DNA from: a phage
Direction: 5' to 3' (one strand)
Sequence record: PZ495249.1
Length of the DNA stretch: 64,000 nucleotides
In this document: piece by piece, positions 1 to 64,000 of the stretch
Layout: the number at the start of each line of letters is the position of its first letter
Position numbering within the stretch: position 1 is the stretch's first letter
The notes under the pieces: generated by a model
The model's input: the letters and a program-made list of their open reading frames with translations, nothing else
Database searches by the model: none
Told to the model about the DNA's origin: nothing
Program-made: the position numbers and the translations under genes

Positions 1-2
1 TG

Positions 3-503
3 GAAGATAACAGCAATCTTTTCAGACTTGTTCGCATTGAAAACAACGGTGATTGGGTGTTTAAGGGTGTAACAACAGGAACTACTCAATTCTCTGGTGC
101 TGATATGGTGAAAACTGGTGAAGCCGTTATTACGCCAATGTACCCAGTTCTTCAAACAGAAAAACCAAAACGTGCCAAACGTAAAAAGGGTGAACGAAAC
201 AAAGCCCCAACTGTAAATAAAGCGACAATTACTTTCACAAGTGGAGAGCAGTATACAGTGAAAGACTTTATTTCCATCGAAGTAACTGCTGAGAAGGTTG
301 TCTTTATCATGGAAGATAACTGGAAAGATACTGTAAACTACCGTCAAGCAATCACCGTACCTAATGATGATGTTGCGCGTGTCAAAGTCCGTGGTGTTAA
401 CCATCAATTTGAACTGGATATGTCACTCACCAACTTGGGGACTGTGATCCTCGAAGCTGAGGGTGCAGAAATGTACACATCCTCCATTAACATGACTGTA
501 TAA
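3..503 (+). CDS. hypothetical protein, 5' end probably outside the window
   Basis: ORF 57..503 stays open in frame back to base 3; next gene starts 10 nt downstream with its own RBS. Confidence 0.5.
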   Translation, partial: EDNSNLFRLVRIENNGDWVFKGVTTGTTQFSGADMVKTGEAVITPMYPVLQTEKPKRAKRKKGERNKAPTVNKATITFTSGEQYTVKDFISIEVTAEKVVFIMEDNWKDTVNYRQAITVPNDDVARVKVRGVNHQFELDMSLTNLGTVILEAEGAEMYTSSINMTV

Positions 504-513
504 GGAGAAAGAA

Positions 514-1617
514 ATGTCTAAGAGTCCATTCCTGAATGCCGTGAAAGGCAATAAGCATGGTGCAAGTGTTCTGACCACTGTTGATGACAAACGCTCTGCA
601 CTGGCTCCAAGTGTGCTGGAAGCAAGCCCTGTGTTTGCTCCGGCAGTTGTTAAACCTGTACCTGCTCTTCCTGCAATGAGCCGCAAGGAGATTGATGGAG
701 TGGGCGCTGAGGCAGGACTAACTCTGCGTAGCCTCAACAGCGAAGTGCTGAAACACCAACGTGGTAATCAAGGCGGGGAGATGAATGAACGCCTCACTGC
801 CCTGATTAAACAGGCTAAACAGCTTGATCCTTCTTCAATCAAGCAGTCAAAAGGCGTTGGTAAATTCATCAAGAAGATCATGGGGCTGAAAGAAGATCTG
901 TTTGCTGAGTACGACAACGTTAACAACCGTATTGATGTTCTGGTGAAAGAACTGGAAGGTGATGTACGTAAAGAGGAAGATTCACTTGTCTATCTGGAAA
1001 AACTGAAATCCGCTATTGCTCAGTACGCCATGAGCCTTAACCGTGATGTGGAACTCCTGACGGACACCTACGCAAAAGAGGAAGCACGTTTCTTGAATAC
1101 ACCAGAGGAACAAGTGGAAACTCGTACCGAGATCCGTGATACCCTGGATATTCTGGAGATTCGTATTGCTGACCTTAAAGCACTGCGTCTGCTGTGTGTT
1201 CAGATGGGACCACGAGTGAACAGTATGATCAAGGTTAGCGAGATGCTTATGCGATCTGCTCGTAACATAGTGAACAACGTTATTCCGGCTTACTCTGCAA
1301 ACTTCTCAATGTATATTGAGAGCTTACGCCAGGCAGAAGCTGGTAAAACTCAGGCTAATGTGTTGGATGAATTCAACACTGCAATTCAAATGGGGAGCGA
1401 TTTGGCTGCACAAAACATTATCAATGCTACGGCTCTGTCTAACCGTCAGATTCTGGACATTGAAACCCTGCGTAAAGATCAGGAAAACCTGGTTAAAATG
1501 CTGGAAGAAACCAACCGCATCAATACCGAGGCTCGCGCCGCTCGTATTGATTACATCAACGAGGTTCAATCCCTGGAAGATGGGATGATCCAAAAAGTCA
1601 AATCTGGCTTAGTGTAA
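514..1617 (+). CDS. TelA-like (toxic anion resistance family) protein, tentative
   Basis: 367 aa, coiled-coil-rich all-alpha protein of typical TelA length; sits directly upstream of a vWA and a TerD gene; RBS aaggagaaagaa before ATG; no motif-level confirmation. Confidence 0.4.
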   Translation: MSKSPFLNAVKGNKHGASVLTTVDDKRSALAPSVLEASPVFAPAVVKPVPALPAMSRKEIDGVGAEAGLTLRSLNSEVLKHQRGNQGGEMNERLTALIKQAKQLDPSSIKQSKGVGKFIKKIMGLKEDLFAEYDNVNNRIDVLVKELEGDVRKEEDSLVYLEKLKSAIAQYAMSLNRDVELLTDTYAKEEARFLNTPEEQVETRTEIRDTLDILEIRIADLKALRLLCVQMGPRVNSMIKVSEMLMRSARNIVNNVIPAYSANFSMYIESLRQAEAGKTQANVLDEFNTAIQMGSDLAAQNIINATALSNRQILDIETLRKDQENLVKMLEETNRINTEARAARIDYINEVQSLEDGMIQKVKSGLV

Positions 1618-1626
1618 GGAGAAAAC

Positions 1627-1833
1627 ATGCGAATTCGTATTTATAAACTGGAAGATGGGTATGTAGCTGTTCGTTATGATGATGAAGAGCAGTTTGCAGG
1701 GAACAGTGATCATATTTTATCTTTCCCTAATCTGGAGCCTGTGTTGGCTGTTGGTCGTGAACTCTATGGTTATGACCAGTGTTCAGCAGAACGCTTTGAT
1801 GAACTTGAGTTGGTCAAGGAGTTTGAGGTATGA
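1627..1833 (+). CDS. hypothetical small protein
   Basis: 68 aa ORF; RBS ggagaaaac before ATG; tightly packed with neighbours. Confidence 0.45.
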   Translation: MRIRIYKLEDGYVAVRYDDEEQFAGNSDHILSFPNLEPVLAVGRELYGYDQCSAERFDELELVKEFEV

Positions 1834-2069
1834 AGATTGCTCTCGTAATTGCCGATTGCGGTGATGGTAGCGCCACTATTCGTTTCTTCAAAGATGTTGA
1901 CTTTGCGGAGAAGATCGCTTACCATGATTACTTCTGTGAAGAGTTAGCAATGAGCGAAGGTGGAACAATCATCGAAGTGCCTGATGACTTCAAACCACCC
2001 GCTGGTTGGTCAGATCAAGACTATCGTGAAGAAGTAGAACGTGCAGGGTTGGATTTAGACGATGAGTGA
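1830..2069 (+). CDS. hypothetical small acidic protein
   Basis: 79 aa ORF; ATGA start/stop overlap with upstream gene. Confidence 0.45.
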   Translation: MKIALVIADCGDGSATIRFFKDVDFAEKIAYHDYFCEELAMSEGGTIIEVPDDFKPPAGWSDQDYREEVERAGLDLDDE

Positions 2070-2268
2070 TAAAATTGTCTTGACACGCGAAGAGTTGAAG
2101 ACTATCATTGAAGACGCATTCATAGATGGTTGGAAGCAAGGGCAAGAATCGGATTGGTACGATGCAGAAGACTTTTTGCACTACCACGCCAATCCAGATG
2201 GTTCTGAGGAAGAAACTCAGTCTGAAACAACCATCGCAATCAAAAACTTAATGGAGGAAAAATTATGA
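2062..2268 (+). CDS. hypothetical small protein
   Basis: 68 aa ORF overlapping the stop of the upstream gene. Confidence 0.45.
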   Translation: MSDKIVLTREELKTIIEDAFIDGWKQGQESDWYDAEDFLHYHANPDGSEEETQSETTIAIKNLMEEKL

Positions 2269-3059
2269 GCGAGAAAATTAGTCTGGTGAAACGTCAGGAA
2301 CAACTGGTAATCAGCCTGAAAAAGAAAAAGATTGCACAGATCGTACTGCGCGTTGCATCTGCACTGGATATCTCCGGTAGTATGCACAGCCTATATCGTA
2401 ACGGGACTGTTAGCGATTTCGTTGGTAAACTCCTGCCGTTCGGTATGCAGTTTGACGATAACCAGCAGATCGATATGTGGGCGTTCAACAACTACTCTTC
2501 TGAACTGCCGCCAGCTACCGCTGACGTGTACGATGACTATGTAGGTAAATGTATGCGTAACGTATCCATCAATGGTGGCACGAGCTACGCACCAGTTATC
2601 CAGGCGATCTACGACGAATACTTTGGCTCTACGCCAATGAAAACTGTATCTCGTGAAGTTGAGGTACAAGAGCAGCGTCCGGTGAGCGGTTTCTTTGCCA
2701 AACTGACAGGTAAAACTGAAACCGTTACTGTCAAGAAAACGATCACAGAACAAGTACCAGATACCTCTGCGCCTGTGGATACCACACCTGCAATGGTGTT
2801 CTTCCAGACTGATGGTGAGAACAATGACGAATCCGCAGTACGCGCTGTACTGAACCGTAACAAAGGTAAACCTATCTACTGGTTCATGGTTGGTGTTGGT
2901 AATGCTCGCTTTAGCTTCCTGAAAGCTCTGGCAAATGAATACGATAACGTAGCTTTCATCGGCATTGATGACCTGGATCTGTCTGACGAGCAACTCTATG
3001 ACAAACTGCTGTCTGATGAGTTTGGTCAGTGGGTTGAGAAAGTAGGTGCAAAAAACTAA
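2265..3059 (+). CDS. von Willebrand factor A domain protein with TerD-like N-terminal ISLxK motifs
   Basis: MIDAS DISGS, then GGTSYAPVIQA and FFQTDGENND vWA motifs; N-terminus MSEKISLVK...ISLKK resembles the TerD N-terminus of the next gene; RBS ggagg. Confidence 0.75.
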   Translation: MSEKISLVKRQEQLVISLKKKKIAQIVLRVASALDISGSMHSLYRNGTVSDFVGKLLPFGMQFDDNQQIDMWAFNNYSSELPPATADVYDDYVGKCMRNVSINGGTSYAPVIQAIYDEYFGSTPMKTVSREVEVQEQRPVSGFFAKLTGKTETVTVKKTITEQVPDTSAPVDTTPAMVFFQTDGENNDESAVRAVLNRNKGKPIYWFMVGVGNARFSFLKALANEYDNVAFIGIDDLDLSDEQLYDKLLSDEFGQWVEKVGAKN

Positions 3060-3068
3060 AAATAGTTG

Positions 3069-3096
3069 TTGACTTACCCGAAGAAATACGTAGAAT
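3069..3096 (+). promoter_or_regulatory. sigma70-like promoter TTGACT-N16-TAGAAT upstream of terD
   Basis: -35 TTGACT at 3069..3074, -10 TAGAAT at 3091..3096. Confidence 0.45.
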
Positions 3097-3109
3097 AGAT
3101 TACATCAAA

Positions 3110-3130
3110 GGGGAAGAGCGGTTCTTCCCC
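3110..3130 (+). promoter_or_regulatory. leader hairpin in the terD 5' UTR
   Basis: Perfect 8 bp stem GGGGAAGA/TCTTCCCC with loop GCGGT between the promoter and the RBS. Confidence 0.4.
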
Positions 3131-3164
3131 CCAGTAAATGAAAACAGAAAGAAGGAGAACATAC

Positions 3165-3767
3165 ATGTCTGAGAAAATTTCCCTGAAAAAAGGTTCCACC
3201 GAAAAGATCTCCCTGAAAAAGATCGCACCTCTGCTGAAAGAGATTCGTCTGGAATTCTCCTGGAAATCATCCACTAAACTGGATCTGGACGTAAGCGCAC
3301 TGGTGTGCCGTCATAATGCCTCTGGTAATCCAGAAATGCTGTCTGCCCGTCACCTGGTTTGCTATGCAAACAAAGTTGATCCAGAGCGTTCAACCTTCGC
3401 TGGCGAAGATGTTCGTGATGGTACTGGCAACCTGGAGCAGATCGATGTTACTCTGAGTAAAATCTCCCAGAATGCAGATGAAATTGCATTCGTGATCACC
3501 ATCGACGATGAAACTGGTCAGAAGCGCCTCGGTCATGCCTCCGAAGGTATGCTGAAAATCTTCGACGCAGAACGTAACGTCGAGATCCTGGACTTTGACT
3601 TCCTTGCACCGGAAGTTGCTGGTAACACCATCTGTCACGTAGCTTCGCTGGTTCGCGAAGATGGCGAATGGAAACTGAAAGCCTACGGTGTTGGTAAAGC
3701 AGGTATGGATATCTGTGATGTGGTGGTAGCATTCGGTGGTGACGTCAACTGGTTTGACTGCCCGTAA
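3165..3767 (+). CDS. terD: TerD-family protein (tellurite resistance / stress response)
   Basis: Protein-level resemblance to E. coli TerD as recalled: MSEKISLKKG...ISLKK, DLDVSALVC, DGEWKLKAYGVGKAG; RBS agaaggagaa before ATG at 3165 (ORF track start 3138 is upstream of the RBS). Confidence 0.85.
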   Translation: MSEKISLKKGSTEKISLKKIAPLLKEIRLEFSWKSSTKLDLDVSALVCRHNASGNPEMLSARHLVCYANKVDPERSTFAGEDVRDGTGNLEQIDVTLSKISQNADEIAFVITIDDETGQKRLGHASEGMLKIFDAERNVEILDFDFLAPEVAGNTICHVASLVREDGEWKLKAYGVGKAGMDICDVVVAFGGDVNWFDCP

Positions 3768-3782
3768 GGATTAATCTGCCAC

Positions 3783-3800
3783 GGAGGGCGCAAGCCCTCC
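3783..3800 (+). terminator. GNRA-tetraloop hairpin after terD (terminator or processing site)
   Basis: GGAGGGC-GCAA-GCCCTCC; no T tract follows. Confidence 0.35.
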
Positions 3801-3828
3801 CCACTGAAACTTAAAGAAGGAGAATAAA

Positions 3829-4482
3829 ATGAGTGCATTAGAGAAACTGCGTAGCCTGTTCGAAGAAGATTTTGTTATTGATGTGGACTACAACGCAGCT
3901 AAGAGCCGCAAAGCTACAGCTTTATTTCAAGATGTAAGGGATATGGGTATTCATTTCACCGTCTGCGAGAATTTTGAAGATACTTGGATGGGTAAAACTG
4001 GTTTCACAATTGATAACTGGAACTATATGGGTATCAAAGACGGTGACACCGAGATCGATGACTGCGACTGGAGTGATCGTGATCCTCTCGAAGTAGAAGA
4101 GTTTGAAGAGATGGTTAGTGCAGCAATATCGGAATTCCAGTATCTGCAAAGTTTACCATCTTCAACCACTCTTGCAGTAGGTGTAAATACTGCTCCAGTG
4201 GCAATCGTGTTGGGTGATAATCTGGTAGTTAGCGGTGGTGTAGTTGTCGTCAACTATAAAAACGGTAGTTCTTACCACCTGGAACATGACGGTAAAGCTA
4301 CTCTGATCGTCGCAGACAAGGTGGTAGTCACAGAGCGTACTTTCCTGAAAGATGGTCAACCAGCCTACGAGCGTGTGACTGTCAAACTGGAATCTCTGGA
4401 TAATATTCAGAGCGACACCCTCAAGCTCACCGTCCTTGAAGATGGCGCTAAAGTGGACTTCACCACCACTTTCACACTGTAA
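3829..4482 (+). CDS. hypothetical protein
   Basis: 217 aa ORF; RBS aaggagaa; followed by an intrinsic terminator. Confidence 0.5.
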   Translation: MSALEKLRSLFEEDFVIDVDYNAAKSRKATALFQDVRDMGIHFTVCENFEDTWMGKTGFTIDNWNYMGIKDGDTEIDDCDWSDRDPLEVEEFEEMVSAAISEFQYLQSLPSSTTLAVGVNTAPVAIVLGDNLVVSGGVVVVNYKNGSSYHLEHDGKATLIVADKVVVTERTFLKDGQPAYERVTVKLESLDNIQSDTLKLTVLEDGAKVDFTTTFTL

Positions 4483-4485
4483 CAT

Positions 4486-4511
4486 GAGAGGGGCGAAAGC
4501 CCCTTTCTCTT
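4486..4511 (+). terminator. intrinsic terminator
   Basis: AGGGGC-GAAA-GCCCCT followed by TTCTCTT. Confidence 0.55.
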
Positions 4512-4569
4512 GCAAAATCCTCCCTCCTGTGATAGAATAATAGTTCGTAAAACAAAAAGGAGGCAAAAT

Positions 4570-5094
4570 TTGCTGATACGAAACTTTGTAACAATTGCGT
4601 TACTATCATTAACTGCTTTTACATTTACACCTGTAATCGGCGTTGCCGAAGCTGCAAACGTAAAGACCGCTAAAGTAGTCCACAAGTGTACAAAGCGAGA
4701 TACGAAAGAAAATCTTTTAGCTTGTGCAATGTACGCAGAGAGCCGTAACCAAGGAAAGAAAGGAATGGCTGCTGTCGGTAATGTTGTTCTGAATCGTGTT
4801 AACGATCCTCAGTTCCCTAAGACCGTCAAAGGTGTTCTCTTCCAACCAGGACAATTCTCATACACGTATAAAGGCGCATTTAATGTCGTCGAAAAGGACA
4901 GATGGCAGGAGGCAAAGCATATTGCTGATCGCTTAATCTACCTTGATAAGAACTTCCCCGAAGCTCGTGATGCAACAGATGTAACGAAAGGGGCTAAGTA
5001 TTTCAAAAAGAAGAATATCCGTACCCATTGGGAGAAGGATATGATCTTGGTGTACCGTTACAAGGAACATCAATTCTATATACCTAAGAGCTAA
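4570..5094 (+). CDS. SleB-like cell-wall hydrolase with N-terminal signal peptide (candidate secreted endolysin)
   Basis: AMYAESRNQ...GNVVLNRV...FPKTV...QPGQFS resembles the Hydrolase_2/SleB family; predicted signal peptide MLIRNFVTIALLSLTAFTFTPVIGVAEAA; probable TTG start at 4570 after RBS aggagg. Confidence 0.6.
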   Translation: MLIRNFVTIALLSLTAFTFTPVIGVAEAANVKTAKVVHKCTKRDTKENLLACAMYAESRNQGKKGMAAVGNVVLNRVNDPQFPKTVKGVLFQPGQFSYTYKGAFNVVEKDRWQEAKHIADRLIYLDKNFPEARDATDVTKGAKYFKKKNIRTHWEKDMILVYRYKEHQFYIPKS

Positions 5095-5103
5095 GGAGAA
5101 AAT

Positions 5104-5385
5104 ATGCAGGATAGACATGTAGTGGTGGCGAGTTATTTGATGATTGGACTCACTGAGGAGGATGCTCTGTACATCCGTAAACACCTCGAAAGTTATGGTC
5201 AGATGTTCGTGGAGGAAGATGAGAACCCAAACGTGTTTCACGTAGAGGTTATTCACGACTCTATCTATCCTTGCATAGCTCTCAAGGTTGATGCAGAGGT
5301 GTGGGAACGTTTTTCACGATCTCACGACATGGTAGAACTCAGTGCTACGATGGCACAGAATAACATCTTGGGAGCAGTACATTGA
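5104..5385 (+). CDS. hypothetical protein
   Basis: 93 aa ORF; RBS aaggagaaaat. Confidence 0.45.
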   Translation: MQDRHVVVASYLMIGLTEEDALYIRKHLESYGQMFVEEDENPNVFHVEVIHDSIYPCIALKVDAEVWERFSRSHDMVELSATMAQNNILGAVH

Positions 5386-5609
5386 TGGCAGATATCATCG
5401 AAGTTAATTTTCGTACTAAGAAACGTATTGAGAAGTACACAATCCTGAAAAATGTTTGCGTTGTGTGTTTCAACAGTGTAATCTATGACTCTCGTCGGGA
5501 AGATAACTCCCCGTATATTGAACTTGAAAAGAACAAAGGCAATTGTATCTGTAAAGATTGTGCCGTAGCCATTAAGGAGGTTGTTGATGCAAACGAATGG
5601 GACAAATGA
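5382..5609 (+). CDS. hypothetical small Cys-rich protein
   Basis: 75 aa ORF with CVVC...CICKDC spacing suggesting a zinc-binding fold; ATGA overlap with upstream gene. Confidence 0.4.
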   Translation: MMADIIEVNFRTKKRIEKYTILKNVCVVCFNSVIYDSRREDNSPYIELEKNKGNCICKDCAVAIKEVVDANEWDK

Positions 5610-5784
5610 TGTAGAGGTGTTTGATGACCTGACTCAGGTGACAGACGAGAAGCTCTTGAAGCTGCGCGATGTGGCTGGTGATCATCTCCAGGAGACTTTC
5701 ACAGAGTACATGGCTGCACGAGATCGCTCTATTGCCATTCAGTTGGAGCTACAGAATCGTGGCATTGTGAAGCCTAAAGATTAA
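5581..5784 (+). CDS. hypothetical small protein
   Basis: 67 aa ORF. Confidence 0.35.
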   Translation: MLMQTNGTNDVEVFDDLTQVTDEKLLKLRDVAGDHLQETFTEYMAARDRSIAIQLELQNRGIVKPKD

Positions 5785-5846
5785 TAGGCAATACCGATTG
5801 GACATTTCCACTGATCGGTGCTAAATTAACATTACAGGAGGGAGAA

Positions 5847-6410
5847 ATGATCTTCCACATTACTCCCTATCTTTCTGGTGATATCGGCAAAGGCATCAAC
5901 GATACCATCCGTGAACTGCCGGAAGATAGTTGGATTTGCTTGAGGGATATCGACACGATGTTCCTACTACCAGAACAACCGATGTGGCTTGAAACCCTCG
6001 TCCGTTCTAACCCAGAGTATGATGTTATTGGTGCATCATGCAACCGCTTGGGATCTACTTACCAATTGTTCGGTAACGAAATAAGTGACGATTCAGACAT
6101 ACGCAATCACATAGAAATTGCGAAAGCAGCCCGAACAGCCTGGGGCAATAGCATTGAAGATGTTCCTCTGGGAGTACCACTTGCAGGATTCTTCTTATTA
6201 TTCAGGAAGAGTTTGTGGCAAGAAATTCCATTCGAAGAAAGATCTATTCAATTCGATTTAATCTTCTCTAATACTCTACACGCAGCAGGAAAGCGATTAG
6301 GAATCATGCGAGGAATGTATCTGTTCCATACTTATCGTCTTGGAGCAATCGATCCACGTAGAGCCATTTCGCATCTCATTCACTGCCAGGATATGGAGAA
6401 GGTAATATGA
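5847..6410 (+). CDS. hypothetical protein, possible small GT-A-like glycosyltransferase
   Basis: 187 aa; RBS ggagggagaa; DxD-like RDID motif; first gene of a three-gene block. Confidence 0.3.
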   Translation: MIFHITPYLSGDIGKGINDTIRELPEDSWICLRDIDTMFLLPEQPMWLETLVRSNPEYDVIGASCNRLGSTYQLFGNEISDDSDIRNHIEIAKAARTAWGNSIEDVPLGVPLAGFFLLFRKSLWQEIPFEERSIQFDLIFSNTLHAAGKRLGIMRGMYLFHTYRLGAIDPRRAISHLIHCQDMEKVI

Positions 6411-6436
6411 TTGATAATTTAAGGAGGATGTTAAAC

Positions 6437-7405
6437 ATGCTTGTTCATAAGCCCCGCTTATATTGTGATAACAAGTTAGGGAGTGGGTGCGACTATCACC
6501 GAGTGGTGATGCCTTTTGCTGATAATAAATTCAAACCAAAAGAGAATGTATTGGTGTTCAACCGTATTTATTCTCGTGGTGCAGAAGAGGTTCGCCGTCT
6601 GAAAGAGCGTGGTGTTAAAGTGGTAGTAGATTTAGATGACTTCTATGAACTTAACCCTGAGCATTACCTGGCAAGCGTGTTCACAAGTCACACACAGAAC
6701 ATCATTGACATGGTGAAATTAGCAGATATTGTTATCGTCACCACTGAATATCTGGCTTACAAGGTAAGGCCACTGAATAGAAATGTGGTGGTTATCCGTA
6801 ACGCACTGCCTTTCGACACTGGTCAGTTTACCCTGAGTGAAGATAAAGAGTCAGACACTCCGCTGATATGGGCGGGTGGTGCAAGTCACTATCCTGATCT
6901 ATCTCTTGTCTCGAACAGTTTTGATGATGATTTGTTAACAATTGCCGGATATGAAGAGCACAAGTCTGCTCCTGCTGGTAGTCATCAGCAATTGACAACT
7001 GCCGAGTGGAGAAAAGTCAGACGTAAGCTACCAAATGCACAATACAAACCAGCAGTACATCATTTAGGCGAGTATATGTCGGTGTACGATGGTCATGCCG
7101 TAGCTATTGCTCCCTTGGTTGATAACGACTTCAATGCTTGTAAAAGCAACTTGAAGATCCTGGAGGCAGGAGCTAAGGGACTACCTATCATTTGTTCTAA
7201 GGTGTTACCATATTATAATCCGGTGGATGCTAACGTGGTGTTTTATGCTGAATCCCGCGCAGAATGGCACTACGAGGTGGTGAAACTTCTTCGTAATCCA
7301 AACTACGCAGAGGATCGTGGTTTAATGCTTGCAGAACACGTCAGAACACATTACAATCTTGATGATGCAAATGAATTGCGCCGACAAGTGATCGAAAGTT
7401 TATAA
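6437..7405 (+). CDS. putative GT-B glycosyltransferase, paralog A
   Basis: Shares DGH.V.IAPLVDN.FN.(A/C)KSNLKILEAGAKGLP.ICS and MDLDD blocks with the next gene; start chosen at third in-frame ATG by RBS spacing (6407 and 6428 also possible). Confidence 0.5.
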   Translation: MLVHKPRLYCDNKLGSGCDYHRVVMPFADNKFKPKENVLVFNRIYSRGAEEVRRLKERGVKVVVDLDDFYELNPEHYLASVFTSHTQNIIDMVKLADIVIVTTEYLAYKVRPLNRNVVVIRNALPFDTGQFTLSEDKESDTPLIWAGGASHYPDLSLVSNSFDDDLLTIAGYEEHKSAPAGSHQQLTTAEWRKVRRKLPNAQYKPAVHHLGEYMSVYDGHAVAIAPLVDNDFNACKSNLKILEAGAKGLPIICSKVLPYYNPVDANVVFYAESRAEWHYEVVKLLRNPNYAEDRGLMLAEHVRTHYNLDDANELRRQVIESL

Positions 7406-7413
7406 GGAGTTCT

Positions 7414-8358
7414 ATGCCTAACATTGTGCTTGACACACGCGACGGACATAATTATAGTGTCTGTGATTTCCATAGAATTATCCTTCCATACAAACGAGCG
7501 CTCACCATTAACCCACAACACAATATCTTCGTGTTCAATGGTGTGCCTACTCGTGGGAAGTCAGGATTCCTGGCTCTCAAACAACTTGGTTTCAAAATGG
7601 TTATGGATCTTGATGACTCTCTACATATTCCAGAAGGACATATGCTTGAGGACTTGTTTGATACCCGTATCCGTGATGACCTCAAGTGGTTTTTGGAACG
7701 GAGTGATTTGGTAACAACAACTACTCCTGCTCTCCAGAAAGAACTCTCAGAATATAATGACAACGTGCATATTGTGCCGAATGGTTTGCCTTTCGATGAA
7801 TGGCAATTCACCATAACAAAGGATCGTTATTCTAAGAGTCCACTGGTGTGGGCTGGCAGTGAAACCCATAAACATGACTTGGCAATCCTACCGCCCCTCG
7901 GTAAGATGCTAACACTCTGCGGATTCCGTAGAGACAAAGAAGAGCTAAGTAGCTTGCAATGGATATTGATACGAGAAGATATTCAACCTGATTGTATCTA
8001 TGAAGGTGTCCGACCATACGCCACTTACATGGAATCGTATGACGGTCATCAGGTGAGCATTGCTCCACTTGTGGATAATCCTTTTAATAATGCAAAAAGC
8101 AATCTCAAGATTCTTGAGGCTGGAGCCAAAGGCTTACCGCTGATTTGTTCTCCTCGTGAGAATTATTTCACCGAAGAGTTTAAGGATCTGGTTTACTTTG
8201 CCGATTCATTATCCGAATGGAAAGATCTGGTAGAATACTTAGTAGAGTCTCCAGATATTTGTGTTGAAAAGGGAATGGCCTTAGCCAAATATGTACGTGC
8301 TCAATACAGTATTGACGCATTAAACGAGACTCGTAGATTACTTATTGAGAGGTTGTAA
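7414..8358 (+). CDS. putative GT-B glycosyltransferase, paralog B
   Basis: Tandem paralog of 6437..7405 with the same conserved C-terminal block. Confidence 0.5.
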   Translation: MPNIVLDTRDGHNYSVCDFHRIILPYKRALTINPQHNIFVFNGVPTRGKSGFLALKQLGFKMVMDLDDSLHIPEGHMLEDLFDTRIRDDLKWFLERSDLVTTTTPALQKELSEYNDNVHIVPNGLPFDEWQFTITKDRYSKSPLVWAGSETHKHDLAILPPLGKMLTLCGFRRDKEELSSLQWILIREDIQPDCIYEGVRPYATYMESYDGHQVSIAPLVDNPFNNAKSNLKILEAGAKGLPLICSPRENYFTEEFKDLVYFADSLSEWKDLVEYLVESPDICVEKGMALAKYVRAQYSIDALNETRRLLIERL

Positions 8359-8627
8359 TGAACACATTCGATTTTGAATATAACTTGCCGTCCGGCACTC
8401 CTGTAATTGTCGAAGTAGATTTCTTCTACGAAGAACCAAATCCATTGTCTCGTGAAAGTGATTGGGACTTCTACGGTGGACTCATCATTGATGATGTTCG
8501 TGTCTATGATGGAATGGAAGAAATATCCAACGTAAGTATTACAGGTGCAGAAATAGCTTTCCAATTTAAGAAATACAAGGAAGACTTGGAACTTAATTAT
8601 GTAATGGAGAGCAACGAATATTTTTAA
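8358..8627 (+). CDS. hypothetical small protein
   Basis: 89 aa ORF; start overlaps upstream stop. Confidence 0.4.
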   Translation: MNTFDFEYNLPSGTPVIVEVDFFYEEPNPLSRESDWDFYGGLIIDDVRVYDGMEEISNVSITGAEIAFQFKKYKEDLELNYVMESNEYF

Positions 8628-8639
8628 CAGGAGAAACCA

Positions 8640-10409
8640 GTGACACATGTTGTAAATAAGTACGGCTTTAATATTGATTTGAGTCGAGAAGGTCACACTG
8701 GTTGTCCACGTTGTATGAAGAATGGTAGAGATCGTTCACAGAATAACTTGATGGTATATGGGTTAGATAGTGGCGGTGAGCACAAAGGAGCACACTGCTT
8801 CTCATGCGAATTTACCATTCCGAGTCAAGAATGGTTGGATGAACACGGTGAAGAAATTGAAGAGGAGGATATCTTGGGAAGCGAGTTCAACCCACAAATT
8901 CATGATAAACTGAAAGAACAAACCGGAACAAACCCACGAGGCTATCGTGGAATCCGAGAAGATATTTCAAAACCCCTGGGTGTACGTTATGGTTATGATG
9001 CTGAAACAGGCAATGTGACAGACACATATTATCCAACCACTAAGAGCTATCAGATCGCAGGTTATAAACACCGCATTGATCCGAAAGACTTTACGCAACC
9101 CGTAGGGGAAACAGGTAAAGAATGTGACCTGTTCGGTGAGTTTAAATATCGAAACCACAGTGGTACAATCGTCATCGTAGGTGGTGAGCATGACATGCTT
9201 GCAGCTACACAGATGCTGATGGATCATAACAAAGGTGGTAAATACCCTGTGCCAGCCGTTGTCTCTGGTACATGCGGTGAGAGTTCCCTGCACAAGCAAC
9301 TGCAATCACGCTACAAGTTCCTTGATCAGTTCAAGAAAATCATTCTCTGCATGGACAATGATGATGCTGGTAGAGCAGCAGTAGAGAAGTGTGTTAAGAT
9401 TCTACCTCGCAACAAAGTGTACGTGATGGACTTAACTGAGGTTAAAGATCCTAATCAGGCACTTGAAGAAGGGAAGGTTGATCACTTCATTGACCGATTC
9501 TTTAAAGCGAAGATGTACACCCCTGCTGGTGTATACGCATCAAACGTCCTGTACGAGGCTGCATTGGAATGTTTGGAGGCTAAGGTCATAACCCTACCGC
9601 CATTCATGCGACAGGCTGCTAACATGCTTGGAGGCGGTTTGGTGGAGGAAGAGATTACTGTTATTCTGGCTAAAACCAGTATCGGTAAAACTCTCCTGGT
9701 GAATGAGATCACCAAACACATTATCATGGCGCACCCAGAGCATACTCTTGGCGTTCTTTCCTTGGAGGCAACGTACAAGAAGTATTCTCGTAACTTGCTG
9801 TCATCTTTCCTGCACATTCCTCTGCACCGTAAAACGGCAGAAGAGAAACAGGAGATCCTGAAAGCGAATGAGGAGAGAATTCGTAACTTCTACGAGCACG
9901 AAGACGGCACTCCACGTTTCTACGTGTGTGATGACCGAGGAGCTAACGTAGACGTTATCAAGGAAAAGGTTCTGGAGATGATCATCTACTTCGGAGTGAC
10001 AATCCTTGTTATCGACCCTTATTCTGACTTGCTTTCTGGTATGGATGTTTCCGCGCAGGAAGAACTCGCAACTTGGCTGAAACGTATTATGAAAGAGTAC
10101 GGTATCACTATTATCGTAATCTCTCACGTTAAGAAGTCTTCCAATAACAGCAATGAACACATTGTGGAAGATGATGCAATGGGTAGTAGCTTCCTGGCTA
10201 AAGGTGCTGGTATCACCATCGCACTGGAACGTGACAAACAAGCAGAAGATCCAATGGAACGAAACCGTACATATTGCTACATCCTCAAGAACCGTGAGTT
10301 CTCTGAGACAGGTGCAGCAGGTAGTTTCTTCTATGAAATCAAGACTGCTACCCTTCATGATTACGATCAGTACATGAACAAACTGCCTGTACCCGAAGGT
10401 AGTTATTAA
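8640..10409 (+). CDS. bifunctional DNA primase-helicase (T7 gp4-like)
   Basis: N-terminal zinc ribbon CPRCMKNG...CFSCEF, central TOPRIM-like region, Walker A ILAKTSIGKT; GTG start after RBS aggaga. Confidence 0.85.
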   Translation: MTHVVNKYGFNIDLSREGHTGCPRCMKNGRDRSQNNLMVYGLDSGGEHKGAHCFSCEFTIPSQEWLDEHGEEIEEEDILGSEFNPQIHDKLKEQTGTNPRGYRGIREDISKPLGVRYGYDAETGNVTDTYYPTTKSYQIAGYKHRIDPKDFTQPVGETGKECDLFGEFKYRNHSGTIVIVGGEHDMLAATQMLMDHNKGGKYPVPAVVSGTCGESSLHKQLQSRYKFLDQFKKIILCMDNDDAGRAAVEKCVKILPRNKVYVMDLTEVKDPNQALEEGKVDHFIDRFFKAKMYTPAGVYASNVLYEAALECLEAKVITLPPFMRQAANMLGGGLVEEEITVILAKTSIGKTLLVNEITKHIIMAHPEHTLGVLSLEATYKKYSRNLLSSFLHIPLHRKTAEEKQEILKANEERIRNFYEHEDGTPRFYVCDDRGANVDVIKEKVLEMIIYFGVTILVIDPYSDLLSGMDVSAQEELATWLKRIMKEYGITIIVISHVKKSSNNSNEHIVEDDAMGSSFLAKGAGITIALERDKQAEDPMERNRTYCYILKNREFSETGAAGSFFYEIKTATLHDYDQYMNKLPVPEGSY

Positions 10410-10413
10410 TAAA

Positions 10414-10429
10414 AGGGGCGCAAGCCCCT
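10414..10429 (+). terminator. GNRA-tetraloop hairpin after primase-helicase
   Basis: AGGGGC-GCAA-GCCCCT; same family as 4486 and 13370. Confidence 0.35.
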
Positions 10430-10448
10430 TGACTTAGAGGAGAGAATT

Positions 10449-10766
10449 ATGATACAGTTAAAAGGTTCCGTAACGACAGTCGAGAGAATGGATGTAGAAG
10501 TTACCCCGCAGGAACTATCCAAACACACAATAAAGAACTTCACCCCTTACGAAATAACCCGCATGGCTTATGCAAGTTGGCTTGCTGGCAAGGGTATGGG
10601 GACAGATGTTCAACTCAAACAAAATTCCCTTGGTGCATATTATTTTCAAGAGTATGAAAATAATGGGAGCCATTATTCAGGTTATTACGAAGTGAGTAAT
10701 GCATACAAGGAAGGTGACGAAGTTATTTGGGAGCAATTCCATCAGCTACTTAATACATTAAAATAA
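10449..10766 (+). CDS. hypothetical protein
   Basis: 105 aa ORF; RBS gaggagaga. Confidence 0.45.
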   Translation: MIQLKGSVTTVERMDVEVTPQELSKHTIKNFTPYEITRMAYASWLAGKGMGTDVQLKQNSLGAYYFQEYENNGSHYSGYYEVSNAYKEGDEVIWEQFHQLLNTLK

Positions 10767-10778
10767 TTAGGAGGGAAA

Positions 10779-13364
10779 ATGGGAGCATTTACTTTCGACA
10801 TTGAAAGTAACAACTTGCTTAATGATGAGAGTGTGGATTACCTGTCAAGTCCTTATCGACTGAAAGACAGTTTCGAGATGCACTGTATTGTATGCGAGAG
10901 TCATGACACCGGAGAGATTATTGCTTTCCACGATGGAGACAAGTATCACTTCGATGGTCGTCCTTACGTAGAGACTGACGGGAAATACACTTACAGCCTG
11001 TTAGAATACGAACATCAGGATTACACCCATTTTCCAATGAGCGCATTCCGAGACTTCGTTAAAGGCACTGGTGTATTTGCCAACAAACCTCAGTACAAGA
11101 TTACGAAAGTAGTTGGTCATAACATTATCAACTTTGACTTGTTAGCCATTAAACTCTACTTTAAAATGAATTACAGCGTGAAATACAATACTTGGGATAA
11201 TCAGGATGTAGAAATCTGTGATACCATGATCCTGAGTAAAGTGCTGAACCCTGACCGTTTCGGTGGTCATAGCCTGGCGGAATTATCCAGCAAGGCAGGT
11301 GGTGATGTTAAGCTTGACTTCCGTAAAGATATTCCGGTTGAAGATCGATTCAAAACGTTTGCAGCAGACATGCTCTATTACTGTATTTACGATAACAAAT
11401 CGAACACCGCCGTATATAAATATCTGATGGAAGAATGGGGAGACTACGATAAATGGGCGGAACCATTTATTCTTGAACAACGTATTGCTGATATTATCAC
11501 TCGTCAGGAACACCGTGGCTTCGCTTTCAATATGAAACAAGCCGAAGAGAATATAAAAGATCTTGATTCTAAGATGGAAGCGTGTAGACTTGAGGCTGAA
11601 CCTATTCTTCCTCCGAAACCTGCAACGAAAGGTTATCTGAAAGACTTCATTCCGCCTAAACTCCAGTTTAAGAAGAATGGTGATCCAACGAGTAACATTA
11701 CGAAGTTTGCAGCTAAGCATGGTGGTGAACTGGTTGAACGTGAAGATGGATGGTGGTTGATCGCCTTGGATAAGGAAATGAAACTTCCTATCTCCAGTGA
11801 AGAGCCAATCTGTGAACCTACTGTTCCGGCTACACTGAACGACACGACACACATCAAGAACTGGCTGGTAGGATTAGGCTGGAGTCCTTCTGAGTACAAA
11901 GATAAAGACATTACGTTGAAGTCTGGTACTAAGATTAAAAAGGACGAGGCGCAGATGGAGAAAGCGATTCGCGATTACGTGGATCAAACTTTAGCATCAA
12001 ACTTCTGTCAAGATCGTTGTGACCACCTTGAATGTACGCCTGAAACTCTTGAGTGGAAGCTGCGTGACCGTATTGCTAAGGCAAAAGGTAAAGGTGTGAA
12101 GGTATTGACTAACCCATCATTCACCAAGGGGCAGGAGAAAGAGATTTGTCCTAACTTGGCTGAACTGGGTGAGAAGTTCCCGTATGCTACCCAGATCGTG
12201 GAATACCTGACGTACAAACACCGTCGAAACTCTATTCTCGGTGGTGGTGCAGATTGGGAAGATGATGAAGAGGATCAGGAATACAACAAAGGTTATCTTG
12301 CAGCAGTAAGGGCAGACGGGCGTATTCCAACGCCAGCGGCAACGTGTGACGCTGCTACTTCTCGTATGAAACACCGTCTTGTTGCTAACATTCCTCGTGT
12401 AACCTCTCTATACGGTTTCCAGATGCGTAACATGTTTGGTGTAGAGGTTCCGGCATACTTCCAGATTGGTTATGACTTTGACTCACTTGAGGCGAAGATT
12501 GAATCACATTACTGCTGGAGATATGAAGCAGAGCCGCATGAATATTGTAACGCTCTTCTGTTAGAAAAGCCGCACGATGTTCACTCAATGATGGCACGAC
12601 GCATTACAGAAACTATCGGACGTAAGTTTGAACGTGCTCCGGCTAAATCTGTTAAGTATGGTATCACATACGGCGCTCAGGCTGCGAAGGTGGCTAAGAC
12701 AATCGGTAGTGATATGCACACAGGCCAGATGGTTTATGATGCATTCTGGGAAGCTGCAAAGCCTCTCGCATTACTGAAAGAACGTCTGCATGACTTCTGG
12801 GTTAAAACAGGTAAGAAATACATTCTCGGTATCGACGGACGTAAAGTGCCTACCCGTTCTGCTCACGCTATCCTGAACTCACTTTTCCAGAGTGGCGGGG
12901 TAATCTGTGCGAAACGTGCAATGGTGATTTACGACGACCTGATCGAAGAAGAAGGGCTGGCAGTTGACTTCTTTGTTGACGATTGGAAAAACAAATCCTT
13001 CGTGCAGCAAATGATCGCTTACCACGATGAAGCACAACTTGAGGTTACTCGTGACCTGGTTGAGTTCAAATGGTTCTCCAAAGAATCTCTGGGCTGGATT
13101 CAAGTTGAGGATGAGAAAGAGCAGGAACGAATCGACAAAGAATGTATGGCTAAAGTAAATGCGTGGAAAGCTGAGGAAGAAACTCGTACTGGTAAGATCT
13201 GGGCTAACGTACACGAATCTCCGAAAGGTGGTTGGTTTACTGGCTACAGTCGTGCAGGTGAACTGGCATCCATCGCAGTTAAGAAAGCAGGTGAATTCTA
13301 TGGCCTGAACGTAGAACTGACAGCAGGTTATGACTTAGGTAATTCCTGGGCGTCCTGTCACTGA
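10779..13364 (+). CDS. DNA polymerase, family A, with 3'-5' exonuclease domain
   Basis: Exo I FDIESNN; motif A YDFDSLEAKI; motif B RAPAKSVKYGITYGAQAAK; motif C YHDEAQLEV; 861 aa. Confidence 0.9.
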   Translation: MGAFTFDIESNNLLNDESVDYLSSPYRLKDSFEMHCIVCESHDTGEIIAFHDGDKYHFDGRPYVETDGKYTYSLLEYEHQDYTHFPMSAFRDFVKGTGVFANKPQYKITKVVGHNIINFDLLAIKLYFKMNYSVKYNTWDNQDVEICDTMILSKVLNPDRFGGHSLAELSSKAGGDVKLDFRKDIPVEDRFKTFAADMLYYCIYDNKSNTAVYKYLMEEWGDYDKWAEPFILEQRIADIITRQEHRGFAFNMKQAEENIKDLDSKMEACRLEAEPILPPKPATKGYLKDFIPPKLQFKKNGDPTSNITKFAAKHGGELVEREDGWWLIALDKEMKLPISSEEPICEPTVPATLNDTTHIKNWLVGLGWSPSEYKDKDITLKSGTKIKKDEAQMEKAIRDYVDQTLASNFCQDRCDHLECTPETLEWKLRDRIAKAKGKGVKVLTNPSFTKGQEKEICPNLAELGEKFPYATQIVEYLTYKHRRNSILGGGADWEDDEEDQEYNKGYLAAVRADGRIPTPAATCDAATSRMKHRLVANIPRVTSLYGFQMRNMFGVEVPAYFQIGYDFDSLEAKIESHYCWRYEAEPHEYCNALLLEKPHDVHSMMARRITETIGRKFERAPAKSVKYGITYGAQAAKVAKTIGSDMHTGQMVYDAFWEAAKPLALLKERLHDFWVKTGKKYILGIDGRKVPTRSAHAILNSLFQSGGVICAKRAMVIYDDLIEEEGLAVDFFVDDWKNKSFVQQMIAYHDEAQLEVTRDLVEFKWFSKESLGWIQVEDEKEQERIDKECMAKVNAWKAEEETRTGKIWANVHESPKGGWFTGYSRAGELASIAVKKAGEFYGLNVELTAGYDLGNSWASCH

Positions 13365-13369
13365 TAAAC

Positions 13370-13386
13370 AGGGGCGAAAGCCCCTT
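13370..13386 (+). terminator. GNRA-tetraloop hairpin after DNA polymerase
   Basis: AGGGGC-GAAA-GCCCCTT. Confidence 0.35.
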
Positions 13387-13402
13387 ATTAGAGGAGAAAA
13401 CA

Positions 13403-13633
13403 ATGAAATTAGTATTCCAAACAGACGACATTTTCATGTTCACAAAGGATATGGGAACATATACAGGTGGACAGATTATCATCCTGGGAGATAAAAACGG
13501 ATCATCATTTAATATCTTAGGTGACATTCGTAAGGATGGGGAAGAAAAACCTGTGACTGTAACAGGTTCAGAGAGTTGGTTAGAAACTTTATACCAAACT
13601 GGTGTTATCAAATTTATTGGGGAGAAAAAATGA
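13403..13633 (+). CDS. hypothetical small protein
   Basis: 76 aa ORF; RBS gaggagaaaacaATG. Confidence 0.45.
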   Translation: MKLVFQTDDIFMFTKDMGTYTGGQIIILGDKNGSSFNILGDIRKDGEEKPVTVTGSESWLETLYQTGVIKFIGEKK

Positions 13634-13872
13634 AACTTGTAGAAACAGTAATCACTACCGTAGAATTTGAAGTAGGGGATGTAGTTATGTTCCTGGATGA
13701 AGTTGGCTTTTATAAATTGGGAGATGTAATTGTTCTCCGTAAAGATTCCGAGCCAGAGAGATTCAAAGCTGAGGGTGCAGGGTTTATTGCTGGAGAAGCT
13801 AATGTAACACAGAAATGGCTGCATGATCTTCTGAAAGAAGGTCGAGTGAAACTGTTAGGGGAGTTAAAATAA
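13631..13872 (+). CDS. hypothetical small protein
   Basis: Start chosen at ATG 13631 after RBS ggggagaaaaa; shares MKLV start and LLGELK-like end with the previous gene. Confidence 0.4.
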
Positions 13873-14510
13873 TGGCATTATTCATGACCGTAGATAATCA
13901 AAAGCAAGCAGCATCAGAACTTCTTTCTAAATTGAAGATGGTAGATCCGTTTGCTATGATCGCAGGTGGTGCTCCTCGTGACTGGTACTTTAACACCGTT
14001 GCCAAGGACTTGGACGTATATCTCCGTCTTCCTAACCACAATACCATTGGATTGGTAACTTCCTTGGCTGCAATGGTGGGGATTAAAGATTTCTACCCTA
14101 TCGACAAGATTAAGGAATCAACCTACGCAGAATTACCTAACCTGAAATGGGTGTTTGAAGGTCGTTACAACGGTGTTCAAGTTAATCTGATGGTTATGGA
14201 GAAGGGTGTACGCGAAGAAATTATCAAAGATTTCGACGTGGCTATCTGTCGGGCATGGTTTGATGGGATCGAGTGTCATTACAATGAAGAATTTCAATTC
14301 TGTGTGAAGACTCGTGTTTGCCTGGTTCATGAGAACTACACTGGTAAAGAAGCCCACCTGCGTAAGATGGCTAAACGTTTCCCACAATTCATGTTCTATA
14401 AGAAAGTGGAGATCCCAGAAGAACCGGACGTGAGCTTTGACGCACCTCCAAGCCACGCTAAGGCTGCACCGCTTCCTCGTAAGCTGCCTGATTTCTGTGA
14501 TGAAATTTAA
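13872..14510 (+). CDS. pol-beta-superfamily nucleotidyltransferase (CCA-adding / poly(A) polymerase head-domain-like)
   Basis: IAGGAPRDW...KDLDVYL fits the GGxxRD...DxD head motif of class II tRNA nucleotidyltransferases; 212 aa. Confidence 0.5.
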   Translation: MALFMTVDNQKQAASELLSKLKMVDPFAMIAGGAPRDWYFNTVAKDLDVYLRLPNHNTIGLVTSLAAMVGIKDFYPIDKIKESTYAELPNLKWVFEGRYNGVQVNLMVMEKGVREEIIKDFDVAICRAWFDGIECHYNEEFQFCVKTRVCLVHENYTGKEAHLRKMAKRFPQFMFYKKVEIPEEPDVSFDAPPSHAKAAPLPRKLPDFCDEI

Positions 14511-14514
14511 TAAA

Positions 14515-14550
14515 TAAGGGGTTGACAAGCCCCTCCATTTTATGTTAAGA
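14515..14550 (+). promoter_or_regulatory. hairpin whose loop carries TTGACA; possible promoter TTGACA-N18-TAAGAT
   Basis: GGGG-TTGACAAG-CCCC at 14515..14533 directly upstream of gene 14562. Confidence 0.25.
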
Positions 14551-14561
14551 TGAGGACTTGA

Positions 14562-14960
14562 ATGACAGATTCACGCGCTAAAATAACAGTCGAGACTTCT
14601 TACAGTCGTGAGATGAACAGTCTCGTTCTCGTTGAGAAAGAAGCACTTCCGCAAGACAATTCGTTCTTCATACAACTCCTGAGTATCACTGGCGGTGCAG
14701 TACGTTTAAGTGTACGTATCGACGATTCTCAGTTCTCAGAACAAACTGTCACCCGTAAAGAATTTACCCTGTTGCAAGACACACTCCGAAATATCTTAGA
14801 TACTCCAGGCAAAGCCGGAATCATTAATCTTGGTGGAAACAAGATTCAACTTCTGCATTTTGAAAATGGTGAAATCGGTGTGGGTATTGGGAAAGGTAAA
14901 TATCTGTTAGAACCAACAGATGCAATTCTATTAAGAGAATTCTGTGTCAAAGTAATGTAA
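14562..14960 (+). CDS. hypothetical protein
   Basis: 132 aa ORF. Confidence 0.45.
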   Translation: MTDSRAKITVETSYSREMNSLVLVEKEALPQDNSFFIQLLSITGGAVRLSVRIDDSQFSEQTVTRKEFTLLQDTLRNILDTPGKAGIINLGGNKIQLLHFENGEIGVGIGKGKYLLEPTDAILLREFCVKVM

Positions 14961-14977
14961 TCCAAAGAGGAGAATAT

Positions 14978-15886
14978 ATGCCAGTAATTAATTCCGAAAT
15001 CGACCGCAAGACTAAACAAGAAGCATTCTGGGCTGAGGGTATTGTAGAATACGTTAAGCTGGATAAGTTTGCAGAGATGAAAGTCTCTTACATTAAAGTC
15101 GCTGGTCAGCCGGATAAGAAAATTGAGTCCACTCACAAAGCTTCCATTCTTCTGAAAGAGAAAGGTGCTGGTAAGGATGATCCAGGTGTTTGGATCGGTC
15201 TGGGTGATGTTAAGCTGCATCCAGAGCATGAAAATCTGCAAGTCAAGAAAGACGACCAGTGGGTGACTATCGAACGTGGTGTTGAAATTACACTGGACGT
15301 TAAGCCTAATGAATGGCAGGGTAAAACTTATTACCAATCATCCAAAGGTAAGATCTTCGTTGTATCTACCGAAGGTGTTCAAGCTGCTGCTCCGAAAGCA
15401 GGAAAAGGTGGTGATAGCACTCCAGCTAAACAACCGTTCAAGAAACGCGATACCGTAGGTATTGAAACTGGTCACGCTGTTAACGGTGCTCTTGAGCTAA
15501 TCCGTGGTGGTGTGAAAGGTGATGCCTTTGAACTCGCAGGTGTAGTACAGTCTGCCACTGTAACGCTGAAAGCAGAAGTTGCTAAGGCTCGTGGTGTGGA
15601 TATCACTGATTACGATCTGGGTGCTTCTGTCGGTCATGCTATCCTGAATGCTTGCCGTGATCACTCTCGCGATGATGTGACCATTGACGAACTGATTGAA
15701 GCTGCTCGCGATGTGCTGGCGCTATCTGATAAGGTGGCTGCTGCAATCCGTGGTGATGCTCCTGTTGCTGAATCCAAACCAGCCGCAGAGAAGCCAAAGA
15801 CAACTCGTAAGCCAAAAGAGGCGGTAAAAGCTCCTGAGCCAGAGCCAGAACCTCCAATGGACTTCGACGACGATATTCCTTTCTAA
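14978..15886 (+). CDS. ssb: single-stranded DNA-binding protein
   Basis: Ends PMDFDDDIPF, the canonical acidic SSB C-terminal tail; Gly/Ala/Pro-rich linker; RBS agaggagaa; sits with polymerase and primase. Confidence 0.8.
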   Translation: MPVINSEIDRKTKQEAFWAEGIVEYVKLDKFAEMKVSYIKVAGQPDKKIESTHKASILLKEKGAGKDDPGVWIGLGDVKLHPEHENLQVKKDDQWVTIERGVEITLDVKPNEWQGKTYYQSSKGKIFVVSTEGVQAAAPKAGKGGDSTPAKQPFKKRDTVGIETGHAVNGALELIRGGVKGDAFELAGVVQSATVTLKAEVAKARGVDITDYDLGASVGHAILNACRDHSRDDVTIDELIEAARDVLALSDKVAAAIRGDAPVAESKPAAEKPKTTRKPKEAVKAPEPEPEPPMDFDDDIPF

Positions 15887-15899
15887 GGATAAAAATAAA

Positions 15900-15930
15900 G
15901 GGAGCCTCTTTCGAGGTTCCCTTTTTTATT
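15900..15930. terminator. bidirectional intrinsic terminator between the convergent plus and minus modules
   Basis: GGGAGCCTC-TTTC-GAGGTTCCC flanked by an A run upstream and TTTTTTATT downstream; SSB ends at 15886 and the minus-strand gene ends at 15929. Confidence 0.7.
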
Positions 15931-17080
15931 ACACAGCATTTACGGATAAGTAGGAGCTATCAGAAGCAACCACCGTACCTTGATATGTGGCAGTACATCC
16001 TATCCTGCACCCGCCATCGCCTACTCCAGTAATAAGACCATTACTATCAACCGTAGCCACTGTAGGATCTGTTGTGGTATAAGTGATAACCATATCTGAT
16101 AACGACGCTGCACCATCTGGTGTTATCGTTGCCACAAGTTGTTGTGTAGTCCCTACACTCATTGCACTCAAGCTTTCAGTGTACACGCTTAATGTAGATG
16201 CATAGCCTCCAGAACTATCAGAGAGCGTTGTTCCAACATTGTTTTTAGCTGTTAAACTTGCATCGAAACCACCTTCACTAACAAACGACATTAGCCCATT
16301 AGTATCAATGGTCATAATAGAAGTATTACTTGAAGCATAAACTTTATCTGTTATTGGTGCTCCGGTTGGAGTAACAGAGTATGTTAATTGTTTCGTGCCT
16401 CCCACTATTGCAATACCGATGGAATCTGTGGTAATGCTTGTGGCTGTCGGTACTATACTGGTCATGATAGTTAGATCGTCTATTTTACCACGCAGCATTA
16501 GCGCGTTATCTGTAGTCCCAGCAATACAGAAGGGATTAGCAGTATTTCCCCCGAAACCCTTAGAAATAGTTAAAACAGATCCGAGAAAGACATTATCTTT
16601 CTTCACATACAAGCTACTCCCTGACTTCGTTATTGTCAGTCGAAACCAAGTATTAACTGGTAGTGCAGCAGTCCCAAAACGAAATCTTTGGACTTCCCCT
16701 GTCGTGCTGTAGCCATCTATACTAACGGATGCGAATACTTGATACGTATTGTTTAAGGTTATCCACCAACTACCAGAACCAGCATTGTTATTCAAGTTAC
16801 CGCATAGAATAGCTTGAGAGGTGTTATCTAAATATAACCATGTGTCTATAAGTAGGTCGGTAGTAGTCCCAACCACAAGACCAGTAGGTAGGCCACCAGA
16901 CGGGTTTGTAACGGTTATTTTACTATTAGATGTTCCACTAAATATGAGCGAACCTTTCCCTGATGCCGAATCTGTAGACTCGGCAACACCTGCACCCAAG
17001 GTAACTACACCGAATTCTTGCAAGCGTTTAACGATGTAGTTTACGTAAGGCTTTCCTCCGGCGAGTAACACTTCAAGCAT
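15929..17080 (-). CDS. LamG/concanavalin-like domain protein with Ig-like repeats (virion-associated)
   Basis: 383 aa; N-terminal MLEVLLAGGKP motif shared with 55897..56553; Thr/Ser-rich beta-rich sequence. Confidence 0.5.
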   Translation of the reverse strand: MLEVLLAGGKPYVNYIVKRLQEFGVVTLGAGVAESTDSASGKGSLIFSGTSNSKITVTNPSGGLPTGLVVGTTTDLLIDTWLYLDNTSQAILCGNLNNNAGSGSWWITLNNTYQVFASVSIDGYSTTGEVQRFRFGTAALPVNTWFRLTITKSGSSLYVKKDNVFLGSVLTISKGFGGNTANPFCIAGTTDNALMLRGKIDDLTIMTSIVPTATSITTDSIGIAIVGGTKQLTYSVTPTGAPITDKVYASSNTSIMTIDTNGLMSFVSEGGFDASLTAKNNVGTTLSDSSGGYASTLSVYTESLSAMSVGTTQQLVATITPDGAASLSDMVITYTTTDPTVATVDSNGLITGVGDGGCRIGCTATYQGTVVASDSSYLSVNAV

Positions 17081-17089
17081 AAGTTCACC

Positions 17090-17758
17090 TTAACTAATAA
17101 ATGTATTAGGTACAGCAGGTAGATTCTGCTTACTTGTCGCCTCGTATGTTGCTTTCAAGACAGTCAGATAATTTTGTACCACAACACCCCATTGCTTCAT
17201 AGCTTCATCAATTAGGCCAAGGGTATCTGTTTTATTTAGTGGATTTGACACACCTTCTTTCAGATTGATCAGATAAGTATCGGTGGCAGTTCCGCTGGTA
17301 GCAGACGTTTTGATAATATTTAATAGTGCCATACCATCTGCTGTCATTTGCAGGGTGTAATTTTGACCTGCGTATGTAACAGTGATACCTGTGAAACCAT
17401 CTTGAATAAAGATGTTATACAAGTTAGCTGCTTGACCTTGTTTTCTTTGTGCAAGATCTGCTGCGGCTTCTTGTTCATCAAAATCACGTACAACATAAGT
17501 ACGGTAGAATTTACCATCTGCCCCTTGCACTGGAGTGACTTCTGTAATAACATCACCATCAGGAATAGGTGAATCGAAAATCACAGCATAACCAAACTCT
17601 TCAAGAATGTAATCTCGGCAAGGGTATGGATAACTGATGTTAGTGTTAGAAGCACGAATAGCAGGGAAATAAATAGGCCAAGAAAGATCAGCCATATTAA
17701 TTAACGGGGTGTAATCATAAACCAAAGTAAAATCTTCGATTGAAGTAGTTTCTTCCAT
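17090..17758 (-). CDS. hypothetical tail-fibre-associated protein
   Basis: 222 aa; RBS ggaggaata; immediately downstream of the collagen-like fibre gene. Confidence 0.4.
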   Translation of the reverse strand: MEETTSIEDFTLVYDYTPLINMADLSWPIYFPAIRASNTNISYPYPCRDYILEEFGYAVIFDSPIPDGDVITEVTPVQGADGKFYRTYVVRDFDEQEAAADLAQRKQGQAANLYNIFIQDGFTGITVTYAGQNYTLQMTADGMALLNIIKTSATSGTATDTYLINLKEGVSNPLNKTDTLGLIDEAMKQWGVVVQNYLTVLKATYEATSKQNLPAVPNTFIS

Positions 17759-17779
17759 CGTATTCCTCCGAATAAAAGA

Positions 17780-17799
17780 AGAGGGGATTTCTCCCCTCT
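17780..17799 (-). terminator. intrinsic terminator, copy 1 of an identical 20-nt hairpin
   Basis: AGAGGGGA-GAAA-TCCCCTCT (minus sense) followed by TCTTTTATT; identical to 20341..20360. Confidence 0.55.
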
Positions 17800-17803
17800 G
17801 TTA

Positions 17804-20296
17804 TTAAGCGTAACCACCTGGTTTGAAACCAAGTAGGCTCGTTCCGTCCCATAACAGACTAACTGTGCAACGTCCAGTGGTGTAGGTTGGAGCCGTTCCA
17901 TCTGTCCAGTTGATTGTGTTAGTCCATGACACTGAACCTGTATTACCAGTGAAGATAACAACAATGGTCATCGCTCTACCCGCTGGTAGGTTAGTAATCG
18001 TTAGGGTTTTGCTTGATGCCAGAGAGACAGTAAACACTTGTCCCTGACTTGCGTCAAGTGTAGCAGTTGCAGTAGATACAGCCAAATCGTAACGATTTAG
18101 ACGAGTCCACACACCACCGCTTTGCATGTAATATCCATCTGTGGTAGGGGCTTTCGCCAGTGTTTCTACCCAAGCTGTATCTTTACGTGCATAAACTTTC
18201 CCATCAGCAGGAGCATCTGAGATTCCTGGAGAAGGAATCGTAAACGCTGTCCAACCACCGTCTTTACGAGCGTACATAGAGCCATCGCTTGGTGCGTCAT
18301 AGACGTTACCACCACCCATGTAACCCATAGAAGCCCAGTTAAGGCTGCTGGTTTTCTGGAAGAACTGTAGTGTTAAGGAGTTTAGGAAGTAGTCGCCTAC
18401 ACGTCCGTCAGCAGGTCCAGGGTTACGCTGCAATACGATCCACAGTGTACCTTGATCACCCTTATCACCTTTCACACCCTGCGCACCTTGCGGTCCCGCT
18501 GGTCCCTGGATATTACCTGCGTTCTGGTATGATCCATTTCCTGAGCTATCTACGTTCCAAACCCAGAAGTTGCCATCAATCAGATAACCTTCACCGATGG
18601 TTCCAGTTGCAGGAAGATCTGCGGTTGAATCAAGTTCACCAAGGATCTTAACCCCTGGTCCCATAGGACCTGGAATACCCTGAATACCTTGTTCCCCTTG
18701 AATACCCTGCTCACCCTGGATACCTTGTGGACCGCTGTTCACGCCCATATCGATCCAAGCTGTACCGCTCCAGATGTATGAACGCTGGTGAATGTAGTAC
18801 ATGTCACCTTGAATGTTACCAGTGGTAGGTAGGTCTGAGGTGTTACTTAGTTCACCCTTCGCATGAATAGAATTACCAGTGGCTCCTGTTGCACCTTGTT
18901 CCCCTTGGATGCCACGAAGAACACCCATATCCACCCAACCTTCACTCTTGTCAAAGTTTAGCGTATAGATGTAAAGATTGCCAGTGTCTTCTAAGCTATA
19001 TGCGCTACCGTATGGAGGCTTAACTGGAAGATCGCTTGCAGATGGTACTTGACCTTTAGCGGTGATTGAGATACCTTGTAGAACACCAGCGTTGAGCCAT
19101 TCACCAGTTCCTGCAACAGGATCTATTGCTACCCAAATATAGATGTATTTATCAGGACCGACTAAGTAAGCTGTACCATAATTAACATCTTCCGGCGGAG
19201 GTAATTGACTTTCGTTATCTACTTCACCTACGATGTTAAGACCTGTACCAGGAACACCTTGGATACCAGGTACACCTTGCTCGCCTTGGATACCTTGTTC
19301 ACCTCTATCTCCTTTATCTCCCTTCAGAGATGCAAGGAAATCGGCTTCGGAACCAAAGTTACCAGCATTAATCCAGATTTGGTAAGCGGAGTCCCCGTCT
19401 TTACCATCTGCACCGTTTGTACCAGCATTACCTTTGTCTCCCTTATCCCCTTTGTCGCCTTTCGGACCGACAATAGCTCCCATGTCCACCCACGCAGTAC
19501 CGTTAGATACGTAGAGGTAGGTTCCATAGCTCCATGCCTGAGATACGTTAGCTGGAGATGGTAGTGGCAGTAGTCCAGGATCAGAGATAGCACCCTGATA
19601 ATCAAATCCGTTAGCGTTTACACCAGGATCACCTTTCTGTCCTTGTGGACTTGGATCACCTTTATCGCCCTTGATGGATTGAACGAAGTCAAGCTCTGTA
19701 CCTGTGTTACCAACGTCTAACCAACTTTGATACGCAGATTTACCTTCCGGTCCCACTTGACCAACAGGCGACCATTGGATACTATCCCATACCCACATTT
19801 GCTCTTGAACAATATATGCATCACCAGGAGAGTTTCCTGTCATAGGTAGGTCGGATACAGAATCAAAGCTTCCTTTGATTACAAGACCACTACCTGTATC
19901 TCCTTTCAGAGAATCAAGCCATTCTTGTTCAGTACCGACGAAGCCATTATCTACCGCAATATCATATGCAGATTTACCAGCTTCTGGAATTTGTGTAGCG
20001 AGGTCGTCGATCTCTTGTTGAATAGTTGTGAACTTGGCATTGATAATAGCAATATCGTCAGCTTTACCAACGTTAACCCAAGTGTTAACACCGATGCCAC
20101 CTGTAGAACCAGGGGTAGAGTTTGCTGGAACGACTTTCGGTAAAGCGCCCTTCCATTGATAGTAGTTACCGTCTGTATCGTACAGTAATACTTCTCTTGC
20201 ATTTGTTAATGTAAAGCCAGCTACAAAGCTTCTACGCTTTCTGTAGGTAGCTTCGACCATATCAGCAATAGCGCTATTAGGTCTTGTTAGAATCAT
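17804..20296 (-). CDS. tail fibre protein with collagen-like Gly-X-Y repeats
   Basis: 830 aa; GXY tracts such as GPQGIQGEQGIQGEQGIQGIPGPMGPG and GPKGDKGDKGDKGNAGTNGADGKDG. Confidence 0.7.
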   Translation of the reverse strand: MILTRPNSAIADMVEATYRKRRSFVAGFTLTNAREVLLYDTDGNYYQWKGALPKVVPANSTPGSTGGIGVNTWVNVGKADDIAIINAKFTTIQQEIDDLATQIPEAGKSAYDIAVDNGFVGTEQEWLDSLKGDTGSGLVIKGSFDSVSDLPMTGNSPGDAYIVQEQMWVWDSIQWSPVGQVGPEGKSAYQSWLDVGNTGTELDFVQSIKGDKGDPSPQGQKGDPGVNANGFDYQGAISDPGLLPLPSPANVSQAWSYGTYLYVSNGTAWVDMGAIVGPKGDKGDKGDKGNAGTNGADGKDGDSAYQIWINAGNFGSEADFLASLKGDKGDRGEQGIQGEQGVPGIQGVPGTGLNIVGEVDNESQLPPPEDVNYGTAYLVGPDKYIYIWVAIDPVAGTGEWLNAGVLQGISITAKGQVPSASDLPVKPPYGSAYSLEDTGNLYIYTLNFDKSEGWVDMGVLRGIQGEQGATGATGNSIHAKGELSNTSDLPTTGNIQGDMYYIHQRSYIWSGTAWIDMGVNSGPQGIQGEQGIQGEQGIQGIPGPMGPGVKILGELDSTADLPATGTIGEGYLIDGNFWVWNVDSSGNGSYQNAGNIQGPAGPQGAQGVKGDKGDQGTLWIVLQRNPGPADGRVGDYFLNSLTLQFFQKTSSLNWASMGYMGGGNVYDAPSDGSMYARKDGGWTAFTIPSPGISDAPADGKVYARKDTAWVETLAKAPTTDGYYMQSGGVWTRLNRYDLAVSTATATLDASQGQVFTVSLASSKTLTITNLPAGRAMTIVVIFTGNTGSVSWTNTINWTDGTAPTYTTGRCTVSLLWDGTSLLGFKPGGYA
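18460..19435 (-). repeat. coding collagen-like GXY repeat region inside the tail fibre gene
   Basis: Five or more interrupted Gly-X-Y tracts; approximate boundaries. Confidence 0.6.
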
Positions 20297-20340
20297 TTAT
20301 TACTCCTCGTTCGATTATTAAACGGTAGCATAGAAATTAA

Positions 20341-20360
20341 AGAGGGGATTTCTCCCCTCT
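20341..20360 (-). terminator. intrinsic terminator, copy 2 of the identical hairpin
   Basis: Same 20 nt as 17780..17799, placed right after the tailspike stop codon. Confidence 0.55.
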
Positions 20361-20362
20361 AT

Positions 20363-23300
20363 TTACGTCGTTGGTACATCGTTTGGAGTTGGACGAATTA
20401 CCGCAGTGTTACCCACTGAAACATTACTTGCGTCGTTAGGAACAGTTTTAATTCTAATTCCAGCCGCAGTAGCTGTTTGAATAGGATCGGCAATATCAAT
20501 CTTGACAGGGTTTGTCCACAGGTCATTATCTTGATATGGTGCGCGGGTAATTACAGTATCGAGATCTGCACCACCTGCACCTGCCCCAGGAATACGGATA
20601 CGTGTTCCGGCTGATAATGGGTAATGGTATAACCAAGAAGCGTTTGTCGCCGTTCCATTTGGTACTAAGTTCTGAGCCAGTGATTTATCGCCAACAGTTG
20701 TTGCACGAATTCCGAATGCTGCAATATCTGGGATATATGCACCACTTGTCGTAACAAGGAAGAACGTGTTATCTGCTTTAACGATCATGTCACCTTTATC
20801 AAACTCTTTCCCAGTTGGGAAGTGCAGACCATCAATGTTTCTGCTTGGGTTAGCTTCCAGGTAATAAACCTTTCCGGTAGAACCAAGAAGAGCACCAATT
20901 CCGCCAGCGATGTTGGTATACATGTTGGCTTCAACGTTACAGTTGACACGGTGAATGTCAGAGTAACGGCAACGGCTCCATGCTGGACGACCACTAACCA
21001 TTGTGTTACCATTTGGGTAGCAGTTTACGTTAACCATTTCAAGAACAGATTTCTCGCGACGGAAGAATCCATCGTAGAATGTACCTGGTCCTGACTCTGG
21101 TTGACCAACACACTCGAAGCTGTTACAAGTGATGTTTGACATTGACAGCCAAGAAGCAATACCGAATAGCTGTAGTGCAGCACAACGGATGTTCTCGAAG
21201 CTCACACGGTTTTCAAATCCTGGTCCTGCTGAAACACCTGCGAACACACGCCCTGTGCGGGTATGAACGTTCTTAACAGAGTAGTTGAAGCAAGGGTTTG
21301 AAGGTCTACCTTGTGGTGGCTGAACTGGTTGTCCATCCGGTCCCAATACTGGGTTAGTACCCCACTCCAAGTAAATCAGACGGATATTACTTGCTGGAGT
21401 GTTAGCATCAGTTTTAGGTTCACCGTAAACACCGTCAATCGTGAAGTCTTTGCTTCCGTACATTACCACTGCACCTGTTGCTAAACCAGTACCTGTCGAA
21501 ACAGTCTGATCAGGATCACCGTGGATGTTCTCAATAGTAATGTTACGTCCAACTTCTACGTGAACAATTTGACGACAACGTTTTGCAAACACGTTGCGGA
21601 TTGTGATATTCTTACAGTATTGACTGTCTGGGATATCGTAACCATATGGTCCCTGTCCTGCCACACCGATACCGATACCCCAGTTGGAGTTAGCGATAGG
21701 AGCGTTTGTACCGTCAATGTTAGACAGATAGATGTTCTCGATCACACAACCATCATCATAGTGTTTACTGATAACGTTAAGTTCGATAGCATCACCTTGC
21801 ATATCCATGAAGGTAAGGTTGCGGAATACACCACGAGTTACAGGCTCACCAGTACCTTGTTGAAGAATACCGTATAAACCGTTTTTGAAGGTACAGTTGT
21901 CAATCTCGAATGTACCCGTGATTGGGTTGCCCTGGAATACCAGGCTACCAACTTGTCCTGCGCGTGGCGCACCGTCCCACAGGCAGTCGTAGATACGAAC
22001 TGCACCACCCCAATACATAACGCGAGCGTTACGGAAGGTTACACCTTCTAAGGTAGCATTTTGTAAACGATAGTCACGTTGACCACGGAATACACCACCT
22101 TTCAGCGTGATACCAGTGATATCAAAGCTGCTTGTAGTGAAAGTCATGTCACACCCGTAGGCGTTCAACACTTTCCCTTTGCTGTTAGCAGTTGCTGTCA
22201 GAGCCGCCTGGAAAGCTGCTTCTGGTGTGGTGTATTTTGAATTGTTCGCAAACTCAGACAAGTAAACAACGTCGAACAGATCGTTGAATACACCACCGTG
22301 TGGTGTTAGAAGCGCTTCTGTGTTCGTCAGAACCCAAGTGGTAGGGCTAACCCCTCCGCTGCTTTCTAAAGTGTCTGTAGCTGAAATTGTCTTAGGTAGA
22401 GTACCAGCCCAACGATAACGACCTGAACCCATACCGATAGTTTGGTTCTTGATAGTTAAAGTAGCTGCGTTACCGAAGCTCGTTGGCAGGTGAACAAATT
22501 GTCCACGTTCAACAGCCAGTGCAGCAAGGTCAACTGTACCACCTGAGTAAGTTAACACACCTGTTGCAGAAAGGCTACCGAAGTTACCGCTAATACCTAC
22601 TGGTAGAGTGTACGCTGCTTGGGTTGTAGGATCGTAAAGAGCCTTAATCCCTGTTAGAGACTGCCCTGTTTGTGCTAAACCAACTTCTGCATCTTTCAGA
22701 CCGAACTTACGTGCCACAATCTGTGTTGGAACTTTACTCATCTGAGTCGTCAGATCAGAAGTAGTAGTTTCCAGTGCAGTAACACGGTTTGCCAGGTTAG
22801 GATCGTTATCTGCGGCAGCTACAATTTTACCAATGTACGCAAACAGTTTGTTAGGTAGTCCAGTAGCAGGATCTAAACCAAGAGGTTCAGAAAGAATGAT
22901 CTTGCTGTCCTGAATAGTATACGCATCACCAACAATCTGCACAACCCCGTTGATAGTTACGATAGCACTATCAAACACGTATGGAGGGCTGATAACTTTC
23001 TCATAACCTGTTGCGCCAGTGTACAACCAAGGGTATACTTCGTTAGCAAGCTGTTCAGTTTTCATAGCCCAGAGAACCCAGTTATTATCTCCTACTGGAG
23101 TCCCTTGCATAGGGATTGGGTTAGCGGTTGTCGCTGTTGGAGCGTAGTAATACCCACTCAGAATCCCATTCTGGAAGAAACGGAGTTGGTTAAATACTGT
23201 TTCATTAGTACCTGCCGCCCAAGCGACAGGGCTTTTGAAATAGAAGTTATCAAGCAACGCTTTACGCAGCGTAGGAATTAAACCTGTTTCAGTTTCAACC

Positions 23301-23407
23301 GTAGCTGTCGCAGCACCGTTAATAACATCGTGCAACTGGTTAGAAGAGAAAATAACCAGGTCAACACCCTGATCGAGTGTTGTAGCAGGATATGTTGGAA
23401 ATGCCAT
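20363..23407 (-). CDS. tailspike protein with right-handed beta-helix (pectate-lyase-like, candidate depolymerase)
   Basis: 1014 aa; long run of N/G/T/V-rich beta-helix-type repeats (NITIRN, NITIEN). Confidence 0.6.
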   Translation of the reverse strand: MAFPTYPATTLDQGVDLVIFSSNQLHDVINGAATATVETETGLIPTLRKALLDNFYFKSPVAWAAGTNETVFNQLRFFQNGILSGYYYAPTATTANPIPMQGTPVGDNNWVLWAMKTEQLANEVYPWLYTGATGYEKVISPPYVFDSAIVTINGVVQIVGDAYTIQDSKIILSEPLGLDPATGLPNKLFAYIGKIVAAADNDPNLANRVTALETTTSDLTTQMSKVPTQIVARKFGLKDAEVGLAQTGQSLTGIKALYDPTTQAAYTLPVGISGNFGSLSATGVLTYSGGTVDLAALAVERGQFVHLPTSFGNAATLTIKNQTIGMGSGRYRWAGTLPKTISATDTLESSGGVSPTTWVLTNTEALLTPHGGVFNDLFDVVYLSEFANNSKYTTPEAAFQAALTATANSKGKVLNAYGCDMTFTTSSFDITGITLKGGVFRGQRDYRLQNATLEGVTFRNARVMYWGGAVRIYDCLWDGAPRAGQVGSLVFQGNPITGTFEIDNCTFKNGLYGILQQGTGEPVTRGVFRNLTFMDMQGDAIELNVISKHYDDGCVIENIYLSNIDGTNAPIANSNWGIGIGVAGQGPYGYDIPDSQYCKNITIRNVFAKRCRQIVHVEVGRNITIENIHGDPDQTVSTGTGLATGAVVMYGSKDFTIDGVYGEPKTDANTPASNIRLIYLEWGTNPVLGPDGQPVQPPQGRPSNPCFNYSVKNVHTRTGRVFAGVSAGPGFENRVSFENIRCAALQLFGIASWLSMSNITCNSFECVGQPESGPGTFYDGFFRREKSVLEMVNVNCYPNGNTMVSGRPAWSRCRYSDIHRVNCNVEANMYTNIAGGIGALLGSTGKVYYLEANPSRNIDGLHFPTGKEFDKGDMIVKADNTFFLVTTSGAYIPDIAAFGIRATTVGDKSLAQNLVPNGTATNASWLYHYPLSAGTRIRIPGAGAGGADLDTVITRAPYQDNDLWTNPVKIDIADPIQTATAAGIRIKTVPNDASNVSVGNTAVIRPTPNDVPTT

Positions 23408-23748
23408 TAATTTTTGTCCTTACTTTGTGTGCGTTTAGTTATTTCCTCTAACATCATCTGGATAGTCGCATTCTTGAGATCCATAATCTTTTCGATTTTC
23501 TGTTCAAGAGCGGTATTGTTTGCCATCAGAGTAGAGTTTATCTGGTTCAGCATCTGAGCAAGTTCGGCTTTCGTTGCGTAAGTTGATTCGACAAAGACGA
23601 GTTTCTTTTCTAATTCTCGATACTTGTCTTCAACTTCTTCTAAATCCGATGACATGTCATCAACTTTCTGTTTGAAGAAGAACCAGATAACACCAATTAA
23701 AGGGAGTATCGTTTCCTTTGCGATATCCCATAGTTCGGTAATTTGCAT
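23407..23748 (-). CDS. hypothetical protein (possible fibre assembly factor)
   Basis: 113 aa; coiled-coil-like; start overlaps upstream stop. Confidence 0.35.
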   Translation of the reverse strand: MQITELWDIAKETILPLIGVIWFFFKQKVDDMSSDLEEVEDKYRELEKKLVFVESTYATKAELAQMLNQINSTLMANNTALEQKIEKIMDLKNATIQMMLEEITKRTQSKDKN

Positions 23749-23757
23749 GTGATCTCC

Positions 23758-24303
23758 TTATTTGGTTGGCAGGATAGGCCATTCAATATTAGTTGGATAG
23801 CCCTCTTGCGAAGTCACACGGCTTAGATATACCAAGTAACGTTGCAATTCTTTTAAGTAGGCAGCTTCTTCGTCAGTCATCATATCCAACTCTTTAGCCG
23901 CCTGTAACGGAGCCATAAGTTGAGAGACTTCGTTTTGTAATGTATCTGCTTTACTTTTTGCATTTGCAATCAGTTCTTCACGAGTTGGTATACGATCTTT
24001 TATTTTCCCTGTTCGAAGATCAAACACCTTGTTTTTGAAATCATCAATGACACCATCTAAATCAATATCGGCAATGCAAGCATTGATAGGCCACAAGCCA
24101 GATACATCCTTGGAGACGGATGTAATTACCCCAGACTGTTTATCGAAAACAATTTTCAGCTTATCATTATCAAACAAACGCTGGCATTCGTACCAATCTA
24201 CACCTTCTTGACTTTTCAGAAAAATGACGTTTAAAGTTTTCTGTAACTCCAGCTTGTCTTTATCTTCTGGGTTGTAAATTTTAAAATTTGTTAAAATAGT
24301 CAT
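23758..24303 (-). CDS. hypothetical protein (possible tail fibre chaperone)
   Basis: Start set at ATG 24303 (TAATG overlap with upstream stop) rather than ORF-track 24327. Confidence 0.4.
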   Translation of the reverse strand: MTILTNFKIYNPEDKDKLELQKTLNVIFLKSQEGVDWYECQRLFDNDKLKIVFDKQSGVITSVSKDVSGLWPINACIADIDLDGVIDDFKNKVFDLRTGKIKDRIPTREELIANAKSKADTLQNEVSQLMAPLQAAKELDMMTDEEAAYLKELQRYLVYLSRVTSQEGYPTNIEWPILPTK

Positions 24304-25358
24304 TATAATTGTCCCACCGTGTACCAATTTCCGTTAACATTCTTCTGGACAGGTTTGAAATATAATGTATCCCCGCCAGGGTTTTCACCCTCGAAGTAAT
24401 AACCCATTACAAAACCGCCACCATCTGCTAAGACAGCCTGATTGTGTTTAATAATCTTCGTGTACGTCGCGCCTAAGCGGATATCTATAACACAGTTAGC
24501 AAGAGTCCAGTTCCAGTTGTTAGAGATCTGCCCTTGCAGGTAGTCCTGTACGTTAGTAATACGGTTGTTAACTGCACCAATCTGAGAGTTGATGTAGTTA
24601 GTTAGGTTGGTATTAACGTTGTTGATGTTGTTTTGCAACGTCGTCTGTAACGTGTTTAAACGTGAGTTTAAATAGTCTAAACGAACAAGCGCATTCTGGT
24701 TCACTGTATCCTGTGCATCGTTTGTACGAGGACTTGTCAGGGTAACATAACCACCATCCCACATAGTAACAACAGCAGTTTGAGCACCGTTTGCAGGGTT
24801 AATACGTGCCATTGATAAATAACCACCACCCGCATAAGTGGATGAGAAGTTACCATTAGTCTGACCAGCGAAATTCTGAAAGAAGATCGTTGCAGCATCT
24901 GTTGTGCTTGTACCACAGACATAAATATCACCGCCCCAAATACCACCATTACCATCTCGCTTAACTAATACGTTAGGAGTGACAACATTACTTGTAGCAT
25001 CTGAGATATTCGCTGATAAGTGGTTGTGACTGTTATCTACCACCTGAATTGAAAGAGTAACCTCTTTGTTACCATTCCAAGTTACAGAACCCGTGGCATC
25101 ACCAGCCATTGTAATCTTAGTACCAACAAGCGGAAGATAGGTGTTTGGTAACGTTGGCATGAAGTCATCTACGATGTAGTGAATCCATAATCCAAGGTTA
25201 TTCAGCAGCCAGTTTAATTCTTCGCAAGTCATAATTTGACCGAAGTCCATACCCACTGTGCGGATAGTTTCTTTCGGTCTAATCTTGTTTGTGTTCCCTG
25301 TCCCTGGAAGCGTTACTGTTTGTGTCGCCCAATCAGGGTAGTATGTTGGCTTAGCCAT
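24303..25358 (-). CDS. tail fibre protein
   Basis: 351 aa; Asn/Thr/Gly-rich with C-terminal NxxN repeats; lies after the baseplate genes. Confidence 0.5.
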   Translation of the reverse strand: MAKPTYYPDWATQTVTLPGTGNTNKIRPKETIRTVGMDFGQIMTCEELNWLLNNLGLWIHYIVDDFMPTLPNTYLPLVGTKITMAGDATGSVTWNGNKEVTLSIQVVDNSHNHLSANISDATSNVVTPNVLVKRDGNGGIWGGDIYVCGTSTTDAATIFFQNFAGQTNGNFSSTYAGGGYLSMARINPANGAQTAVVTMWDGGYVTLTSPRTNDAQDTVNQNALVRLDYLNSRLNTLQTTLQNNINNVNTNLTNYINSQIGAVNNRITNVQDYLQGQISNNWNWTLANCVIDIRLGATYTKIIKHNQAVLADGGGFVMGYYFEGENPGGDTLYFKPVQKNVNGNWYTVGQL

Positions 25359-25367
25359 TTAAACTCC

Positions 25368-25997
25368 TTACTCTATTTGCGCTATTAGCATACACATGCG
25401 TCCAGTTTCTTCTCCGGTAGATTCCATGTATAGGGAACCCAGGCCACCAATCCCATGAGGGGGCTTAGTCGCGTAATAGGAAGTGAAACCGAAAGCCGAT
25501 CCAGACTTCGCTCCTAAACGGTAGCTACTTAAAATTGGGAAAACGTTAAGCAGTTGCGCAATAGCCTGATCAGATTGCAGACACAAGTTATAAAAGAATA
25601 CGTCGAAGGTTTTGTTTAACCCAACGTATGTGTTAATCGTAGATCTATCTGTACCTGTGAAACGAGCGAAAATATCAATAATGTCGCCTCGTGTACCAGA
25701 GGATGCAACACGATATGCCCTGATTTTTAAAATCGTTCTATACTCTTCATCGTCAGAACCATTTCGTTCGATCCCCATTTCTTCACCGATGATATCGAGA
25801 TATTCACCTGTAGCAGTGGAGATCAAACGGTGTTTAGCAAGATAGATCATTGCCTGATCTATCTTTTGCTTTTCACTTGAAATGACGTAAAGGAGCTTGA
25901 CAATGTTTTCAGAAGATTTAAAATCTTCAATCAGGAGGTTTTTAACATCTTCATTGATATTATCCCAAGTCGTTACATGGTCAACACTCACTGCCAT
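25368..25997 (-). CDS. baseplate protein (gpI-like position)
   Basis: 209 aa immediately downstream of the baseplate J-like gene. Confidence 0.4.
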   Translation of the reverse strand: MAVSVDHVTTWDNINEDVKNLLIEDFKSSENIVKLLYVISSEKQKIDQAMIYLAKHRLISTATGEYLDIIGEEMGIERNGSDDEEYRTILKIRAYRVASSGTRGDIIDIFARFTGTDRSTINTYVGLNKTFDVFFYNLCLQSDQAIAQLLNVFPILSSYRLGAKSGSAFGFTSYYATKPPHGIGGLGSLYMESTGEETGRMCMLIAQIE

Positions 25998-25999
25998 TT

Positions 26000-27487
26000 T
26001 TAGACTCCGTATTCGTATGAAATGTTTTCAAGGTCGAATGATGGTACAACGTTGTACGCAGGAACGATATCGCTCTCAGTGTATTTACTGTCATCCTCAG
26101 TATTAAGTTTAACATAAACACGCAGAGAAGTCAAGCGTCCAAACGCCAGAGCGGAATAAATTACCCCTTTAATCTGGTCGTTAGTAACAGTTGAACCTAA
26201 TTCGAAGTAAGCTTGCAGGTCAGAGAGAGCCTTGACAATGTTTTCTCTTTCTGTCGTACTTAGAGTAGAACCGTTAGCACTCTGATAAACCAGTTTCAGA
26301 GAGTAAACTTGGCTATCACCTGGAGAGAAACGAATAATCTCTTGACCACCGTCTTCCGTTGTGATAGTAATAGCTGTAGTCCCATAAGTCAGGGTGTTGA
26401 TTGGCTTAGTGTCATAAATAACTTTAGCCACTTCCTCAGCGTTACCACCGAATACGATAGTTTGGAAAGTAAAGGCTGGTGCATATGTCTGATCGTGCAG
26501 TGTCGGGTTATCATAAATCTTAACCTTAGTTACACCGTCAGTTAACAGCAGAGCTTTGACAATCGCAGCACGAGTAGCAGCATTTGCTTCATCAAGGTTG
26601 TCATTGAAACGTGAACGGAATTCCGCATCGGTTTCAACATCACGACCTGGGGAGAATGCATAGAAGTTACCAGTGTCTAAGTAACCCGCAAATGTTGAAG
26701 AGATACCAGTGATACTCTCCACGCCAACAGGGTTATATCCAGCCTCTGCACCAACGACAGGAATTTCACTCCACTTAATTCCGATAGGAATGGAAGCGTA
26801 GAATTTCATTGGAGTAACAAGCCCAACGGGATTAACGTTATCTGAGGTATTAAAACCTACGTATACGTTGCTTGAATCGTTCCATACAAGGTTTCTATCC
26901 GTGATAGATACGTTTGCCTTAATGAAATTCATTAAGTCTGTAATGAACGTTGTAGAGTTCGGATTTAGCGTTTTACTGTTCAGACCACCATCACTTGCGT
27001 TCTGCATGTAGAATGTAATAGCGTTTACACCAGATCCTGTTGCGTTAGCCTTGGAAATAGTGTATGCTCCAATCTTAGCATTAAGCATGGTAGGAGTGCT
27101 GACGTAATATGTCAAGTCGTTATCTGCATTGAAATAGGTTTCTGTGCCTAATTCATAAGTCCAAGCAGCTTTGTTGTTTGTCTTAACGTAAGCATAACCA
27201 CTACCAGCAGATGCACCTTGGCGGTAGAAACCACGTTTAGAGAAAATCTCGTCGAGGTAAATACCTTCTGCGCCATCTAAGGTTTGCGTGTTATAGACAC
27301 CCTGCATACCTTCCCACAATGTGTAGTCGGTGTATGCAACAATGCGGAACAACTGCCCGAAAACCGTATCTTCGGAAGTTGCAGTGTCTGCCCCGAAAGT
27401 GTTTTTCAGGGAAGTCATGTAGTTATTCAGAATGTCATCGAATGTCGGGATTACAAATCCCGCATCTGTTAGGCCATAATCTGCCAT
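26000..27487 (-). CDS. baseplate J-like protein
   Basis: 495 aa; size and position typical of Baseplate_J proteins. Confidence 0.5.
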   Translation of the reverse strand: MADYGLTDAGFVIPTFDDILNNYMTSLKNTFGADTATSEDTVFGQLFRIVAYTDYTLWEGMQGVYNTQTLDGAEGIYLDEIFSKRGFYRQGASAGSGYAYVKTNNKAAWTYELGTETYFNADNDLTYYVSTPTMLNAKIGAYTISKANATGSGVNAITFYMQNASDGGLNSKTLNPNSTTFITDLMNFIKANVSITDRNLVWNDSSNVYVGFNTSDNVNPVGLVTPMKFYASIPIGIKWSEIPVVGAEAGYNPVGVESITGISSTFAGYLDTGNFYAFSPGRDVETDAEFRSRFNDNLDEANAATRAAIVKALLLTDGVTKVKIYDNPTLHDQTYAPAFTFQTIVFGGNAEEVAKVIYDTKPINTLTYGTTAITITTEDGGQEIIRFSPGDSQVYSLKLVYQSANGSTLSTTERENIVKALSDLQAYFELGSTVTNDQIKGVIYSALAFGRLTSLRVYVKLNTEDDSKYTESDIVPAYNVVPSFDLENISYEYGV

Positions 27488-27735
27488 TAATCTTCCTCCT
27501 TCTTATCAGGGGCAGGTGTTCTGCCCCAACGTAGATCGATCAGATTCTTCATTAAGCGTGAAGGTGTGATCATGAAAACGAAAGCCCAACCCATCCACTC
27601 AGGGATCTCTTTTTCGATCCCTAAGAAGATGAACATTCCTGTCATGGTAAGCATTCCGACTGCGTTCCACACTTTGGTAGAACTAACTTTGCTGTTTGGA
27701 TAAGTACAAAACATTCCGATTAAAAATTTCTTCAT
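27487..27735 (-). CDS. small membrane protein
   Basis: 82 aa with two or three hydrophobic segments (GMLTMTGMFIFLGI, WMGWAFVFMITP); overlapping stops and starts with both neighbours. Confidence 0.45.
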   Translation of the reverse strand: MKKFLIGMFCTYPNSKVSSTKVWNAVGMLTMTGMFIFLGIEKEIPEWMGWAFVFMITPSRLMKNLIDLRWGRTPAPDKKEED

Positions 27736-30566
27736 TGGTTTTTTCTCAAGTCAATGCCAATATCTGGTAGGCTTGACTGCGGATTCAGTTCACGGTAAAG
27801 TGCATACAGACCGAAGCCACGTAGCAATTCACCTGCGTGGAAACCGAAGAACATGCCGTTGTCCGTATTGGCGCGAGGTGCAACACTCCAGCTTCCGTTC
27901 ATTGGATGATTAGGAGTCAGAATGATGTAATTTTCTTGGATCAGTTCGAAGCAACGATCAGCCACAATACCGATGTTAGGAATTTGATTTTCCAGACCAG
28001 CAAGACCAACATAAGAACATCCAGCCATCCACAACGCTGACATGTGACTTGTGAAGTCATCAATAGGTGCAAGCACTGTTCCATCTGGGTTAAAGATGGT
28101 TGGTGTACGTCCATCATTATGATCCTGGAACCATTTCAGGTAATCAACCCAGTTCTTAACAACTGTCAGTAGTTTAGGTGGAATAGGCTCGTTACGAGCT
28201 TTTAGTTCGTGCAGACAACGTGCAGCACAATAGAATGCGCGAGCTTCGTATCCATCCCAAGCTTTCTCGTTCCAGTGTTTCATTGTGAACTCATTGGTGT
28301 CACCGTATTTCTTAGCATCCCAACGATCCCATACGAATGCTTGAGCCATAGGACCAGGCATTACAGGATTGAATGTTGTGTAGAACCATTGTTGAGCGTC
28401 ATAAAGGAAGTTGATACTTTCATTCAGACGTGTATAATCAATGTTCTGACCTTTGAAGCAATACAGAGTAGGGTACTGGTATCCTGGGTATGGAAGTCCA
28501 CGCCATCCATCAAACAAAGCCGTATTAGGGTCACTGATGTTGGAGAACGGGATAATACCAGGTGTGTAGTACAAACTGTTTAGCTTATAGTCGATGATTA
28601 CACAATCACCAAGTTTGGCATTGTACGGATTGCTTCCCTGTACCGTGATACGGAAATACATGGTATAATCATCACCACTCGTAGAGGAGTAGGTGGTAGG
28701 TACGTCATTAACGCAATACCAATCAATTTTACCATTTACACCGTTCACTGGATCTGTATCCAGCACCAGGTTGATTTGATCTACATGGCTTAAATCAATA
28801 ACAGATGGTTTAGGATCTGTCTCTGGGTGGTTAGGCTGATAAGCACTTAATTTGAAGCTTGCTGGAGTTAGGTTTAATGTAGACCATGCACCACCAGTTT
28901 TCGGAACCATAGCCCACCATCTCCATCCGGCAGCATCTGTAATCGTGATATTAAAATCATCGTTGTAAGATCTGTACGATAGAGACTTTAAGTTTGTTGT
29001 CTCAGCATCAAGTAACCAGAAACCGATAGTGATACCACCATCGCCATCCATTGTTGCACTGCAAATCTGATCACTAATTCCTGATAGAATGTTAGTAGTA
29101 TACTGGAATTGTACCACAGTATTATCACCCCAGTCAACAACAATTCGTGGATCTGCAATAATATATTGACCACCACCAGGAGGAGTTGAACGGACGAAGT
29201 TATATAGCGGAATATCCATTGACTGAATCGCTGTTGTACCTAATGGCAAACCACAACGATACTCAACTAAATCATTCTCAGTTTTTGATTTACTCAGTGA
29301 TAATTCAGGGCGGAACAGCAGACCATTACCTGCATCATCTACACCGGAGAATTGAACACGGAGTTTAGAATTCTGATCTACACGGAACCAGATTGCTTGT
29401 TGTTCCAGTGTAGTTTGTGCAGCCACATTCTGACGAATTGTGATATAACCCTTTGAGTCACGTCCATATACCGGAGTAGCATCTGAGGGGTATGTGTAAT
29501 CATAACTGATACCGTCAGTAAATGGAATAGCTGCCATTGTTGATTTACGGAAGAATTTATCAAAACGGTCAATATCTGAATAGTCGATACATACCATTAA
29601 TGAAGACTGCCAGCAAAGCCAGTATTTTCTTTCTCCAGTAATTTTATACATGATGTAGTTAACATCGCACCACCATGTCTCAGCATCCGAGGCATTGTCT
29701 GCGAAGTCAAGAGAAATAGGAACGTTCACAGGACGGTTATGCCACATTTCATTACGTCCCATTAAATATCCACCTTTATCCACCGGATTGCAAGTTGCGT
29801 AATTGAACTTGTGGTTTCCATTTAATGTTGTGTTCTTTAACTGAACTGTTCCATATTCGGCAACAGAATACCCTTCTTGGATAATATTTCCGTCCCAATC
29901 CACTTTACGTCCCAGGCGGTCGATAATCCAATCCACATCATATTGCTGTCCCTTAGCATCCCAGTTTGTTGATCCGTCAGCGTTAGCAGCATATACTGTT
30001 GCGTTAACAGAATTCCAACCTAAGTTACCGTCGAAAGCGAACCATGCTTTGTCCAGATATTCACCCCAATGCGGAGCACCGTGAGGAATAACAGTACGCC
30101 CGTTTGTCCATGTCATCATGCTTCCTTTGAAGCCACCATGAGTAGGATATCCGTCATCGGTTAACGGGTAGTGTGCCAGGCGCGGTTCTTTCCCGTTAAT
30201 GATCCAGTTAGGACGATATTTAGCCGGAGGATCAGGAATAGGTTGACCACCGAAGAAGTGATCAATATAGGCTTGCCAGTATTTCTTAGCAGAGTCTAAA
30301 TATTTCTTATCCCCCGTAGCAAGATATGCATAGGCACATCCAAGAATCAGCACTGATTGACCTTCGGTAGTAGCGTCACCATTTGGCTGACCTTCTTGAC
30401 CTGTCCAGTTAATAAAGTGTCTGTTGTTCGCTAATACGAATTGTGGGTTGAATACGTAGTGTTGAACTGTAGGATCAATAGTCAAACCCGTATTACGATC
30501 AAGGAACTGAATATGTCCCTCAATCAATTGAAAAGCATTGTCAATATTGTGCTGTGTTCTTGACAT
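27732..30566 (-). CDS. large baseplate/tail-associated protein, function unknown
   Basis: 944 aa, Trp/Tyr/Asn-rich; embedded among baseplate genes. Confidence 0.5.
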   Translation of the reverse strand: MSRTQHNIDNAFQLIEGHIQFLDRNTGLTIDPTVQHYVFNPQFVLANNRHFINWTGQEGQPNGDATTEGQSVLILGCAYAYLATGDKKYLDSAKKYWQAYIDHFFGGQPIPDPPAKYRPNWIINGKEPRLAHYPLTDDGYPTHGGFKGSMMTWTNGRTVIPHGAPHWGEYLDKAWFAFDGNLGWNSVNATVYAANADGSTNWDAKGQQYDVDWIIDRLGRKVDWDGNIIQEGYSVAEYGTVQLKNTTLNGNHKFNYATCNPVDKGGYLMGRNEMWHNRPVNVPISLDFADNASDAETWWCDVNYIMYKITGERKYWLCWQSSLMVCIDYSDIDRFDKFFRKSTMAAIPFTDGISYDYTYPSDATPVYGRDSKGYITIRQNVAAQTTLEQQAIWFRVDQNSKLRVQFSGVDDAGNGLLFRPELSLSKSKTENDLVEYRCGLPLGTTAIQSMDIPLYNFVRSTPPGGGQYIIADPRIVVDWGDNTVVQFQYTTNILSGISDQICSATMDGDGGITIGFWLLDAETTNLKSLSYRSYNDDFNITITDAAGWRWWAMVPKTGGAWSTLNLTPASFKLSAYQPNHPETDPKPSVIDLSHVDQINLVLDTDPVNGVNGKIDWYCVNDVPTTYSSTSGDDYTMYFRITVQGSNPYNAKLGDCVIIDYKLNSLYYTPGIIPFSNISDPNTALFDGWRGLPYPGYQYPTLYCFKGQNIDYTRLNESINFLYDAQQWFYTTFNPVMPGPMAQAFVWDRWDAKKYGDTNEFTMKHWNEKAWDGYEARAFYCAARCLHELKARNEPIPPKLLTVVKNWVDYLKWFQDHNDGRTPTIFNPDGTVLAPIDDFTSHMSALWMAGCSYVGLAGLENQIPNIGIVADRCFELIQENYIILTPNHPMNGSWSVAPRANTDNGMFFGFHAGELLRGFGLYALYRELNPQSSLPDIGIDLRKNQ

Positions 30567-31039
30567 TAAATAACTCCTGCTGTCGCTAACTTACCTGTCC
30601 AGGTAGCGCCGTTGTCATAGCTGGTGAACTCGAAAGTGTCAACAGCCCCTTGTGCATAACTCAACACCGGATCACGTCCATAGCTCCACTTGACAGAAGG
30701 AGGCCATGATACTAAATTAGCACCACTGCCTTGTTTCAATGCCAATACAAACGTCTGAACCACGTTCGTAGTTACAGGAATGTTTGTGAAGCTGATTGTA
30801 CATGTTGAGGATGATAGTGTGGCAGTGAAATAGTCTGCCGTGTTTAAGTCTAAAGATAAAGCACTACCTACTGTTCCTCTTACAGAGAGGCGGTTACGCA
30901 CCACCCCTCCTCCGGCAAGAAGAACTTTCAAGGCAGTTTTCTTAGTGATACCCGCTTGGTCAGTAATGAAGAAATCATTATCTCCTACTGACGTTGTTTG
31001 GGAAAGATCACTAACCTTGATTGTTGTTAGATCTGCCAT
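30566..31039 (-). CDS. hypothetical tail/baseplate protein
   Basis: 157 aa; translationally coupled to neighbours. Confidence 0.4.
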   Translation of the reverse strand: MADLTTIKVSDLSQTTSVGDNDFFITDQAGITKKTALKVLLAGGGVVRNRLSVRGTVGSALSLDLNTADYFTATLSSSTCTISFTNIPVTTNVVQTFVLALKQGSGANLVSWPPSVKWSYGRDPVLSYAQGAVDTFEFTSYDNGATWTGKLATAGVI

Positions 31040-31667
31040 TTATACTGTTAACTCCCATAGTTGCAGTAATACCGAAGCCATTATCATTCGCCAATGCTTT
31101 ACCACCCTCGTTGACCATGATTTTCTCAACGAGTCCTTCTTCAACCCATTCATTCCACCAGGTAGAATATGTTCCTCTTGGTAGCCCAACAAAGTTGATG
31201 AAGCGGTATAGACGGTTAGAAGAATCGACAATTTCGAATGCTTCACAAGTGATCGAAGCGTTATCATCCCCAGATTCAGGATAAATAAATTCTTCGGAAG
31301 GTTGTGTGTTAAATACTGAGGTAACAGTATCTGCACCAACTGTAACAGTGACATTCATAGAGTAATATCTTTCATCACGATCAAAGTAGGACGTGTATGA
31401 ATTGATATTGTCTACGTAAATGTTGTTAGCAATTTCAGCCAGGAAGATTCTGTCCACAACTTCTTTCTTCTTAGCCACACCTACAATTTCTTGGAGATAT
31501 GGTACACCGAATTGAGAATTTAGGAACCACTCTCCACGATATGTTTTAAGAGTGATACCTAAAGTTTGAGCAGCAATTTCCGTCTTCGTTGTCGTTAGTG
31601 TAAGATCCCCGTTCGCAAGAACGAGGTCATTATTACTACCTAACTTTAGATCAAATGGAATACCCAT
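31011..31667 (-). CDS. hypothetical baseplate protein
   Basis: 218 aa. Confidence 0.4.
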   Translation of the reverse strand: MGIPFDLKLGSNNDLVLANGDLTLTTTKTEIAAQTLGITLKTYRGEWFLNSQFGVPYLQEIVGVAKKKEVVDRIFLAEIANNIYVDNINSYTSYFDRDERYYSMNVTVTVGADTVTSVFNTQPSEEFIYPESGDDNASITCEAFEIVDSSNRLYRFINFVGLPRGTYSTWWNEWVEEGLVEKIMVNEGGKALANDNGFGITATMGVNSINGRSNNNQG

Positions 31668-31669
31668 TA

Positions 31670-32404
31670 TTATTCTCCAGTAGGTGGATCAGATTCACGA
31701 GAACTATTACCGCTCTGAACGTTACGGACTGTGTGGGTGTGGTTATGGAATCCAATACCGTTACCATCAGTCATCTTACCGCTTTCGTCGATAATTAAGC
31801 CGTTAATGTTTACTACGCCACCTTTCCATGTTAACTTACCGCCAGAGATGGTTAATGTTCCTGTACCATCCGTGATAGTTATTCCAGAAGGTGTCATATC
31901 CATTTTCATGCCTTGGCTATTGTAAATGGAAATAGTACCTGTCGGGTCGAATGAGGCGTATGTATTTTTATTGTTTGAGATAACCACTTTATCGGAGTCA
32001 ACTGGTTCAGTCGAATCGGTTGCAGTAGAAATCTTAGGAATGAAGCAAGCCGGATAAAGCCCACACGGTTGAATTAAAGTGCTTCCACTGGAAGAGTCAC
32101 CAGATGTTTGGAATGCATTAGATGGATCTCGTTCAGAGAAGATCACCACTCCAATATCCCCCGCTTTAATCGGGAATGAAATGCGTCCAGTACCACCACC
32201 ATTTACCATAAAGGGTACATCGTGGAATGTTGGGTAGTCAATTTCATCATCAGTAGAACGTGTGTTCTTTACGATAGATTCCAGTGTAACTGTTTTACCG
32301 CCGTAATCAACGCCTGTAACACGTACAGGCAATGATGTATGAACTTCCGCAAGTTGCTCCAGCATTAAACCTCGAAGAGAGGTTACAAAATTAAGAGCGT
32401 CCAT
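31670..32404 (-). CDS. baseplate central spike (gpV-like) with C-terminal His-rich apex
   Basis: 244 aa; C-terminal GIGFHNHTHTV motif resembles metal-binding spike tips. Confidence 0.45.
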   Translation of the reverse strand: MDALNFVTSLRGLMLEQLAEVHTSLPVRVTGVDYGGKTVTLESIVKNTRSTDDEIDYPTFHDVPFMVNGGGTGRISFPIKAGDIGVVIFSERDPSNAFQTSGDSSSGSTLIQPCGLYPACFIPKISTATDSTEPVDSDKVVISNNKNTYASFDPTGTISIYNSQGMKMDMTPSGITITDGTGTLTISGGKLTWKGGVVNINGLIIDESGKMTDGNGIGFHNHTHTVRNVQSGNSSRESDPPTGE

Positions 32405-33423
32405 TATTTACCTTTCTTGATAATTGCGGATACAGATACAGACTCAACTTCTGTTGTCCAATCTTTCCCTTCTTTGTCGCCAGTGTGTGTCACAGACACA
32501 ACTTTAAATCCACCATCATAATCATGACTCTTGAGCCAAACTGTTTTCTCTGGTAGAATAGCACCATTCATTTCACATTTGAATTTAACACCATCAGTAG
32601 GTTTCTTAGCCTTCTTAGAAGACTTGGTAACTTTCTGGGTTGGTTTAATATCGTTGTGGAAAGGTTCGGGACTTCCTATTAAACCTGTCTCTGGGCTAAT
32701 GTACGCACAACGTGCGCTTGACATTTGAGAACGAGGTGTAACATAAACTGAACCATCTTGAATAGACACGTTATGATCGATACTTCGACAAATATGTTCA
32801 AGATAGTGCGAAGTGTTTCCGCACATCGCTGTGGCTGATGAAAGTGTTTGGTCTGTGTCAATGTGAATATTACCCTCGGTTGTACCGAGATCTTTCACCA
32901 GGTCACTTACTACTTTCTTAACCTTAGTACCTTTTGGATAACTACGACTTGTACGGGCTTCGGCAATGTTAATGCCACCATCAAGGCAATGTAACACTGT
33001 CTTGCGTTCCGTGTTATTGAATGTGTCACTTACCCATTGCACAGTTCCTTTGAAAATCATAACTAAATCTTGACCTTCATATCCAACTGCCAATGCAACT
33101 GCCAAGTTGTTTCGGATAGAACGGTTAATATAGTTTACTGTGTCATCTGATAAGTTATAAATAGTAATCTCTGCCTGATTAGGATCTTTATTATTATCTT
33201 TCTTTACTGTGAAAGATATTTGATGTTCCGTAAGTAGATATAAATTAGCAGACGACTTTGTTGTACTTGAAATCTTTGTGTCCAAATCAACTGTCGATTT
33301 AAATGAAGAGTTCTTAGTACGTTTCTTTGAAGTATCGGTAGCTGTACCGATTAGAAGCTTATAGGCTCTATTTAAGTTAGGAGCCGGAGCTTTCGTATAT
33401 TGTCTTTCTGTTGTATCTGCCAC
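32404..33423 (-). CDS. baseplate hub / tail protein
   Basis: 339 aa; position between spike and tape measure. Confidence 0.4.
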   Translation of the reverse strand: MADTTERQYTKAPAPNLNRAYKLLIGTATDTSKKRTKNSSFKSTVDLDTKISSTTKSSANLYLLTEHQISFTVKKDNNKDPNQAEITIYNLSDDTVNYINRSIRNNLAVALAVGYEGQDLVMIFKGTVQWVSDTFNNTERKTVLHCLDGGINIAEARTSRSYPKGTKVKKVVSDLVKDLGTTEGNIHIDTDQTLSSATAMCGNTSHYLEHICRSIDHNVSIQDGSVYVTPRSQMSSARCAYISPETGLIGSPEPFHNDIKPTQKVTKSSKKAKKPTDGVKFKCEMNGAILPEKTVWLKSHDYDGGFKVVSVTHTGDKEGKDWTTEVESVSVSAIIKKGK

Positions 33424-33434
33424 GTAACCTCCTA

Positions 33435-33854
33435 TTAAGCTTGATCAGATACTGCATCTATGTAGACAAGTGCAAAACGTTTATCTAATCCGGTTGTTGT
33501 GAAACCTGGTCTTCCGTTCATCTTCACTGTGTCTACCAAGAAAAGCTGTCCATCTGGTACTGATTCTAAATGTTTGTACGGCAACAGTAAGTCTAAACCG
33601 TTTGTAATCTTGAAGGTAATACTCGGATCATCCCCAGATAACCCCAACTGACATTGCCAGGATTCATCTCTGGTGTTCCAACGCAGACGAATATCGTAAT
33701 CTACTCCATCCAGTGTTACGGTGTAAGTTTGATCTGGGTATTCTTCTGTCTTGAGATACCATGCGAAATATGTTGAACGGTCGTCAAGGAATACTGCTTT
33801 GTAGCCAGTGTTCGTTGTTGTACGGCTGGCTTGAGAGAATGAAGAAATAGCCAT
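33435..33854 (-). CDS. hypothetical tail protein
   Basis: 139 aa. Confidence 0.4.
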   Translation of the reverse strand: MAISSFSQASRTTTNTGYKAVFLDDRSTYFAWYLKTEEYPDQTYTVTLDGVDYDIRLRWNTRDESWQCQLGLSGDDPSITFKITNGLDLLLPYKHLESVPDGQLFLVDTVKMNGRPGFTTTGLDKRFALVYIDAVSDQA

Positions 33855-34558
33855 TATCTTCCTGTCGGACCTCCGTTGTTAAGATTAGACGTTCCTGTTG
33901 TATCACCAGTACGCTGAGTTAAATCACCCTGTGGTGCAACAACCTTCTGCTTAACTGTGCCACCGACGTTCTTGTTGGCTTTGGTTTTAGTTGCAATTAT
34001 GTTTGTTTCGCCATAGGATACAAGACGAATTTGCTCAAACTCCAATTCAAATTGCATGGCATATTCAGATTGATAGTCGTAAGAAATTCCCTTGAGGATC
34101 ACATTTTCATAAACTCTATGTTCTGTGATAAGAATAATTGGTTGACGCGCATCAAAAATCTGGTCAAGATAGGTGATAGCCTGACTAATACGTGTTCCGT
34201 TAACTCCTGCACTGTAGAGCATGTCCCTCATAAGACGGACAGGCGTTTCAGTTATCATACCCGATAATGTGAATGTGTTGTTCTTAATTTGCACATGGTC
34301 TGATACGTCAGCGCCATTTTCTACAGGATAACTTGTAACGTCTGCTTGACGTTTAATCCCTACACTCGGAACGGCATCGAACACAATGGCTTGAAAGTTC
34401 TGAATGTACTGATCGCTGGAACTGTTGTAGATGCTTGCAAGAATACAAAATCCGTTTTCACTTTTTACCGTAGAACTGGTATTACTATTCTGCGTAGAGT
34501 TAATGGCTCTTTCCATTTCGGACATTTCGCCAGTGTTTTGGCTTGGTTGTGTTGCCAT
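33854..34558 (-). CDS. hypothetical tail protein
   Basis: 234 aa; preceded by a promoter-like element. Confidence 0.4.
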   Translation of the reverse strand: MATQPSQNTGEMSEMERAINSTQNSNTSSTVKSENGFCILASIYNSSSDQYIQNFQAIVFDAVPSVGIKRQADVTSYPVENGADVSDHVQIKNNTFTLSGMITETPVRLMRDMLYSAGVNGTRISQAITYLDQIFDARQPIILITEHRVYENVILKGISYDYQSEYAMQFELEFEQIRLVSYGETNIIATKTKANKNVGGTVKQKVVAPQGDLTQRTGDTTGTSNLNNGGPTGR

Positions 34559-34603
34559 GTTTTACCTCTTAGTTAGTTTAGGGTGGATCTTCCCATATGA
34601 CTT

Positions 34604-34633
34604 ATTTTAACACATATAGCAAGAGTTTGTCAA
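34604..34633 (-). promoter_or_regulatory. sigma70-like promoter TTGACA-N18-TAAAAT with TGT extended -10 (minus sense)
   Basis: Reverse complement of 34628..34633 is TTGACA and of 34604..34609 is TAAAAT; sits between the tape-measure terminator and the next gene. Confidence 0.4.
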
Positions 34634-34646
34634 GAGAAACGAAAAA

Positions 34647-34668
34647 ACCCCGCCGAAGCGAGGTTTAT
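34647..34668 (-). terminator. intrinsic terminator after the tape measure gene
   Basis: Minus sense CCTCGC-TTCG-GCGGGG followed by TTTTTTC. Confidence 0.5.
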
Positions 34669-34670
34669 CA

Positions 34671-36629
34671 TTATCCGCCAGTTGATGAACCACCACTTGA
34701 CATTTGTAATGTCAGTGACTGAGTGTATGAGTTACTGAATTCATTCATACGAGCATCAAACATGTTCTGGAATCCGTAGCTGTCTGGTGTAATCAGAACT
34801 TGGAACGCCTCTTTAGGGATCGTCAGAGTGTTCTGTACTAATAGTTGAGACTGCGTAGGACGATAAGAGTTAGCACCAAGAGTTGCTTGGTTAGCAGCAA
34901 AACTGTATGGGTCCATACTTGCGTAGCTGTTTGCAAATCCAACCTGGTTCGGACCGAGAGCAGCCTGTCCAGCCATAAGGTTAGGATCTTGTACGCCAGG
35001 GATCATGTTCAGATTGGCTGCGCTATTCATCATACTATTCCAACGAGCTACCAACCAACCAACTGCACTATCTTCATAGTACAAGCCGTTATCGGAAAGT
35101 TTTTCATGCTTATTCTCAGGATTAATACTTACAACCCAACTTGCAAGAGATGCAAGAGCGACAGCAATTTCACCCGCTGATTTACCGATCTCTTTCGCTG
35201 CATTCATGAATAGAGGAACATTCTTCTGGAACTCAGGAGCTTCCTTCATTGCATCCATGAAACCAACCACCATGTTAGCGCTAAAACCGTCACCGAACTG
35301 ATTCATTTTCTCTGAAAGAATAACGTACTGTTGAGCGGCTTTGATTTGTTGATCAGTTAGCGCACCACCAGTTTGAGTTAACTGGCGAACCATGTCCATG
35401 TACTCTTTACCGTTGTCCAGGAACATACGTTGGTAGTGCATTAAGTCATCACCTAAGTTTTCCATTAGACGACCAATCTGCGCAGAGTTCATACCACGAC
35501 GCTGACCTTCATTCACAGTTGCCTGGATAAAGTCAAGAGGTCTGTTCTGGAATTGTTTAAGCTGATCAATGTTCCAACCAAACTGGTTCATGATATCGTT
35601 AATACCGCTATCACCACCTTTCCACTTCCCTGATTTTTGGTCAAAGGTAGAGTTCATCGCAGAGTTACCTAAGCGTTCACGAACGTCTTTGATGTTGTCG
35701 ATTGCTTTGATGATGTTAGCTGAGTCAACACCGTTCACACGTCCCCAGGCTTGCATAGCTAAGATTGCGTTAGGGTTAGTCTGTACGTTCTGAGCACCAC
35801 GAGAAATCATGTTGGTACGTTCAGCACTCTTCGACATTGTTTCCTGAATACGGCGTAGTCCTTCAACCACTCCAGCACCAAGAATAGCCCCTGCAATCAT
35901 GCTTGGGTTAAGTCCTAAACCACCTTCTTTGATTCTATCATAACGACGAGCACGATCTCTTGCTCTTTGATCCTGTTCACGCTTCTGTTCACGTTCACGA
36001 AGTTTACGTTCTCTTTCACGTTGACGAATACGGGCTTTTGCGATAGCCTCTTCTTCACGTTTGACACGGCGACGGCCTCTCACTTCATCTTCGATCTCTG
36101 CGTTCTTAGCGCGGTGAGAACGACGAATGTTATCAAGCTGATGAGCCATTGTTTGGTTTAAACGTTGAAGAGTGATTTGCTCTTGACGATATAAATCTAA
36201 CGTCTGTGAGACAATACGGTTTGCTTGTTGGAGTGTAGCGTTATCGGCTTTTGGAAGCTGTGCTGCTCGGAACGAGAAGTTTTCCATCTTCATGTTCGCG
36301 ATATCATTTCTACGTACAGCCGGATCTACCTTCGGTGGTTTTGGCGGCTTAGGTGGACGTGGAGGAGGTGGCGCGGGTGGTGGATTACCACCGCCAGCAC
36401 CTGGAGGAGGATTGCCCCCTCCGGCTCCGCGCATAGCGTCACGAATACGTTTAGCGTAACGTTCCATCTCTTGCATCTGGCGTCTAATCTTCGTCATGTT
36501 CAATGACGGTTGAATACCTTCCGCAAAATTTTTGATACCTTGGATGGAATCCTTTGCCTCTTTCAGACTCTGTTTATCCACCGTAAAGGTAACGGTGTTT
36601 TTGATTTTCGAAGTGTTAATTTCTAACAA
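34671..36629 (-). CDS. tail tape measure protein
   Basis: 652 aa; Lys/Arg/Glu coiled-coil tract, Pro/Gly-rich GGGNPPPGAGGGNPPP segment; located after the chaperone frameshift pair. Confidence 0.65.
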   Translation of the reverse strand: MLEINTSKIKNTVTFTVDKQSLKEAKDSIQGIKNFAEGIQPSLNMTKIRRQMQEMERYAKRIRDAMRGAGGGNPPPGAGGGNPPPAPPPPRPPKPPKPPKVDPAVRRNDIANMKMENFSFRAAQLPKADNATLQQANRIVSQTLDLYRQEQITLQRLNQTMAHQLDNIRRSHRAKNAEIEDEVRGRRRVKREEEAIAKARIRQRERERKLREREQKREQDQRARDRARRYDRIKEGGLGLNPSMIAGAILGAGVVEGLRRIQETMSKSAERTNMISRGAQNVQTNPNAILAMQAWGRVNGVDSANIIKAIDNIKDVRERLGNSAMNSTFDQKSGKWKGGDSGINDIMNQFGWNIDQLKQFQNRPLDFIQATVNEGQRRGMNSAQIGRLMENLGDDLMHYQRMFLDNGKEYMDMVRQLTQTGGALTDQQIKAAQQYVILSEKMNQFGDGFSANMVVGFMDAMKEAPEFQKNVPLFMNAAKEIGKSAGEIAVALASLASWVVSINPENKHEKLSDNGLYYEDSAVGWLVARWNSMMNSAANLNMIPGVQDPNLMAGQAALGPNQVGFANSYASMDPYSFAANQATLGANSYRPTQSQLLVQNTLTIPKEAFQVLITPDSYGFQNMFDARMNEFSNSYTQSLTLQMSSGGSSTGG

Positions 36630-36644
36630 GGGATTCCTCCGCTA

Positions 36645-36995
36645 TTACTCGTTAGGGATCATATTCTTGAAGACATTATCCAGTTGTTTAACTGTACGTT
36701 GTTGTCCTCGTTTAATATCATGATCTTTGGCATAAAGCGCCTCAACATATTCTTCGTAAGTCAGATATTCATACAACTTGAGAAGATAGTCCACCCCGTA
36801 GTTATCCAGCGTGTACAATGTTTCAGAGGTGTGTTTCACTACTTTACAGAGAATAACTTCATACCATGTTAAGCTAATTGTTTGCGAGGCAATGTCAATT
36901 GCATGTTTAATGGCTGGATTTAGCTCTTCGCCAGGCTCTCTATTCCTTTGAACTGTGTCAACAGTTTTCCGAAACCTCGTTTGAAAAAAGGGGAA
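36645..36995 (-). CDS. -1 frame extension of the tail assembly chaperone (GT-like product)
   Basis: The -1 frame is open from the slippery site at 36993..36999 down to the stop at 36645 and contains ORF 36645..36839. Confidence 0.55.
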   Translation of the reverse strand, partial: FPFFQTRFRKTVDTVQRNREPGEELNPAIKHAIDIASQTISLTWYEVILCKVVKHTSETLYTLDNYGVDYLLKLYEYLTYEEYVEALYAKDHDIKRGQQRTVKQLDNVFKNMIPNE

Positions 36996-37402
36996 TAGTT
37001 CACCTCAAGAACTTTCGCAGTTAATTCAATTACGAGTTCAGGGTGAGCAAAGAATAATTCGTCGAAGTTTTCTGATACGTTATGACCAGATTCAGTATAA
37101 ACCTCATCAAGAATTTTCTGGAGGAATAACGCCAGGTTCTTTTCTTCCAATCCTGAGAATAGCTGAATAAGTGCCATCGCAATACGCGCTTCAAGATCCT
37201 CGTCTGCTGACGAAGTAGCCGTGTCATACATGATCATTGGGACAGCTAATACGCTTCCCAGTTCAGGAATCCTTTCAAATACTTTGGTTGGACTCCATTT
37301 TAAAATTCTGAATCGGACAGAACGACCTTCATCAAGTTCAATGTCTACGATTTCTTCTGGACGTGCATACTTTTGGATAGTATTATCTTTCTGTTTTTCC
37401 AT
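36920..37402 (-). CDS. tail assembly chaperone (G-like, 0-frame product)
   Basis: Sits between tube and tape measure; start set at ATG 37402 after RBS gagagaggaatatata; slippery heptamer 18 codons before its stop. Confidence 0.6.
   Translation of the reverse strand: MEKQKDNTIQKYARPEEIVDIELDEGRSVRFRILKWSPTKVFERIPELGSVLAVPMIMYDTATSSADEDLEARIAMALIQLFSGLEEKNLALFLQKILDEVYTESGHNVSENFDELFFAHPELVIELTAKVLEVNYSPFFKRGFGKLLTQFKGIESLAKS
36993..36999 (-). other. programmed -1 ribosomal frameshift slippery heptamer T_TTT_TTC
   Basis: Minus sense ccT TTT TTC in the X_XXY_YYZ register of the 0 frame. Confidence 0.55.
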
Positions 37403-37425
37403 TATATATTCCTCTCTCAAAAAAT

Positions 37426-37446
37426 AAAGGGCATTGCTGCCCTTTT
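37426..37446 (-). terminator. intrinsic terminator after the tail tube gene
   Basis: Minus sense AAAGGGCA-GCAA-TGCCCTTT followed by ATTTTTT. Confidence 0.5.
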
Positions 37447-37449
37447 ATA

Positions 37450-37929
37450 TTACTGAATGGTCAGCGCAGAAATTGAGTTCAGCGCGTTAACGCCAACACC
37501 AATTGTTGAGCGAAGCAGAGTCGCATCTTGCAGACCGATTACCCACTGGTTTTCCTGAATAGTGTCACCGATGGTATCGTCTGGTTGACTTTGAATCCAA
37601 CCAATGGTAGTAATGTAGTAACCGCGAGGGTCTTCCAGGTATACGCTGAAAGCTACTGCGCGAGTAGAATACATTTGCTGTGCATAGGCTGAAAGAACTT
37701 CATTAGCCGGAGATGTACGTTGCAAAGACATAGTTAGCGTACCAAGACGGTTACGGCTAAGCGCTAATGAAACATCACCATCAGTACCAGCATATGGGTT
37801 GATGATATCGTTGGTTTTAGATACTACGATCTTAGTATCTGAGGCAAAGCCCCACGGTTCCCAACCACCCAGAGAAAGAATTACCTGAGAAGGGTCGTAG
37901 GCCATCATGCCTGTAAGCATTTTATCCAA
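37450..37929 (-). CDS. tail tube protein
   Basis: 159 aa directly downstream of the sheath gene. Confidence 0.55.
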   Translation of the reverse strand: MDKMLTGMMAYDPSQVILSLGGWEPWGFASDTKIVVSKTNDIINPYAGTDGDVSLALSRNRLGTLTMSLQRTSPANEVLSAYAQQMYSTRAVAFSVYLEDPRGYYITTIGWIQSQPDDTIGDTIQENQWVIGLQDATLLRSTIGVGVNALNSISALTIQ

Positions 37930-37955
37930 AGTGGATCTCCTTTACTTGTGTATAA

Positions 37956-37973
37956 GCGGGGCTTTCACCCCGC
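37956..37973 (-). promoter_or_regulatory. hairpin between sheath and tube genes (possible attenuator)
   Basis: GCGGGG-loop-CCCCGC, 6 bp GC stem, no strong T tract. Confidence 0.3.
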
Positions 37974-37979
37974 CCTCGA

Positions 37980-39386
37980 TTATGAGGATACTGTAGTGCT
38001 GTTAGAGTTCTGTACGTTGGCAGTACGGTTCGTTAGAACGTTCACCTGCACTTTAACGTAGTGGAAGAATCCAGCATATACATACTCAATCACCATACCG
38101 TCTACCAGGCGCTGGTTGATTTGCGCATCGGTCATGTCGGCACGAGATGGGATGTAAACCGTTGGTTTCAGACTCACAAGCAGTCCAGTTTCTTCTGAGG
38201 TAACTACTTCGTTAGAAATAGAACCGTTACGAATACCCACTTGGATTGGGTTTGCCATTACCGCTTGACGAATCAGAGCGATACCAGCAGATGTTGCACG
38301 AACACCGCTTCCAAGCATTGATTGCTGCTTGAACAGAGTGAATAGAGATTCTTCTGTACGAGCTTTGAACCACAGTGAGTGAACAACGTAGTCAACGAAG
38401 AACCCATTAACCATGAAGCCATCACGATAGAACAGTACGCCGTGTTCTTTACGGTAGATGTTACCATTCTGTTGAACAATATAGTTCTCGGAAGTCTGAT
38501 CCAGTTTTTCAATCTCAATACCAACCAGAGTCTTACCGTGAAGGGTAGTCGTACCAGGTTGAGCAGAGCAGATTGAACCTACAACCGCAGCTTCTGGGAA
38601 TACAGTGTCAGCTTTCGTCATCCACAGGGCAAAACAAGTGTTCACATAACCCATGTCGCCAAGGCGTTCAAGGATGTTATCTGTGGCCTTAGTTTTGATG
38701 CCAGGTTCAGAGCTTGAGAAGAAGTACACTTTATCGTGTTCTTCAACATACCCTGCTACGTCAATGATATCCTGATCTACGTGAGAATCAGAAACTACCC
38801 AGAAGTAACTGTTATCTTCGTTAGAGATTGCTGTCAGATCTTCGAGAATAGAGTTCTCATAAGTTGTTACGCTTGTGAAACCTTGGCTTGATACGGAAGC
38901 AAATTTACCTGCTTTCGGTGCGAAGGTCATCTTAGCTCCATCGTTTGCCACGGTGAAGAAAGCGTTATAAGTTGTGTCTGCGTTGATCATTTCGGTTAAA
39001 CCTACTACGATCTCTTGCGCAGTTGCAGTGTCGTCAGAAACGAACTTGAAGTCCTTGCTCTTAGTACCGTTCTTGATAGTTACAATGTAGGTGTAGCTAT
39101 CTGTTACAATCGGTGTTAGAGTGAACTGGTCAACGTCACGTTTACCAACGATTACTTGTTGTGGTGCGAACAGTCCATCAAATAGCAGTTTTGCCATTTT
39201 ATAAGCTGGATCGCTCGTACTGAAACCTGCCGCCAGAAGTGCATCTGACGAAGTGAAGTAGTCAACTAAATTACCTGTTACAGAATGCCCTGTAAGAATT
39301 AGCGGAATGTCGAACTGAACTTCACTAATTGCAGTAGCACCGTAGGTAAGAGTAACGGAAACTACCTTTTCGCGAAAAGTTGCCAT
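37980..39386 (-). CDS. tail sheath protein
   Basis: 468 aa; size and position upstream of tube typical of contractile tail sheath. Confidence 0.6.
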   Translation of the reverse strand: MATFREKVVSVTLTYGATAISEVQFDIPLILTGHSVTGNLVDYFTSSDALLAAGFSTSDPAYKMAKLLFDGLFAPQQVIVGKRDVDQFTLTPIVTDSYTYIVTIKNGTKSKDFKFVSDDTATAQEIVVGLTEMINADTTYNAFFTVANDGAKMTFAPKAGKFASVSSQGFTSVTTYENSILEDLTAISNEDNSYFWVVSDSHVDQDIIDVAGYVEEHDKVYFFSSSEPGIKTKATDNILERLGDMGYVNTCFALWMTKADTVFPEAAVVGSICSAQPGTTTLHGKTLVGIEIEKLDQTSENYIVQQNGNIYRKEHGVLFYRDGFMVNGFFVDYVVHSLWFKARTEESLFTLFKQQSMLGSGVRATSAGIALIRQAVMANPIQVGIRNGSISNEVVTSEETGLLVSLKPTVYIPSRADMTDAQINQRLVDGMVIEYVYAGFFHYVKVQVNVLTNRTANVQNSNSTTVSS

Positions 39387-39420
39387 TTATGCTCCTGTTA
39401 GAAACTTTATTCCAATGAAT

Positions 39421-40098
39421 TTATCCGTTAGGATTATTAAATAATGATCCATCACTTGGCACATAAACCCCGTTAGGATTATGAGTGACGTAAACTCTAT
39501 CCAATGTTAAATCCAATGGATAAGGATCATCGTAAGTATCTCTGAATGAAAGAATGTGCATGTTGATTGCTTCAATTGGTGTGGTATCGAGGTCTTCGAT
39601 AATCATCTGCGTATTGAAGGTCATAAACATACGCGCTCTTGGTTCAGTTTTATCTCCATCCAGTACGGTGTTAGCTTGTGCAATATTACTTGCAGATAAG
39701 AAGCCAAGCCCTTTGGAATAAAGATACTGGTATTTTAATTCCTCTGCACCACGAAGAGCAGCCAGAACGTAAGTCATTAACGTCATCGGTCTACCACGAA
39801 CAGCAACAAGTTCTATTTCATACGTGTTGTCCATTGCATAGGATTGAGCCGATTGCGTGAATGAATATCTTTGTGACCACCCGCCTGAGTCATCAGACGA
39901 AACGATCCGTAGTGCCAGGTAGGGTGTTGTTGGTTTGACGAATGGTTTGTCCATTACATAAACCGGAAGCCCCGTTAATCTCTGTAAGAAACTCCCGATA
40001 TTAAGCAGGATGTTATTTTCATACAGTTCAATTTGTTCGTAGATATTAGCCAAAGTTGCCACCTTGTTCCGAATAAGAATATGTGTTGCTTTGGTCAT
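39421..40098 (-). CDS. hypothetical head-tail joining / tail completion protein
   Basis: 225 aa between the connector genes and the sheath. Confidence 0.35.
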   Translation of the reverse strand: MTKATHILIRNKVATLANIYEQIELYENNILLNIGSFLQRLTGLPVYVMDKPFVKPTTPYLALRIVSSDDSGGWSQRYSFTQSAQSYAMDNTYEIELVAVRGRPMTLMTYVLAALRGAEELKYQYLYSKGLGFLSASNIAQANTVLDGDKTEPRARMFMTFNTQMIIEDLDTTPIEAINMHILSFRDTYDDPYPLDLTLDRVYVTHNPNGVYVPSDGSLFNNPNG

Positions 40099-40489
40099 CT
40101 AAGATAGCCACACAATGTGTGTGAATCAGGAAGGAAGTTCTTGTCCAATCCTTTAAAGAGTAAATGGAGTACCACAGACCGTCAATTAAGATCATGTCCG
40201 GTAGTTGATTCGTTCCTTGCTGGATGCCTCTGATATCTGTTTTAGTCCAGAAGCTGTATTGAGCCTTAGATCTGTAACCTTCTGGAAGCGCCTGGAGAGT
40301 CTTGCCTGAAATAGGTTGCAAGCTCGCTGCTTCGATGGTAAATTCTTCGTAATCGACAGAGTTACCCATGTTGGCAATTGGCGAATCAGGATCTGAGACA
40401 TAGATTCTTCTACGTCCCTGATATGTTGTAAGATCAAGGAGAGTAAATTGGTCTAATAGCATTAGTATCTCCTTTTTAGTATACATCAA
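40046..40489 (-). CDS. hypothetical head-tail connector protein
   Basis: 147 aa; overlaps the downstream gene start. Confidence 0.35.
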   Translation of the reverse strand: MMYTKKEILMLLDQFTLLDLTTYQGRRRIYVSDPDSPIANMGNSVDYEEFTIEAASLQPISGKTLQALPEGYRSKAQYSFWTKTDIRGIQQGTNQLPDMILIDGLWYSIYSLKDWTRTSFLIHTHCVAILDDQSNTYSYSEQGGNFG

Positions 40490-40507
40490 AAACAGACTTA
40501 TTGCAAG

Positions 40508-40996
40508 TTATTTTTTCTTGCGACCACGCTTAACGTCTGACTCAATCGAGTTAATCAAGTGAGCAGTGTCGATAAGAATGTGAGTTGACATGTTGCCTCT
40601 GTCTTGACGAATCTTAATTGTCACAGGAGACAGCGGTTTATAACGTTGCAATGCAATTGCTTGCGCAATCCCTTCTCGTGTTGCCTTGGCAATAGGTTCG
40701 AATGCGCCCAATCCTTTACCTCTTAGCAGATAATCTCTGAACACGGATTGCCAGTGTTTAGGTATTTCTTTCGAAGCATGAAGCGCCCCGTCTGTTAAGA
40801 AGGGACGCGCAGGAACATTGTTGCTCTCGTTACCGAATTGTTGAATGGCAGCGATAGTAGGGATTGTGAGATCTGATTCAGGATGCATTTTCGGTTGAAG
40901 GAAACCTGCCTCTATTTCAATATAGTCCAGGGCTTCCATCTTGCGGAAATAATCTTCGAGAGACATATCATCGCCTTTAAGGATCTCACATTTCAT
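40508..40996 (-). CDS. hypothetical head-tail connector protein
   Basis: 162 aa. Confidence 0.35.
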   Translation of the reverse strand: MKCEILKGDDMSLEDYFRKMEALDYIEIEAGFLQPKMHPESDLTIPTIAAIQQFGNESNNVPARPFLTDGALHASKEIPKHWQSVFRDYLLRGKGLGAFEPIAKATREGIAQAIALQRYKPLSPVTIKIRQDRGNMSTHILIDTAHLINSIESDVKRGRKKK

Positions 40997-41544
40997 TATT
41001 TGTCTCTTCTGTAATAGCCTATGTTGCCATAATTACGGAGATAATTAATGTTACGTGTTTGTCTATCAACACTTGCAACCCCTCCGAGTCCGTTAACGGA
41101 ATCAGGATCACTGTTGACACGATCAATTTCACGAGCGCTAACGCCACCAACAATCACTTTACTCGTTACGCCACGTCCAGAAGCACAACCAGGAATCATC
41201 ATGTCACCATTGATATATCCATTGTAGATATCTTCCCAAGGTGATTTATATTCTGTTTGTCCGTTACTGAACACAACTTCAACTTGCACCTCTCCGACTT
41301 TTTCTTTGCGAGAGAGAGCACCACCAGATTGACTATTATGATTTAGTATATCGGTGTTCCACAGGTATTCAAGAACAGAGATTAAACTGTTCCACAGTAC
41401 AGCACATTTATTCGAGTCTTCATTCCCAAGAATATCAATCCAAGTTTGGATAATTGGGATTAGCACTTCATCCGGCAATACTTCCTGTGAAGGACTAAAT
41501 ACCAGGATACGAATCATAGGTGCGAGTTCAGTAGCAATAAGCAT
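40996..41544 (-). CDS. hypothetical head completion protein
   Basis: 182 aa. Confidence 0.35.
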   Translation of the reverse strand: MLIATELAPMIRILVFSPSQEVLPDEVLIPIIQTWIDILGNEDSNKCAVLWNSLISVLEYLWNTDILNHNSQSGGALSRKEKVGEVQVEVVFSNGQTEYKSPWEDIYNGYINGDMMIPGCASGRGVTSKVIVGGVSAREIDRVNSDPDSVNGLGGVASVDRQTRNINYLRNYGNIGYYRRDK

Positions 41545-41554
41545 TACTCACTCC

Positions 41555-41914
41555 TTATTTTTTAAGGGATGTGCGTTGAGATCTTTTCTTAGCTGGAGTA
41601 TCTACGGCTTTAACTTCAATCTTTTCCGCAGGGGCTTGCTCGTCTAATTTGGTATAGTCTTCAAAGCTCACCAGGTAATAACCAACGTGTTCTTCGCTGC
41701 TGAATGGAAGCACTTTAAGACCAGTTTCTTCACGTAGACGCACAAGGAAGTGTACAAAGTTTCCACCAAGTGCTACTCTACCATCAGTTGTGTAGAAGGA
41801 CATTGGCGGCGCAACGCTCAGAGTCTTACCTGCATCGAGAGATGGGGCAAGAGAGGCGAAGTCCATGATCATTTCATGGTATGAAAAATAACGTTTTAGT
41901 TCAGGGCTTGACAT
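41555..41914 (-). CDS. hypothetical head protein
   Basis: 119 aa downstream of the capsid terminator. Confidence 0.35.
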   Translation of the reverse strand: MSSPELKRYFSYHEMIMDFASLAPSLDAGKTLSVAPPMSFYTTDGRVALGGNFVHFLVRLREETGLKVLPFSSEEHVGYYLVSFEDYTKLDEQAPAEKIEVKAVDTPAKKRSQRTSLKK

Positions 41915-41948
41915 TTGAGTTCTCCTCGTTTATATTCTTCTCATAACA

Positions 41949-41975
41949 AAAAAGCCCACCCGCAAGGGGCAGGCT
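41949..41975 (-). terminator. intrinsic terminator after the major capsid gene
   Basis: GC-rich hairpin with GCAA/TTGC loop followed by TTTTTTGTT on the minus strand. Confidence 0.55.
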
Positions 41976-41993
41976 TTTTAGAATCCGTTAGGA

Positions 41994-42995
41994 TTAAGCA
42001 GTAGTCAGACGAACAACCAGTTCTGGGCGAGTGTTAACTGCCAGAAGAGAGAATTCAGACTGTAGCTGAACTGTACGGTGTTCTGATACCATGAAGGTAT
42101 ACAGTTCACGAGCAACAGTGTTCGCCAGTTCAGGTGTGTCAGCAGGAGCGTAGTGCGCCTGGAACATATCTGGGATACCCATTGGCAGCACGAATGCTTC
42201 ACCAGCAGGGATGTTTCCGTGGATATCTTCGATGTAAGTTACACCGTTCCATTCGAACACTTGAACGTCCATGTTGCCACTCAGACGGTCACGCAGCAGG
42301 TTTGGAGTACCTTGGAAATACTGGTACGCCTGACGCACGAACGGAGAGTTCACCAGAGAGGCGAAGAACTCGCGAGAGCACAGAGCGATGATACGAGTAG
42401 CGGTAGAACCGTCTTGTTTCTCGTCGATGATGTACGCACGAGCTTCCTGTTCTACAGTTGCCGCAGGGGAAACAGTAGTAGAAGTGAAGTCGATTGGTAC
42501 AACTTTCTGTGTTGCGTTCCATTCTGTGTACCAGTTGTACGCAGAGTTAGCTGCACCACCTGGTCCATTGTACGCGAAACCACGTACTGCATCAGCAAAG
42601 ATAGTTTCTTTGGTTTTGGCTACGTCGCGCATGATTTGAGTCATGTAGCGGTTAACAACTTCCGCTTCGGTACGAAGACTATCGTTGATACCAGCCATAG
42701 CGAAGCTACGGAAGGATTGGATATCCTGTGCCTTAATGTTCTTATCCAGAGGGAAGAACGGAATACGGAAGACTTTAACGCTTGGTGCGTCCATAGTCAG
42801 GAAGTTACGTTCACCACCACGTTCACGGGCAGGAATCAGACCATCAGCGTTTTTCTGTTTACCGATTTCGATAGCAGTAGTCGCGTGATAGTGAGTGTCG
42901 AACAGGCCAAGACTTGCGATCAGAGTATCAGGGGTGTCCTGTAACTCGATCATTGGGCTAAAGTCTACAACCTGGTCCAGAATAATAGCTGGCAT
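41994..42995 (-). CDS. major capsid protein (lambda gpE-like family)
   Basis: 333 aa; preceded by a small decoration-like gene and a scaffold gene; followed by a strong terminator. Confidence 0.6.
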   Translation of the reverse strand: MPAIILDQVVDFSPMIELQDTPDTLIASLGLFDTHYHATTAIEIGKQKNADGLIPARERGGERNFLTMDAPSVKVFRIPFFPLDKNIKAQDIQSFRSFAMAGINDSLRTEAEVVNRYMTQIMRDVAKTKETIFADAVRGFAYNGPGGAANSAYNWYTEWNATQKVVPIDFTSTTVSPAATVEQEARAYIIDEKQDGSTATRIIALCSREFFASLVNSPFVRQAYQYFQGTPNLLRDRLSGNMDVQVFEWNGVTYIEDIHGNIPAGEAFVLPMGIPDMFQAHYAPADTPELANTVARELYTFMVSEHRTVQLQSEFSLLAVNTRPELVVRLTTA

Positions 42996-43016
42996 GTATT
43001 AATCTCCTATTAATAA

Positions 43017-43409
43017 TTAAGAAGTGAAAACGACTTTTTCAGTCAGTTTCAGATCGTGAGTTTCCAGAGCAGCTACACCAGCGTCGTCGATCAGATTACC
43101 ATTTTTGTAGTAAACTGCGAAACGGTTTAGAGTCAGGTCACGTACACCAACAACTGCGGTGAAAGTGTCACCCACAGCTACATCGTCGATACCGAACAGT
43201 GCATCAGTCCATAGAAGAACTTTAACAGCACCAGAGGCAGCGGTAGCTTCCGTGTTGTCGGCTTGCAGTACAGAACCAATTTTCATGGTTGCAGTTTTAA
43301 CCAGGTTTACTTCGCGAACGCAGTGTCCAAGGTCAGAACTGAATACTCCACCCAGAACAAGGTGTCCGAATTCCTGGCGGTAGTTAGATAATGAAATTCC
43401 AGTTGCCAT
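43017..43409 (-). CDS. head decoration protein (gpD-like position)
   Basis: 130 aa immediately upstream of the capsid gene. Confidence 0.45.
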   Translation of the reverse strand: MATGISLSNYRQEFGHLVLGGVFSSDLGHCVREVNLVKTATMKIGSVLQADNTEATAASGAVKVLLWTDALFGIDDVAVGDTFTAVVGVRDLTLNRFAVYYKNGNLIDDAGVAALETHDLKLTEKVVFTS

Positions 43410-43427
43410 TAATTAAATCTCCTGAGA

Positions 43428-44558
43428 TTATTTCTGGGCTTTAGATTTTTTAAGTTCAGCGGCTTTCTGACGAATCAGATCAGAGGCAGATTTAGCAACT
43501 TGTTCTTGGTTGTTAACATCAACACCAACTTCTTTGCCAAATTCTTTCTTCACTGCTTCAACTTCTTCGCGAGCTTTCTCAAATGCAACAACAATAGTTT
43601 CAGCGATATCTTTGTTTTCGATCAGGTATTTAACCAGCGCTTCTACTTTGTCTTCTGCTACGAAATCATAAGATTTGATTACGGTAGCGTATTCGTCTTC
43701 AACACGAGCCAGTTCAGCTTTACGCAGTTCTTCTGCTGCTGCCTGTGCCTTAGCGATTTCTTCCTGAGCAGCGGCTTCGGCTTCTGCTTTCGCTTCGGCT
43801 TTTGCTTTTGCAATTTCTTCTGCTACCTGAGCTTTAATTAGCTCTTGGATTTCCGCAGATTTCAGGATTTCGTCTTTGTCGATATTTTCCAAAGGGATAT
43901 CTCCTTTATTTATGTCGGTTGTGTTTGCAGGGGAATTTGTATTTCCTTCTGCTGGATTATCCTCTGCAATCACAGAGTTCTTATCGGCGCGAGCATCAGA
44001 TGCTTTCACCAGGTAATCTTTTACATGATCAAATTTAATAGCACCTTTAACAAGGTTGCCTAATGCATCGTCGATCAGGTTATCAAAGAAATCCAGAGAG
44101 ACTAAAACATCACCGTCAACTACTTGATAATCTGTTGTCTGCACTACCGGATTAGCCACATCACCAACTTCAACAAGAAGTCCATTCAGTGTAAACTCAG
44201 TAGAGAACATTCCGTAGTCGCTACAGAAAATTACGATACCATTATCAAAGTCGGCATCCACAACATATACCCAATCCCAACCTGATTCGTATTTCTCACG
44301 AACAGCTTCTTGCAGAAGTGACATTAGTTGGTTAAGGTATGATTTACGTAGTTCGGTAACATCTTCACCCATCTTTTCGAGAGCTTCTAATTTCTCAAGA
44401 TTGATTTCAGGGTTGTCACCAGATTTGAAAAGTAAGGGGGTATTAAACCCAGAAGCTGCACCGCCTTGGAAATCGAAGGTATATGCGATGTGCGCTCCGC
44501 ATGAGTCTTCCGTAGCTTTACTTGAAAAGTCTACGTCAGTTAAATAAGTATGTGCCAC
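43428..44558 (-). CDS. capsid scaffolding protein (possibly protease-scaffold)
   Basis: 376 aa with C-terminal Ala/Glu/Lys coiled coil AEEIAKAKAEAKAEAEAAAQEEIAKAQAAAEELRKAE. Confidence 0.5.
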   Translation of the reverse strand: MAHTYLTDVDFSSKATEDSCGAHIAYTFDFQGGAASGFNTPLLFKSGDNPEINLEKLEALEKMGEDVTELRKSYLNQLMSLLQEAVREKYESGWDWVYVVDADFDNGIVIFCSDYGMFSTEFTLNGLLVEVGDVANPVVQTTDYQVVDGDVLVSLDFFDNLIDDALGNLVKGAIKFDHVKDYLVKASDARADKNSVIAEDNPAEGNTNSPANTTDINKGDIPLENIDKDEILKSAEIQELIKAQVAEEIAKAKAEAKAEAEAAAQEEIAKAQAAAEELRKAELARVEDEYATVIKSYDFVAEDKVEALVKYLIENKDIAETIVVAFEKAREEVEAVKKEFGKEVGVDVNNQEQVAKSASDLIRQKAAELKKSKAQK

Positions 44559-44560
44559 GA

Positions 44561-45040
44561 TTAGTCCTTCTTGACTATTCTACCCATAGCGCCAATGCTC
44601 AAGCCTTTAAGAACTCCGTCCTTACGTGCTTGGTATAGCTCTGCGTCGTAGAATTGGATTTTAACGAGAGGTGTACCTTCAACAACGAGTTCGTCACCAA
44701 TATAACAATCAACTTCATTAACCCATGCTTTAACTGGTTTAAATTTGTCAGTGTTTTTCAAGTGACCAAGATTGCCACTTACGTTGGCAATGTTTGCGTT
44801 GAAGTTGTCAACCATCTTTCTGATCTCAAGGTCAGACATACGTTCACCGTGAAGGTCGTCGTATTCTGGTGGACAATACATCACTTCGATAACTTGCATT
44901 TGTTCTTCATCAAACTTATTGTGTTTGATTACTTGCGCAGGTGTATCTTCTGGTGTAGAATCTTGTTGAGATGTGGAATCCTTACCCATAGCTTTAAAGG
45001 TTTCGAATAGATTCCAAAGTGTGTCTTTATTCAGTTCCAT
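44561..45040 (-). CDS. hypothetical head morphogenesis protein
   Basis: 159 aa between portal and scaffold. Confidence 0.35.
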   Translation of the reverse strand: MELNKDTLWNLFETFKAMGKDSTSQQDSTPEDTPAQVIKHNKFDEEQMQVIEVMYCPPEYDDLHGERMSDLEIRKMVDNFNANIANVSGNLGHLKNTDKFKPVKAWVNEVDCYIGDELVVEGTPLVKIQFYDAELYQARKDGVLKGLSIGAMGRIVKKD

Positions 45041-45076
45041 GAGGTTCCTCGTAAAAACAAATATCCCATAAATCTT

Positions 45077-45105
45077 AGTCTACAGGATATTCGCTTATTT
45101 GTCAA
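45077..45105 (-). promoter_or_regulatory. sigma70-like promoter TTGACA-N17-TAGACT in the AT-rich gap downstream of portal
   Basis: Minus sense TTGACA at 45100..45105, TAGACT at 45077..45082; 95 nt AT-rich intergenic region. Confidence 0.3.
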
Positions 45106-45135
45106 TACCTAAATTAAAAATTTTTCAAATTATTT

Positions 45136-46704
45136 TTAATTCGATAAATTTGCTGCTGAGTTGTCGGTTGCTGATGGGCTTGTTGAAGTGCCGTTTCCGG
45201 CTCCTGCTGCGAGTCCATCCCCAGAGCGTGAGGTTTTATCCGGTAAGAACGTAGCTGAGAACTCAGCCCACTTCTCAGGGCTTGTCACAATATCATCAGG
45301 GATACGATAGTTGATTCCACACATTGCGTAGAACTGGTTCATAACTTCTGGTGTCACTGCGATAGCTCCGGCTGCTACCAGTTGCTGGATAGCTTTGGCA
45401 TTTACCTCGATATTAGGATCGCCAATGTCATCACTGACAAACTTAGGCATATCTTCATCAGATAAGAAAATACCGTTAAGGCGAAGCATCTGCGGAATTA
45501 ACTGCGTATTGATGGCTTCTACCACGATATCAACATCACGTTCAATAAAGTGTGATAGTAATGTTTGTTTGTTATCGGATAATGCAAAACTACCTGCATC
45601 TCCGTCACCCATAATCAGAACACCTGCACCGAAACGGTTAAAGATATCCAGCTTACGCTGTTTGATTAGGGCTTGTGTGTCAAACTGTTTACCTGTACCT
45701 TGAACACCCTGGAAAGCAAGATCATATTGACGCATTACCGTTCCTTCGTAAACGTCAGAAGGTAGCACCATGTATGACTGCTCACCTGCGTGTAGGTTGG
45801 CAATATTAGCCTGTAGCACACGTAGAGATTGTGCCTCATCACCTTCTGGGTTCAGAGATGCACGATTAAGAATGTCGCTTGGAACCATCAGCACTGGCAT
45901 ACCGCCAAGGTCTTTTGATACCCCAACAACTTCGTATTCTTGGATCAGAGATTTCTCACGCCATGATCTGTACACTGCTAACAGTGGACTCACACCGAGA
46001 GGGTTATTCTCTGTAATATTGCTCCCGACATAAAGCACCTTATCCATCGGGATTTCTTTACGACCAAGCAGAGATACGTTAGTGCCTGGTGTCACCATAG
46101 ATCCGGTGATATTCTGGTTCACCGTAAGAATTGTGCGACCATCAGCAGAATAAGTGAAAGGCTCTGATAGATCAATTGTATCCTGGGGTCTAAACGCCAA
46201 TTTAGTAATGCGATAGTAACCGAAATACGGACTCTTTGGATCTTCGTCAAGTTCAAATACTTTCTCCGCAAACGCGAAACCAAACTGCTTGTATGTCAGT
46301 AATGAACGAACATACTGGCGAAGTGGAGCGTTCATGTTACGCAGAGCGAAGTCAACAAATTTTGCAGCCTTTCTTGACTTAGCTGATTTAACGTTGTATT
46401 CTATTGTGAAATCAAAGAATGCTCTGTCTACAAAGATATAGGTAGCGTCAAGAGCAGTTGCTACGTCTGGGTCTTCGCCCATCTCTTTGTACGTGCGGAT
46501 ATTCTCTGGGAAGCGAGTTTCATATGGCTGCATGAAATTCGTAAAGGCTTTGATTGAATTAAGCCCGATAGTACCAATTTCAGGCGACAGGAGTAAACTC
46601 TTTTCCTGCTGTGCTGTCTTAGTCGGTGAAAGTGTGGCTTTATTCGTCGTACCTTTGTTCCAGTAATCCGATTTTTTAGTGTACTTACGTTTTTCCGTTG
46701 ACAC
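45136..46704 (-). CDS. portal protein
   Basis: 522 aa directly downstream of the large terminase. Confidence 0.55.
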   Translation of the reverse strand: MSTEKRKYTKKSDYWNKGTTNKATLSPTKTAQQEKSLLLSPEIGTIGLNSIKAFTNFMQPYETRFPENIRTYKEMGEDPDVATALDATYIFVDRAFFDFTIEYNVKSAKSRKAAKFVDFALRNMNAPLRQYVRSLLTYKQFGFAFAEKVFELDEDPKSPYFGYYRITKLAFRPQDTIDLSEPFTYSADGRTILTVNQNITGSMVTPGTNVSLLGRKEIPMDKVLYVGSNITENNPLGVSPLLAVYRSWREKSLIQEYEVVGVSKDLGGMPVLMVPSDILNRASLNPEGDEAQSLRVLQANIANLHAGEQSYMVLPSDVYEGTVMRQYDLAFQGVQGTGKQFDTQALIKQRKLDIFNRFGAGVLIMGDGDAGSFALSDNKQTLLSHFIERDVDIVVEAINTQLIPQMLRLNGIFLSDEDMPKFVSDDIGDPNIEVNAKAIQQLVAAGAIAVTPEVMNQFYAMCGINYRIPDDIVTSPEKWAEFSATFLPDKTSRSGDGLAAGAGNGTSTSPSATDNSAANLSN

Positions 46705-46803
46705 TCCAATCTCCTTAGATTGATGCTGGACAAATAAAACTACCCCAATAAAGGGGTAGACTCTAAAGTTACTTTAACATACTTTGACAACTTTTGTCAA
46801 GCT

Positions 46804-48897
46804 TTATCTGCGACGAGTAGACCAAGGCTGAGCGAAGGAAGCCCTTGAACTGTTTTGCAGTTTTCCGTATCCGGTGGTTGCTCCCATCGGTGTAGGAATG
46901 GCTACAGCTTTGAATACTTGCTCTTTTGACAATGTGTTGAAGCATGATGCCGCAGCATCGGGAATATCGTCTTTAAGCGTTGCGGTAGAACGTTCCCCGT
47001 TGAACGATTCGAGTTCTTTGTAAAAGTGATCCAAAGTCTCTTTGTTCGGGAATGATTCTTCAACGATGTAAACGAAACCATTCTGACATGCACTACTGAA
47101 CGGCATGAAACGCTGGAGCTTCTTCTTGTTACCAGGCATTGCGTCCGGCTTAACAATGAATCCCTCTGCGATCAATTTCTTCGCTGACTCGGTGTATTCA
47201 ATTAAACCTGCACCAGATGGATCTTTCGGTAACACTACCGTCACTTCATCACCATCAATTTTACATTGCTGGAGAATCAGATTATCACGATCACCTGGTA
47301 GGCGACGGAATCGACCAAAGATCTTGCTGTCTTTATCCTTAGCGTCATAATCATAATCACCAAAGATATAAATATTCCCGTCCGAGTCTTTCGCCATCTT
47401 AACAGATGTTGTATAGTCAGGGTAACGATAAGATTCAGTTGGAACAGAAACAGCCTTATCCCATGCTCGCATGTATTTCAGGTTGTTTGGCAGATCTGCA
47501 AACTTGATTACGTTCAGCCATTCGCGCTGGAAGAAACTCTCTTCTTGCGCACGAGCAAACCAGCAACCATCCAGAAGCTGTGCTCTCTTAACCGCAGTCT
47601 GAGATTTCAGAGCAGCAAGATATTTAGGGTTGAGGCGAATCAATTCAGGGTTATCGAAGATTGTACCACCGATGAACACGAAACTCTGTGGTTCAATGTC
47701 AACCATCTCTCCGGTGTTTGGGTTGATGATTTGACAGTTGTCAGGATACTTCTCTTTGAGTTCTTCTGCTGTCTCAGCAAATACTGGTTCATCTTGAACG
47801 ATGATGAAGTAAAGCTGCTTACCGCACATATCTTCACGAGGGAATCCCGCTTCATCCAGATATGGCAACACCCAATTCAATACCCAACTATCTGCATCAG
47901 GGTTACAGGTGCAAAGCATGAATGACGTTTCAGATTCAGAACGAAGACGACCAAGCAGGTATAGGAATTCATACTGTGTGAAGTGTGTCAATTCGTCGAA
48001 ACCAATCATAGAATACTGTGTACCCTGATGGTTAGTCTCTGCTGTTACGTTATCATTCTCTAAGTGGTCAAACTTGAGCGTACCACCTTTCGTTGCTCTG
48101 AATTCCATCTCCATTGCCTGTTCACGAACGTGCGGGCGTAGTGGAGAATATAGTTTCTTAGCCTCAGAGAACAAGCCCCCTGGTTTACGGTGAGCAGTGG
48201 TATTCTTACGGAATAAGATTCCCCCGAAGAGAGGATCTTTGTATGCGTATTTAAGCGCCTTTAAAAGCAGTAGGCGAGACTTACCGCTATTGCCAGTAAC
48301 GAAGATGTGATCGCCACGTCTAAAGACAACATAGCTACTTGGAGTTTCAAAACAGTATTTCTTATCATCGGTTGTCATTACCTCGTGAATTTTCAGGTGA
48401 GTGCTTGGCTTACCTTGAATGTTAAACGGTACACGCTTTCCAAACGGGTTTTCAATATATCCTCTGAGAGGATGCCCTGCTTGTTGTAACGCGATCAGAT
48501 CCCCAACAAGGATCTCGAAATGCTTCTTGGATTTCTTCTTCTTGTAGAATACAAATCGGTGTTCCATACTCAATTCTTGGAATACACCAACACCATTCGT
48601 AATACGATGTAAGTTGTCACTTGTTTCATGTTCTACGAAATACGGTGAAGTTAGTTCAAGACGTTTATTACGAGGATTGTATTGATAAATATCCTCTCCT
48701 GAATATCCGCTGATTGGCTTCCAGCCATCCACTGTCAGATATTCTGTTTCTGCACTGACACATCCCGCAGCCCCACCGTAAATCATTAGCTCCGGCATTA
48801 AATCCATCGCCAGTGTTTGTTTACCTGGTTGTGCTTTTACTTCAATGTCAGCATCTGCCAACGACATATTGGCCTTAGCTTTTGGTGTCCTTGCCAC
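46804..48897 (-). CDS. terL: terminase large subunit interrupted by a candidate mini-intein
   Basis: Walker A split as YGGAAG / SGKS by a 158-codon insert; Walker B IGFDELTHF; CTCNP motif; GTG start after RBS aggagg. Confidence 0.75.
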   Translation of the reverse strand: MARTPKAKANMSLADADIEVKAQPGKQTLAMDLMPELMIYGGAAGCVSAETEYLTVDGWKPISGYSGEDIYQYNPRNKRLELTSPYFVEHETSDNLHRITNGVGVFQELSMEHRFVFYKKKKSKKHFEILVGDLIALQQAGHPLRGYIENPFGKRVPFNIQGKPSTHLKIHEVMTTDDKKYCFETPSSYVVFRRGDHIFVTGNSGKSRLLLLKALKYAYKDPLFGGILFRKNTTAHRKPGGLFSEAKKLYSPLRPHVREQAMEMEFRATKGGTLKFDHLENDNVTAETNHQGTQYSMIGFDELTHFTQYEFLYLLGRLRSESETSFMLCTCNPDADSWVLNWVLPYLDEAGFPREDMCGKQLYFIIVQDEPVFAETAEELKEKYPDNCQIINPNTGEMVDIEPQSFVFIGGTIFDNPELIRLNPKYLAALKSQTAVKRAQLLDGCWFARAQEESFFQREWLNVIKFADLPNNLKYMRAWDKAVSVPTESYRYPDYTTSVKMAKDSDGNIYIFGDYDYDAKDKDSKIFGRFRRLPGDRDNLILQQCKIDGDEVTVVLPKDPSGAGLIEYTESAKKLIAEGFIVKPDAMPGNKKKLQRFMPFSSACQNGFVYIVEESFPNKETLDHFYKELESFNGERSTATLKDDIPDAAASCFNTLSKEQVFKAVAIPTPMGATTGYGKLQNSSRASFAQPWSTRRR
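48289..48762 (-). mobile_element. candidate mini-intein (Hint domain, no endonuclease domain) in the terminase P-loop
   Basis: Begins with Cys (CVSAETEYLTVDGW), ends with Asn followed by Ser; 158 aa; removal restores GGAAGSGKS. Confidence 0.55.
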
Positions 48898-48905
48898 TTA
48901 TCCTC

Positions 48906-49235
48906 CTACTTGGAAATGATACCTTTCTCTTGCAATGTTCTGATATAATTCTGCAAGGATGTTAGTTTAGCTCTATCTTTACTCCACAACACATTGTTTG
49001 AGGCTTGGTTATCAACCACCTCAGAACGGCTCACGCCGCGCTCTATCTGTTTTGTAGTGTAAGGAATAGGGTGAGATGGGTTATCCATGTCTGTAGCGTC
49101 TGGAGCCTTAATCTGCTCCGTTGCTACCGCTTTGCATTGATCAATTAGAATCGGTTGGGAAGCTTTCGTTGATGATGCGCAGCCCGTCATCGCGAGGGGC
49201 AAAGCAAGACATAGAGCCAGCAGAAGTTTTCGCAT
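48906..49235 (-). CDS. o-spanin (Rz1-like outer-membrane lipoprotein)
   Basis: MRKLLLALCLALPLAMTGC signal peptide with lipobox Cys; start lies inside the i-spanin gene in another frame. Confidence 0.6.
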   Translation of the reverse strand: MRKLLLALCLALPLAMTGCASSTKASQPILIDQCKAVATEQIKAPDATDMDNPSHPIPYTTKQIERGVSRSEVVDNQASNNVLWSKDRAKLTSLQNYIRTLQEKGIISK

Positions 49236-49584
49236 AGTCAGTCTTCTCTTGGTTAGTCTTCCTTTCTTTCTTATCAAGTTGCTCACGAAGATCTTTGTTC
49301 GTTGCTGAAAGAGAGGTGATTTGTTTATTAAGATCAGTTCTGTCCTTGTCGGCTTGTGCCTGGAGAACATCAAACTGTTGTTTAGCTTTTGCCTGATTAT
49401 TCTTATCAACTTGCACTTGATATGCAATACCAGCACCATACCCTTCTTGGTATATGCTGTCTCGGATACTTGCTGCACATAGATATAGAACAATCACAGA
49501 TGCAATGATGAGAATAGCACTTCTCACCCACTTATTCTGAAATATCTTCGCCAGTAGGCTCAGGAATGTCGTCATAATCTGCAA
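49141..49584 (-). CDS. i-spanin (Rz-like)
   Basis: N-terminal transmembrane helix SAILIIASVIVLYLCAASI followed by a charged coiled coil. Confidence 0.6.
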   Translation of the reverse strand: MQIMTTFLSLLAKIFQNKWVRSAILIIASVIVLYLCAASIRDSIYQEGYGAGIAYQVQVDKNNQAKAKQQFDVLQAQADKDRTDLNKQITSLSATNKDLREQLDKKERKTNQEKTDYAKTSAGSMSCFAPRDDGLRIINESFPTDSN

Positions 49585-49947
49585 ACCTTATCTTCGGGAG
49601 ACTCGGTGAATTATTCTTGATTTGTTTCACTGCCATTGGCTGAGCTTCTTGAAGAATCTCTTCCCATGTCTTTTCCGTCATCATAATCTAATTCCTCATC
49701 GAGATCCCAGTTACGGGAATAATCATTCTTCTTGTCACGGTGGACAGAAGAACGGTTAAAGTCATTCTTTGCTACATAGTTTCTCATACTTTCCTCCTTT
49801 TCTTTGATCTTATCACAAAACGCACAGTAATTGCAAGCATTTTAAACGAAAAAATCCCCTAACCTTTCGGAGAGGGGCGTTAAATAACGAGGAGGATGGG
49901 AGCAAGGCTCCCAAGAGAGGAGAGATGTTAATCAAGCAGACACTTGA

Positions 49948-50247
49948 TTAGATTGAGATTTTAAGACGTTCAGTACCAGCAGACTCAGGCGTTTCCTCGT
50001 CGGCTTCTTCCATTGCTTCGTAATGTTCTTCCAGCCATCCTTCGACTTGCTCTTTGACAGTCTTCGCTGCTTGGAAGCGCAGATTCTTGGGTGCTTGATC
50101 GTCCATAACAAGTTCGACGATATATTTCATAGCAGCCAGATATTTATCTGCGAACAGTTCCTTTACTTGTGCCTGGGCAGCGTCCATCGCGTAGATTTGC
50201 TGCATCTCGGCTGTTGGTCTACCACGACCACGTTTTAGTTTTGGCAT
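49948..50247 (-). CDS. hypothetical small DNA-binding protein (possible terminase small subunit)
   Basis: 99 aa; basic N-terminus MPKLKRGRGRP, acidic C-terminus. Confidence 0.3.
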   Translation of the reverse strand: MPKLKRGRGRPTAEMQQIYAMDAAQAQVKELFADKYLAAMKYIVELVMDDQAPKNLRFQAAKTVKEQVEGWLEEHYEAMEEADEETPESAGTERLKISI

Positions 50248-50321
50248 AATTGCACCTCCTAATAATTCATTTTAACATGAAATTATTAGTTTGTAAAGTA
50301 ATTTGTTTTGGACAAAAGAAA

Positions 50322-50338
50322 ACCCGCCGGAGCGGGTT
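50322..50338 (-). terminator. intrinsic terminator at the 3' end of the tRNA array
   Basis: Minus sense AACCCGC-TCCG-GCGGGTT followed by TTCTTTTGT. Confidence 0.55.
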
Positions 50339-50449
50339 ATCAGATTTGCGTTTAGAAGTCGCAACCCTTCACTCTTAGAAGGAACCAGGCAAGGTCTTCG
50401 AAGATACCGCTGGAGCGGAATTTGGTATTCAGACTTGCGTCTTCAATAT

Positions 50450-50524
50450 TGGTTGTAGCAGATGGAATCGAACCATCATCAATCGGTTATCAGCCGAACG
50501 TATTAGCCGTTATACTATGCCACA
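50450..50524 (-). tRNA. tRNA-Ile (anticodon GAT)
   Basis: 7 bp acceptor with encoded CCA, loop CTGATAA, T arm GATGG-TTCGATT-CCATC; hand-folded. Confidence 0.55.
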
Positions 50525-50530
50525 ATTGTT

Positions 50531-50613
50531 TGGCATCCAGGTGAGGAATCTAACCCCTTGAAACTGGTTTTGGAGGCCAGCAACGGGAACACCCATTTTT
50601 AATCTACCCAGAT
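50531..50613 (-). tRNA. tRNA-like element, possibly Trp (CCA) with aberrant D region
   Basis: Acceptor pairs with two G/U wobbles; loop CTCCAAA; T loop TTAGATT lacks C56; D region about 7 nt too long. Confidence 0.25.
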
Positions 50614-50619
50614 ATTGTT

Positions 50620-50695
50620 TGGAGGCGGGAGCCGGAATCGAACCGACCTGCGACAAGCATATGAAACTTGTGAGTTCCCAGAACTCTATCCCGCA
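50620..50695 (-). tRNA. tRNA-Met (anticodon CAT) with U1/C72 mismatch
   Basis: Loop TTCATAT, T arm GTCGG-TTCGATT-CCGGC, CCA encoded. Confidence 0.5.
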
Positions 50696-50776
50696 CTTTT
50701 GGTTGATAGTAAGAGAATCAAACTCTTCTCACAACGCCGTATGAAAGCGTCCGAAACATCAGCTTCACACTATCAA

Positions 50777-51040
50777 TTAAACACGATGGATTATTTTAAC
50801 TGTCTCACCCTTATCATTCATAAGGTAGGCACTTTCATTCCTATGAATAAAGTCCGTAGAGTTGCCACTAATGACACTTGCAATAACACCATCCAGCTTA
50901 TCATAACCTTCAAAATGATATTGGATGTGTATATTTCCATCAAGTTCTATATAATGTTCTTCTTCATCTACCTCGTAAGGTACTGAGTCATAAATTTTTG
51001 TCCCTTTGGGGAACTTGCGAACTATTTTCAATGTATACAT
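50777..51040 (-). CDS. hypothetical protein inside the tRNA array
   Basis: 87 aa; RBS gaaggaaa. Confidence 0.4.
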   Translation of the reverse strand: MYTLKIVRKFPKGTKIYDSVPYEVDEEEHYIELDGNIHIQYHFEGYDKLDGVIASVISGNSTDFIHRNESAYLMNDKGETVKIIHRV

Positions 51041-51124
51041 AGTATTTCCTTCGTAGTGTTTATATTAGTAATATGCCGTCCCAAGCCGAACGGCGATTAG
51101 TGTTTTAGCTTGGCATTGATAATA

Positions 51125-51199
51125 TGGTACTTCCTGGAGGAATCGAACCACCGACGCTCACCTTGTAAGGATGACGTTCTACCATTGAACTAAGGAAGT
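51125..51199 (-). tRNA. tRNA-Val (anticodon TAC)
   Basis: D arm GTTC-AATGGTA-GAAC, loop CTTACAA, T loop TTCGATT. Confidence 0.6.
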
Positions 51200-51272
51200 A
51201 TGGCGGGGATTTTCCGCACTGTCTATCGCGATATGGACTCGGACAGTGTTCTCGGCTAAATACCCCATTGTT

Positions 51273-51359
51273 TGGTACATCAGGTCAGACTCGAACTGAC
51301 ACGCCCTCACGAGCACTGGAACCTAAATCCAGGGCGTCTACCAATTTCGCCACTGATGC
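51273..51359 (-). tRNA. tRNA-Leu (anticodon TAG), long variable arm
   Basis: Loop TTTAGGT, 15 nt variable arm, T loop TTCGAGT. Confidence 0.6.
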
Positions 51360-51367
51360 ATTTAATT

Positions 51368-51444
51368 TGGTGGAGAAGTGGAGAATCGAACTCCATACTC
51401 GAAGGTGCAAACCTCGTGTTTTAACCGAATATTACTACATCCCC
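51368..51444 (-). tRNA. tRNA-Ala (anticodon TGC)
   Basis: Loop TTTGCAC; G3/U70 wobble in the acceptor stem (Ala identity element); T arm TGGAG-TTCGATT-CTCCA. Confidence 0.6.
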
Positions 51445-51506
51445 AATTTGTATACACTACACAGAAGATAGGTCTGATTGCCTCGGCAGTTGCCGTAGTG
51501 TTTATC

Positions 51507-51582
51507 TGGTACGGATGGAAGGAGTCGAACCTCCGACGCAGGGCTTCGTAGACCCTCGTTCTATCCACTGAACTACACCCGT
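51507..51582 (-). tRNA. tRNA-Arg (anticodon ACG)
   Basis: D arm GTTC-AGTGGATA-GAAC, loop CTACGAA, T arm GGAGG-TTCGACT-CCTTC. Confidence 0.7.
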
Positions 51583-51588
51583 ATTGTT

Positions 51589-51663
51589 TGGTGCAGAGTG
51601 TTGGTAACGATCCAACCTGTGTGGCTTTTCAGACCACCACTAATCCATCTCAGTTAACTCTGC
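51589..51663 (-). tRNA. tRNA-Phe (anticodon GAA)
   Basis: Loop CTGAAAA; T loop ATCGTTA (A54/U58 covariation). Confidence 0.6.
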
Positions 51664-51669
51664 ATAATC

Positions 51670-51745
51670 TGGTCAGTGAGAGAGGACTCGAACCTCCAAC
51701 AGCTACGCCCCAAACGTAACACTCTACCACTTGAGCTACTCACTG
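51670..51745 (-). tRNA. tRNA-Pro (anticodon TGG)
   Basis: C1-G72 first pair typical of bacterial tRNA-Pro; loop TTTGGGG. Confidence 0.6.
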
Positions 51746-51752
51746 ATAAATC

Positions 51753-51827
51753 TGGCTACAGGTCTTGGGATCGAACCAAGTCATACGGTGGTCAAAGCAC
51801 CGTGCCTTCCCATTTGGCTACCCTGTA
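51753..51827 (-). tRNA. tRNA-Gln (anticodon TTG)
   Basis: U1-A72 and 3 bp D stem GCC/GGC as in E. coli tRNA-Gln; loop CTTTGAC. Confidence 0.6.
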
Positions 51828-51834
51828 ATTAAAT

Positions 51835-51922
51835 TGGTATCGTGGACGAGATTCGAACTCGCAAGGGATTACTCCCGCCAGATTGAAAGTCTGGTTACTT
51901 AGGCCGTTTTGTATACCACGAT
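51835..51922 (-). tRNA. long-variable-arm (type II) tRNA with anticodon loop CTTTCAA (anticodon TTC); isotype ambiguous
   Basis: Perfect acceptor ATCGTGG/CCACGAT, anticodon stem CCAGA/TCTGG, 15 nt variable arm with GGGA-GTAA-TCCC stem, T arm GCGAG-TTCGAAT-CTCGT. Confidence 0.45.
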
Positions 51923-52025
51923 ATAAAATTTCTTAAAGAGAACTGCTGAAAGTTGAAGGAGAAAACCATGAGCGAAAAGAGAAAAGGTTTCCAGCAGTTC
52001 CATTTAAAAAATCTCGTAGGGTTGT

Positions 52026-52104
52026 TGGCGCGGGTGACAGGATTCGAACCTGCGACGAACTGGGTGGAAGCCAGACACTCTACCAAACTGAGTTACACAC
52101 GCGC
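52026..52104 (-). tRNA. tRNA-Gly (anticodon TCC)
   Basis: Loop CTTCCAC, T arm GCAGG-TTCGAAT-CCTGT; D region slightly long. Confidence 0.5.
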
Positions 52105-52170
52105 TGATTAACAACTCTATAATACTACTCTACTACATTTTAGCCCTCGTTGTCAAGGGCTTTTGACAAA

Positions 52171-52497
52171 TTATTTCAGAAGTTTTTCCAAACCTTGCTT
52201 CATCGCATACTCTATGAAGAAGTTTAGTTCACCGATTAACTCTGGTTCCCACTGGTCTTCCAAGCCATAACATGAACAATGTCCACCATGAACTTCATAA
52301 AACTTATTGTCACGCTTATCGTAGAAGTAAACATCGGATGATCCAGTGTAGCACTCATACGTATAATCTGCGTACAGGATGATAATATCATCTTCTGTTA
52401 GATCAACATGATAATCACTCATCACTTGATCGAAGTCTGAAAAGTCGTTATCATACACGTCAACATGCAGATACTTTTCTAATTCTTGTTTATCCAT
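52171..52497 (-). CDS. hypothetical acidic protein inside the tRNA array
   Basis: 108 aa; strong RBS aagaggaggaaac; HGGHCSCYG motif. Confidence 0.5.
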   Translation of the reverse strand: MDKQELEKYLHVDVYDNDFSDFDQVMSDYHVDLTEDDIIILYADYTYECYTGSSDVYFYDKRDNKFYEVHGGHCSCYGLEDQWEPELIGELNFFIEYAMKQGLEKLLK

Positions 52498-52737
52498 GTT
52501 TCCTCCTCTTTAGAATATGTGGGGCAGTGACGGATACCCCTTTGGGTGACAAACCCTACGTTCGGAAGCTCGGTCAGACTGACACAAAACACGAAGTCAA
52601 ATGTCCTTCCTCCCTGCTGTCGATTGGAGAGAGCCGATCCCCTCTGAACTTCATTTAAGCGCGATACCACTTAGGGCTGTCTAACACTTTCCTGAACTTA
52701 CCAATCCACCTAATCCCAGTCACGGTTTCGGATTTTC

Positions 52738-52813
52738 TGGTGCTCCCACACTGAATCGAACAGTGATTTGCGGGTTACAAAGCCGCAGTAATAGGCCATT
52801 ATACGATAGGAGC
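52738..52813 (-). tRNA. tRNA-Thr (anticodon TGT)
   Basis: T arm CACTG-TTCGATT-CAGTG, loop TTTGTAA closed by a C/C mismatch. Confidence 0.55.
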
Positions 52814-52819
52814 AAATTT

Positions 52820-52895
52820 TGGCGGGCAATATTGGATTCGAACCAATTACCATTCGGTTAACAGCCGACCGCACATCCGTATGTGCTTATCACCC
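52820..52895 (-). tRNA. tRNA-Asn (anticodon GTT)
   Basis: Loop CTGTTAA, T arm ATTGG-TTCGAAT-CCAAT, acceptor with two G/U pairs. Confidence 0.55.
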
Positions 52896-52973
52896 ATGTT
52901 CTTCGTTAAGAGTAGGCGCGTTTCATCAGTCGCCTCGTGTTATTTTCTCCTGTTTCCAGGCTCCCTTTAGTGC

Positions 52974-53096
52974 TCGCGAGGGAGGGATTCGAACCACTCA
53001 CCTCTGCCAGAGCCAACCAGATCTTTCGGGTAATTACTCCGTCCAACCATTTGATTAACCTGCTGGCAGCGTCCATCGCCCTTAGACTGCCTCGCG
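52974..53096 (-). ncRNA. tRNA-like element, 123 nt, perfect 7 bp acceptor but weak T stem (pseudo-tRNA or tRNA with insertion)
   Basis: Acceptor CGCGAGG/CCTCGCG, T loop TTCGAAT present, about 35 nt more than a type II tRNA. Confidence 0.2.
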
Positions 53097-53136
53097 TCTG
53101 TCAATTCAGATGCCACTAAAGCTCTCTCAACTAATT

Positions 53137-53220
53137 TGGTGTGGGTAGATGGATTCGAACCACCGCGCCTTTCGGATCAGATTTACAGTCTGGTGCATTC
53201 AGCCACTCTGCCATACCCAC
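53137..53220 (-). tRNA. tRNA-Tyr (anticodon GTA), long variable arm
   Basis: Loop CTGTAAA, T arm GGTGG-TTCGAAT-CCATC, CCA encoded. Confidence 0.7.
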
Positions 53221-53226
53221 ATTGTT

Positions 53227-53303
53227 TGGTGCGCCGGAAAGGATTCGAACCTTTAGTCCTCTCATTAAAAGTGAGATGCCTTATCCAGTTTAGCTACCGA
53301 CGC
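53227..53303 (-). tRNA. tRNA-Lys (anticodon TTT)
   Basis: D arm GCTA-AACTGGATAA, loop CTTTTAA, T arm AAAGG-TTCGAAT-CCTTT. Confidence 0.7.
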
Positions 53304-53443
53304 ATAAATTTTCTTTAGGATAGGAAGTGTGGGGCACTTCACTATTTATATCGGTGATGGTTGCCGCCATCTGCCGAAAGTTTACTCTATCTAAGTAAGA
53401 GTCGAAACGCTACACGAATAGTATTTCTATCATAAAGAAAACT

Positions 53444-53529
53444 TGGCGGAAGAGGGGAGGGTTGAACTCCCACGCCCTTTCGGACGGCAGTTTAGCAAAC
53501 TGCTATGGCTACCATTTCATCACTCTTCC
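53444..53529 (-). tRNA. tRNA-Ser (anticodon GCT), long variable arm
   Basis: Loop TTGCTAA, 14 nt variable arm, T arm GGGAG-TTCAACC-CTCCC. Confidence 0.65.
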
Positions 53530-53537
53530 ATTTTGTT

Positions 53538-53614
53538 TGGCAGTCGCGACGGGTTACGATCCCGCATTCTCTCCCGTGACAGGGGAGTACCATTACCAAG
53601 CCAGCCCCGCGACT
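53538..53614 (-). tRNA. tRNA-Asp (anticodon GTC)
   Basis: Anticodon arm CTCCC-CTGTCAC-GGGAG; T loop ATCGTAA. Confidence 0.65.
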
Positions 53615-53621
53615 ATTAATT

Positions 53622-53711
53622 TGGAGGAAGATAATGGAGTCGAACCATCACCGTATCACTACAATGGGCCAGGGTTCAAATCTGGTTGCGTACCACTACG
53701 CCCTATCTTCC
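53622..53711 (-). tRNA. tRNA-Ser (anticodon TGA), long variable arm
   Basis: Acceptor GGAAGAT/ATCTTCC, loop TTTGAAC, long variable arm. Confidence 0.55.
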
Positions 53712-53775
53712 AATCTATACTTCTTAGTCTATCATACTTTTCAATCGGTTGTCAATAGCTTTTTGAAAATTATTT

Positions 53776-53853
53776 TGGTCGGGGAGATAGGACTCGAACC
53801 TACATTTCCTCCATTACGCTATACGGCTTAGAAGACCGCCACGGTACACCCCG
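53776..53853 (-). tRNA. tRNA-like element, possibly Arg (TCT), with aberrant D region
   Basis: T arm GTAGG-TTCGAGT-CCTAT and arm GCGGT-CTTCTAA-GCCGT present, but no canonical D arm and 19 nt between anticodon and T arms. Confidence 0.3.
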
Positions 53854-53881
53854 ATCTCTTAGTGCTGACTATAACATAACT

Positions 53882-54052
53882 TATTCGTTACTGTCAAGCT
53901 CTTTTTTAATTTCTTTTCTTGCTTTCTGACGTTCAGTGGCTTTACACACTTCCTGCCAAGATTCGTACTCGTCACCTTTACGGTAGCCACGGCTACGACA
54001 AAGGGAGCAGAGACAACCTTCTTGACGATATTTCAAACCATGAGGTTTCATA
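53882..54052 (-). CDS. hypothetical small Cys-rich protein (not in ORF track, 56 aa)
   Basis: ATG after strong RBS aaggaggatatATG; MKPHGLKYRQEGCLCSLCRSRGYRKGDEYESWQEVCK. Confidence 0.4.
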
Positions 54053-54064
54053 TATCCTCCTTAA

Positions 54065-54139
54065 TTGGTGAGCATTACCAGATTCGAACTGGTGTCTTTC
54101 GGGTTTAGAATCCTACGCTTTACCGCTAAGCTAAATGCC
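54065..54139 (-). tRNA. tRNA with anticodon CTA (candidate amber suppressor); low-confidence fold
   Basis: Acceptor GGGCATT/AATGCTC, D arm GCTT-AGCGGTA-AAGC, T arm ACCAG-TTCGAAT-CTGGT, loop TTCTAAA; anticodon stem has two mismatches. Confidence 0.35.
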
Positions 54140-54371
54140 CTTCGTAAATGTCACGACTATCAGGATCGTGATACAATTCTGCAATTTCTTTACTTAAAGT
54201 AGCTCTCAGTATAATCCCTTTGTGCGAAACAATCAAGTAGATTTTCGTTTCACTTACATCTCCAGGGGCTAAGAGTTTACCTCTTACAATCCGCAAACGT
54301 TCTGCTGAATACCCTTCTTCGAGATCAGCCAACATATCTGCCAACGATTTAGAGAAAGTTAACCGATGCAA
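54126..54371 (-). CDS. hypothetical protein (TTG start, weak)
   Basis: 81 aa ORF with weak RBS; 3' end overlaps the CTA tRNA. Confidence 0.25.
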   Translation of the reverse strand: MHRLTFSKSLADMLADLEEGYSAERLRIVRGKLLAPGDVSETKIYLIVSHKGIILRATLSKEIAELYHDPDSRDIYEGHLA

Positions 54372-55459
54372 GGTATTACTTTCACGGTTTACAATTCCCC
54401 AGATACGATCATCCAGTTTGCAACTTCCTGACTCACAATTAGTCTATGACATTTTCGTTCTCCTGTTTGTTAATAAAACATATAAAGAAGGACAATGATC
54501 AGGTGACGTTTGCCAACGCCCTGCCGAAGTTCCGAAGATTGCAAGTCTTCGCTTGAACCGCATTTCATCAGGAGTAACGTATGATCAGTACGTTTTTCCG
54601 AAATGCTCACACCCCACGGTGCTGACAGTTTTAACACCAATCAATGCCTTTCTTTATATGTTCTGTCGATGGTGGAGGACGGTACGGGATTTTAACCCGT
54701 CTAAACTGGTTTGCAATCAGCCACATAGACACTCTGACAACCGTCCCATCGAAAAGCCAGTCTGTTCCTGGCTGTCACCACAGTTTTAACATTCTGTGGC
54801 TTGAACGTAGGAGCTATTCGATGCTGGCATTCTCCCGTAGCTCTGCCTTTATAGGGGTATGAACCCGTAGGGCGCACCTTATTGTTCCGTTCAAGGGATC
54901 ATGTTGAATGTTAACCTCTGCTTTTCCTTTAGGTTATTCGGAGAGGTACAACGATTGGGTTAGCGAAGCCCAAACACCTCCAGAGCAAACAACAATCTCC
55001 AAAACTGGTGTGACTGGTGGGGCATGATCCCACATCATCTCCTTCACAGGGAGGAACGTTAACCAGCTTACGCTCACAGTCACCATTGTTTGTAGTGTCT
55101 CCAAGGCTTCCTATTCCATCCTAAGATGATCCACCCCTTCAACTAACGCGCTACATCCCTACGAAGAATGAACGTCATTCTCATCGTCTGAAATCTTGTT
55201 CAGAGCATACCACTGCGGAGATTAACCCGCTTCTCATCCTACGTGGTCGGTAGTAGTTGTCAATCAAACAACTCGTAAAATATATTCTCGTAAGAACACA
55301 TATTGCGAGAGTTTGGCACCAGGAGGAGGAGTCGAACACTCCTAATCAGGTCATGACTCCTGACTATCTCAAACCAAACACTGTTGTGTCGGCTATTGCA
55401 TAACAGCGAGCGCTCACTCCTATGCAGACCTTCACCAGTGTCGAGATCCTGGTATTGTT

Positions 55460-55550
55460 TGGTACGGGTGACGAGATTCGAACTCGTAAGATCATCAAAG
55501 ACCTGGGGGATTTTAAGTCCCATGTGTACTGCCAATACCACCACACCCGC
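55460..55550 (-). tRNA. tRNA-Leu (anticodon TAA), long variable arm
   Basis: Anticodon arm GGGA-CTTAAAA-TCCC as in E. coli Leu-UAA; T arm ACGAG-TTCGAAT-CTCGT; 91 nt. Confidence 0.7.
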
Positions 55551-55558
55551 TTTATTTA

Positions 55559-55741
55559 TTATCGACGAAGAATATCAATCACTTCGCCAAGCAACGCACT
55601 GTACGCCGCATCTTCGAGAATATCCTTCTGGAGTTCACTGTCAATCCCTGTTACGCTCTCGACAGTATCTGTTACCGGAGATACAACATCACGAGCAACG
55701 CTGGTAACATCATCAAGCACTTCACCGATAAATCCGAACAT
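55559..55741 (-). CDS. hypothetical small acidic protein
   Basis: Start set at ATG 55741 after RBS aaagaggagaa. Confidence 0.4.
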   Translation of the reverse strand: MFGFIGEVLDDVTSVARDVVSPVTDTVESVTGIDSELQKDILEDAAYSALLGEVIDILRR

Positions 55742-55760
55742 AATATTCTCCTCTTTAAGT

Positions 55761-55838
55761 TGGTGGTTCCACCTGGTTTCGAACCTGGACACTCTCGGTT
55801 ATGAGCCGAGTGCTCTGACCTACTTGAGCTATGGAACC
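55761..55838 (-). tRNA. tRNA with anticodon CAT (elongator Met or Ile2)
   Basis: Perfect acceptor GGTTCCA/TGGAACC, anticodon arm CTCGG-CTCATAA-CCGAG, T loop TTCGAAA. Confidence 0.6.
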
Positions 55839-55896
55839 AATATGCCTACCTTAACACAGATAGGCTTTCATTGTCAATACCTTATCGTAAAATATT

Positions 55897-56553
55897 TTAA
55901 TCTACGACAAACGGTGTAGTTGGAACAGAGAAGTTAGCATTATATCTGGCAACTTTACTGATGCGGATCTGATCAATATCACCAAACATTGTAGCTTCAC
56001 CAAAGCCGATTCGAGCTATGGCTGTAGCCAGTCCCCAACCGCCAGAAGCAAATCCAGCGCCAGTTACAGCCGTCGAACCATTGACATACAACTTAGTTAC
56101 ACCGTCCTTGTTAACCAAGGCAATGTGTGTCCAGTTAGTAAGAGGCCAAAAGTTACCATTGAAAGTTAATCCGGCAGATTGATCTCTCAAAGTAATGGTT
56201 CCACCATTGTTTCGCAAATAACTCTGTGTATTGTTACCAGCAAAGTATAACCACCAAGATCCAGCAATACTGTTGTTTCTTGACCACCATTCAATTGTGT
56301 AGTCTTGATTAGCAGCAAAAACCAAATCTGCTCTTTCGGATGCAATCATTTCGAAATAGTTCGGTGAACTTGTGCAAGTAAACATCTTATTGTTAAACTT
56401 TGCCACACTCGAAGTCGTTACCGTTGGTACTTTCGAAAAGGCTCGCGTTGGCTTTGCCTGGTCTACACCACCTTTATCTGCCTGTAACAGTAATAGTGTA
56501 CTGTTTGGCTGAGGTGTTGGTGGCTTGCCACCTGCTAACATTGTTTCTAACAT
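55897..56553 (-). CDS. LamG/concanavalin-like domain protein, paralog of 15929..17080
   Basis: 218 aa; N-terminal MLETMLAGGKP shared with the other LamG gene; Trp/Asn/Gly-rich lectin-like sequence. Confidence 0.5.
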   Translation of the reverse strand: MLETMLAGGKPPTPQPNSTLLLLQADKGGVDQAKPTRAFSKVPTVTTSSVAKFNNKMFTCTSSPNYFEMIASERADLVFAANQDYTIEWWSRNNSIAGSWWLYFAGNNTQSYLRNNGGTITLRDQSAGLTFNGNFWPLTNWTHIALVNKDGVTKLYVNGSTAVTGAGFASGGWGLATAIARIGFGEATMFGDIDQIRISKVARYNANFSVPTTPFVVD

Positions 56554-56570
56554 GCTTTACCCTTAAGTTC

Positions 56571-56840
56571 TCAAGAGAAGATAGCAAGTTCCTCATCACC
56601 TTCTGCGCGACGTTCAAACAGGACAGTAGCCAATGCACAAGCATTACCTTCTGTACGTTCTAAACCCATTATATCCATTGTCGCCAAGAAGTCAAGAAAT
56701 TCTGCGTCTTCATTCAAAATAAAACCTTCACCAGATGGATTAGGTGTGACTGCCTTTTCAGGCTCAAATACTAAAATTGTTGATCCGTCAGTACCCACTA
56801 ACAAGTGTTTGTTCAGGGTGTCGATATCGATCATTTCCAT
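56571..56840 (-). CDS. hypothetical protein
   Basis: 89 aa ORF. Confidence 0.4.
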   Translation of the reverse strand: MEMIDIDTLNKHLLVGTDGSTILVFEPEKAVTPNPSGEGFILNEDAEFLDFLATMDIMGLERTEGNACALATVLFERRAEGDEELAIFS

Positions 56841-56842
56841 TA

Positions 56843-56938
56843 TTGCTCTCCTCTTTCTCGGTATCCTGCTATGTAACCAGCAGCGAATGACACTACTGCG
56901 ATAAAGACACCGACACCAAACAGCATTTCAGTAGTCAT
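56843..56938 (-). CDS. hypothetical single-pass membrane micro-protein (32 aa, not in ORF track)
   Basis: MTTEMLFGVGVFIAVVSFAAGYIAGYRERGEQ read on the minus strand. Confidence 0.25.
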
Positions 56939-56947
56939 GGTATCTCC

Positions 56948-57166
56948 TTAATTATAATCTGAGTCGTCCTCACCAACGGAGGTGAGAAGCAAGTCTGTTA
57001 TCATTTGATGCTGATAAACCCTTTCGGGAGTATCATCGAAAGCCAAGCCTGTACATATCGAACAGAGATCCGACTCTTGAATAGTTCCTGTCCTATCTCG
57101 ACGGGAGTGATTCTTCAAGTGCCTATTACAGGCTCGGCATCGAAAGTAAAAATTGTTTTGTGACAT
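56948..57166 (-). CDS. hypothetical zinc-ribbon protein
   Basis: 72 aa with CRACNRH...CSICTG Cys pairs. Confidence 0.4.
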   Translation of the reverse strand: MSQNNFYFRCRACNRHLKNHSRRDRTGTIQESDLCSICTGLAFDDTPERVYQHQMITDLLLTSVGEDDSDYN

Positions 57167-57244
57167 AATTCCTTCATACCCCAGAGTGGGGAGTTATCGG
57201 CATCTCCTCACTCTTATATTAACATGAAGGAATCATTTAGTCAA

Positions 57245-58942
57245 CTATTTCACCTCAATCAGATGATTCATAACCTCTTTATCCAGACGCGCACGAATAT
57301 CGTTGAAATCTTCATCTCGACCGTTCACCTGCGGAATCAGCACATCTCCGTTACGGAAGATTGGCTGCAACAGGTTATCTTCATCGTTGATCTCGTTGAA
57401 GGAGATGTTGTCAACCTGACGGATAACACCATCGTCACCACGAACAACTTTGATGAAGCCTTTCGCAGAGCGTTTACCTGGATCAGTTTTCGGCTCTTTG
57501 CTCACCATGATTTCGTAATCGTCAATGAAGCAACCAGTAGCTTTCACAGCAATACCGAAGGTATCACGAGTGTTGAACTGGTAGGTGAAGCTACCAACAC
57601 CGAATACGATGTTTGAGGAAGCAAAACCGTTACGTTTCAGACGAGACAGAATTTCAATCTCACGCTGAACAGTGATTGAATCACCGTAAATCATGCCGAT
57701 ATGAGTATCCAGCACTTTGTAACCTTTGTTGTTCACTTCACCACCGAAGATTTCCCACAGGATCTGGATAGAACCTACCGCCTCATGGCGTGGAATCTCA
57801 CGGTCTTCGTCGATCAGCCAGTAAATATTCTCTTCTTTCAGGAACGCAACTTCTGTCAGGATATGACGAGAAGTGTTAATGAAGTGTTCACGATTCTCGA
57901 ACTCTTCAATATGATAACCAGCAACAACATGTACCGGATTACCTGAGTCAGGGCGAATAACCAGGCGACCATCACGAGCCATAATCTCTTCTTTCAGTTC
58001 GCTCAGGATGCGAGTCAGTACAGTCCAGTAATCGTAGGAGTCAGCAACGTAAGAGCAGAAACCTTTAGGAACCACTTTGGTAATAAAGTGCAGCAGGAAT
58101 TCTTTCTCTGCAAGATAACGGAGGCCATCAACATCACCTGCGAGGTGAGGGAAATGCTCTTCGAGATCTTTTACGATACGACTGATGTTTGTAGTTGCCA
58201 CAGAGTGCTCAGACGCAGGGATACTACCAGCAACGAAATCATCTTCATCAATACCGTAGTATTCGTAAACCGCGTCGATTGCCAGAATGTTATCTGTACC
58301 AGTGAACGCTGCCAGGTGAGCGATACCGCTCTTATAGCCGTCTTCAATACAAGATAAACCGCGCAAACTGAAATCGTGACACTGGAAATTAACGTGATCC
58401 ACATTGTCACAAGTTGCCAGTGCATATGACATTGCCACACGCTTGTACTGGAACGCAGCAGTTGCGTTGGTGATCGCTTTCCAGCTTTCGGTTGACATTA
58501 CGGTTTCAACGTAGTTAGTCACCCAGAAGAATTTCTCAATCGTATTGTGAATGGTATAAACCGGAACACCAATCGGAGACAGAATACCTTCTGGCAGAGC
58601 ACGAATTTCCAGAGGCAGGTAGCCTAAATCGTGCAGTTCACCCCAACATTCAGCGCTTGGCGCAGATTCACCGAGTGATTTTTTAGCCATGCGATCAAAA
58701 CGCTTAACGGCTGCTTCTCGCTTCATCTTGAAGAATTTCTTCCACATGCCTACCATTGAGTCCATCACCATACGGCGGAAGCCGATGACGATAACACCGC
58801 GAGCATTTTTATCTGCGTAATGCGCAAAGTTCTTGTCATTACGTGGAGTCAGGTTAGAGAAGATCAGTTTAGTGTTTGGATTGTACATTGGCTTGTGACC
58901 AGGTTTGTACCAATCGGCAGCAGACGGTGCATAAATTTCCAT
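57245..58942 (-). CDS. nadV: nicotinamide phosphoribosyltransferase (NAMPT/NadV)
   Basis: 565 aa; NAMPT-family motifs recalled by eye (GTDNILAIDAVYEYYGI, FGVGSFTYQ); RBS aaggagaaaca. Confidence 0.8.
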   Translation of the reverse strand: MEIYAPSAADWYKPGHKPMYNPNTKLIFSNLTPRNDKNFAHYADKNARGVIVIGFRRMVMDSMVGMWKKFFKMKREAAVKRFDRMAKKSLGESAPSAECWGELHDLGYLPLEIRALPEGILSPIGVPVYTIHNTIEKFFWVTNYVETVMSTESWKAITNATAAFQYKRVAMSYALATCDNVDHVNFQCHDFSLRGLSCIEDGYKSGIAHLAAFTGTDNILAIDAVYEYYGIDEDDFVAGSIPASEHSVATTNISRIVKDLEEHFPHLAGDVDGLRYLAEKEFLLHFITKVVPKGFCSYVADSYDYWTVLTRILSELKEEIMARDGRLVIRPDSGNPVHVVAGYHIEEFENREHFINTSRHILTEVAFLKEENIYWLIDEDREIPRHEAVGSIQILWEIFGGEVNNKGYKVLDTHIGMIYGDSITVQREIEILSRLKRNGFASSNIVFGVGSFTYQFNTRDTFGIAVKATGCFIDDYEIMVSKEPKTDPGKRSAKGFIKVVRGDDGVIRQVDNISFNEINDEDNLLQPIFRNGDVLIPQVNGRDEDFNDIRARLDKEVMNHLIEVK

Positions 58943-59011
58943 TTGTTTCTCCTTTCTCTTGTTTGTTTCGATGAGGAGAAGATTAAGTTATCCTCTCCAC
59001 AAAGTCAACAC

Positions 59012-59911
59012 TTATTTGTAATTTTTACGAAGATTGCCGTTCAGAATGAAATTCTGGAGCGCTTGTTGGTTTAACACCAGTTTACCTGTCTCGTCAACAT
59101 TATTCTCCCACACATTGAAAGAATGGATGCAATCAAAGTGCTCATTTAGTTCTTTCATACCCTTAGAGAAGATACCGTGGGTAACGAACAGTTCAATCTT
59201 ACCAGCGTTACGTTCACGCAATACTTTGGCAAGCTCAATGAAAGTACGACCACCATCGCAGATATCATCCACGATCATCAAATTCTTACCGCAGAAGTCC
59301 TCGACGTTGATGTTGGTCTTGACAATATCTCCGGTCTTCGTATCACGGATTTTCTCTGCACAGTGTACAATGAGTTGCATTGGTTTAGCCAGTTTGAAGA
59401 TTTTCTTCAAGGCTCCACCGTCTGGACTAACCAGATCAAACTCTTCCATACGGAGTTTCCAGTTAATCGCGAACATTGCAATCTCTTCTTGTGGGATAAC
59501 AAACAAGTTATGGATTACAGCCGGAGTTACATCACTGTGCGGATCAGCAACAGTCACACGGTCAAAGTTAAGGTTGTTAAGTGCTTCTGCAAACGCACCG
59601 ATACCATTGGCTTCACCTGGTTCACACACTCGGTCTTGTCGAGCATATGGCACATAGAGCATAACAAGCTCTGTTGTGTGAGGGATGAATTTAAGAATGT
59701 TATCAATTGCATTCTTAGTCATCAGCAACACCATGAAGTCATTACCTGATCTTACTTCGTGATGGATAATCACACGAGAACCTGGTTCAGTTAATGCAAT
59801 CATCGTGTCTGCATCAACACGTACATGTTCTTCTCCGCCAGAGAAGGTGAATGTTTTGATTGGTACAGGATAAACTTCACTGTTGTGTGGGTGCATGATA
59901 TCAATCTTCAT
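59012..59911 (-). CDS. prs: ribose-phosphate pyrophosphokinase (PRPP synthetase)
   Basis: PRPP-binding loop NLMIVDDICDGGRTF, conserved YARQDRV; start set at ATG 59911 after RBS gaggagg. Confidence 0.8.
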   Translation of the reverse strand: MKIDIMHPHNSEVYPVPIKTFTFSGGEEHVRVDADTMIALTEPGSRVIIHHEVRSGNDFMVLLMTKNAIDNILKFIPHTTELVMLYVPYARQDRVCEPGEANGIGAFAEALNNLNFDRVTVADPHSDVTPAVIHNLFVIPQEEIAMFAINWKLRMEEFDLVSPDGGALKKIFKLAKPMQLIVHCAEKIRDTKTGDIVKTNINVEDFCGKNLMIVDDICDGGRTFIELAKVLRERNAGKIELFVTHGIFSKGMKELNEHFDCIHSFNVWENNVDETGKLVLNQQALQNFILNGNLRKNYK

Positions 59912-60113
59912 TGTCTTCCTCCTCTTCTTCAATTTCTTCAATTTCACTTAAACGATCAAGAATTGTCTGAGCCTGGTCCCAGAGAGCATCATAGGCTCTA
60001 CGCTCACGAGGAGATAGCTGTGAAGGTCTGAAATCATCTTGGTACATCTTATCAATAATATCTTGCATATCGTTCGATGTATTCTCGAACATACAATAAC
60101 TCATGTTTGACAT
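59901..60113 (-). CDS. hypothetical acidic protein
   Basis: 70 aa with poly-Glu C-terminus. Confidence 0.35.
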   Translation of the reverse strand: MSNMSYCMFENTSNDMQDIIDKMYQDDFRPSQLSPRERRAYDALWDQAQTILDRLSEIEEIEEEEEDNED

Positions 60114-60378
60114 ATCTTTCTCCTTGGTTAGTTGATGGACAGGAGTATAGATATGTAAGATCAGTAAGTCAACTACTTTCTTAGTATGAATTAATTAAGG
60201 AATAGATTGACTCAGGTATGTTAGATCTGATACATTGACAGACATGAAAGATATCTATACAGACAACTCTACTGTCTAAGAGATCTAAGTGAAACAGAAT
60301 GAGAGAATCTCCCCTCGCTTCGCTCGGCAAACTTCGTGTTTAGGGTAGCATGTTTCAAAACAAAAGTCAATACCTCAA

Positions 60379-60528
60379 AGGAGAAAAATGAAAATTAATT
60401 TAGAACAAGTAAAAGACCTCACACCTAAGTATAAGAGAGGCGGTGCATCACGCCGTAGAACGCTGCGTGAGGGCATTGACAAGCCACGGTTAGTGGTTTA
60501 TCATCCAGAGAAAGAAAACGGCTCATAA
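60379..60528 (+). CDS. hypothetical small basic protein (49 aa, not in ORF track)
   Basis: RBS caaaggagaaaaATG; first plus-strand gene after the divergent intergenic region. Confidence 0.35.
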   Translation, partial: RRKMKINLEQVKDLTPKYKRGGASRRRTLREGIDKPRLVVYHPEKENGS

Positions 60529-60546
60529 CGCGATACAGGAGGTCTG

Positions 60547-60849
60547 ATGGACTTTACGCACACAACTTTGATGGGAGAGCTTCACGGATTCTACAATGGT
60601 GAAGTTTTCTGTGCTGCTTACCACGACGATGATATGTCAGTGGAATGGGAGCAACTTGAATTTATCTCGGAGAAAGCCAGTGTGATGGTTGACTTCGACC
60701 ACATCGAGTGGTACATTGGCAACTCTGTTAAGGTGGTAGGTTTGGATCGTAACCAGATCATTGATCTTGATTGCAAATTAATCAACTTCCAATTTGGGAA
60801 TAAGATTCCCTTGGAGCGACAATTACAACTCGTTTGTGAGGAGGAGTGA
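60547..60849 (+). CDS. hypothetical protein
   Basis: 100 aa; RBS aggaggtctg. Confidence 0.45.
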   Translation: MDFTHTTLMGELHGFYNGEVFCAAYHDDDMSVEWEQLEFISEKASVMVDFDHIEWYIGNSVKVVGLDRNQIIDLDCKLINFQFGNKIPLERQLQLVCEEE

Positions 60850-61073
60850 TGAGTAAATATCAAAAAGGTATCTGGTATCCTTGGGGAGAAAGCGGGGATA
60901 AGCGTAATGGTTTCCCGCCTGTCCCGCTTGGTACAAAAGTAACTGTTCGTCATCGTGACGGTGACGTGATTCCTGATCAGTTTGTAGGGTATGGTGCTGC
61001 CGAAACATGGGTAGTAATCAATGACCGTTACTGGGACGGTGATATCATGGCTTTTATGGTTGAGGAGGAATGA
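60846..61073 (+). CDS. hypothetical protein
   Basis: 75 aa; ATGA overlap. Confidence 0.45.
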   Translation: MMSKYQKGIWYPWGESGDKRNGFPPVPLGTKVTVRHRDGDVIPDQFVGYGAAETWVVINDRYWDGDIMAFMVEEE

Positions 61074-61285
61074 TGGAGACTATCTACCGTGTAACCCTGG
61101 GTGGTATTCATGATGTTAAATCGACGTACAACTACGCAGAGGCGAAGGAACACTTCCTTATGTGGGTTCAAGAGGAGATTATGGATGAAAAGGTGGCTTA
61201 TAAAAGTGTGACGCTAACTGCCGATCATGAGCCAATCCTGGAGTATATTCGTCAACCCTACCCAGAGGAGTTTGACAATGAGTAA
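61070..61285 (+). CDS. hypothetical protein
   Basis: 71 aa; ATGA overlap. Confidence 0.45.
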   Translation: MMETIYRVTLGGIHDVKSTYNYAEAKEHFLMWVQEEIMDEKVAYKSVTLTADHEPILEYIRQPYPEEFDNE

Positions 61286-61517
61286 ACATCCGATCACAGG
61301 TGTTACCTACTCTTGCGTTGGTAAGGGTGGACTGTATTCAGTGCTAAGTTTCCCTACCCCTGCTGGTGTATCGAAGGTATTTGATCCTATTGTGATCTAC
61401 GAAGACCTTCGTACTGGTGCGCAATATTGGCGTTTTCAGGGCGATTTCTTAGATCGTATGGAGGTGGTGAGTGGCGAAAACACCGAAGAAGCAATCCGCT
61501 CGAAAACCCGCTACTAA
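61279..61517 (+). CDS. hypothetical protein
   Basis: Start set at ATG 61279 (MSKHPITG). Confidence 0.4.
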
Positions 61518-61809
61518 GCGTACAACGCCAGCTAAATCGCAAACTGCACCGAAACCTAAGTTTGACACGGAGGCATTTGTCTTTGACACACCGATTGAGA
61601 AGATTGAAGAGGCGCTCCAACGCCTTGAAGAGCAGGAGGCAGATCCTATGGCTGAACCTCTCACGCAGGATCAACTCTACTGGTGGGGATGGTGGACATT
61701 GCACATGCCTGATGCAAAAAGACGTGGCATGACTACGGTTCCGATTTGTGCGAAAGAGTCTGCGGTGTTGGGGCTTTACGAGAAACCGAAAGGGAGGAAG
61801 AAGAAATGA
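61471..61809 (+). CDS. hypothetical basic protein
   Basis: GTG start after RBS ggaggtg; Lys/Arg-rich N-terminus. Confidence 0.4.
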   Translation: MAKTPKKQSARKPATKRTTPAKSQTAPKPKFDTEAFVFDTPIEKIEEALQRLEEQEADPMAEPLTQDQLYWWGWWTLHMPDAKRRGMTTVPICAKESAVLGLYEKPKGRKKK

Positions 61810-61961
61810 AACTACGTATCACTGATATCCGAGCGTTTGACAACTATCACATAGCCTTGTCAATTCTTGGCGCACATAATGTAGGTGATGTGTTGGAGTA
61901 TAACGAACATATGCCTATCTTCGATATCTTGATCGAAAAAGGTTGGGTGCAAAAGGTATGA
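61806..61961 (+). CDS. hypothetical small protein
   Basis: Start ATG 61806 after RBS gggaggaagaagaa. Confidence 0.4.
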   Translation: MKLRITDIRAFDNYHIALSILGAHNVGDVLEYNEHMPIFDILIEKGWVQKV

Positions 61962-62302
61962 GAATCTGGCTTGATGATTTACGTGATCCAAGAGATTACG
62001 GATACCCTGATGCCATCTGGGTTAAAAACTCCATTGATTTCAAGCTGCAACTTATTGATTGTCTGCTTATGGAAGATGATGGTGATAGCCTGGTAGCGAT
62101 CCACTTTGACAACGATATTGGAGAAAAGACCGAAGGTTATCACCTCTTCTTAAAAGTGGAGGAGATCATTCATGCTGGAAAATTCAAGGGCTTGAAAGAA
62201 ATCTTTGTCCATACGTCGAATTCAGGGGCGGCTCAGAAATTTATGCTTGCAAAAGACGGGTTAGCTCGTTATGATGTGAACATAATTCGTAAATACTATT
62301 GA
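61958..62302 (+). CDS. hypothetical protein
   Basis: Start ATG 61958 overlapping upstream stop. Confidence 0.4.
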   Translation: MRIWLDDLRDPRDYGYPDAIWVKNSIDFKLQLIDCLLMEDDGDSLVAIHFDNDIGEKTEGYHLFLKVEEIIHAGKFKGLKEIFVHTSNSGAAQKFMLAKDGLARYDVNIIRKYY

Positions 62303-62314
62303 GGAGAGATAACA

Positions 62315-62481
62315 TGTGGAGCACACCATCAAGAGGCCAACTGCCTAACCAAAACGAAGTTGTTGTGGCTGTCAGTCCAGAGGGTAAGGAATTGGAGATG
62401 TACCGAATTGGCAATCTGTGGTTCCCTGTCGGTGACACATGTTATGTCTACTGGACACCTGTAATGTGGAGGAATAAGTAA
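62315..62481 (+). CDS. hypothetical small protein
   Basis: Start ATG 62315 after RBS gaggagag. Confidence 0.4.
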
Positions 62482-63044
62482 TGTTTGTGACGAGTGATCG
62501 CCACTTCTGGCATGATAAAGTGCTGGATTTTCAGGCGCATACCCGCCCATTCTCTGATTTAGAAGAGATGCATGAGGCATATATTAAAGAGTGGAACGCC
62601 TGTGCAACCAAACCTGGGGTGAAAATGTTCCACTTGGGAGATTTCAGTTTTGGTCTTCAAGACCAGACAGAAGAAATCTGCAAGCGTTTGCAGGGTGATA
62701 TCACCTTCATCGTTGGCAACCATGACCGCAGCTATACCCGTTCCGTAATGGAAAAGTATGGGCGTGTCGTCTGGTATGATGAAGTGAAATATCAGAAACA
62801 CTTCTTTGTATTGAGCCACTACCCTATGCTCACCTGGAACAAATCCCACAAGGGGAGTATCATGTTACATGGTCACGAGCATGGCAACTTGGTGCATCTC
62901 GAAGAGGAGCGTGGTAAAACTATGGATGTGGGCGTAGACGTTCACGGTCGCTTCTTACATTTCGATGAAATCATTGAGATTATGAAAGACCGTCCTATGC
63001 GCATGGATCATCGTAAATTTAGAGGGGAGGATATTATCCGATGA
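62481..63044 (+). CDS. calcineurin-like metallophosphoesterase
   Basis: GDFSFG, GNHD and GHEH metal-binding motifs in order; 187 aa. Confidence 0.65.
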   Translation: MFVTSDRHFWHDKVLDFQAHTRPFSDLEEMHEAYIKEWNACATKPGVKMFHLGDFSFGLQDQTEEICKRLQGDITFIVGNHDRSYTRSVMEKYGRVVWYDEVKYQKHFFVLSHYPMLTWNKSHKGSIMLHGHEHGNLVHLEEERGKTMDVGVDVHGRFLHFDEIIEIMKDRPMRMDHRKFRGEDIIR

Positions 63045-63201
63045 GTACAATTTATATACTGTTTGCTCTGTTCACCTACGGTGAGAGTAACAGTTCTTTT
63101 GATAAGGAATTCAACTCACAAGGTGCTTGTATCATGGCTATGAATGAAGGTGTCAGTAAGCGGATATTTACCCGCGCAATGTGCGTACCGAAGGGCTGAT
63201 T

Positions 63202-63444
63202 ATGCGTATACCTGATGATTTTTATACCCACGAAGATACGTGGAGAAAGGCTCTTGAGCGTCTGATCGAACTGGAGCCAGTAACGGGTGAACCTGATGAA
63301 GATAACAGAGGGTTCTGGCAACATGAATTGAATGCGTTCAACCGCGCCTATGCAGAACTTCATGAAGGTTGTCCTCATGATGGCGCTACCTACTATGATA
63401 TGAGTGGGCGTGAACGCTGCGGAATGTGTGGAGGTGACATGTGA
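63202..63444 (+). CDS. hypothetical protein
   Basis: Start ATG 63202 after RBS aaggg; C-terminal CPHDG...CGMCGG. Confidence 0.4.
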   Translation: MRIPDDFYTHEDTWRKALERLIELEPVTGEPDEDNRGFWQHELNAFNRAYAELHEGCPHDGATYYDMSGRERCGMCGGDM

Positions 63445-63632
63445 GTACACTGAAACGTGGAGACACTGTTATGTTGAAATTCCCATTAGGTGGTACTTGG
63501 AGAAAACTTCTTCTGGTAGAACAAACACCGTACTTGGATAATAAAGTCGATGTAATCTACTTTGATACGCAAGAACGTATTTGTCGTGATCGCCTCCACA
63601 TTGATCTTGTAGAGAAAGTAGGAGAAGATTAA
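63441..63632 (+). CDS. hypothetical small protein
   Basis: 63 aa; ATGA overlap. Confidence 0.4.
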   Translation: MSTLKRGDTVMLKFPLGGTWRKLLLVEQTPYLDNKVDVIYFDTQERICRDRLHIDLVEKVGED

Positions 63633-63817
63633 TGAAAAGTTTTGTAGTTCCTTGGTTAGATTGTCCTTGCACATCTCATAATATTGAGGTAAGCTCGGAG
63701 AAAGGTGATGAACTCTATCTTTACTTTGGCGATGAAGTGAAGTGTCTCGATTGTGGTCGAGAGGGTGTCATTGAAACAGATGATTGCTGCGCATACGCAG
63801 TGTGGGAGGATGATTGA
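63632..63817 (+). CDS. hypothetical zinc-ribbon protein
   Basis: 61 aa; CPC...CLDCGREG...DCCAY. Confidence 0.4.
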   Translation: MKSFVVPWLDCPCTSHNIEVSSEKGDELYLYFGDEVKCLDCGREGVIETDDCCAYAVWEDD

Positions 63818-63993
63818 TGGCTGATTTCAGCTCGACAAAACGGAATGCTTCTCTTGAGGATTGGGGAGAAGCTCTTGAGTGTATGGTTGAACTTAACGGT
63901 AAATCGTTCGACATTACAGAAATGGAGATCGAGGCAGCTTATGAAGCATATAAGCGTGTAGACGATTTCTATTATGAAGAATGGGAGGACTGA
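63817..63993 (+). CDS. hypothetical small acidic protein
   Basis: 58 codons with ATGA overlaps at both ends. Confidence 0.35.
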   Translation: MADFSSTKRNASLEDWGEALECMVELNGKSFDITEMEIEAAYEAYKRVDDFYYEEWED

Positions 63994-64000
63994 TGAGTAC

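What the first reader, a model, noticed from the sequence alone, without database searches (positions are those of the whole stretch)
36645..37402. Programmed -1 frameshift in the tail assembly chaperone, missed by the ORF track
A T_TTT_TTC slippery heptamer in the 0-frame register lies 18 codons before the stop of the chaperone gene, and the -1 frame stays open from that site to 36645, absorbing the separately listed ORF 36645..36839. This is the conserved G/GT-type arrangement between tube and tape measure genes.
Basis: partly seen in the sequence, partly recalled or inferred. Interest (0 to 1): 0.4.

Follow-up and report, generated by a model that had tools for sequence, protein, structure and literature searches.

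The report
Tail chaperone G/GT programmed frameshift
This phage's tail assembly chaperone gene almost certainly makes a second, longer protein when ribosomes slip back one base at a conserved CCCTTTTTTC site; this is an ordinary, well-known phage arrangement that gene callers and public annotations of its relatives routinely miss.

Summary
On the minus strand, the tail assembly chaperone gene (37402..36920, 160 aa) lies between the tube gene and the tape measure gene. It carries T_TTT_TTC (36989..36983) in the 0-frame register, overlapped by a second in-frame heptamer, C_CCT_TTT. The -1 frame is open from 37004 to the stop at 36647..36645, which gives a 252-aa fusion. One detail is wrong: 20 sense codons, not 18, separate the site from the stop.

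- All 56 related loci recovered with the motif (Stephanstirmvirinae, Vequintavirinae, metagenomic viral contigs) keep NNT TTT TTC in register, followed by a -1 ORF of 101-127 codons. Where checked, that ORF ends just before the tape measure gene.
- Synonymous sites inside the heptamer never vary, while flanking ones do.
- The stretch 36920..36840 has no start codon but evolves as coding sequence in the -1 frame.
- Candidate start codons are not conserved.
- A Rheinheimera relative has G_GGA_AAG instead, which argues for ribosomal rather than transcriptional slippage.

No downstream RNA structure was found. An upstream GAGGTG may act as a stimulator.

This is a new member of a known kind (lambda G/GT). 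None of the 20 relatives' records I inspected annotates the frameshift. Nothing here is experimental.

The parts
36920..37402 (-). Tail assembly chaperone 'G' (TAC-N), 160 aa, 0-frame product. ATG at 37402, stop TAA at 36922..36920.
   Evidence: Searches give the ORF. Pfam PF21822 Phage_TAC_15 E = 6e-22. phrog_3840 tail assembly chaperone E = 4.9e-50. Homologues in relatives start with the same MEKQKDN/MEQQKDN.
36983..36992 (-). Slippery decamer C_CCT_TTT_TTC. It consists of two overlapping in-register heptamers, C_CCT_TTT (36992..36986) and T_TTT_TTC (36989..36983). T_TTT_TTC is the one shared with all relatives.
   Evidence: NNT TTT TTC is invariant in 31 distinct nucleotide contexts, while the neighbouring Y/G/N codons vary at synonymous sites. 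Both motifs belong to the H_HH.U_UU.Y class, among the most efficient -1 motifs in E. coli (PMC4066793).
36645..36983 (-). -1 frame extension ('T' part), 112 codons plus stop TAA at 36647..36645. The first -1 codon, CAA, re-reads C36983. The GT fusion is join(37402..36983, 36983..36645), 252 aa.
   Evidence: The C-terminal 72 residues match phrog_16039 (function unknown, E = 1.8e-38). The T domain is homologous to that of Seunavirus (35% identity over 66 aa, E = 1e-13), and the alignment starts at T residue 27, upstream of the listed ORF's start.
36840..36920 (-). 27 codons of the -1 frame between the G stop and the first start codon (GTG 36839) of the listed small ORF. An ORF track treats this as non-coding, but it evolves as coding sequence.
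   Evidence: Nei-Gojobori comparison of 11 sequences: pS 0.79 against pN 0.31. Differences by codon position are 497/398/944, the same pattern as in the listed ORF.
36645..36839 (-). The separately listed 64-aa ORF (GTG start, no Shine-Dalgarno motif). It is the C-terminal part of the T extension, not a gene of its own.
   Evidence: Annotators of relatives chose different starts or no gene at all.
37001..37006 (-). Shine-Dalgarno-like GAGGTG (codons L-E-V), 12 nt upstream of T_TTT_TTC and 9 nt upstream of C_CCT_TTT. It is a possible dnaX-type upstream stimulator (inferred, not shown).
   Evidence: GAG is used at this Glu codon in 37 of 42 distinct G genes, against 24% GAG at other Glu codons of the same genes. 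38 of 47 genes have GGAG/GAGG/AGGA within 18 nt upstream. It is absent in Certrevirus-type and some Mydovirus-type sequences.
37005..37007 (-). TGA that closes the -1 frame 5 codons before the -1 frame reaches the T run, so the -1 ORF opens only at the slip site.
   Evidence: The same '*GEL.PFF' pattern is seen in relatives.
34671..36629 (-). Tape measure protein gene (652 aa, TTG start with GGAGG at 36640..36636). It begins 15 nt after the T stop.
   Evidence: phrog_16039 neighbour phrog_16051, tail length tape measure protein, E = 1.6e-240.
37450..37929 (-). Tail tube gene (159 aa), immediately upstream.
   Evidence: Pfam KPP10_Orf10 E = 7.2e-07 and phrog_280. Annotated as tail tube in phages Paula and EduardKellenberger.
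37426..37445 (-). Terminator-like hairpin plus T run between the tube gene and the chaperone gene (context feature).
   Evidence: Terminators are annotated at the same intergenic spot in phage Paula.

Best explanation
Most ribosomes translate the chaperone gene normally and make G (160 aa). A minority slip back one base on C_CCU_UUU_UUC. The tRNAs on CCU/UUU or UUU/UUC re-pair with CCC/UUU or UUU/UUU. Those ribosomes continue in the -1 frame for 112 codons and make GT (252 aa, junction ...EVNYSPFF-QTRFRK...).

By analogy with lambda, G and the G part of GT coat the tape measure protein. The rare T domain recruits the tube protein, so the tube polymerises around the tape measure. Neither protein ends up in the virion.

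Shown here: the sequence anatomy, its conservation, and coding constraint on the -1 frame. Inferred: that the fusion protein is made, how efficiently, what the T domain binds, and any stimulation by the upstream GAGGTG.
For: - Position: the gene sits between the tube gene and the tape measure gene and belongs to a TAC family.
- Motif: an in-register heptamer of a class that is efficient in E. coli.
- Reading frame: the -1 frame opens only at the site and closes 15 nt before the tape measure start.
- Conservation: 56 of the 57 related loci held at that point keep NNT TTT TTC in register with a -1 ORF of 101-127 codons, across Stephanstirmvirinae and Vequintavirinae at about 30% amino-acid identity.
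- Wider relatives: Felixounavirus Si3 has T_TTT_TTC at the aligned ..ANFGSFF and its -1 ORF ends at the tape measure start. Rheinheimera phage Barba has G_GGA_AAG a few codons downstream, followed by a homologous T domain.
- Synonymous sites within the heptamer are invariant while neighbouring ones vary.
- The start-less stretch 36920..36840 shows pS 0.79 against pN 0.31 and a third-position excess in the -1 frame.
- The first possible start codon in the T frame wanders between codon 29 and codon 84 and almost never has a Shine-Dalgarno motif.
- The conserved T domain begins upstream of the listed ORF.
- tblastn with the fusion protein finds two pieces in adjacent frames in relatives.
- The same recoding is annotated or proposed in related tail modules (Moogle, PMC4319497; Adele, PMC12846349).
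Against: - There is no experimental evidence for the fusion protein in this phage or in any Stephanstirmvirinae or Vequintavirinae phage that I could find.
- No downstream stimulatory structure was found. The 83 nt after the site fold no better than shuffles (z = 0.08), and the alignment gives no consensus pairs.
- Slippery motifs without stimulators gave only low frameshifting in E. coli reporters, so the efficiency is uncertain.
- The FF dipeptide is conserved in G, so part of the nucleotide conservation could reflect protein constraint.
- The related sequences are not independent samples.
Confidence: 0.9

Rival explanations
1. Transcriptional slippage. RNA polymerase adds one extra U while copying the T6 run, so a fraction of the mRNAs carries the T part in frame. 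The protein product is identical, but ribosomes do not shift.
For: The conserved element is a homopolymeric T6 run, the GTTTTT/TTTTTT motif noted across related families. No ribosomal stimulator structure was found. [quoted passage not shown]
Against: - Six Ts is a short run; by my own knowledge, productive slippage usually needs about 7-9 or more. The paper read here notes only that 7-base U/A runs are avoided in E. coli genes.
- The run is always in the X_XXY_YYZ register.
- Relatives with a homologous T domain use G_GGA_AAG (Barba) or A_AAT_TTT (Vibrio S4-7). These have no long homopolymer and can only work by tRNA re-pairing.
Confidence: 0.06
2. Two separate genes. The small downstream ORF (36839..36645, 64 aa) is translated on its own from GTG 36839 or by re-initiation after the G stop, as public records of relatives annotate it. 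The heptamer is then incidental.
For: Gene callers and GenBank or RefSeq records list a separate 'hypothetical protein' here. PHROGs has a family for the short form (phrog_16039).
Against: - The window has no ATG/GTG/TTG in that frame for 55 codons upstream of 36839, yet those codons are under purifying selection.
- GTG 36839 has no Shine-Dalgarno motif. Candidate starts shift between codon 29 and codon 84 among relatives, and several records annotate no gene at all.
- The conserved T domain starts upstream of the listed ORF.
Confidence: 0.03
3. Chance. An in-frame heptamer happens to precede a long open -1 frame, with no biological role.
For: In-register heptamers are common (41 in the window's long ORFs), and 1% of in-gene positions have -1 runs of at least 112 codons.
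Against: Both features are conserved in all relatives that share the motif, at the same aligned residue, over about 70% protein divergence. The -1 frame also carries coding-type substitution patterns.
Confidence: 0.01

Closest known systems
Phage lambda G/GT tail assembly chaperone frameshift (Levin et al. 1993; Xu et al. 2004, 2013, 2014; reviewed in PMC5009743)
   Same: Two overlapping ORFs lie between the major tail/tube gene and the tape measure gene. A -1 slip on an X_XXY_YYZ heptamer near the 3' end of G produces a minor fusion product. The -1 ORF has no start of its own. No strong downstream structure is required.
   Different: The heptamer is U_UUU_UUC (plus an overlapping C_CCU_UUU) instead of G_GGA_AAG. 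The phage is a contractile-tailed myovirus of about 150 kb. Neither G nor T has detectable sequence similarity to lambda G or T beyond assignment to a different Pfam TAC family (PF21822). Efficiency and binding partners are untested.
P2 E/E+E' and Mu-type chaperone frameshifts in contractile-tailed phages (Christie et al. 2002, from my own knowledge; the P2 efficiency note is in PMC5009743)
   Same: Gene order is sheath, tube, chaperone with a -1 frameshift, tape measure, in a myovirus. As I recall, the P2 slip site is also T-rich.
   Different: No sequence homology was tested or found here. The tail module of this phage belongs to the DUF3383-sheath / KPP10_Orf10-tube lineage, not the P2 lineage.
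[quoted passage not shown]
   Same: The tail module lineage is related: tube protein tblastn hits reach Nankokuvirus, Pakpunavirus-like and Felixounavirus phages. A poly-T slip site lies near the 3' end of TAC-N, at the motif N[YF]G.[FV]F. The -1 frame is uninterrupted up to the tape measure gene, and the downstream piece is routinely mis-annotated as a hypothetical protein.
   Different: That paper did not analyse Stephanstirmvirinae or Vequintavirinae chaperones. Here the site is a full canonical heptamer (a double one in the window), preceded by C rather than G. PAK_P5 has only GGTTTTTC, a tetramer-type site.
E. coli dnaX and IS911/IS3 -1 frameshift signals (upstream Shine-Dalgarno-like element, heptamer, downstream hairpin or pseudoknot; PMC4066793)
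   Same: A heptamer with a Shine-Dalgarno-like GAGG(T) lies 9-12 nt upstream, within the range I recall as stimulatory for -1 shifts.
   Different: No downstream hairpin or pseudoknot was found. The Shine-Dalgarno-like element is not universal among relatives, and its effect is untested.

Membership tests
G/GT-type tail assembly chaperone with programmed -1 frameshift (lambda paradigm) | The gene pair lies between the major tail/tube gene and the tape measure gene. | tested here: met
   Order on the minus strand is sheath 39386..37980, tube 37929..37450, G 37402..36920, T to 36645, tape measure 36629..34671.
G/GT-type tail assembly chaperone with programmed -1 frameshift (lambda paradigm) | The upstream ORF belongs to a tail assembly chaperone protein family. 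| tested here: met
   PF21822 Phage_TAC_15, 79 bits against a cut-off of 22. phrog_3840, E = 4.9e-50.
G/GT-type tail assembly chaperone with programmed -1 frameshift (lambda paradigm) | A slippery heptamer X_XXY_YYZ sits in the 0-frame register near the 3' end of G. | tested here: met
   T_TTT_TTC at 36989..36983 and C_CCT_TTT at 36992..36986, 20 codons before the stop.
G/GT-type tail assembly chaperone with programmed -1 frameshift (lambda paradigm) | The -1 ORF overlaps the end of G, lacks its own conserved start, and extends to the tape measure gene. | tested here: met
   The -1 frame is open 37004..36645. The first start codon is at 36839 in the window and varies from codon 29 to codon 84 in relatives.
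G/GT-type tail assembly chaperone with programmed -1 frameshift (lambda paradigm) | The site and the -1 ORF are conserved in relatives, with coding constraint on the -1 frame. | tested here: met
   56 of 57 loci keep the site and a -1 ORF of more than 100 codons. pS 0.79 against pN 0.31 in the start-less stretch.
G/GT-type tail assembly chaperone with programmed -1 frameshift (lambda paradigm) | The fusion protein is made at a low, fixed ratio to G and is required for tail assembly. | not testable with these tools
   This needs mass spectrometry, a reporter assay and genetics. No published data were found for this phage group.
G/GT-type tail assembly chaperone with programmed -1 frameshift (lambda paradigm) | Fold similarity to solved tail assembly chaperones. 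| tested here: inconclusive
   AF2 model of G has pLDDT 70.3. Foldseek against the PDB gives nothing with E below 0.6; the HK97 chaperone 2ob9 ranks 7th, E = 1.4, TM 0.32/0.43. The PDB sequence search found nothing. The single-sequence T model was too poor to use (pLDDT 47.6).
Poly-T (GTTTTT) TAC-N/TAC-NC frameshift of Vandenendeviridae/Andersonviridae (PMC12846349) | A related tail module with a conserved poly-T motif near the 3' end of TAC-N and an uninterrupted -1 frame. | tested here: met
   The tube protein reaches these groups by tblastn. Si3 has AGTTTTTTC and PAK_P5 has GGTTTTTC at the aligned N[YF]G.[FV]F motif, each with a -1 ORF running to the tape measure gene. The window has CCTTTTTTC, with no G before the run.
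dnaX/IS911-type stimulated -1 frameshift signal | A Shine-Dalgarno-like element about 10-14 nt upstream of the heptamer. | tested here: inconclusive
   GAGGTG lies at 37006..37001, 12 and 9 nt upstream of the two heptamers. GAG is preferred at this codon in 37 of 42 genes against 24% elsewhere, but the element is missing in some lineages and the sequences are related to each other.
dnaX/IS911-type stimulated -1 frameshift signal | A downstream hairpin or pseudoknot 5-9 nt after the heptamer. | tested here: not met
   The minimum free energy is no better than shuffles (z = 0.08). RNAalifold predicts 0 pairs on 10 sequences. The window's small hairpin is broken in relatives. Rfam gives nothing relevant.

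The most novel reading that the evidence does not exclude
The signal may be an unusual stimulator-light design. It would combine a 10-nt double heptamer (C_CCU_UUU_UUC, two chances to slip with one identical product) with a selectively maintained upstream Shine-Dalgarno-like GAGG(T) in place of any downstream RNA structure. The slip position would be pinned to one spot of the chaperone fold (N-[YF]-G-x-F-F) across at least five phage lineages: Stephanstirmvirinae, Vequintavirinae, Ounavirinae, Nankokuvirus/Pakpunavirus and Barbavirus. Meanwhile the slippery motif itself has been exchanged (T_TTT_TTC, G_GGA_AAG, GTTTTT). That would make this an old, position-constrained recoding site useful for studying how frameshift efficiency is tuned.
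Probability: 0.3. Interest if true: 0.35.

Novelty: new member of a known kind. Interest (0 to 1): 0.2.

Why it matters
The main value is for annotation. The gene should be written as join(37402..36983, 36983..36645) with ribosomal_slippage, and the 64-aa 'hypothetical protein' should be removed.

The same correction applies to the Stephanstirmvirinae and Vequintavirinae records I inspected. All 17 list two separate genes or leave a gap. A search of 5.8 billion proteins returned only G-length products, with no fusion.

Biologically, the result extends the near-universal G/GT rule to the phi92/phAPEC8/rV5 group of large therapeutic-candidate coliphages. It also links this group to the poly-T chaperone frameshift recently proposed for Pakpunavirus and Felix O1 relatives. 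It does not change any concept.

Tried and rejected
- **Downstream stimulatory structure.** Single-sequence folding of 36982..36900 gave z = 0.08 against shuffles. RNAalifold on 10 diverse relatives gave no pairs. The AACUGU/ACAGUU hairpin in the window is not conserved.
- **Rfam scan of 36500..37500.** Only two sub-threshold chance hits.
- **PDB sequence search with the fusion protein.** No hit at E <= 1.
- **AlphaFold2 on the T part alone.** pLDDT 47.6, unusable.
- **AlphaFold2 on G with 19 sequences.** pLDDT 70.3, but Foldseek against the PDB gave no significant match. The HK97 chaperone appeared only at E = 1.4.
- **+1 frame alternative.** In the 13 relatives where I checked it, the +1 frame closes within 6-52 codons.
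- **A second frameshift candidate in the window.** A_AAA_AAC lies at the end of the 944-aa ORF 30566..27732, followed by 83 open -1 codons. This is just the next gene, with its own ATG in an ATGA overlap.
- **Literature searches.** I looked for a described frameshift in phi92, rV5, phAPEC8, PVP-SE1, Justusliebigvirus and Phapecoctavirus and found none. Only the related Adele and Moogle reports turned up.

Full report
**What is in the sequence.** All genes here are on the minus strand. The order is:
- tail sheath, 39386..37980 (DUF3383, phrog_205);
- tail tube, 37929..37450 (KPP10_Orf10, phrog_280);
- a 160-aa protein, 37402..36920;
- a listed 64-aa ORF, 36839..36645;
- the tape measure protein, 36629..34671 (phrog_16051, E = 1.6e-240).

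The 160-aa protein matches Pfam Phage_TAC_15 (E = 6e-22, 79 bits against a cut-off of 22) and phrog_3840, tail assembly chaperone (E = 4.9e-50). Its 0-frame reads ...TCC CCT TTT TTC AAA....

A slip at either one gives the same protein (...NYSPFF-QTRFRK...).

The -1 frame is closed by TGA at 37007..37005. It is then open until TAA at 36647..36645, 15 nt before the tape measure start codon. That gives 112 codons after the slip and a 252-aa fusion.

One detail in the finding is off: 20 sense codons, not 18, lie between the TTC codon and the G stop.

**Is it more than chance?** Within the window, long ORFs contain 41 in-register heptamers in 19,250 codons. The median -1 extension after such a heptamer is 7 codons, and this site has the longest at 112-113. 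The next longest is 83 codons, after A_AAA_AAC at the end of ORF 30566..27732. That one is simply the following gene, with its own ATG in an ATGA overlap. A random run of 112 open codons has probability 0.0013, and 1% of all in-gene positions reach that length. On its own this is suggestive. The comparative data settle it.

**Relatives.** The window belongs to a phage of the Stephanstirmvirinae type (phi92/phAPEC8 relatives):
- It shares about 77-79% nucleotide identity with Justusliebigvirus, Phapecoctavirus and Citrobacter phage Tr1.
- It shares 82% amino-acid identity across the fusion with Klebsiella phage phi1_175008.
- Two IMG/VR contigs encode a chaperone 99% identical to the window's.

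I collected 17 GenBank or RefSeq loci and 39 IMG/VR loci. They span Stephanstirmvirinae and the Vequintavirinae genera Vequintavirus, Seunavirus, Mydovirus, Certrevirus and Henunavirus, down to about 30% chaperone identity.

- In 56 of the 57 loci held at that point, NNT TTT TTC is present in register at the aligned motif ..(E/K)(V/I)NY(G/S/A)(P/C)FF. It is followed by a -1 ORF of 101-127 codons that, where checked, ends just before the tape measure gene.
- The exception, Vibrio phage S4-7, has A_AAT_TTT at the neighbouring codon, with a 120-codon -1 ORF.
- The IMG/VR loci were retrieved with degenerate peptide patterns, so nucleotide choice was not pre-selected.
- Among 31 distinct nucleotide contexts, the Pro/Cys codon always ends in T and the Phe codons are always TTT then TTC. 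The adjacent Asn, Tyr and Gly codons vary at synonymous sites. In the window's own genes, CCT makes up 36% of Pro codons and TTT 36% of Phe codons.

**The -1 frame is coding where no start codon exists.** In the window, the first ATG/GTG/TTG of the -1 frame is the GTG at 36839, 48 codons after the slip.

I compared 11 Stephanstirmvirinae-type sequences by the Nei-Gojobori method over the 27 codons between the G stop and that GTG (36920..36840). This gave pS 0.79 against pN 0.31. Differences by codon position were 497/398/944, the same pattern as in the listed ORF (1300/868/2027) and in G itself (dN/dS 0.17).

The first candidate start codon in the T frame ranges from codon 29 to codon 84 among relatives and almost never has a Shine-Dalgarno motif. 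The T domain of the window aligns to the Seunavirus T domain at 35% identity over 66 residues (E = 1e-13). That alignment starts at T residue 27, upstream of the listed ORF. The listed 64-aa ORF is therefore a fragment of a larger domain that can only be reached from the G frame.

**Ribosomal or transcriptional slippage?** The conserved element is a T6 run, so insertion of an extra U by RNA polymerase would give the same protein. Three observations favour the ribosome:
- The run is always in the tandem-slippage register.
- Six Ts is a short run for productive transcriptional slippage (my own knowledge).
- More distant phages with the same tail module, and in Barba's case a clearly homologous T domain, use motifs without a long homopolymer.

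The wider relatives look like this:
- Rheinheimera phage Barba has G_GGA_AAG, the lambda motif, five codons downstream.
- Vibrio phage S4-7 has A_AAT_TTT.
- Felixounavirus Si3 has T_TTT_TTC at ..ANFGSFF, and its -1 ORF ends exactly at the tape measure start.
- Nankokuvirus PAK_P5 has GGTTTTTC.

Both U_UU.U_UU.C and C_CC.U_UU.U belong to the H_HH.U_UU.Y class, which is listed among the most efficient -1 motifs in E. coli. Both gave more than 0.1% frameshifting without any stimulator (PMC4066793).

**Stimulators.**
- I found no downstream structure. The 83 nt after the site fold no better than shuffles (z = 0.08). RNAalifold on ten diverse relatives predicts no pairs. A small hairpin in the window is broken in relatives. 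Rfam has nothing relevant.
- Upstream, the L-E-V codons form GAGGTG at 37006..37001, which lies 12 nt and 9 nt before the two heptamers.
- That Glu codon is GAG in 37 of 42 distinct chaperone genes, against 24% GAG elsewhere in the same genes. 38 of 47 genes carry GGAG/GAGG/AGGA within 18 nt upstream.
- This resembles the dnaX/IS911 upstream stimulator. However, it is missing in Certrevirus-type sequences, and the sequences are related to one another. I treat it as a hypothesis.

**How it most likely works.**
1. Most ribosomes terminate at 36922..36920 and make G.
2. A minority slip -1 on CCCUUUUUUC and make GT.
3. By analogy with lambda (PMC5009743), many copies of G plus a few of GT coat the tape measure protein.
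4. The T domain recruits the tube protein to start polymerisation.
5. Both chaperones then leave the finished tail.

The anatomy, the conservation and the coding constraint are shown here. Production of the fusion, its efficiency and the binding partners are inferred.

**Comparison with what is known.** This is the classic G/GT arrangement. Every defining feature that sequence analysis can test was met. Fold similarity to solved chaperones was inconclusive:
- The G model had pLDDT 70.3, and the best chaperone hit, HK97 2ob9, scored only E = 1.4.
- The single-sequence T model had pLDDT 47.6.

Closely related tail modules already carry the idea. [quoted passage not shown] A December 2025 paper proposes a conserved -1 frameshift at GTTTTT in Vandenendeviridae and Andersonviridae.

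I found no paper describing it for phi92-, phAPEC8-, rV5- or PVP-SE1-type phages. None of the 20 public records I inspected annotates a joined CDS. They list two genes with inconsistent starts, or leave a gap. A search of 5.8 billion predicted proteins with the fusion returned 40 hits, all G-length (158-175 aa, at most 60% of the query covered).

**Verdict.** This is a new member of a well-known kind. Its value is mainly as an annotation correction, plus a modest extension of a recently proposed clade-wide poly-T chaperone frameshift. Interest is low to moderate (0.2).

Noticed in passing
window 37426..37445 (-): A terminator-like hairpin (AAAGGGCAGCAATGCCCTTT followed by a T run) lies between the tube gene and the chaperone gene. 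Phage Paula has terminators annotated at the same intergenic spot. It could lower chaperone and tape measure transcription relative to sheath and tube.
   Followed up: partly
window 37402 vs 37420 (-): The mechanical ORF list starts the chaperone at TTG 37420. ATG 37402, with GAGAGG 8 nt upstream, matches the N-termini of homologues (MEKQKDN/MEQQKDN) and is the likely true start.
   Followed up: yes
window 27732..27745 (-), end of ORF 30566..27732: A_AAA_AAC lies three codons before the stop of a 944-aa ORF, followed by an 83-codon open -1 frame. This is only the next gene (27735..27487, 82 aa, hydrophobic), which has its own ATG in an ATGA overlap. It is not a recoding site.
   Followed up: yes
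window about 36315..36434 (-), within the tape measure protein, residues about 66-105: A low-complexity Gly/Pro tract with an internal repeat (GAGGGNPPPGAGGGNPPPAPPPPRPPKPPKPPK) lies near the N-terminus of the tape measure protein. I did not examine it further.
   Followed up: no
window 37001..37006 (-); L001-L056: A Shine-Dalgarno-like GAGG(T)/GGAGG sits 9-13 nt upstream of the slip site. The Glu codon in it is GAG in 37 of 42 distinct genes, against 24% GAG elsewhere in the same genes. It is also present in Felixounavirus Si3 (GGAGG, 13 nt upstream).
   Followed up: partly
L059 (Rheinheimera phage barba_12-6I) 3929..3935; L058 (Salmonella phage Si3) 3859..3865; L057 (PAK_P5) about 4868..4875: Related tail modules place a different slippery motif at nearly the same position of the chaperone: G_GGA_AAG in Barba, T_TTT_TTC in Si3 and GGTTTTTC in PAK_P5. 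Each is followed by a long -1 ORF. In Barba an opposite-strand gene is inserted between the T ORF and the tape measure gene.
   Followed up: partly
window 36627..36640 (-): The tape measure gene starts with TTG (36629), preceded by a strong GGAGG (36640..36636). This lies 15 nt after the T stop, which is itself followed by a second in-frame stop (TAA TAG).
   Followed up: no
L018, L019 (IMG/VR UViG 3300048927_000012, 3300048913_000007); P0001 (JGI, contig 153,725 bp): Metagenomic contigs encode chaperones 97-99% identical to the window's. No isolate in the phage collection exceeds about 80% nucleotide identity over 20 kb of the structural module. The window therefore represents a lineage of Stephanstirmvirinae-like phages with no sequenced isolate.
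   Followed up: partly

What the first reader, a model, noticed from the sequence alone, without database searches (positions are those of the whole stretch)
48289..48762. Candidate mini-intein splitting the Walker A motif of the large terminase
Between YGGAAG and SGKS the terminase carries 158 codons that start with Cys and end with Asn followed by Ser, the expected splice-junction chemistry; excision would regenerate a continuous GGAAGSGKS P-loop. Without splicing the ATPase would be non-functional. The penultimate residue is Gly rather than His.
Basis: partly seen in the sequence, partly recalled or inferred. Interest (0 to 1): 0.6.

Follow-up and report, generated by a model that had tools for sequence, protein, structure and literature searches.

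The report
Unannotated mini-intein in phage terminase P-loop
The phage's DNA-packaging motor gene carries a 158-residue self-excising protein element (a mini-intein) inside its ATP-binding loop; this is a known kind of element, but it is not annotated in any of the phi92/phAPEC8-type coliphage records I looked at.

Summary
Window 48289..48762 (minus strand) encodes 158 in-frame codons (Cys1...Thr-Gly-Asn, then Ser) that split GGAAG|SGKS in a 697-aa Terminase_6-type large terminase.

- **Empty site.** Insert-less homologs have a contiguous GGAAGSGKS. A sister phage contig shows the empty site at DNA level, differing by exactly 474 nt.
- **Variable alleles.** Other homologs carry 146- to 328-aa versions at the same site. 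The long ones model as LAGLIDADG homing-endonuclease inteins.
- **Fold.** The window's insert models confidently (pLDDT 90.9) as a HINT fold. The best solved match is the AceL NrdHF intein (6ZGQ).
- **Selection.** dN/dS is about 0.04, the same as for the terminase itself.
- **Annotation gap.** Pfam and NCBIfam miss the insert, and none of the GenBank annotations inspected mentions an intein, although at least 133 records carry it.

One point remains open. Cys1 and a Cys at block F position 4 (the class 3 branch nucleophile) are both near-invariant, so class 1 splicing is the most likely route but a class 3-like route is not excluded. This is a new member of a known kind, of moderate interest.

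The parts
46804..48897 (-). Large terminase (TerL) precursor ORF: 697 aa, about 79.3 kDa, including the stop codon.
   Evidence: ORF list. Pfam Terminase_6N, E=7e-19, matches only residues 204-462, that is, after the insert. About 80% nt identity to TerL of phi92-like phages. Mass.
48763..48897 (-). N-extein, residues 1-45, ending ...MIYGGAAG (first half of the Walker A loop at 48763-48777).
48289..48762 (-). Mini-intein: 158 aa, about 18.3 kDa, no endonuclease domain. Its only two cysteines are Cys1 and Cys137.
   Evidence: Precise presence/absence against homologs. AF2 model with pLDDT 90.9. HINT-fold matches. Family profile against 6ZGQ, E=1e-11. Cysteine count and mass.
48724..48762 (-). 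Block A (N1): C1-VSAETEYLTVDGW. Cys1, Thr6, Gly13 and Trp14 are invariant in the TerL set.
48547..48588 (-). Block B (N3): ...ELS65MEH68R69F70VF. Carries Ser B:7, His B:10, Arg B:11 and Phe B:12.
   Evidence: The numbering is the same as S65/H68/R69/M70 of AceL NrdHF (PMC7891396).
48316..48363 (-). Block F (C2): DKKYC137FETPSSYVVFRR. Carries Cys at F:4, no His at F:13, and a near-invariant Arg148.
48286..48309 (-). Block G (C1) plus the +1 residue: HIFVT156-G157-N158 | S+1.
46804..48288 (-). C-extein, residues 204-697 plus the stop codon. It starts SGKSRLL (second half of the Walker A loop at 48277-48288) and contains the rest of the ATPase and the nuclease domain.

Best explanation
The segment is a functional endonuclease-less mini-intein inserted in frame in the Walker A (P-loop) motif of a Terminase_6-type large terminase.

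**How it works.** The 79-kDa precursor is translated whole. The insert folds as a HINT domain that brings its two ends together. It then excises itself and joins Gly45 to Ser204. This yields a 61-kDa terminase with the canonical GGAAGSGKS loop and a free 18-kDa intein.

**Most likely chemistry (inferred, class 1).**
1. Cys1 makes an N-S acyl shift, helped by Ser65 and His68.
2. Ser+1 attacks the thioester to give the branched ester.
3. Asn158 cyclises. Arg69 substitutes for the missing penultimate His, as in AceL NrdHF.
4. An O-N shift forms the peptide bond.

The invariant Cys137 (block F:4) sits where class 1 inteins have the catalytic Asp. It assists in this scheme, or possibly relays the acyl group.

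**Origin.** The element descends from a mobile LAGLIDADG-endonuclease intein that targets P-loop-coding DNA. It lost the endonuclease and is now inherited vertically across the phi92/phAPEC8 group (Stephanstirmvirinae). Selection for efficient splicing keeps it intact because the terminase is essential.

**Shown here:** the insertion anatomy, the fold, the conserved residues, the empty site, the endonuclease-bearing alleles and the purifying selection.

**Inferred:** that splicing occurs, and by which route.
For: **Anatomy and empty site**
- The ORF is continuous.
- Pfam's terminase match begins only after the insert.
- 52 homologs have an intact GxxxGSGK[ST]. 36 have an insert at the identical G|S junction, all C...[TS]GN|SGKS.
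- The empty site in a 124-153 kb sister-phage contig with the same TerL-portal gene order is ...GGT GCT GCT GGT|TCA GGT AAG TCT. The window has ...GGG GCT GCG GGA|474 nt|AGC GGT AAG TCT.

**Mobile-element behaviour**
- Intein-plus and intein-minus lineages are interleaved on the extein tree. Long alleles (301-328 aa) are scattered, while mini alleles (146 and 158/159 aa) are fixed in clades.
- The 326-aa allele models with pLDDT 85.7. It matches TliVMA, PhoVMA, PI-SceI and PI-PfuI inteins (E 1e-13 to 1e-10) and I-DmoI/I-SceI.

**Fold and closest relative**
- The window's insert models with pLDDT 90.9 and pTM 0.83.
- Foldseek's top hit is 6ZGQ, the AceL NrdHF intein (E 1.7e-6, TM 0.72). It is followed only by hedgehog, BIL and intein structures.
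- The family profile hits 6ZGQ at E=1e-11.
- AceL NrdHF has S65, H68, R69, Cys at C2:4 and T144-G145-N146|S+1. It splices within minutes, and G145H kills it (PMC7891396).

**Conserved residues and selection**
- In 265 aligned family copies, every residue present at position 1 is Cys (245) and every residue at B:10 is His (252). F:4 is Cys in 247 of 253, G:6 is Gly in 237 of 241, and G:7 is always Asn (241).
- Window against phi92: intein dN/dS is about 0.037 with pS 0.68, against 0.029 for the extein. The intein is 90.5% identical at the protein level.

**Precedent.** TerL P-loop inteins that splice are established in mycobacteriophages (PMC5050341).
Against: - No experimental evidence of splicing exists for this protein or for any phi92/phAPEC8-type terminase that I could find.
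- Curated intein profiles (Pfam Intein_splicing/Hint, NCBIfam) do not match this sequence even at E<=1 to 10. A single-sequence search of PDB finds no intein.
- The two histidines that usually assist Asn cyclisation (G:6 and F:13) are absent.
- Sequence similarity to AceL NrdHF is significant only in the N-terminal half. A C-terminal profile did not retrieve it.
- The class 1 assignment rests only on the invariance of Cys1. The invariant Cys at F:4 and Thr at G:5 are class 3 signatures.
Confidence: 0.88

Rival explanations
1. It is a real, splicing intein, but it works by a class 3 or relay route. Cys137 (block F:4) attacks the N-terminal scissile bond, or takes the acyl group over from Cys1. 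This forms a block-F branched thioester that is then passed to Ser+1. Under this reading Cys1 is dispensable or auxiliary.
For: - The closest solved relative by sequence and by fold is a proven class 3 intein (PMC7891396).
- Cys F:4 is about 98% conserved, Thr/Ser at G:5 is conserved, and Ser is the commonest +1 residue. All three are class 3 hallmarks (PMC2807308).
- Three inteins with the WCT triplet but a Ser1 or Cys1 were flagged by Tori et al. as possible class 3 members.
- Later work states that an N-terminal nucleophile is 'not required' in class 3 (PMC5222942).
Against: - Every residue present at position 1 is Cys (245 of 245) in family copies from many different host proteins. That is hard to explain if Cys1 is dispensable, since class 3 inteins are defined by covariation of the triplet with loss of this nucleophile.
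- Trp B:12 is absent (Phe here; V, M, I, F or L in the family).
- Many family members have Cys+1, which is very rare in class 3.
- Class 1 inteins with Cys at F:4 are known and polyphyletic (PMC3196547).
Confidence: 0.22
2. It is a dead or domesticated HINT-fold insertion that stays in the mature terminase, which somehow tolerates or uses it.
For: - The endonuclease is lost and the element is fixed across a whole phage subfamily.
- Its central part (residues 71-120, including a KKKKSKK patch) is even more conserved than the N-terminal splicing region.
- Curated intein profiles do not recognise it.
Against: - In the unspliced protein the Walker A consensus GxxxxGK[ST] is destroyed (it would read ...FVTGNSGKS), and the preceding strand is displaced by 158 residues.
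- All splicing residues (C1, S/T-x-x-H, C F:4, N, S+1) are conserved under dN/dS of about 0.04 although synonymous sites are saturated. A non-splicing insert would not need a terminal Asn or a +1 Ser.
- An inactive class-3-like intein is known only from a prophage remnant (PMC3196547), not from an essential gene of lytic phages that are grown in the laboratory.
Confidence: 0.03
3. It splices, but conditionally. Cys1 and Cys137, the only two cysteines in the intein, can form a disulfide that holds the precursor inactive. Terminase activation, and therefore packaging, would then be gated by the redox state of the infected cell. This is an add-on to the best explanation, not an exclusive alternative.
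For: - The intein has exactly two cysteines, both near-invariant and both at active-site positions.
- In AceL NrdHF the F:4 side chain lies about 3 angstroms from the N-scissile carbonyl.
- Redox-gated intein splicing is documented for a mycobacterial DnaB intein (PMC6195587, title and abstract).
- TerL inteins have been proposed as post-translational regulators (PMC5050341).
Against: - This is purely inferential. I could not measure distances in the model, and the E. coli cytoplasm is reducing.
- Conservation of the two cysteines is explained just as well by catalysis alone.
Confidence: 0.1

Closest known systems
AceL NrdHF intein (PDB 6ZGQ; Hoffmann et al. 2020, PMC7891396): a naturally split, atypical class 3 intein from an Antarctic lake phage-like contig
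   Same: - It is the best match by profile (E=1e-11) and by fold (TM 0.72).
- It has the same residue numbering for Ser65, His68 and Arg69, and a hydrophobic rather than Trp residue at B:12.
- It has Cys at block F:4 and lacks both the F:13 and the penultimate His.
- It has an identical Thr-Gly-Asn|Ser C-terminal junction and is of similar size (146 against 158 aa).
   Different: - AceL NrdHF starts with Ala1, is proven class 3, is split into two genes around a GIY-YIG endonuclease, and sits in a ribonucleotide reductase.
- The window's intein starts with an invariant Cys1, is contiguous, and sits in a terminase P-loop.
- Sequence similarity is significant only in the N-terminal half.
Mycobacteriophage TerL P-loop inteins TerL1-a and TerL1-b (Kelley et al. 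2016, PMC5050341)
   Same: These are inteins in the Walker A loop of phage large terminases. The tested representatives, including TerL1-b, splice efficiently (TerL1-a was not among those tested). They come with or without a LAGLIDADG endonuclease, and splicing is argued to be required to build the active site.
   Different: - The host is a different terminase family (Terminase_1 against Terminase_6).
- The insertion point differs: GK|T for TerL1-a and one residue away for TerL1-b, against G|SGKS here, three residues upstream.
- I found no detectable sequence relationship, and the hosts are actinobacteriophages rather than enterobacterial myophages.
Canonical class 3 inteins (MP-Be DnaB, Dra Snf2, Msm DnaB-1; Tori et al. 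2010, PMC2807308)
   Same: They have Cys at F:4, Thr at G:5 and Ser/Thr at +1. They have a proposed phage origin and a preference for P-loops of helicases and terminases.
   Different: They lack an N-terminal nucleophile, have Trp at B:12 and keep the penultimate His. Here Cys1 is invariant, B:12 is Phe and G:6 is Gly.
Inteins that splice without a penultimate His (Chen, Benner and Perler 2000; Ceu ClpP intein, Wang and Liu 1997). Both are listed as references in PMC4031507; their contents are recalled from memory.
   Same: The terminal Asn is preceded by a residue other than His, yet these are still inteins.
   Different: They are unrelated in sequence. In some of them the missing His lowers activity, whereas in this family Gly appears to be the optimised state (G145H is lethal in AceL NrdHF).

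Membership tests
Intein (protein-splicing HINT element) | In-frame insertion in a conserved host-protein motif, precisely absent from homologs, so that removal restores the motif | tested here: met
   GGAAG|158 aa|SGKS against a contiguous GGAAGSGKS in 52 homologs. The DNA-level empty site differs by exactly 474 nt.
Intein (protein-splicing HINT element) | Nucleophile (Cys/Ser/Thr) as the first intein residue | tested here: met
   Cys1 (TGT, 48760-48762). Cys fills every occupied first position (245) in the 265 aligned family copies.
Intein (protein-splicing HINT element) | Block B (T/S)xxH motif | tested here: met
   S65-M-E-H68. His fills every occupied B:10 position (252), and B:7 is Ser or Thr.
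Intein (protein-splicing HINT element) | [quoted passage not shown] | tested here: met
   N158|S204. Asn fills every occupied G:7 position (241), and +1 is S, C or T.
Intein (protein-splicing HINT element) | Penultimate His (block G:6). This is common but not obligatory. | tested here: not met
   Gly157. Gly is found in 237 of 241 family copies. The same Gly145 occurs in the active AceL NrdHF intein, where G145H abolished activity (PMC7891396).
Intein (protein-splicing HINT element) | HINT fold | tested here: met
   AF2 pLDDT 90.9. All 50 matches listed by Foldseek (of 116 at E<=10) are intein, hedgehog or BIL structures, the top one being 6ZGQ at TM 0.72.
Intein (protein-splicing HINT element) | Match to curated intein profiles (Pfam Intein_splicing/Hint; NCBIfam intein N- and C-terminal models) | tested here: not met
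   No intein family matches the window's insert at E<=1 (Pfam) or E<=10 (NCBIfam). Only 2 of 22 relatives touch Intein_splicing, at E=0.003.
Intein (protein-splicing HINT element) | Allelic relatives carrying a homing endonuclease at the canonical position between blocks B and F | tested here: met
   301- to 328-aa alleles occupy the same TerL site. The model matches TliVMA, PI-SceI and PI-PfuI inteins and I-DmoI.
Intein (protein-splicing HINT element) | Demonstrated excision and extein ligation | not testable with these tools
   Needs expression or proteomics. Nothing was found in the literature searches.
Mini-intein | Splicing domain only, with no endonuclease domain (roughly 130-200 aa) | tested here: met
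   158 aa. The model is a single HINT domain with one short helix (86-94), and there is no LAGLIDADG match.
Class 3 intein | Non-nucleophilic first residue | tested here: not met
   Cys1 is invariant. The definition is from PMC2807308.
Class 3 intein | Trp at block B:12 | tested here: not met
   Phe70 here; V, M, I, F or L in the family. AceL NrdHF likewise has Met.
Class 3 intein | Cys at block F:4 | tested here: met
   Cys137, conserved in 247 of 253 copies.
Class 3 intein | Thr at block G:5 and Ser/Thr at +1 | tested here: met
   Thr156 and Ser+1 in the window. Across the family G:5 is T or S, but +1 is also often Cys.
Class 3 intein | Block-F branched thioester intermediate; Cys F:4 essential and residue 1 dispensable | not testable with these tools
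   Requires mutagenesis (C1A, C137A/S) and trapping of the intermediate.
Bacterial intein-like (BIL) domain | No +1 nucleophile or no intein-type block G; located in variable regions of non-conserved proteins | tested here: not met
   Ser+1 is present and the insertion lies in the most conserved motif of an essential enzyme. It is therefore not filed as a BIL, although BIL structures appear among the fold matches.

The most novel reading that the evidence does not exclude
The window's intein belongs to a very large, mostly metagenomic, phage-associated intein family in which two thiols are conserved together: Cys1 and Cys at block F:4. The family also has Thr/Ser-Gly-Asn at the C-terminus. Its nearest characterised relative is an atypical class 3 intein that has lost Cys1.

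The most novel reading not excluded is that this family is the surviving progenitor state that Tori and Perler postulated for class 3 inteins. On that reading it would splice through a two-thiol relay (Cys1 thioester, then Cys F:4 thioester, then Ser+1 ester), or could use either route. That would make it a natural bridge between class 1 and class 3 chemistry.
Probability: 0.2. Interest if true: 0.6.

Novelty: new member of a known kind. Interest (0 to 1): 0.35.

Why it matters
- **Annotation.** At least 133 GenBank phage genomes carry this element at 80% or more coverage, including phi92, phAPEC8 and BASEL-collection phages. All of the roughly 45 rows listed, and the three records I opened, label it only as 'terminase large subunit' or similar. 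[quoted passage not shown] Terminase trees, structure models and length comparisons for these therapeutic-candidate phages include 158 residues that are probably absent from the mature enzyme.
- **Detection.** Pfam and NCBIfam intein models miss a family with thousands of members. Intein surveys based on those models therefore under-count phage inteins.
- **Mechanism and tools.** A compact, contiguous, E. coli-native relative of the fast AceL NrdHF intein, with both Cys1 and Cys F:4, is an easy system for testing how class 3 chemistry relates to class 1. It is also a candidate protein-engineering tool.

Tried and rejected
- **Curated profiles.** Pfam and NCBIfam scans of the insert alone found no intein family.
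- **Single-sequence PDB search.** A phmmer search of PDB gave only noise.
- **Endonuclease part by sequence.** A phmmer search with the central (endonuclease) part of the 326-aa allele gave no PDB hit. Its identity came only from the structure model.
- **C-terminal profile.** A profile of the last 41 residues, meant to align Cys137 and TGN directly to 6ZGQ, did not retrieve it. The C-terminal correspondence therefore rests on the fold match and on the residue numbers given in PMC7891396.
- **Other copies.** A six-frame scan with the family HMM found only the TerL copy in the window.
- **Antisense or out-of-frame endonuclease.** The only ORF of 50 aa or more inside the intein region in another frame is a 60-aa one at 48307-48489 (+). 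It is too short and I did not pursue it.
- **Endonuclease relic.** MAFFT aligned the helix at residues 86-94 to the first LAGLIDADG helix of the long alleles. The long allele's model has its own E82-85/H86-99 element upstream of the endonuclease. The helix is therefore more likely a native family element than a relic.
- **Artefact explanations.** Assembly error, frameshift or intron are ruled out by the continuous ORF, by protein-level conservation with saturated synonymous sites, and by the same segment in more than 130 independent genomes.
- **Literature.** Tori and Perler 2011 (PMC3133030) and the phi92 genome paper (PMC3457257) are not held. What I say about the former comes from papers that cite it, or from memory.
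Full report

Yes. The window carries a 697-codon ORF on the minus strand (46804..48897, GTG start). Its product matches Pfam Terminase_6N (E=7e-19), but only from residue 204 onward.

Residues 46-203 are encoded by 48289..48762 (minus strand) and read CVSAETEY...DHIFVTGN. MIYGGAAG lies on the N-terminal side and SGKSRLL on the C-terminal side. I checked the codons for Cys1, Ser65, His68, Cys137, Thr156, Gly157, Asn158 and Ser+1 against the plus-strand sequence.

Only the strand was left unstated.

**2. What is the genome?**

The gene is about 80% identical at nucleotide level to the large terminase of phi92-like coliphages (Justusliebigvirus). The alignment is a single ungapped piece, so those phages carry the same segment.

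A tblastn search with the insert alone finds it at 80% or more coverage in 133 GenBank phage records. Identity is 82-91%, and the records are Justusliebigvirus and Phapecoctavirus (the phAPEC8 group). Every row listed labels the gene 'terminase large subunit', 'hypothetical protein' or similar, and none mentions an intein. The phi92 RefSeq record, BASEL phage EmilieFrey and phage KMB37 were opened directly.

**3. Is it an insertion, and is it precise?**

A search of 5.8 billion proteins gave 2256 homologs. Of the 120 retrieved:
- 52 have an uninterrupted G[GAS][AS][AG]GSGK[ST];
- 36 have an insert at exactly the G|S bond.

Every insert starts with Cys and ends [T/S]-Gly-Asn before SGKS. Insert lengths are 146, 149, 158/159, 194, 246 and 301-328 residues.

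The nearest insert-less lineage (P0019-P0021, 62-63% identical) comes from 124-153 kb phage contigs with the same TerL-portal-protease order. Its DNA reads ...TAC GGT GGT GCT GCT GGT|TCA GGT AAG TCT CGT. The window reads ...TAC GGT GGG GCT GCG GGA|474 nt|AGC GGT AAG TCT CGC.

On a neighbour-joining tree of the exteins, insert-bearing and insert-free lineages are interleaved. Examples are P0023(+)/P0064(-), P0031(+)/P0067(-) and P0026(+)/P0083(-). The long forms are scattered singly, whereas the 146-aa and 158/159-aa forms are each fixed in one clade. This is the pattern expected from invasion by a homing element, followed by endonuclease decay and vertical inheritance.

**4. Is it an intein by fold and by relatives?**

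Sequence-profile libraries do not say so. Pfam and NCBIfam give no intein family for the insert, and phmmer against PDB gives noise.

A profile built from 22 inserts (A2) hits the AceL NrdHF intein (6ZGQ) at E=1e-11. It also hits PolII, TFIIB and RecA inteins weakly.

AlphaFold2 with that alignment gives a confident all-beta model with pLDDT 90.9 and pTM 0.83. Foldseek against PDB returns 6ZGQ first (E=1.7e-6, TM 0.72). All 50 listed matches are hedgehog, bacterial intein-like or intein structures.

The 326-aa allele at the same terminase site models at pLDDT 85.7, with two alpha-beta-beta-alpha-beta-beta-alpha repeats inserted between blocks B and F. It matches endonuclease-containing inteins (TliVMA 1.3e-13, PhoVMA, PI-SceI, PI-PfuI) and the LAGLIDADG enzymes I-DmoI and I-SceI.

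The family therefore consists of genuine homing inteins. The window's copy is an endonuclease-less mini-intein.

**5. What about the penultimate Gly?**

In the TerL set the invariant positions are C1, T6, G13, W14, H68, Y136, C137, G157 and N158.

A profile search of 1.84 billion cluster representatives found 11,985 proteins at E<=1e-3, 3531 at E<=1e-10 and 203 at E<=1e-30. In the 265 aligned copies taken from the best hits:
- every residue present at position 1 is Cys (245);
- every residue at B:10 is His (252), and B:11 is most often Arg;
- F:4 is Cys in 247 of 253;
- G:5 is Thr or Ser;
- G:6 is Gly in 237 of 241;
- G:7 is always Asn (241).

Hoffmann et al. (PMC7891396) describe AceL NrdHF as having Ser65, His68, Arg69, Met70, Cys124 at C2:4 and Thr144-Gly145-Asn146|Ser+1. 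It lacks both the C2:13 and C1:6 histidines. It splices within minutes, G145H abolishes activity, and Arg69 contacts the C-scissile carbonyl.

The window's intein has Ser65, His68, Arg69, Phe70, Cys137 at F:4 and Thr156-Gly157-Asn158|Ser+1. The Gly is therefore a family trait shared with a proven, efficient intein, not a sign of decay.

**6. Is it under selection?**

Between the window and phi92, synonymous sites are essentially saturated (pS 0.68-0.74). Even so, the intein is 90.5% identical in protein, with dN/dS of about 0.037. The exteins are 89.6% identical, with dN/dS of about 0.029. The intein is thus constrained as tightly as the essential enzyme around it, as expected if failure to splice is lethal.

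Residues 76-123 are 98% identical, and blocks 61-100 are the most conserved part across 17 clade members. This region includes a KKKKSKK patch and a short helix.

**7. How does it most likely work?**

Unspliced, the Walker A consensus GxxxxGK[ST] is broken (it reads ...FVTGNSGKS) and the preceding strand is displaced by a 158-residue domain. The ATPase should therefore be inactive until splicing. This is an inference, and it is consistent with the argument made for mycobacteriophage TerL inteins in PMC5050341.

The expected products are a 61.0-kDa terminase and an 18.3-kDa intein from a 79.3-kDa precursor.

I favour the standard class 1 route, which involves:
1. a Cys1 N-S shift;
2. transesterification to Ser+1;
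3. Asn158 cyclisation assisted by Arg69;
4. an O-N shift.

The reason is that Cys1 is invariant across hundreds of divergent copies in many host proteins.

The route is not settled. Cys at F:4 and Thr at G:5 are two of the three class 3 signature residues, and F:4 Cys is the class 3 branch nucleophile (PMC2807308). The nearest characterised relative uses exactly that route. By the published definition the intein is not class 3, because it has an N-terminal nucleophile and lacks Trp B:12. [quoted passage not shown]

**8. How does it compare with what is known?**

Inteins in phage large terminases are well known:
- They are the most common intein host in actinobacteriophages: about 40% of mycobacteriophage inteins and 293 of 784 in a 2025 survey.
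- Insertion in ATPase P-loops is the classic site.
- Rak2-like jumbo phages also have terminase inteins that SMART and Pfam recognise.

What differs here:
- The host is a Terminase_6-type enzyme of enterobacterial myophages.
- The bond is G|SGKS, three residues upstream of the 'classic' GK|T site.
- The intein family is the C1 / Cys-F:4 / TGN family.

That family also occupies G|(S/C/T)GK(S/T) sites and other sites in primase-helicases, UvrD-like helicases, ribonucleotide reductases and RtcB ligases.

I found no paper or record that reports the intein in phi92- or phAPEC8-type phages. One 2024 paper on such phages says no inteins have been reported in coliphages. A 2025 paper notes an intein in the DNA polymerase, not the terminase, of a phi92-like phage. 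My literature access is limited to open-access text.

**9. Verdict.**

The element is a new, unannotated member of a known kind, of moderate interest.

The residual novelty lies in two things: the family's two-cysteine active site, which relates it to class 3 chemistry, and the annotation and detection gap.

Noticed in passing
L006 (Vibrio phage 1.063.O._10N.261.45.C7, MG592441.1) 1-965: In this TerL homolog (P0068, called from 'MGSGKSRL') the gene is interrupted within one or two codons of the same P-loop position. The interrupting element is a group I intron (Rfam RF00028, 74.4 bits, E=9e-19, L006 548-880), preceded by a NUMOD4 homing-endonuclease ORF. The same stretch of terminase DNA is therefore targeted by an RNA-level and a protein-level self-splicing element. 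P0022, P0049, P0055 and P0060 have similarly truncated starts and may be the same thing.
   Followed up: partly
window 50450-55838 (minus strand): A dense array of 23 tRNA genes lies just upstream of the lysis and terminase genes. One has a CTA anticodon (54066-54140; ARAGORN calls it tRNA-Pyl), which makes it an amber-suppressor-type tRNA.
   Followed up: no
window 48394-48549 (minus strand; intein residues 72-123): The central part of the mini-intein includes a KKKKSKK patch (residues 75-81) and a short helix (86-94). It is the most conserved part of the element in the phi92/phAPEC8 clade, about 98% identical to phi92 although synonymous sites are saturated. Why a post-endonuclease linker region should be this constrained is unexplained. 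Possibilities are folding or splicing efficiency, or a secondary function such as DNA binding.
   Followed up: partly
related proteins P0121-P0268 (no window coordinates): The intein family defined by the window's copy is very large: 11,985 cluster representatives at E<=1e-3, with up to five copies in one protein. It occupies primase-helicases, UvrD-like helicases, ribonucleotide reductases and RtcB ligases. Pfam calls no intein splicing domain in the nine host proteins tested, only a weak LAGLIDADG_3 match in two.
   Followed up: partly
window 48307-48489 (plus strand): A 60-codon ORF lies antisense inside the intein-coding region. Antisense endonuclease ORFs are known in some phage inteins, but this one is very short and is probably spurious.
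   Followed up: no
phi92-like phage SD2 (PQ821640.1), outside the window: A 2025 paper annotates an intein in the DNA polymerase precursor (ORF 70) of a phi92-like phage. This phage group may therefore carry at least two inteins. The polymerase does not appear to be among the window's large ORFs, though they were not individually identified. The family HMM finds no second copy in the window.
   Followed up: partly
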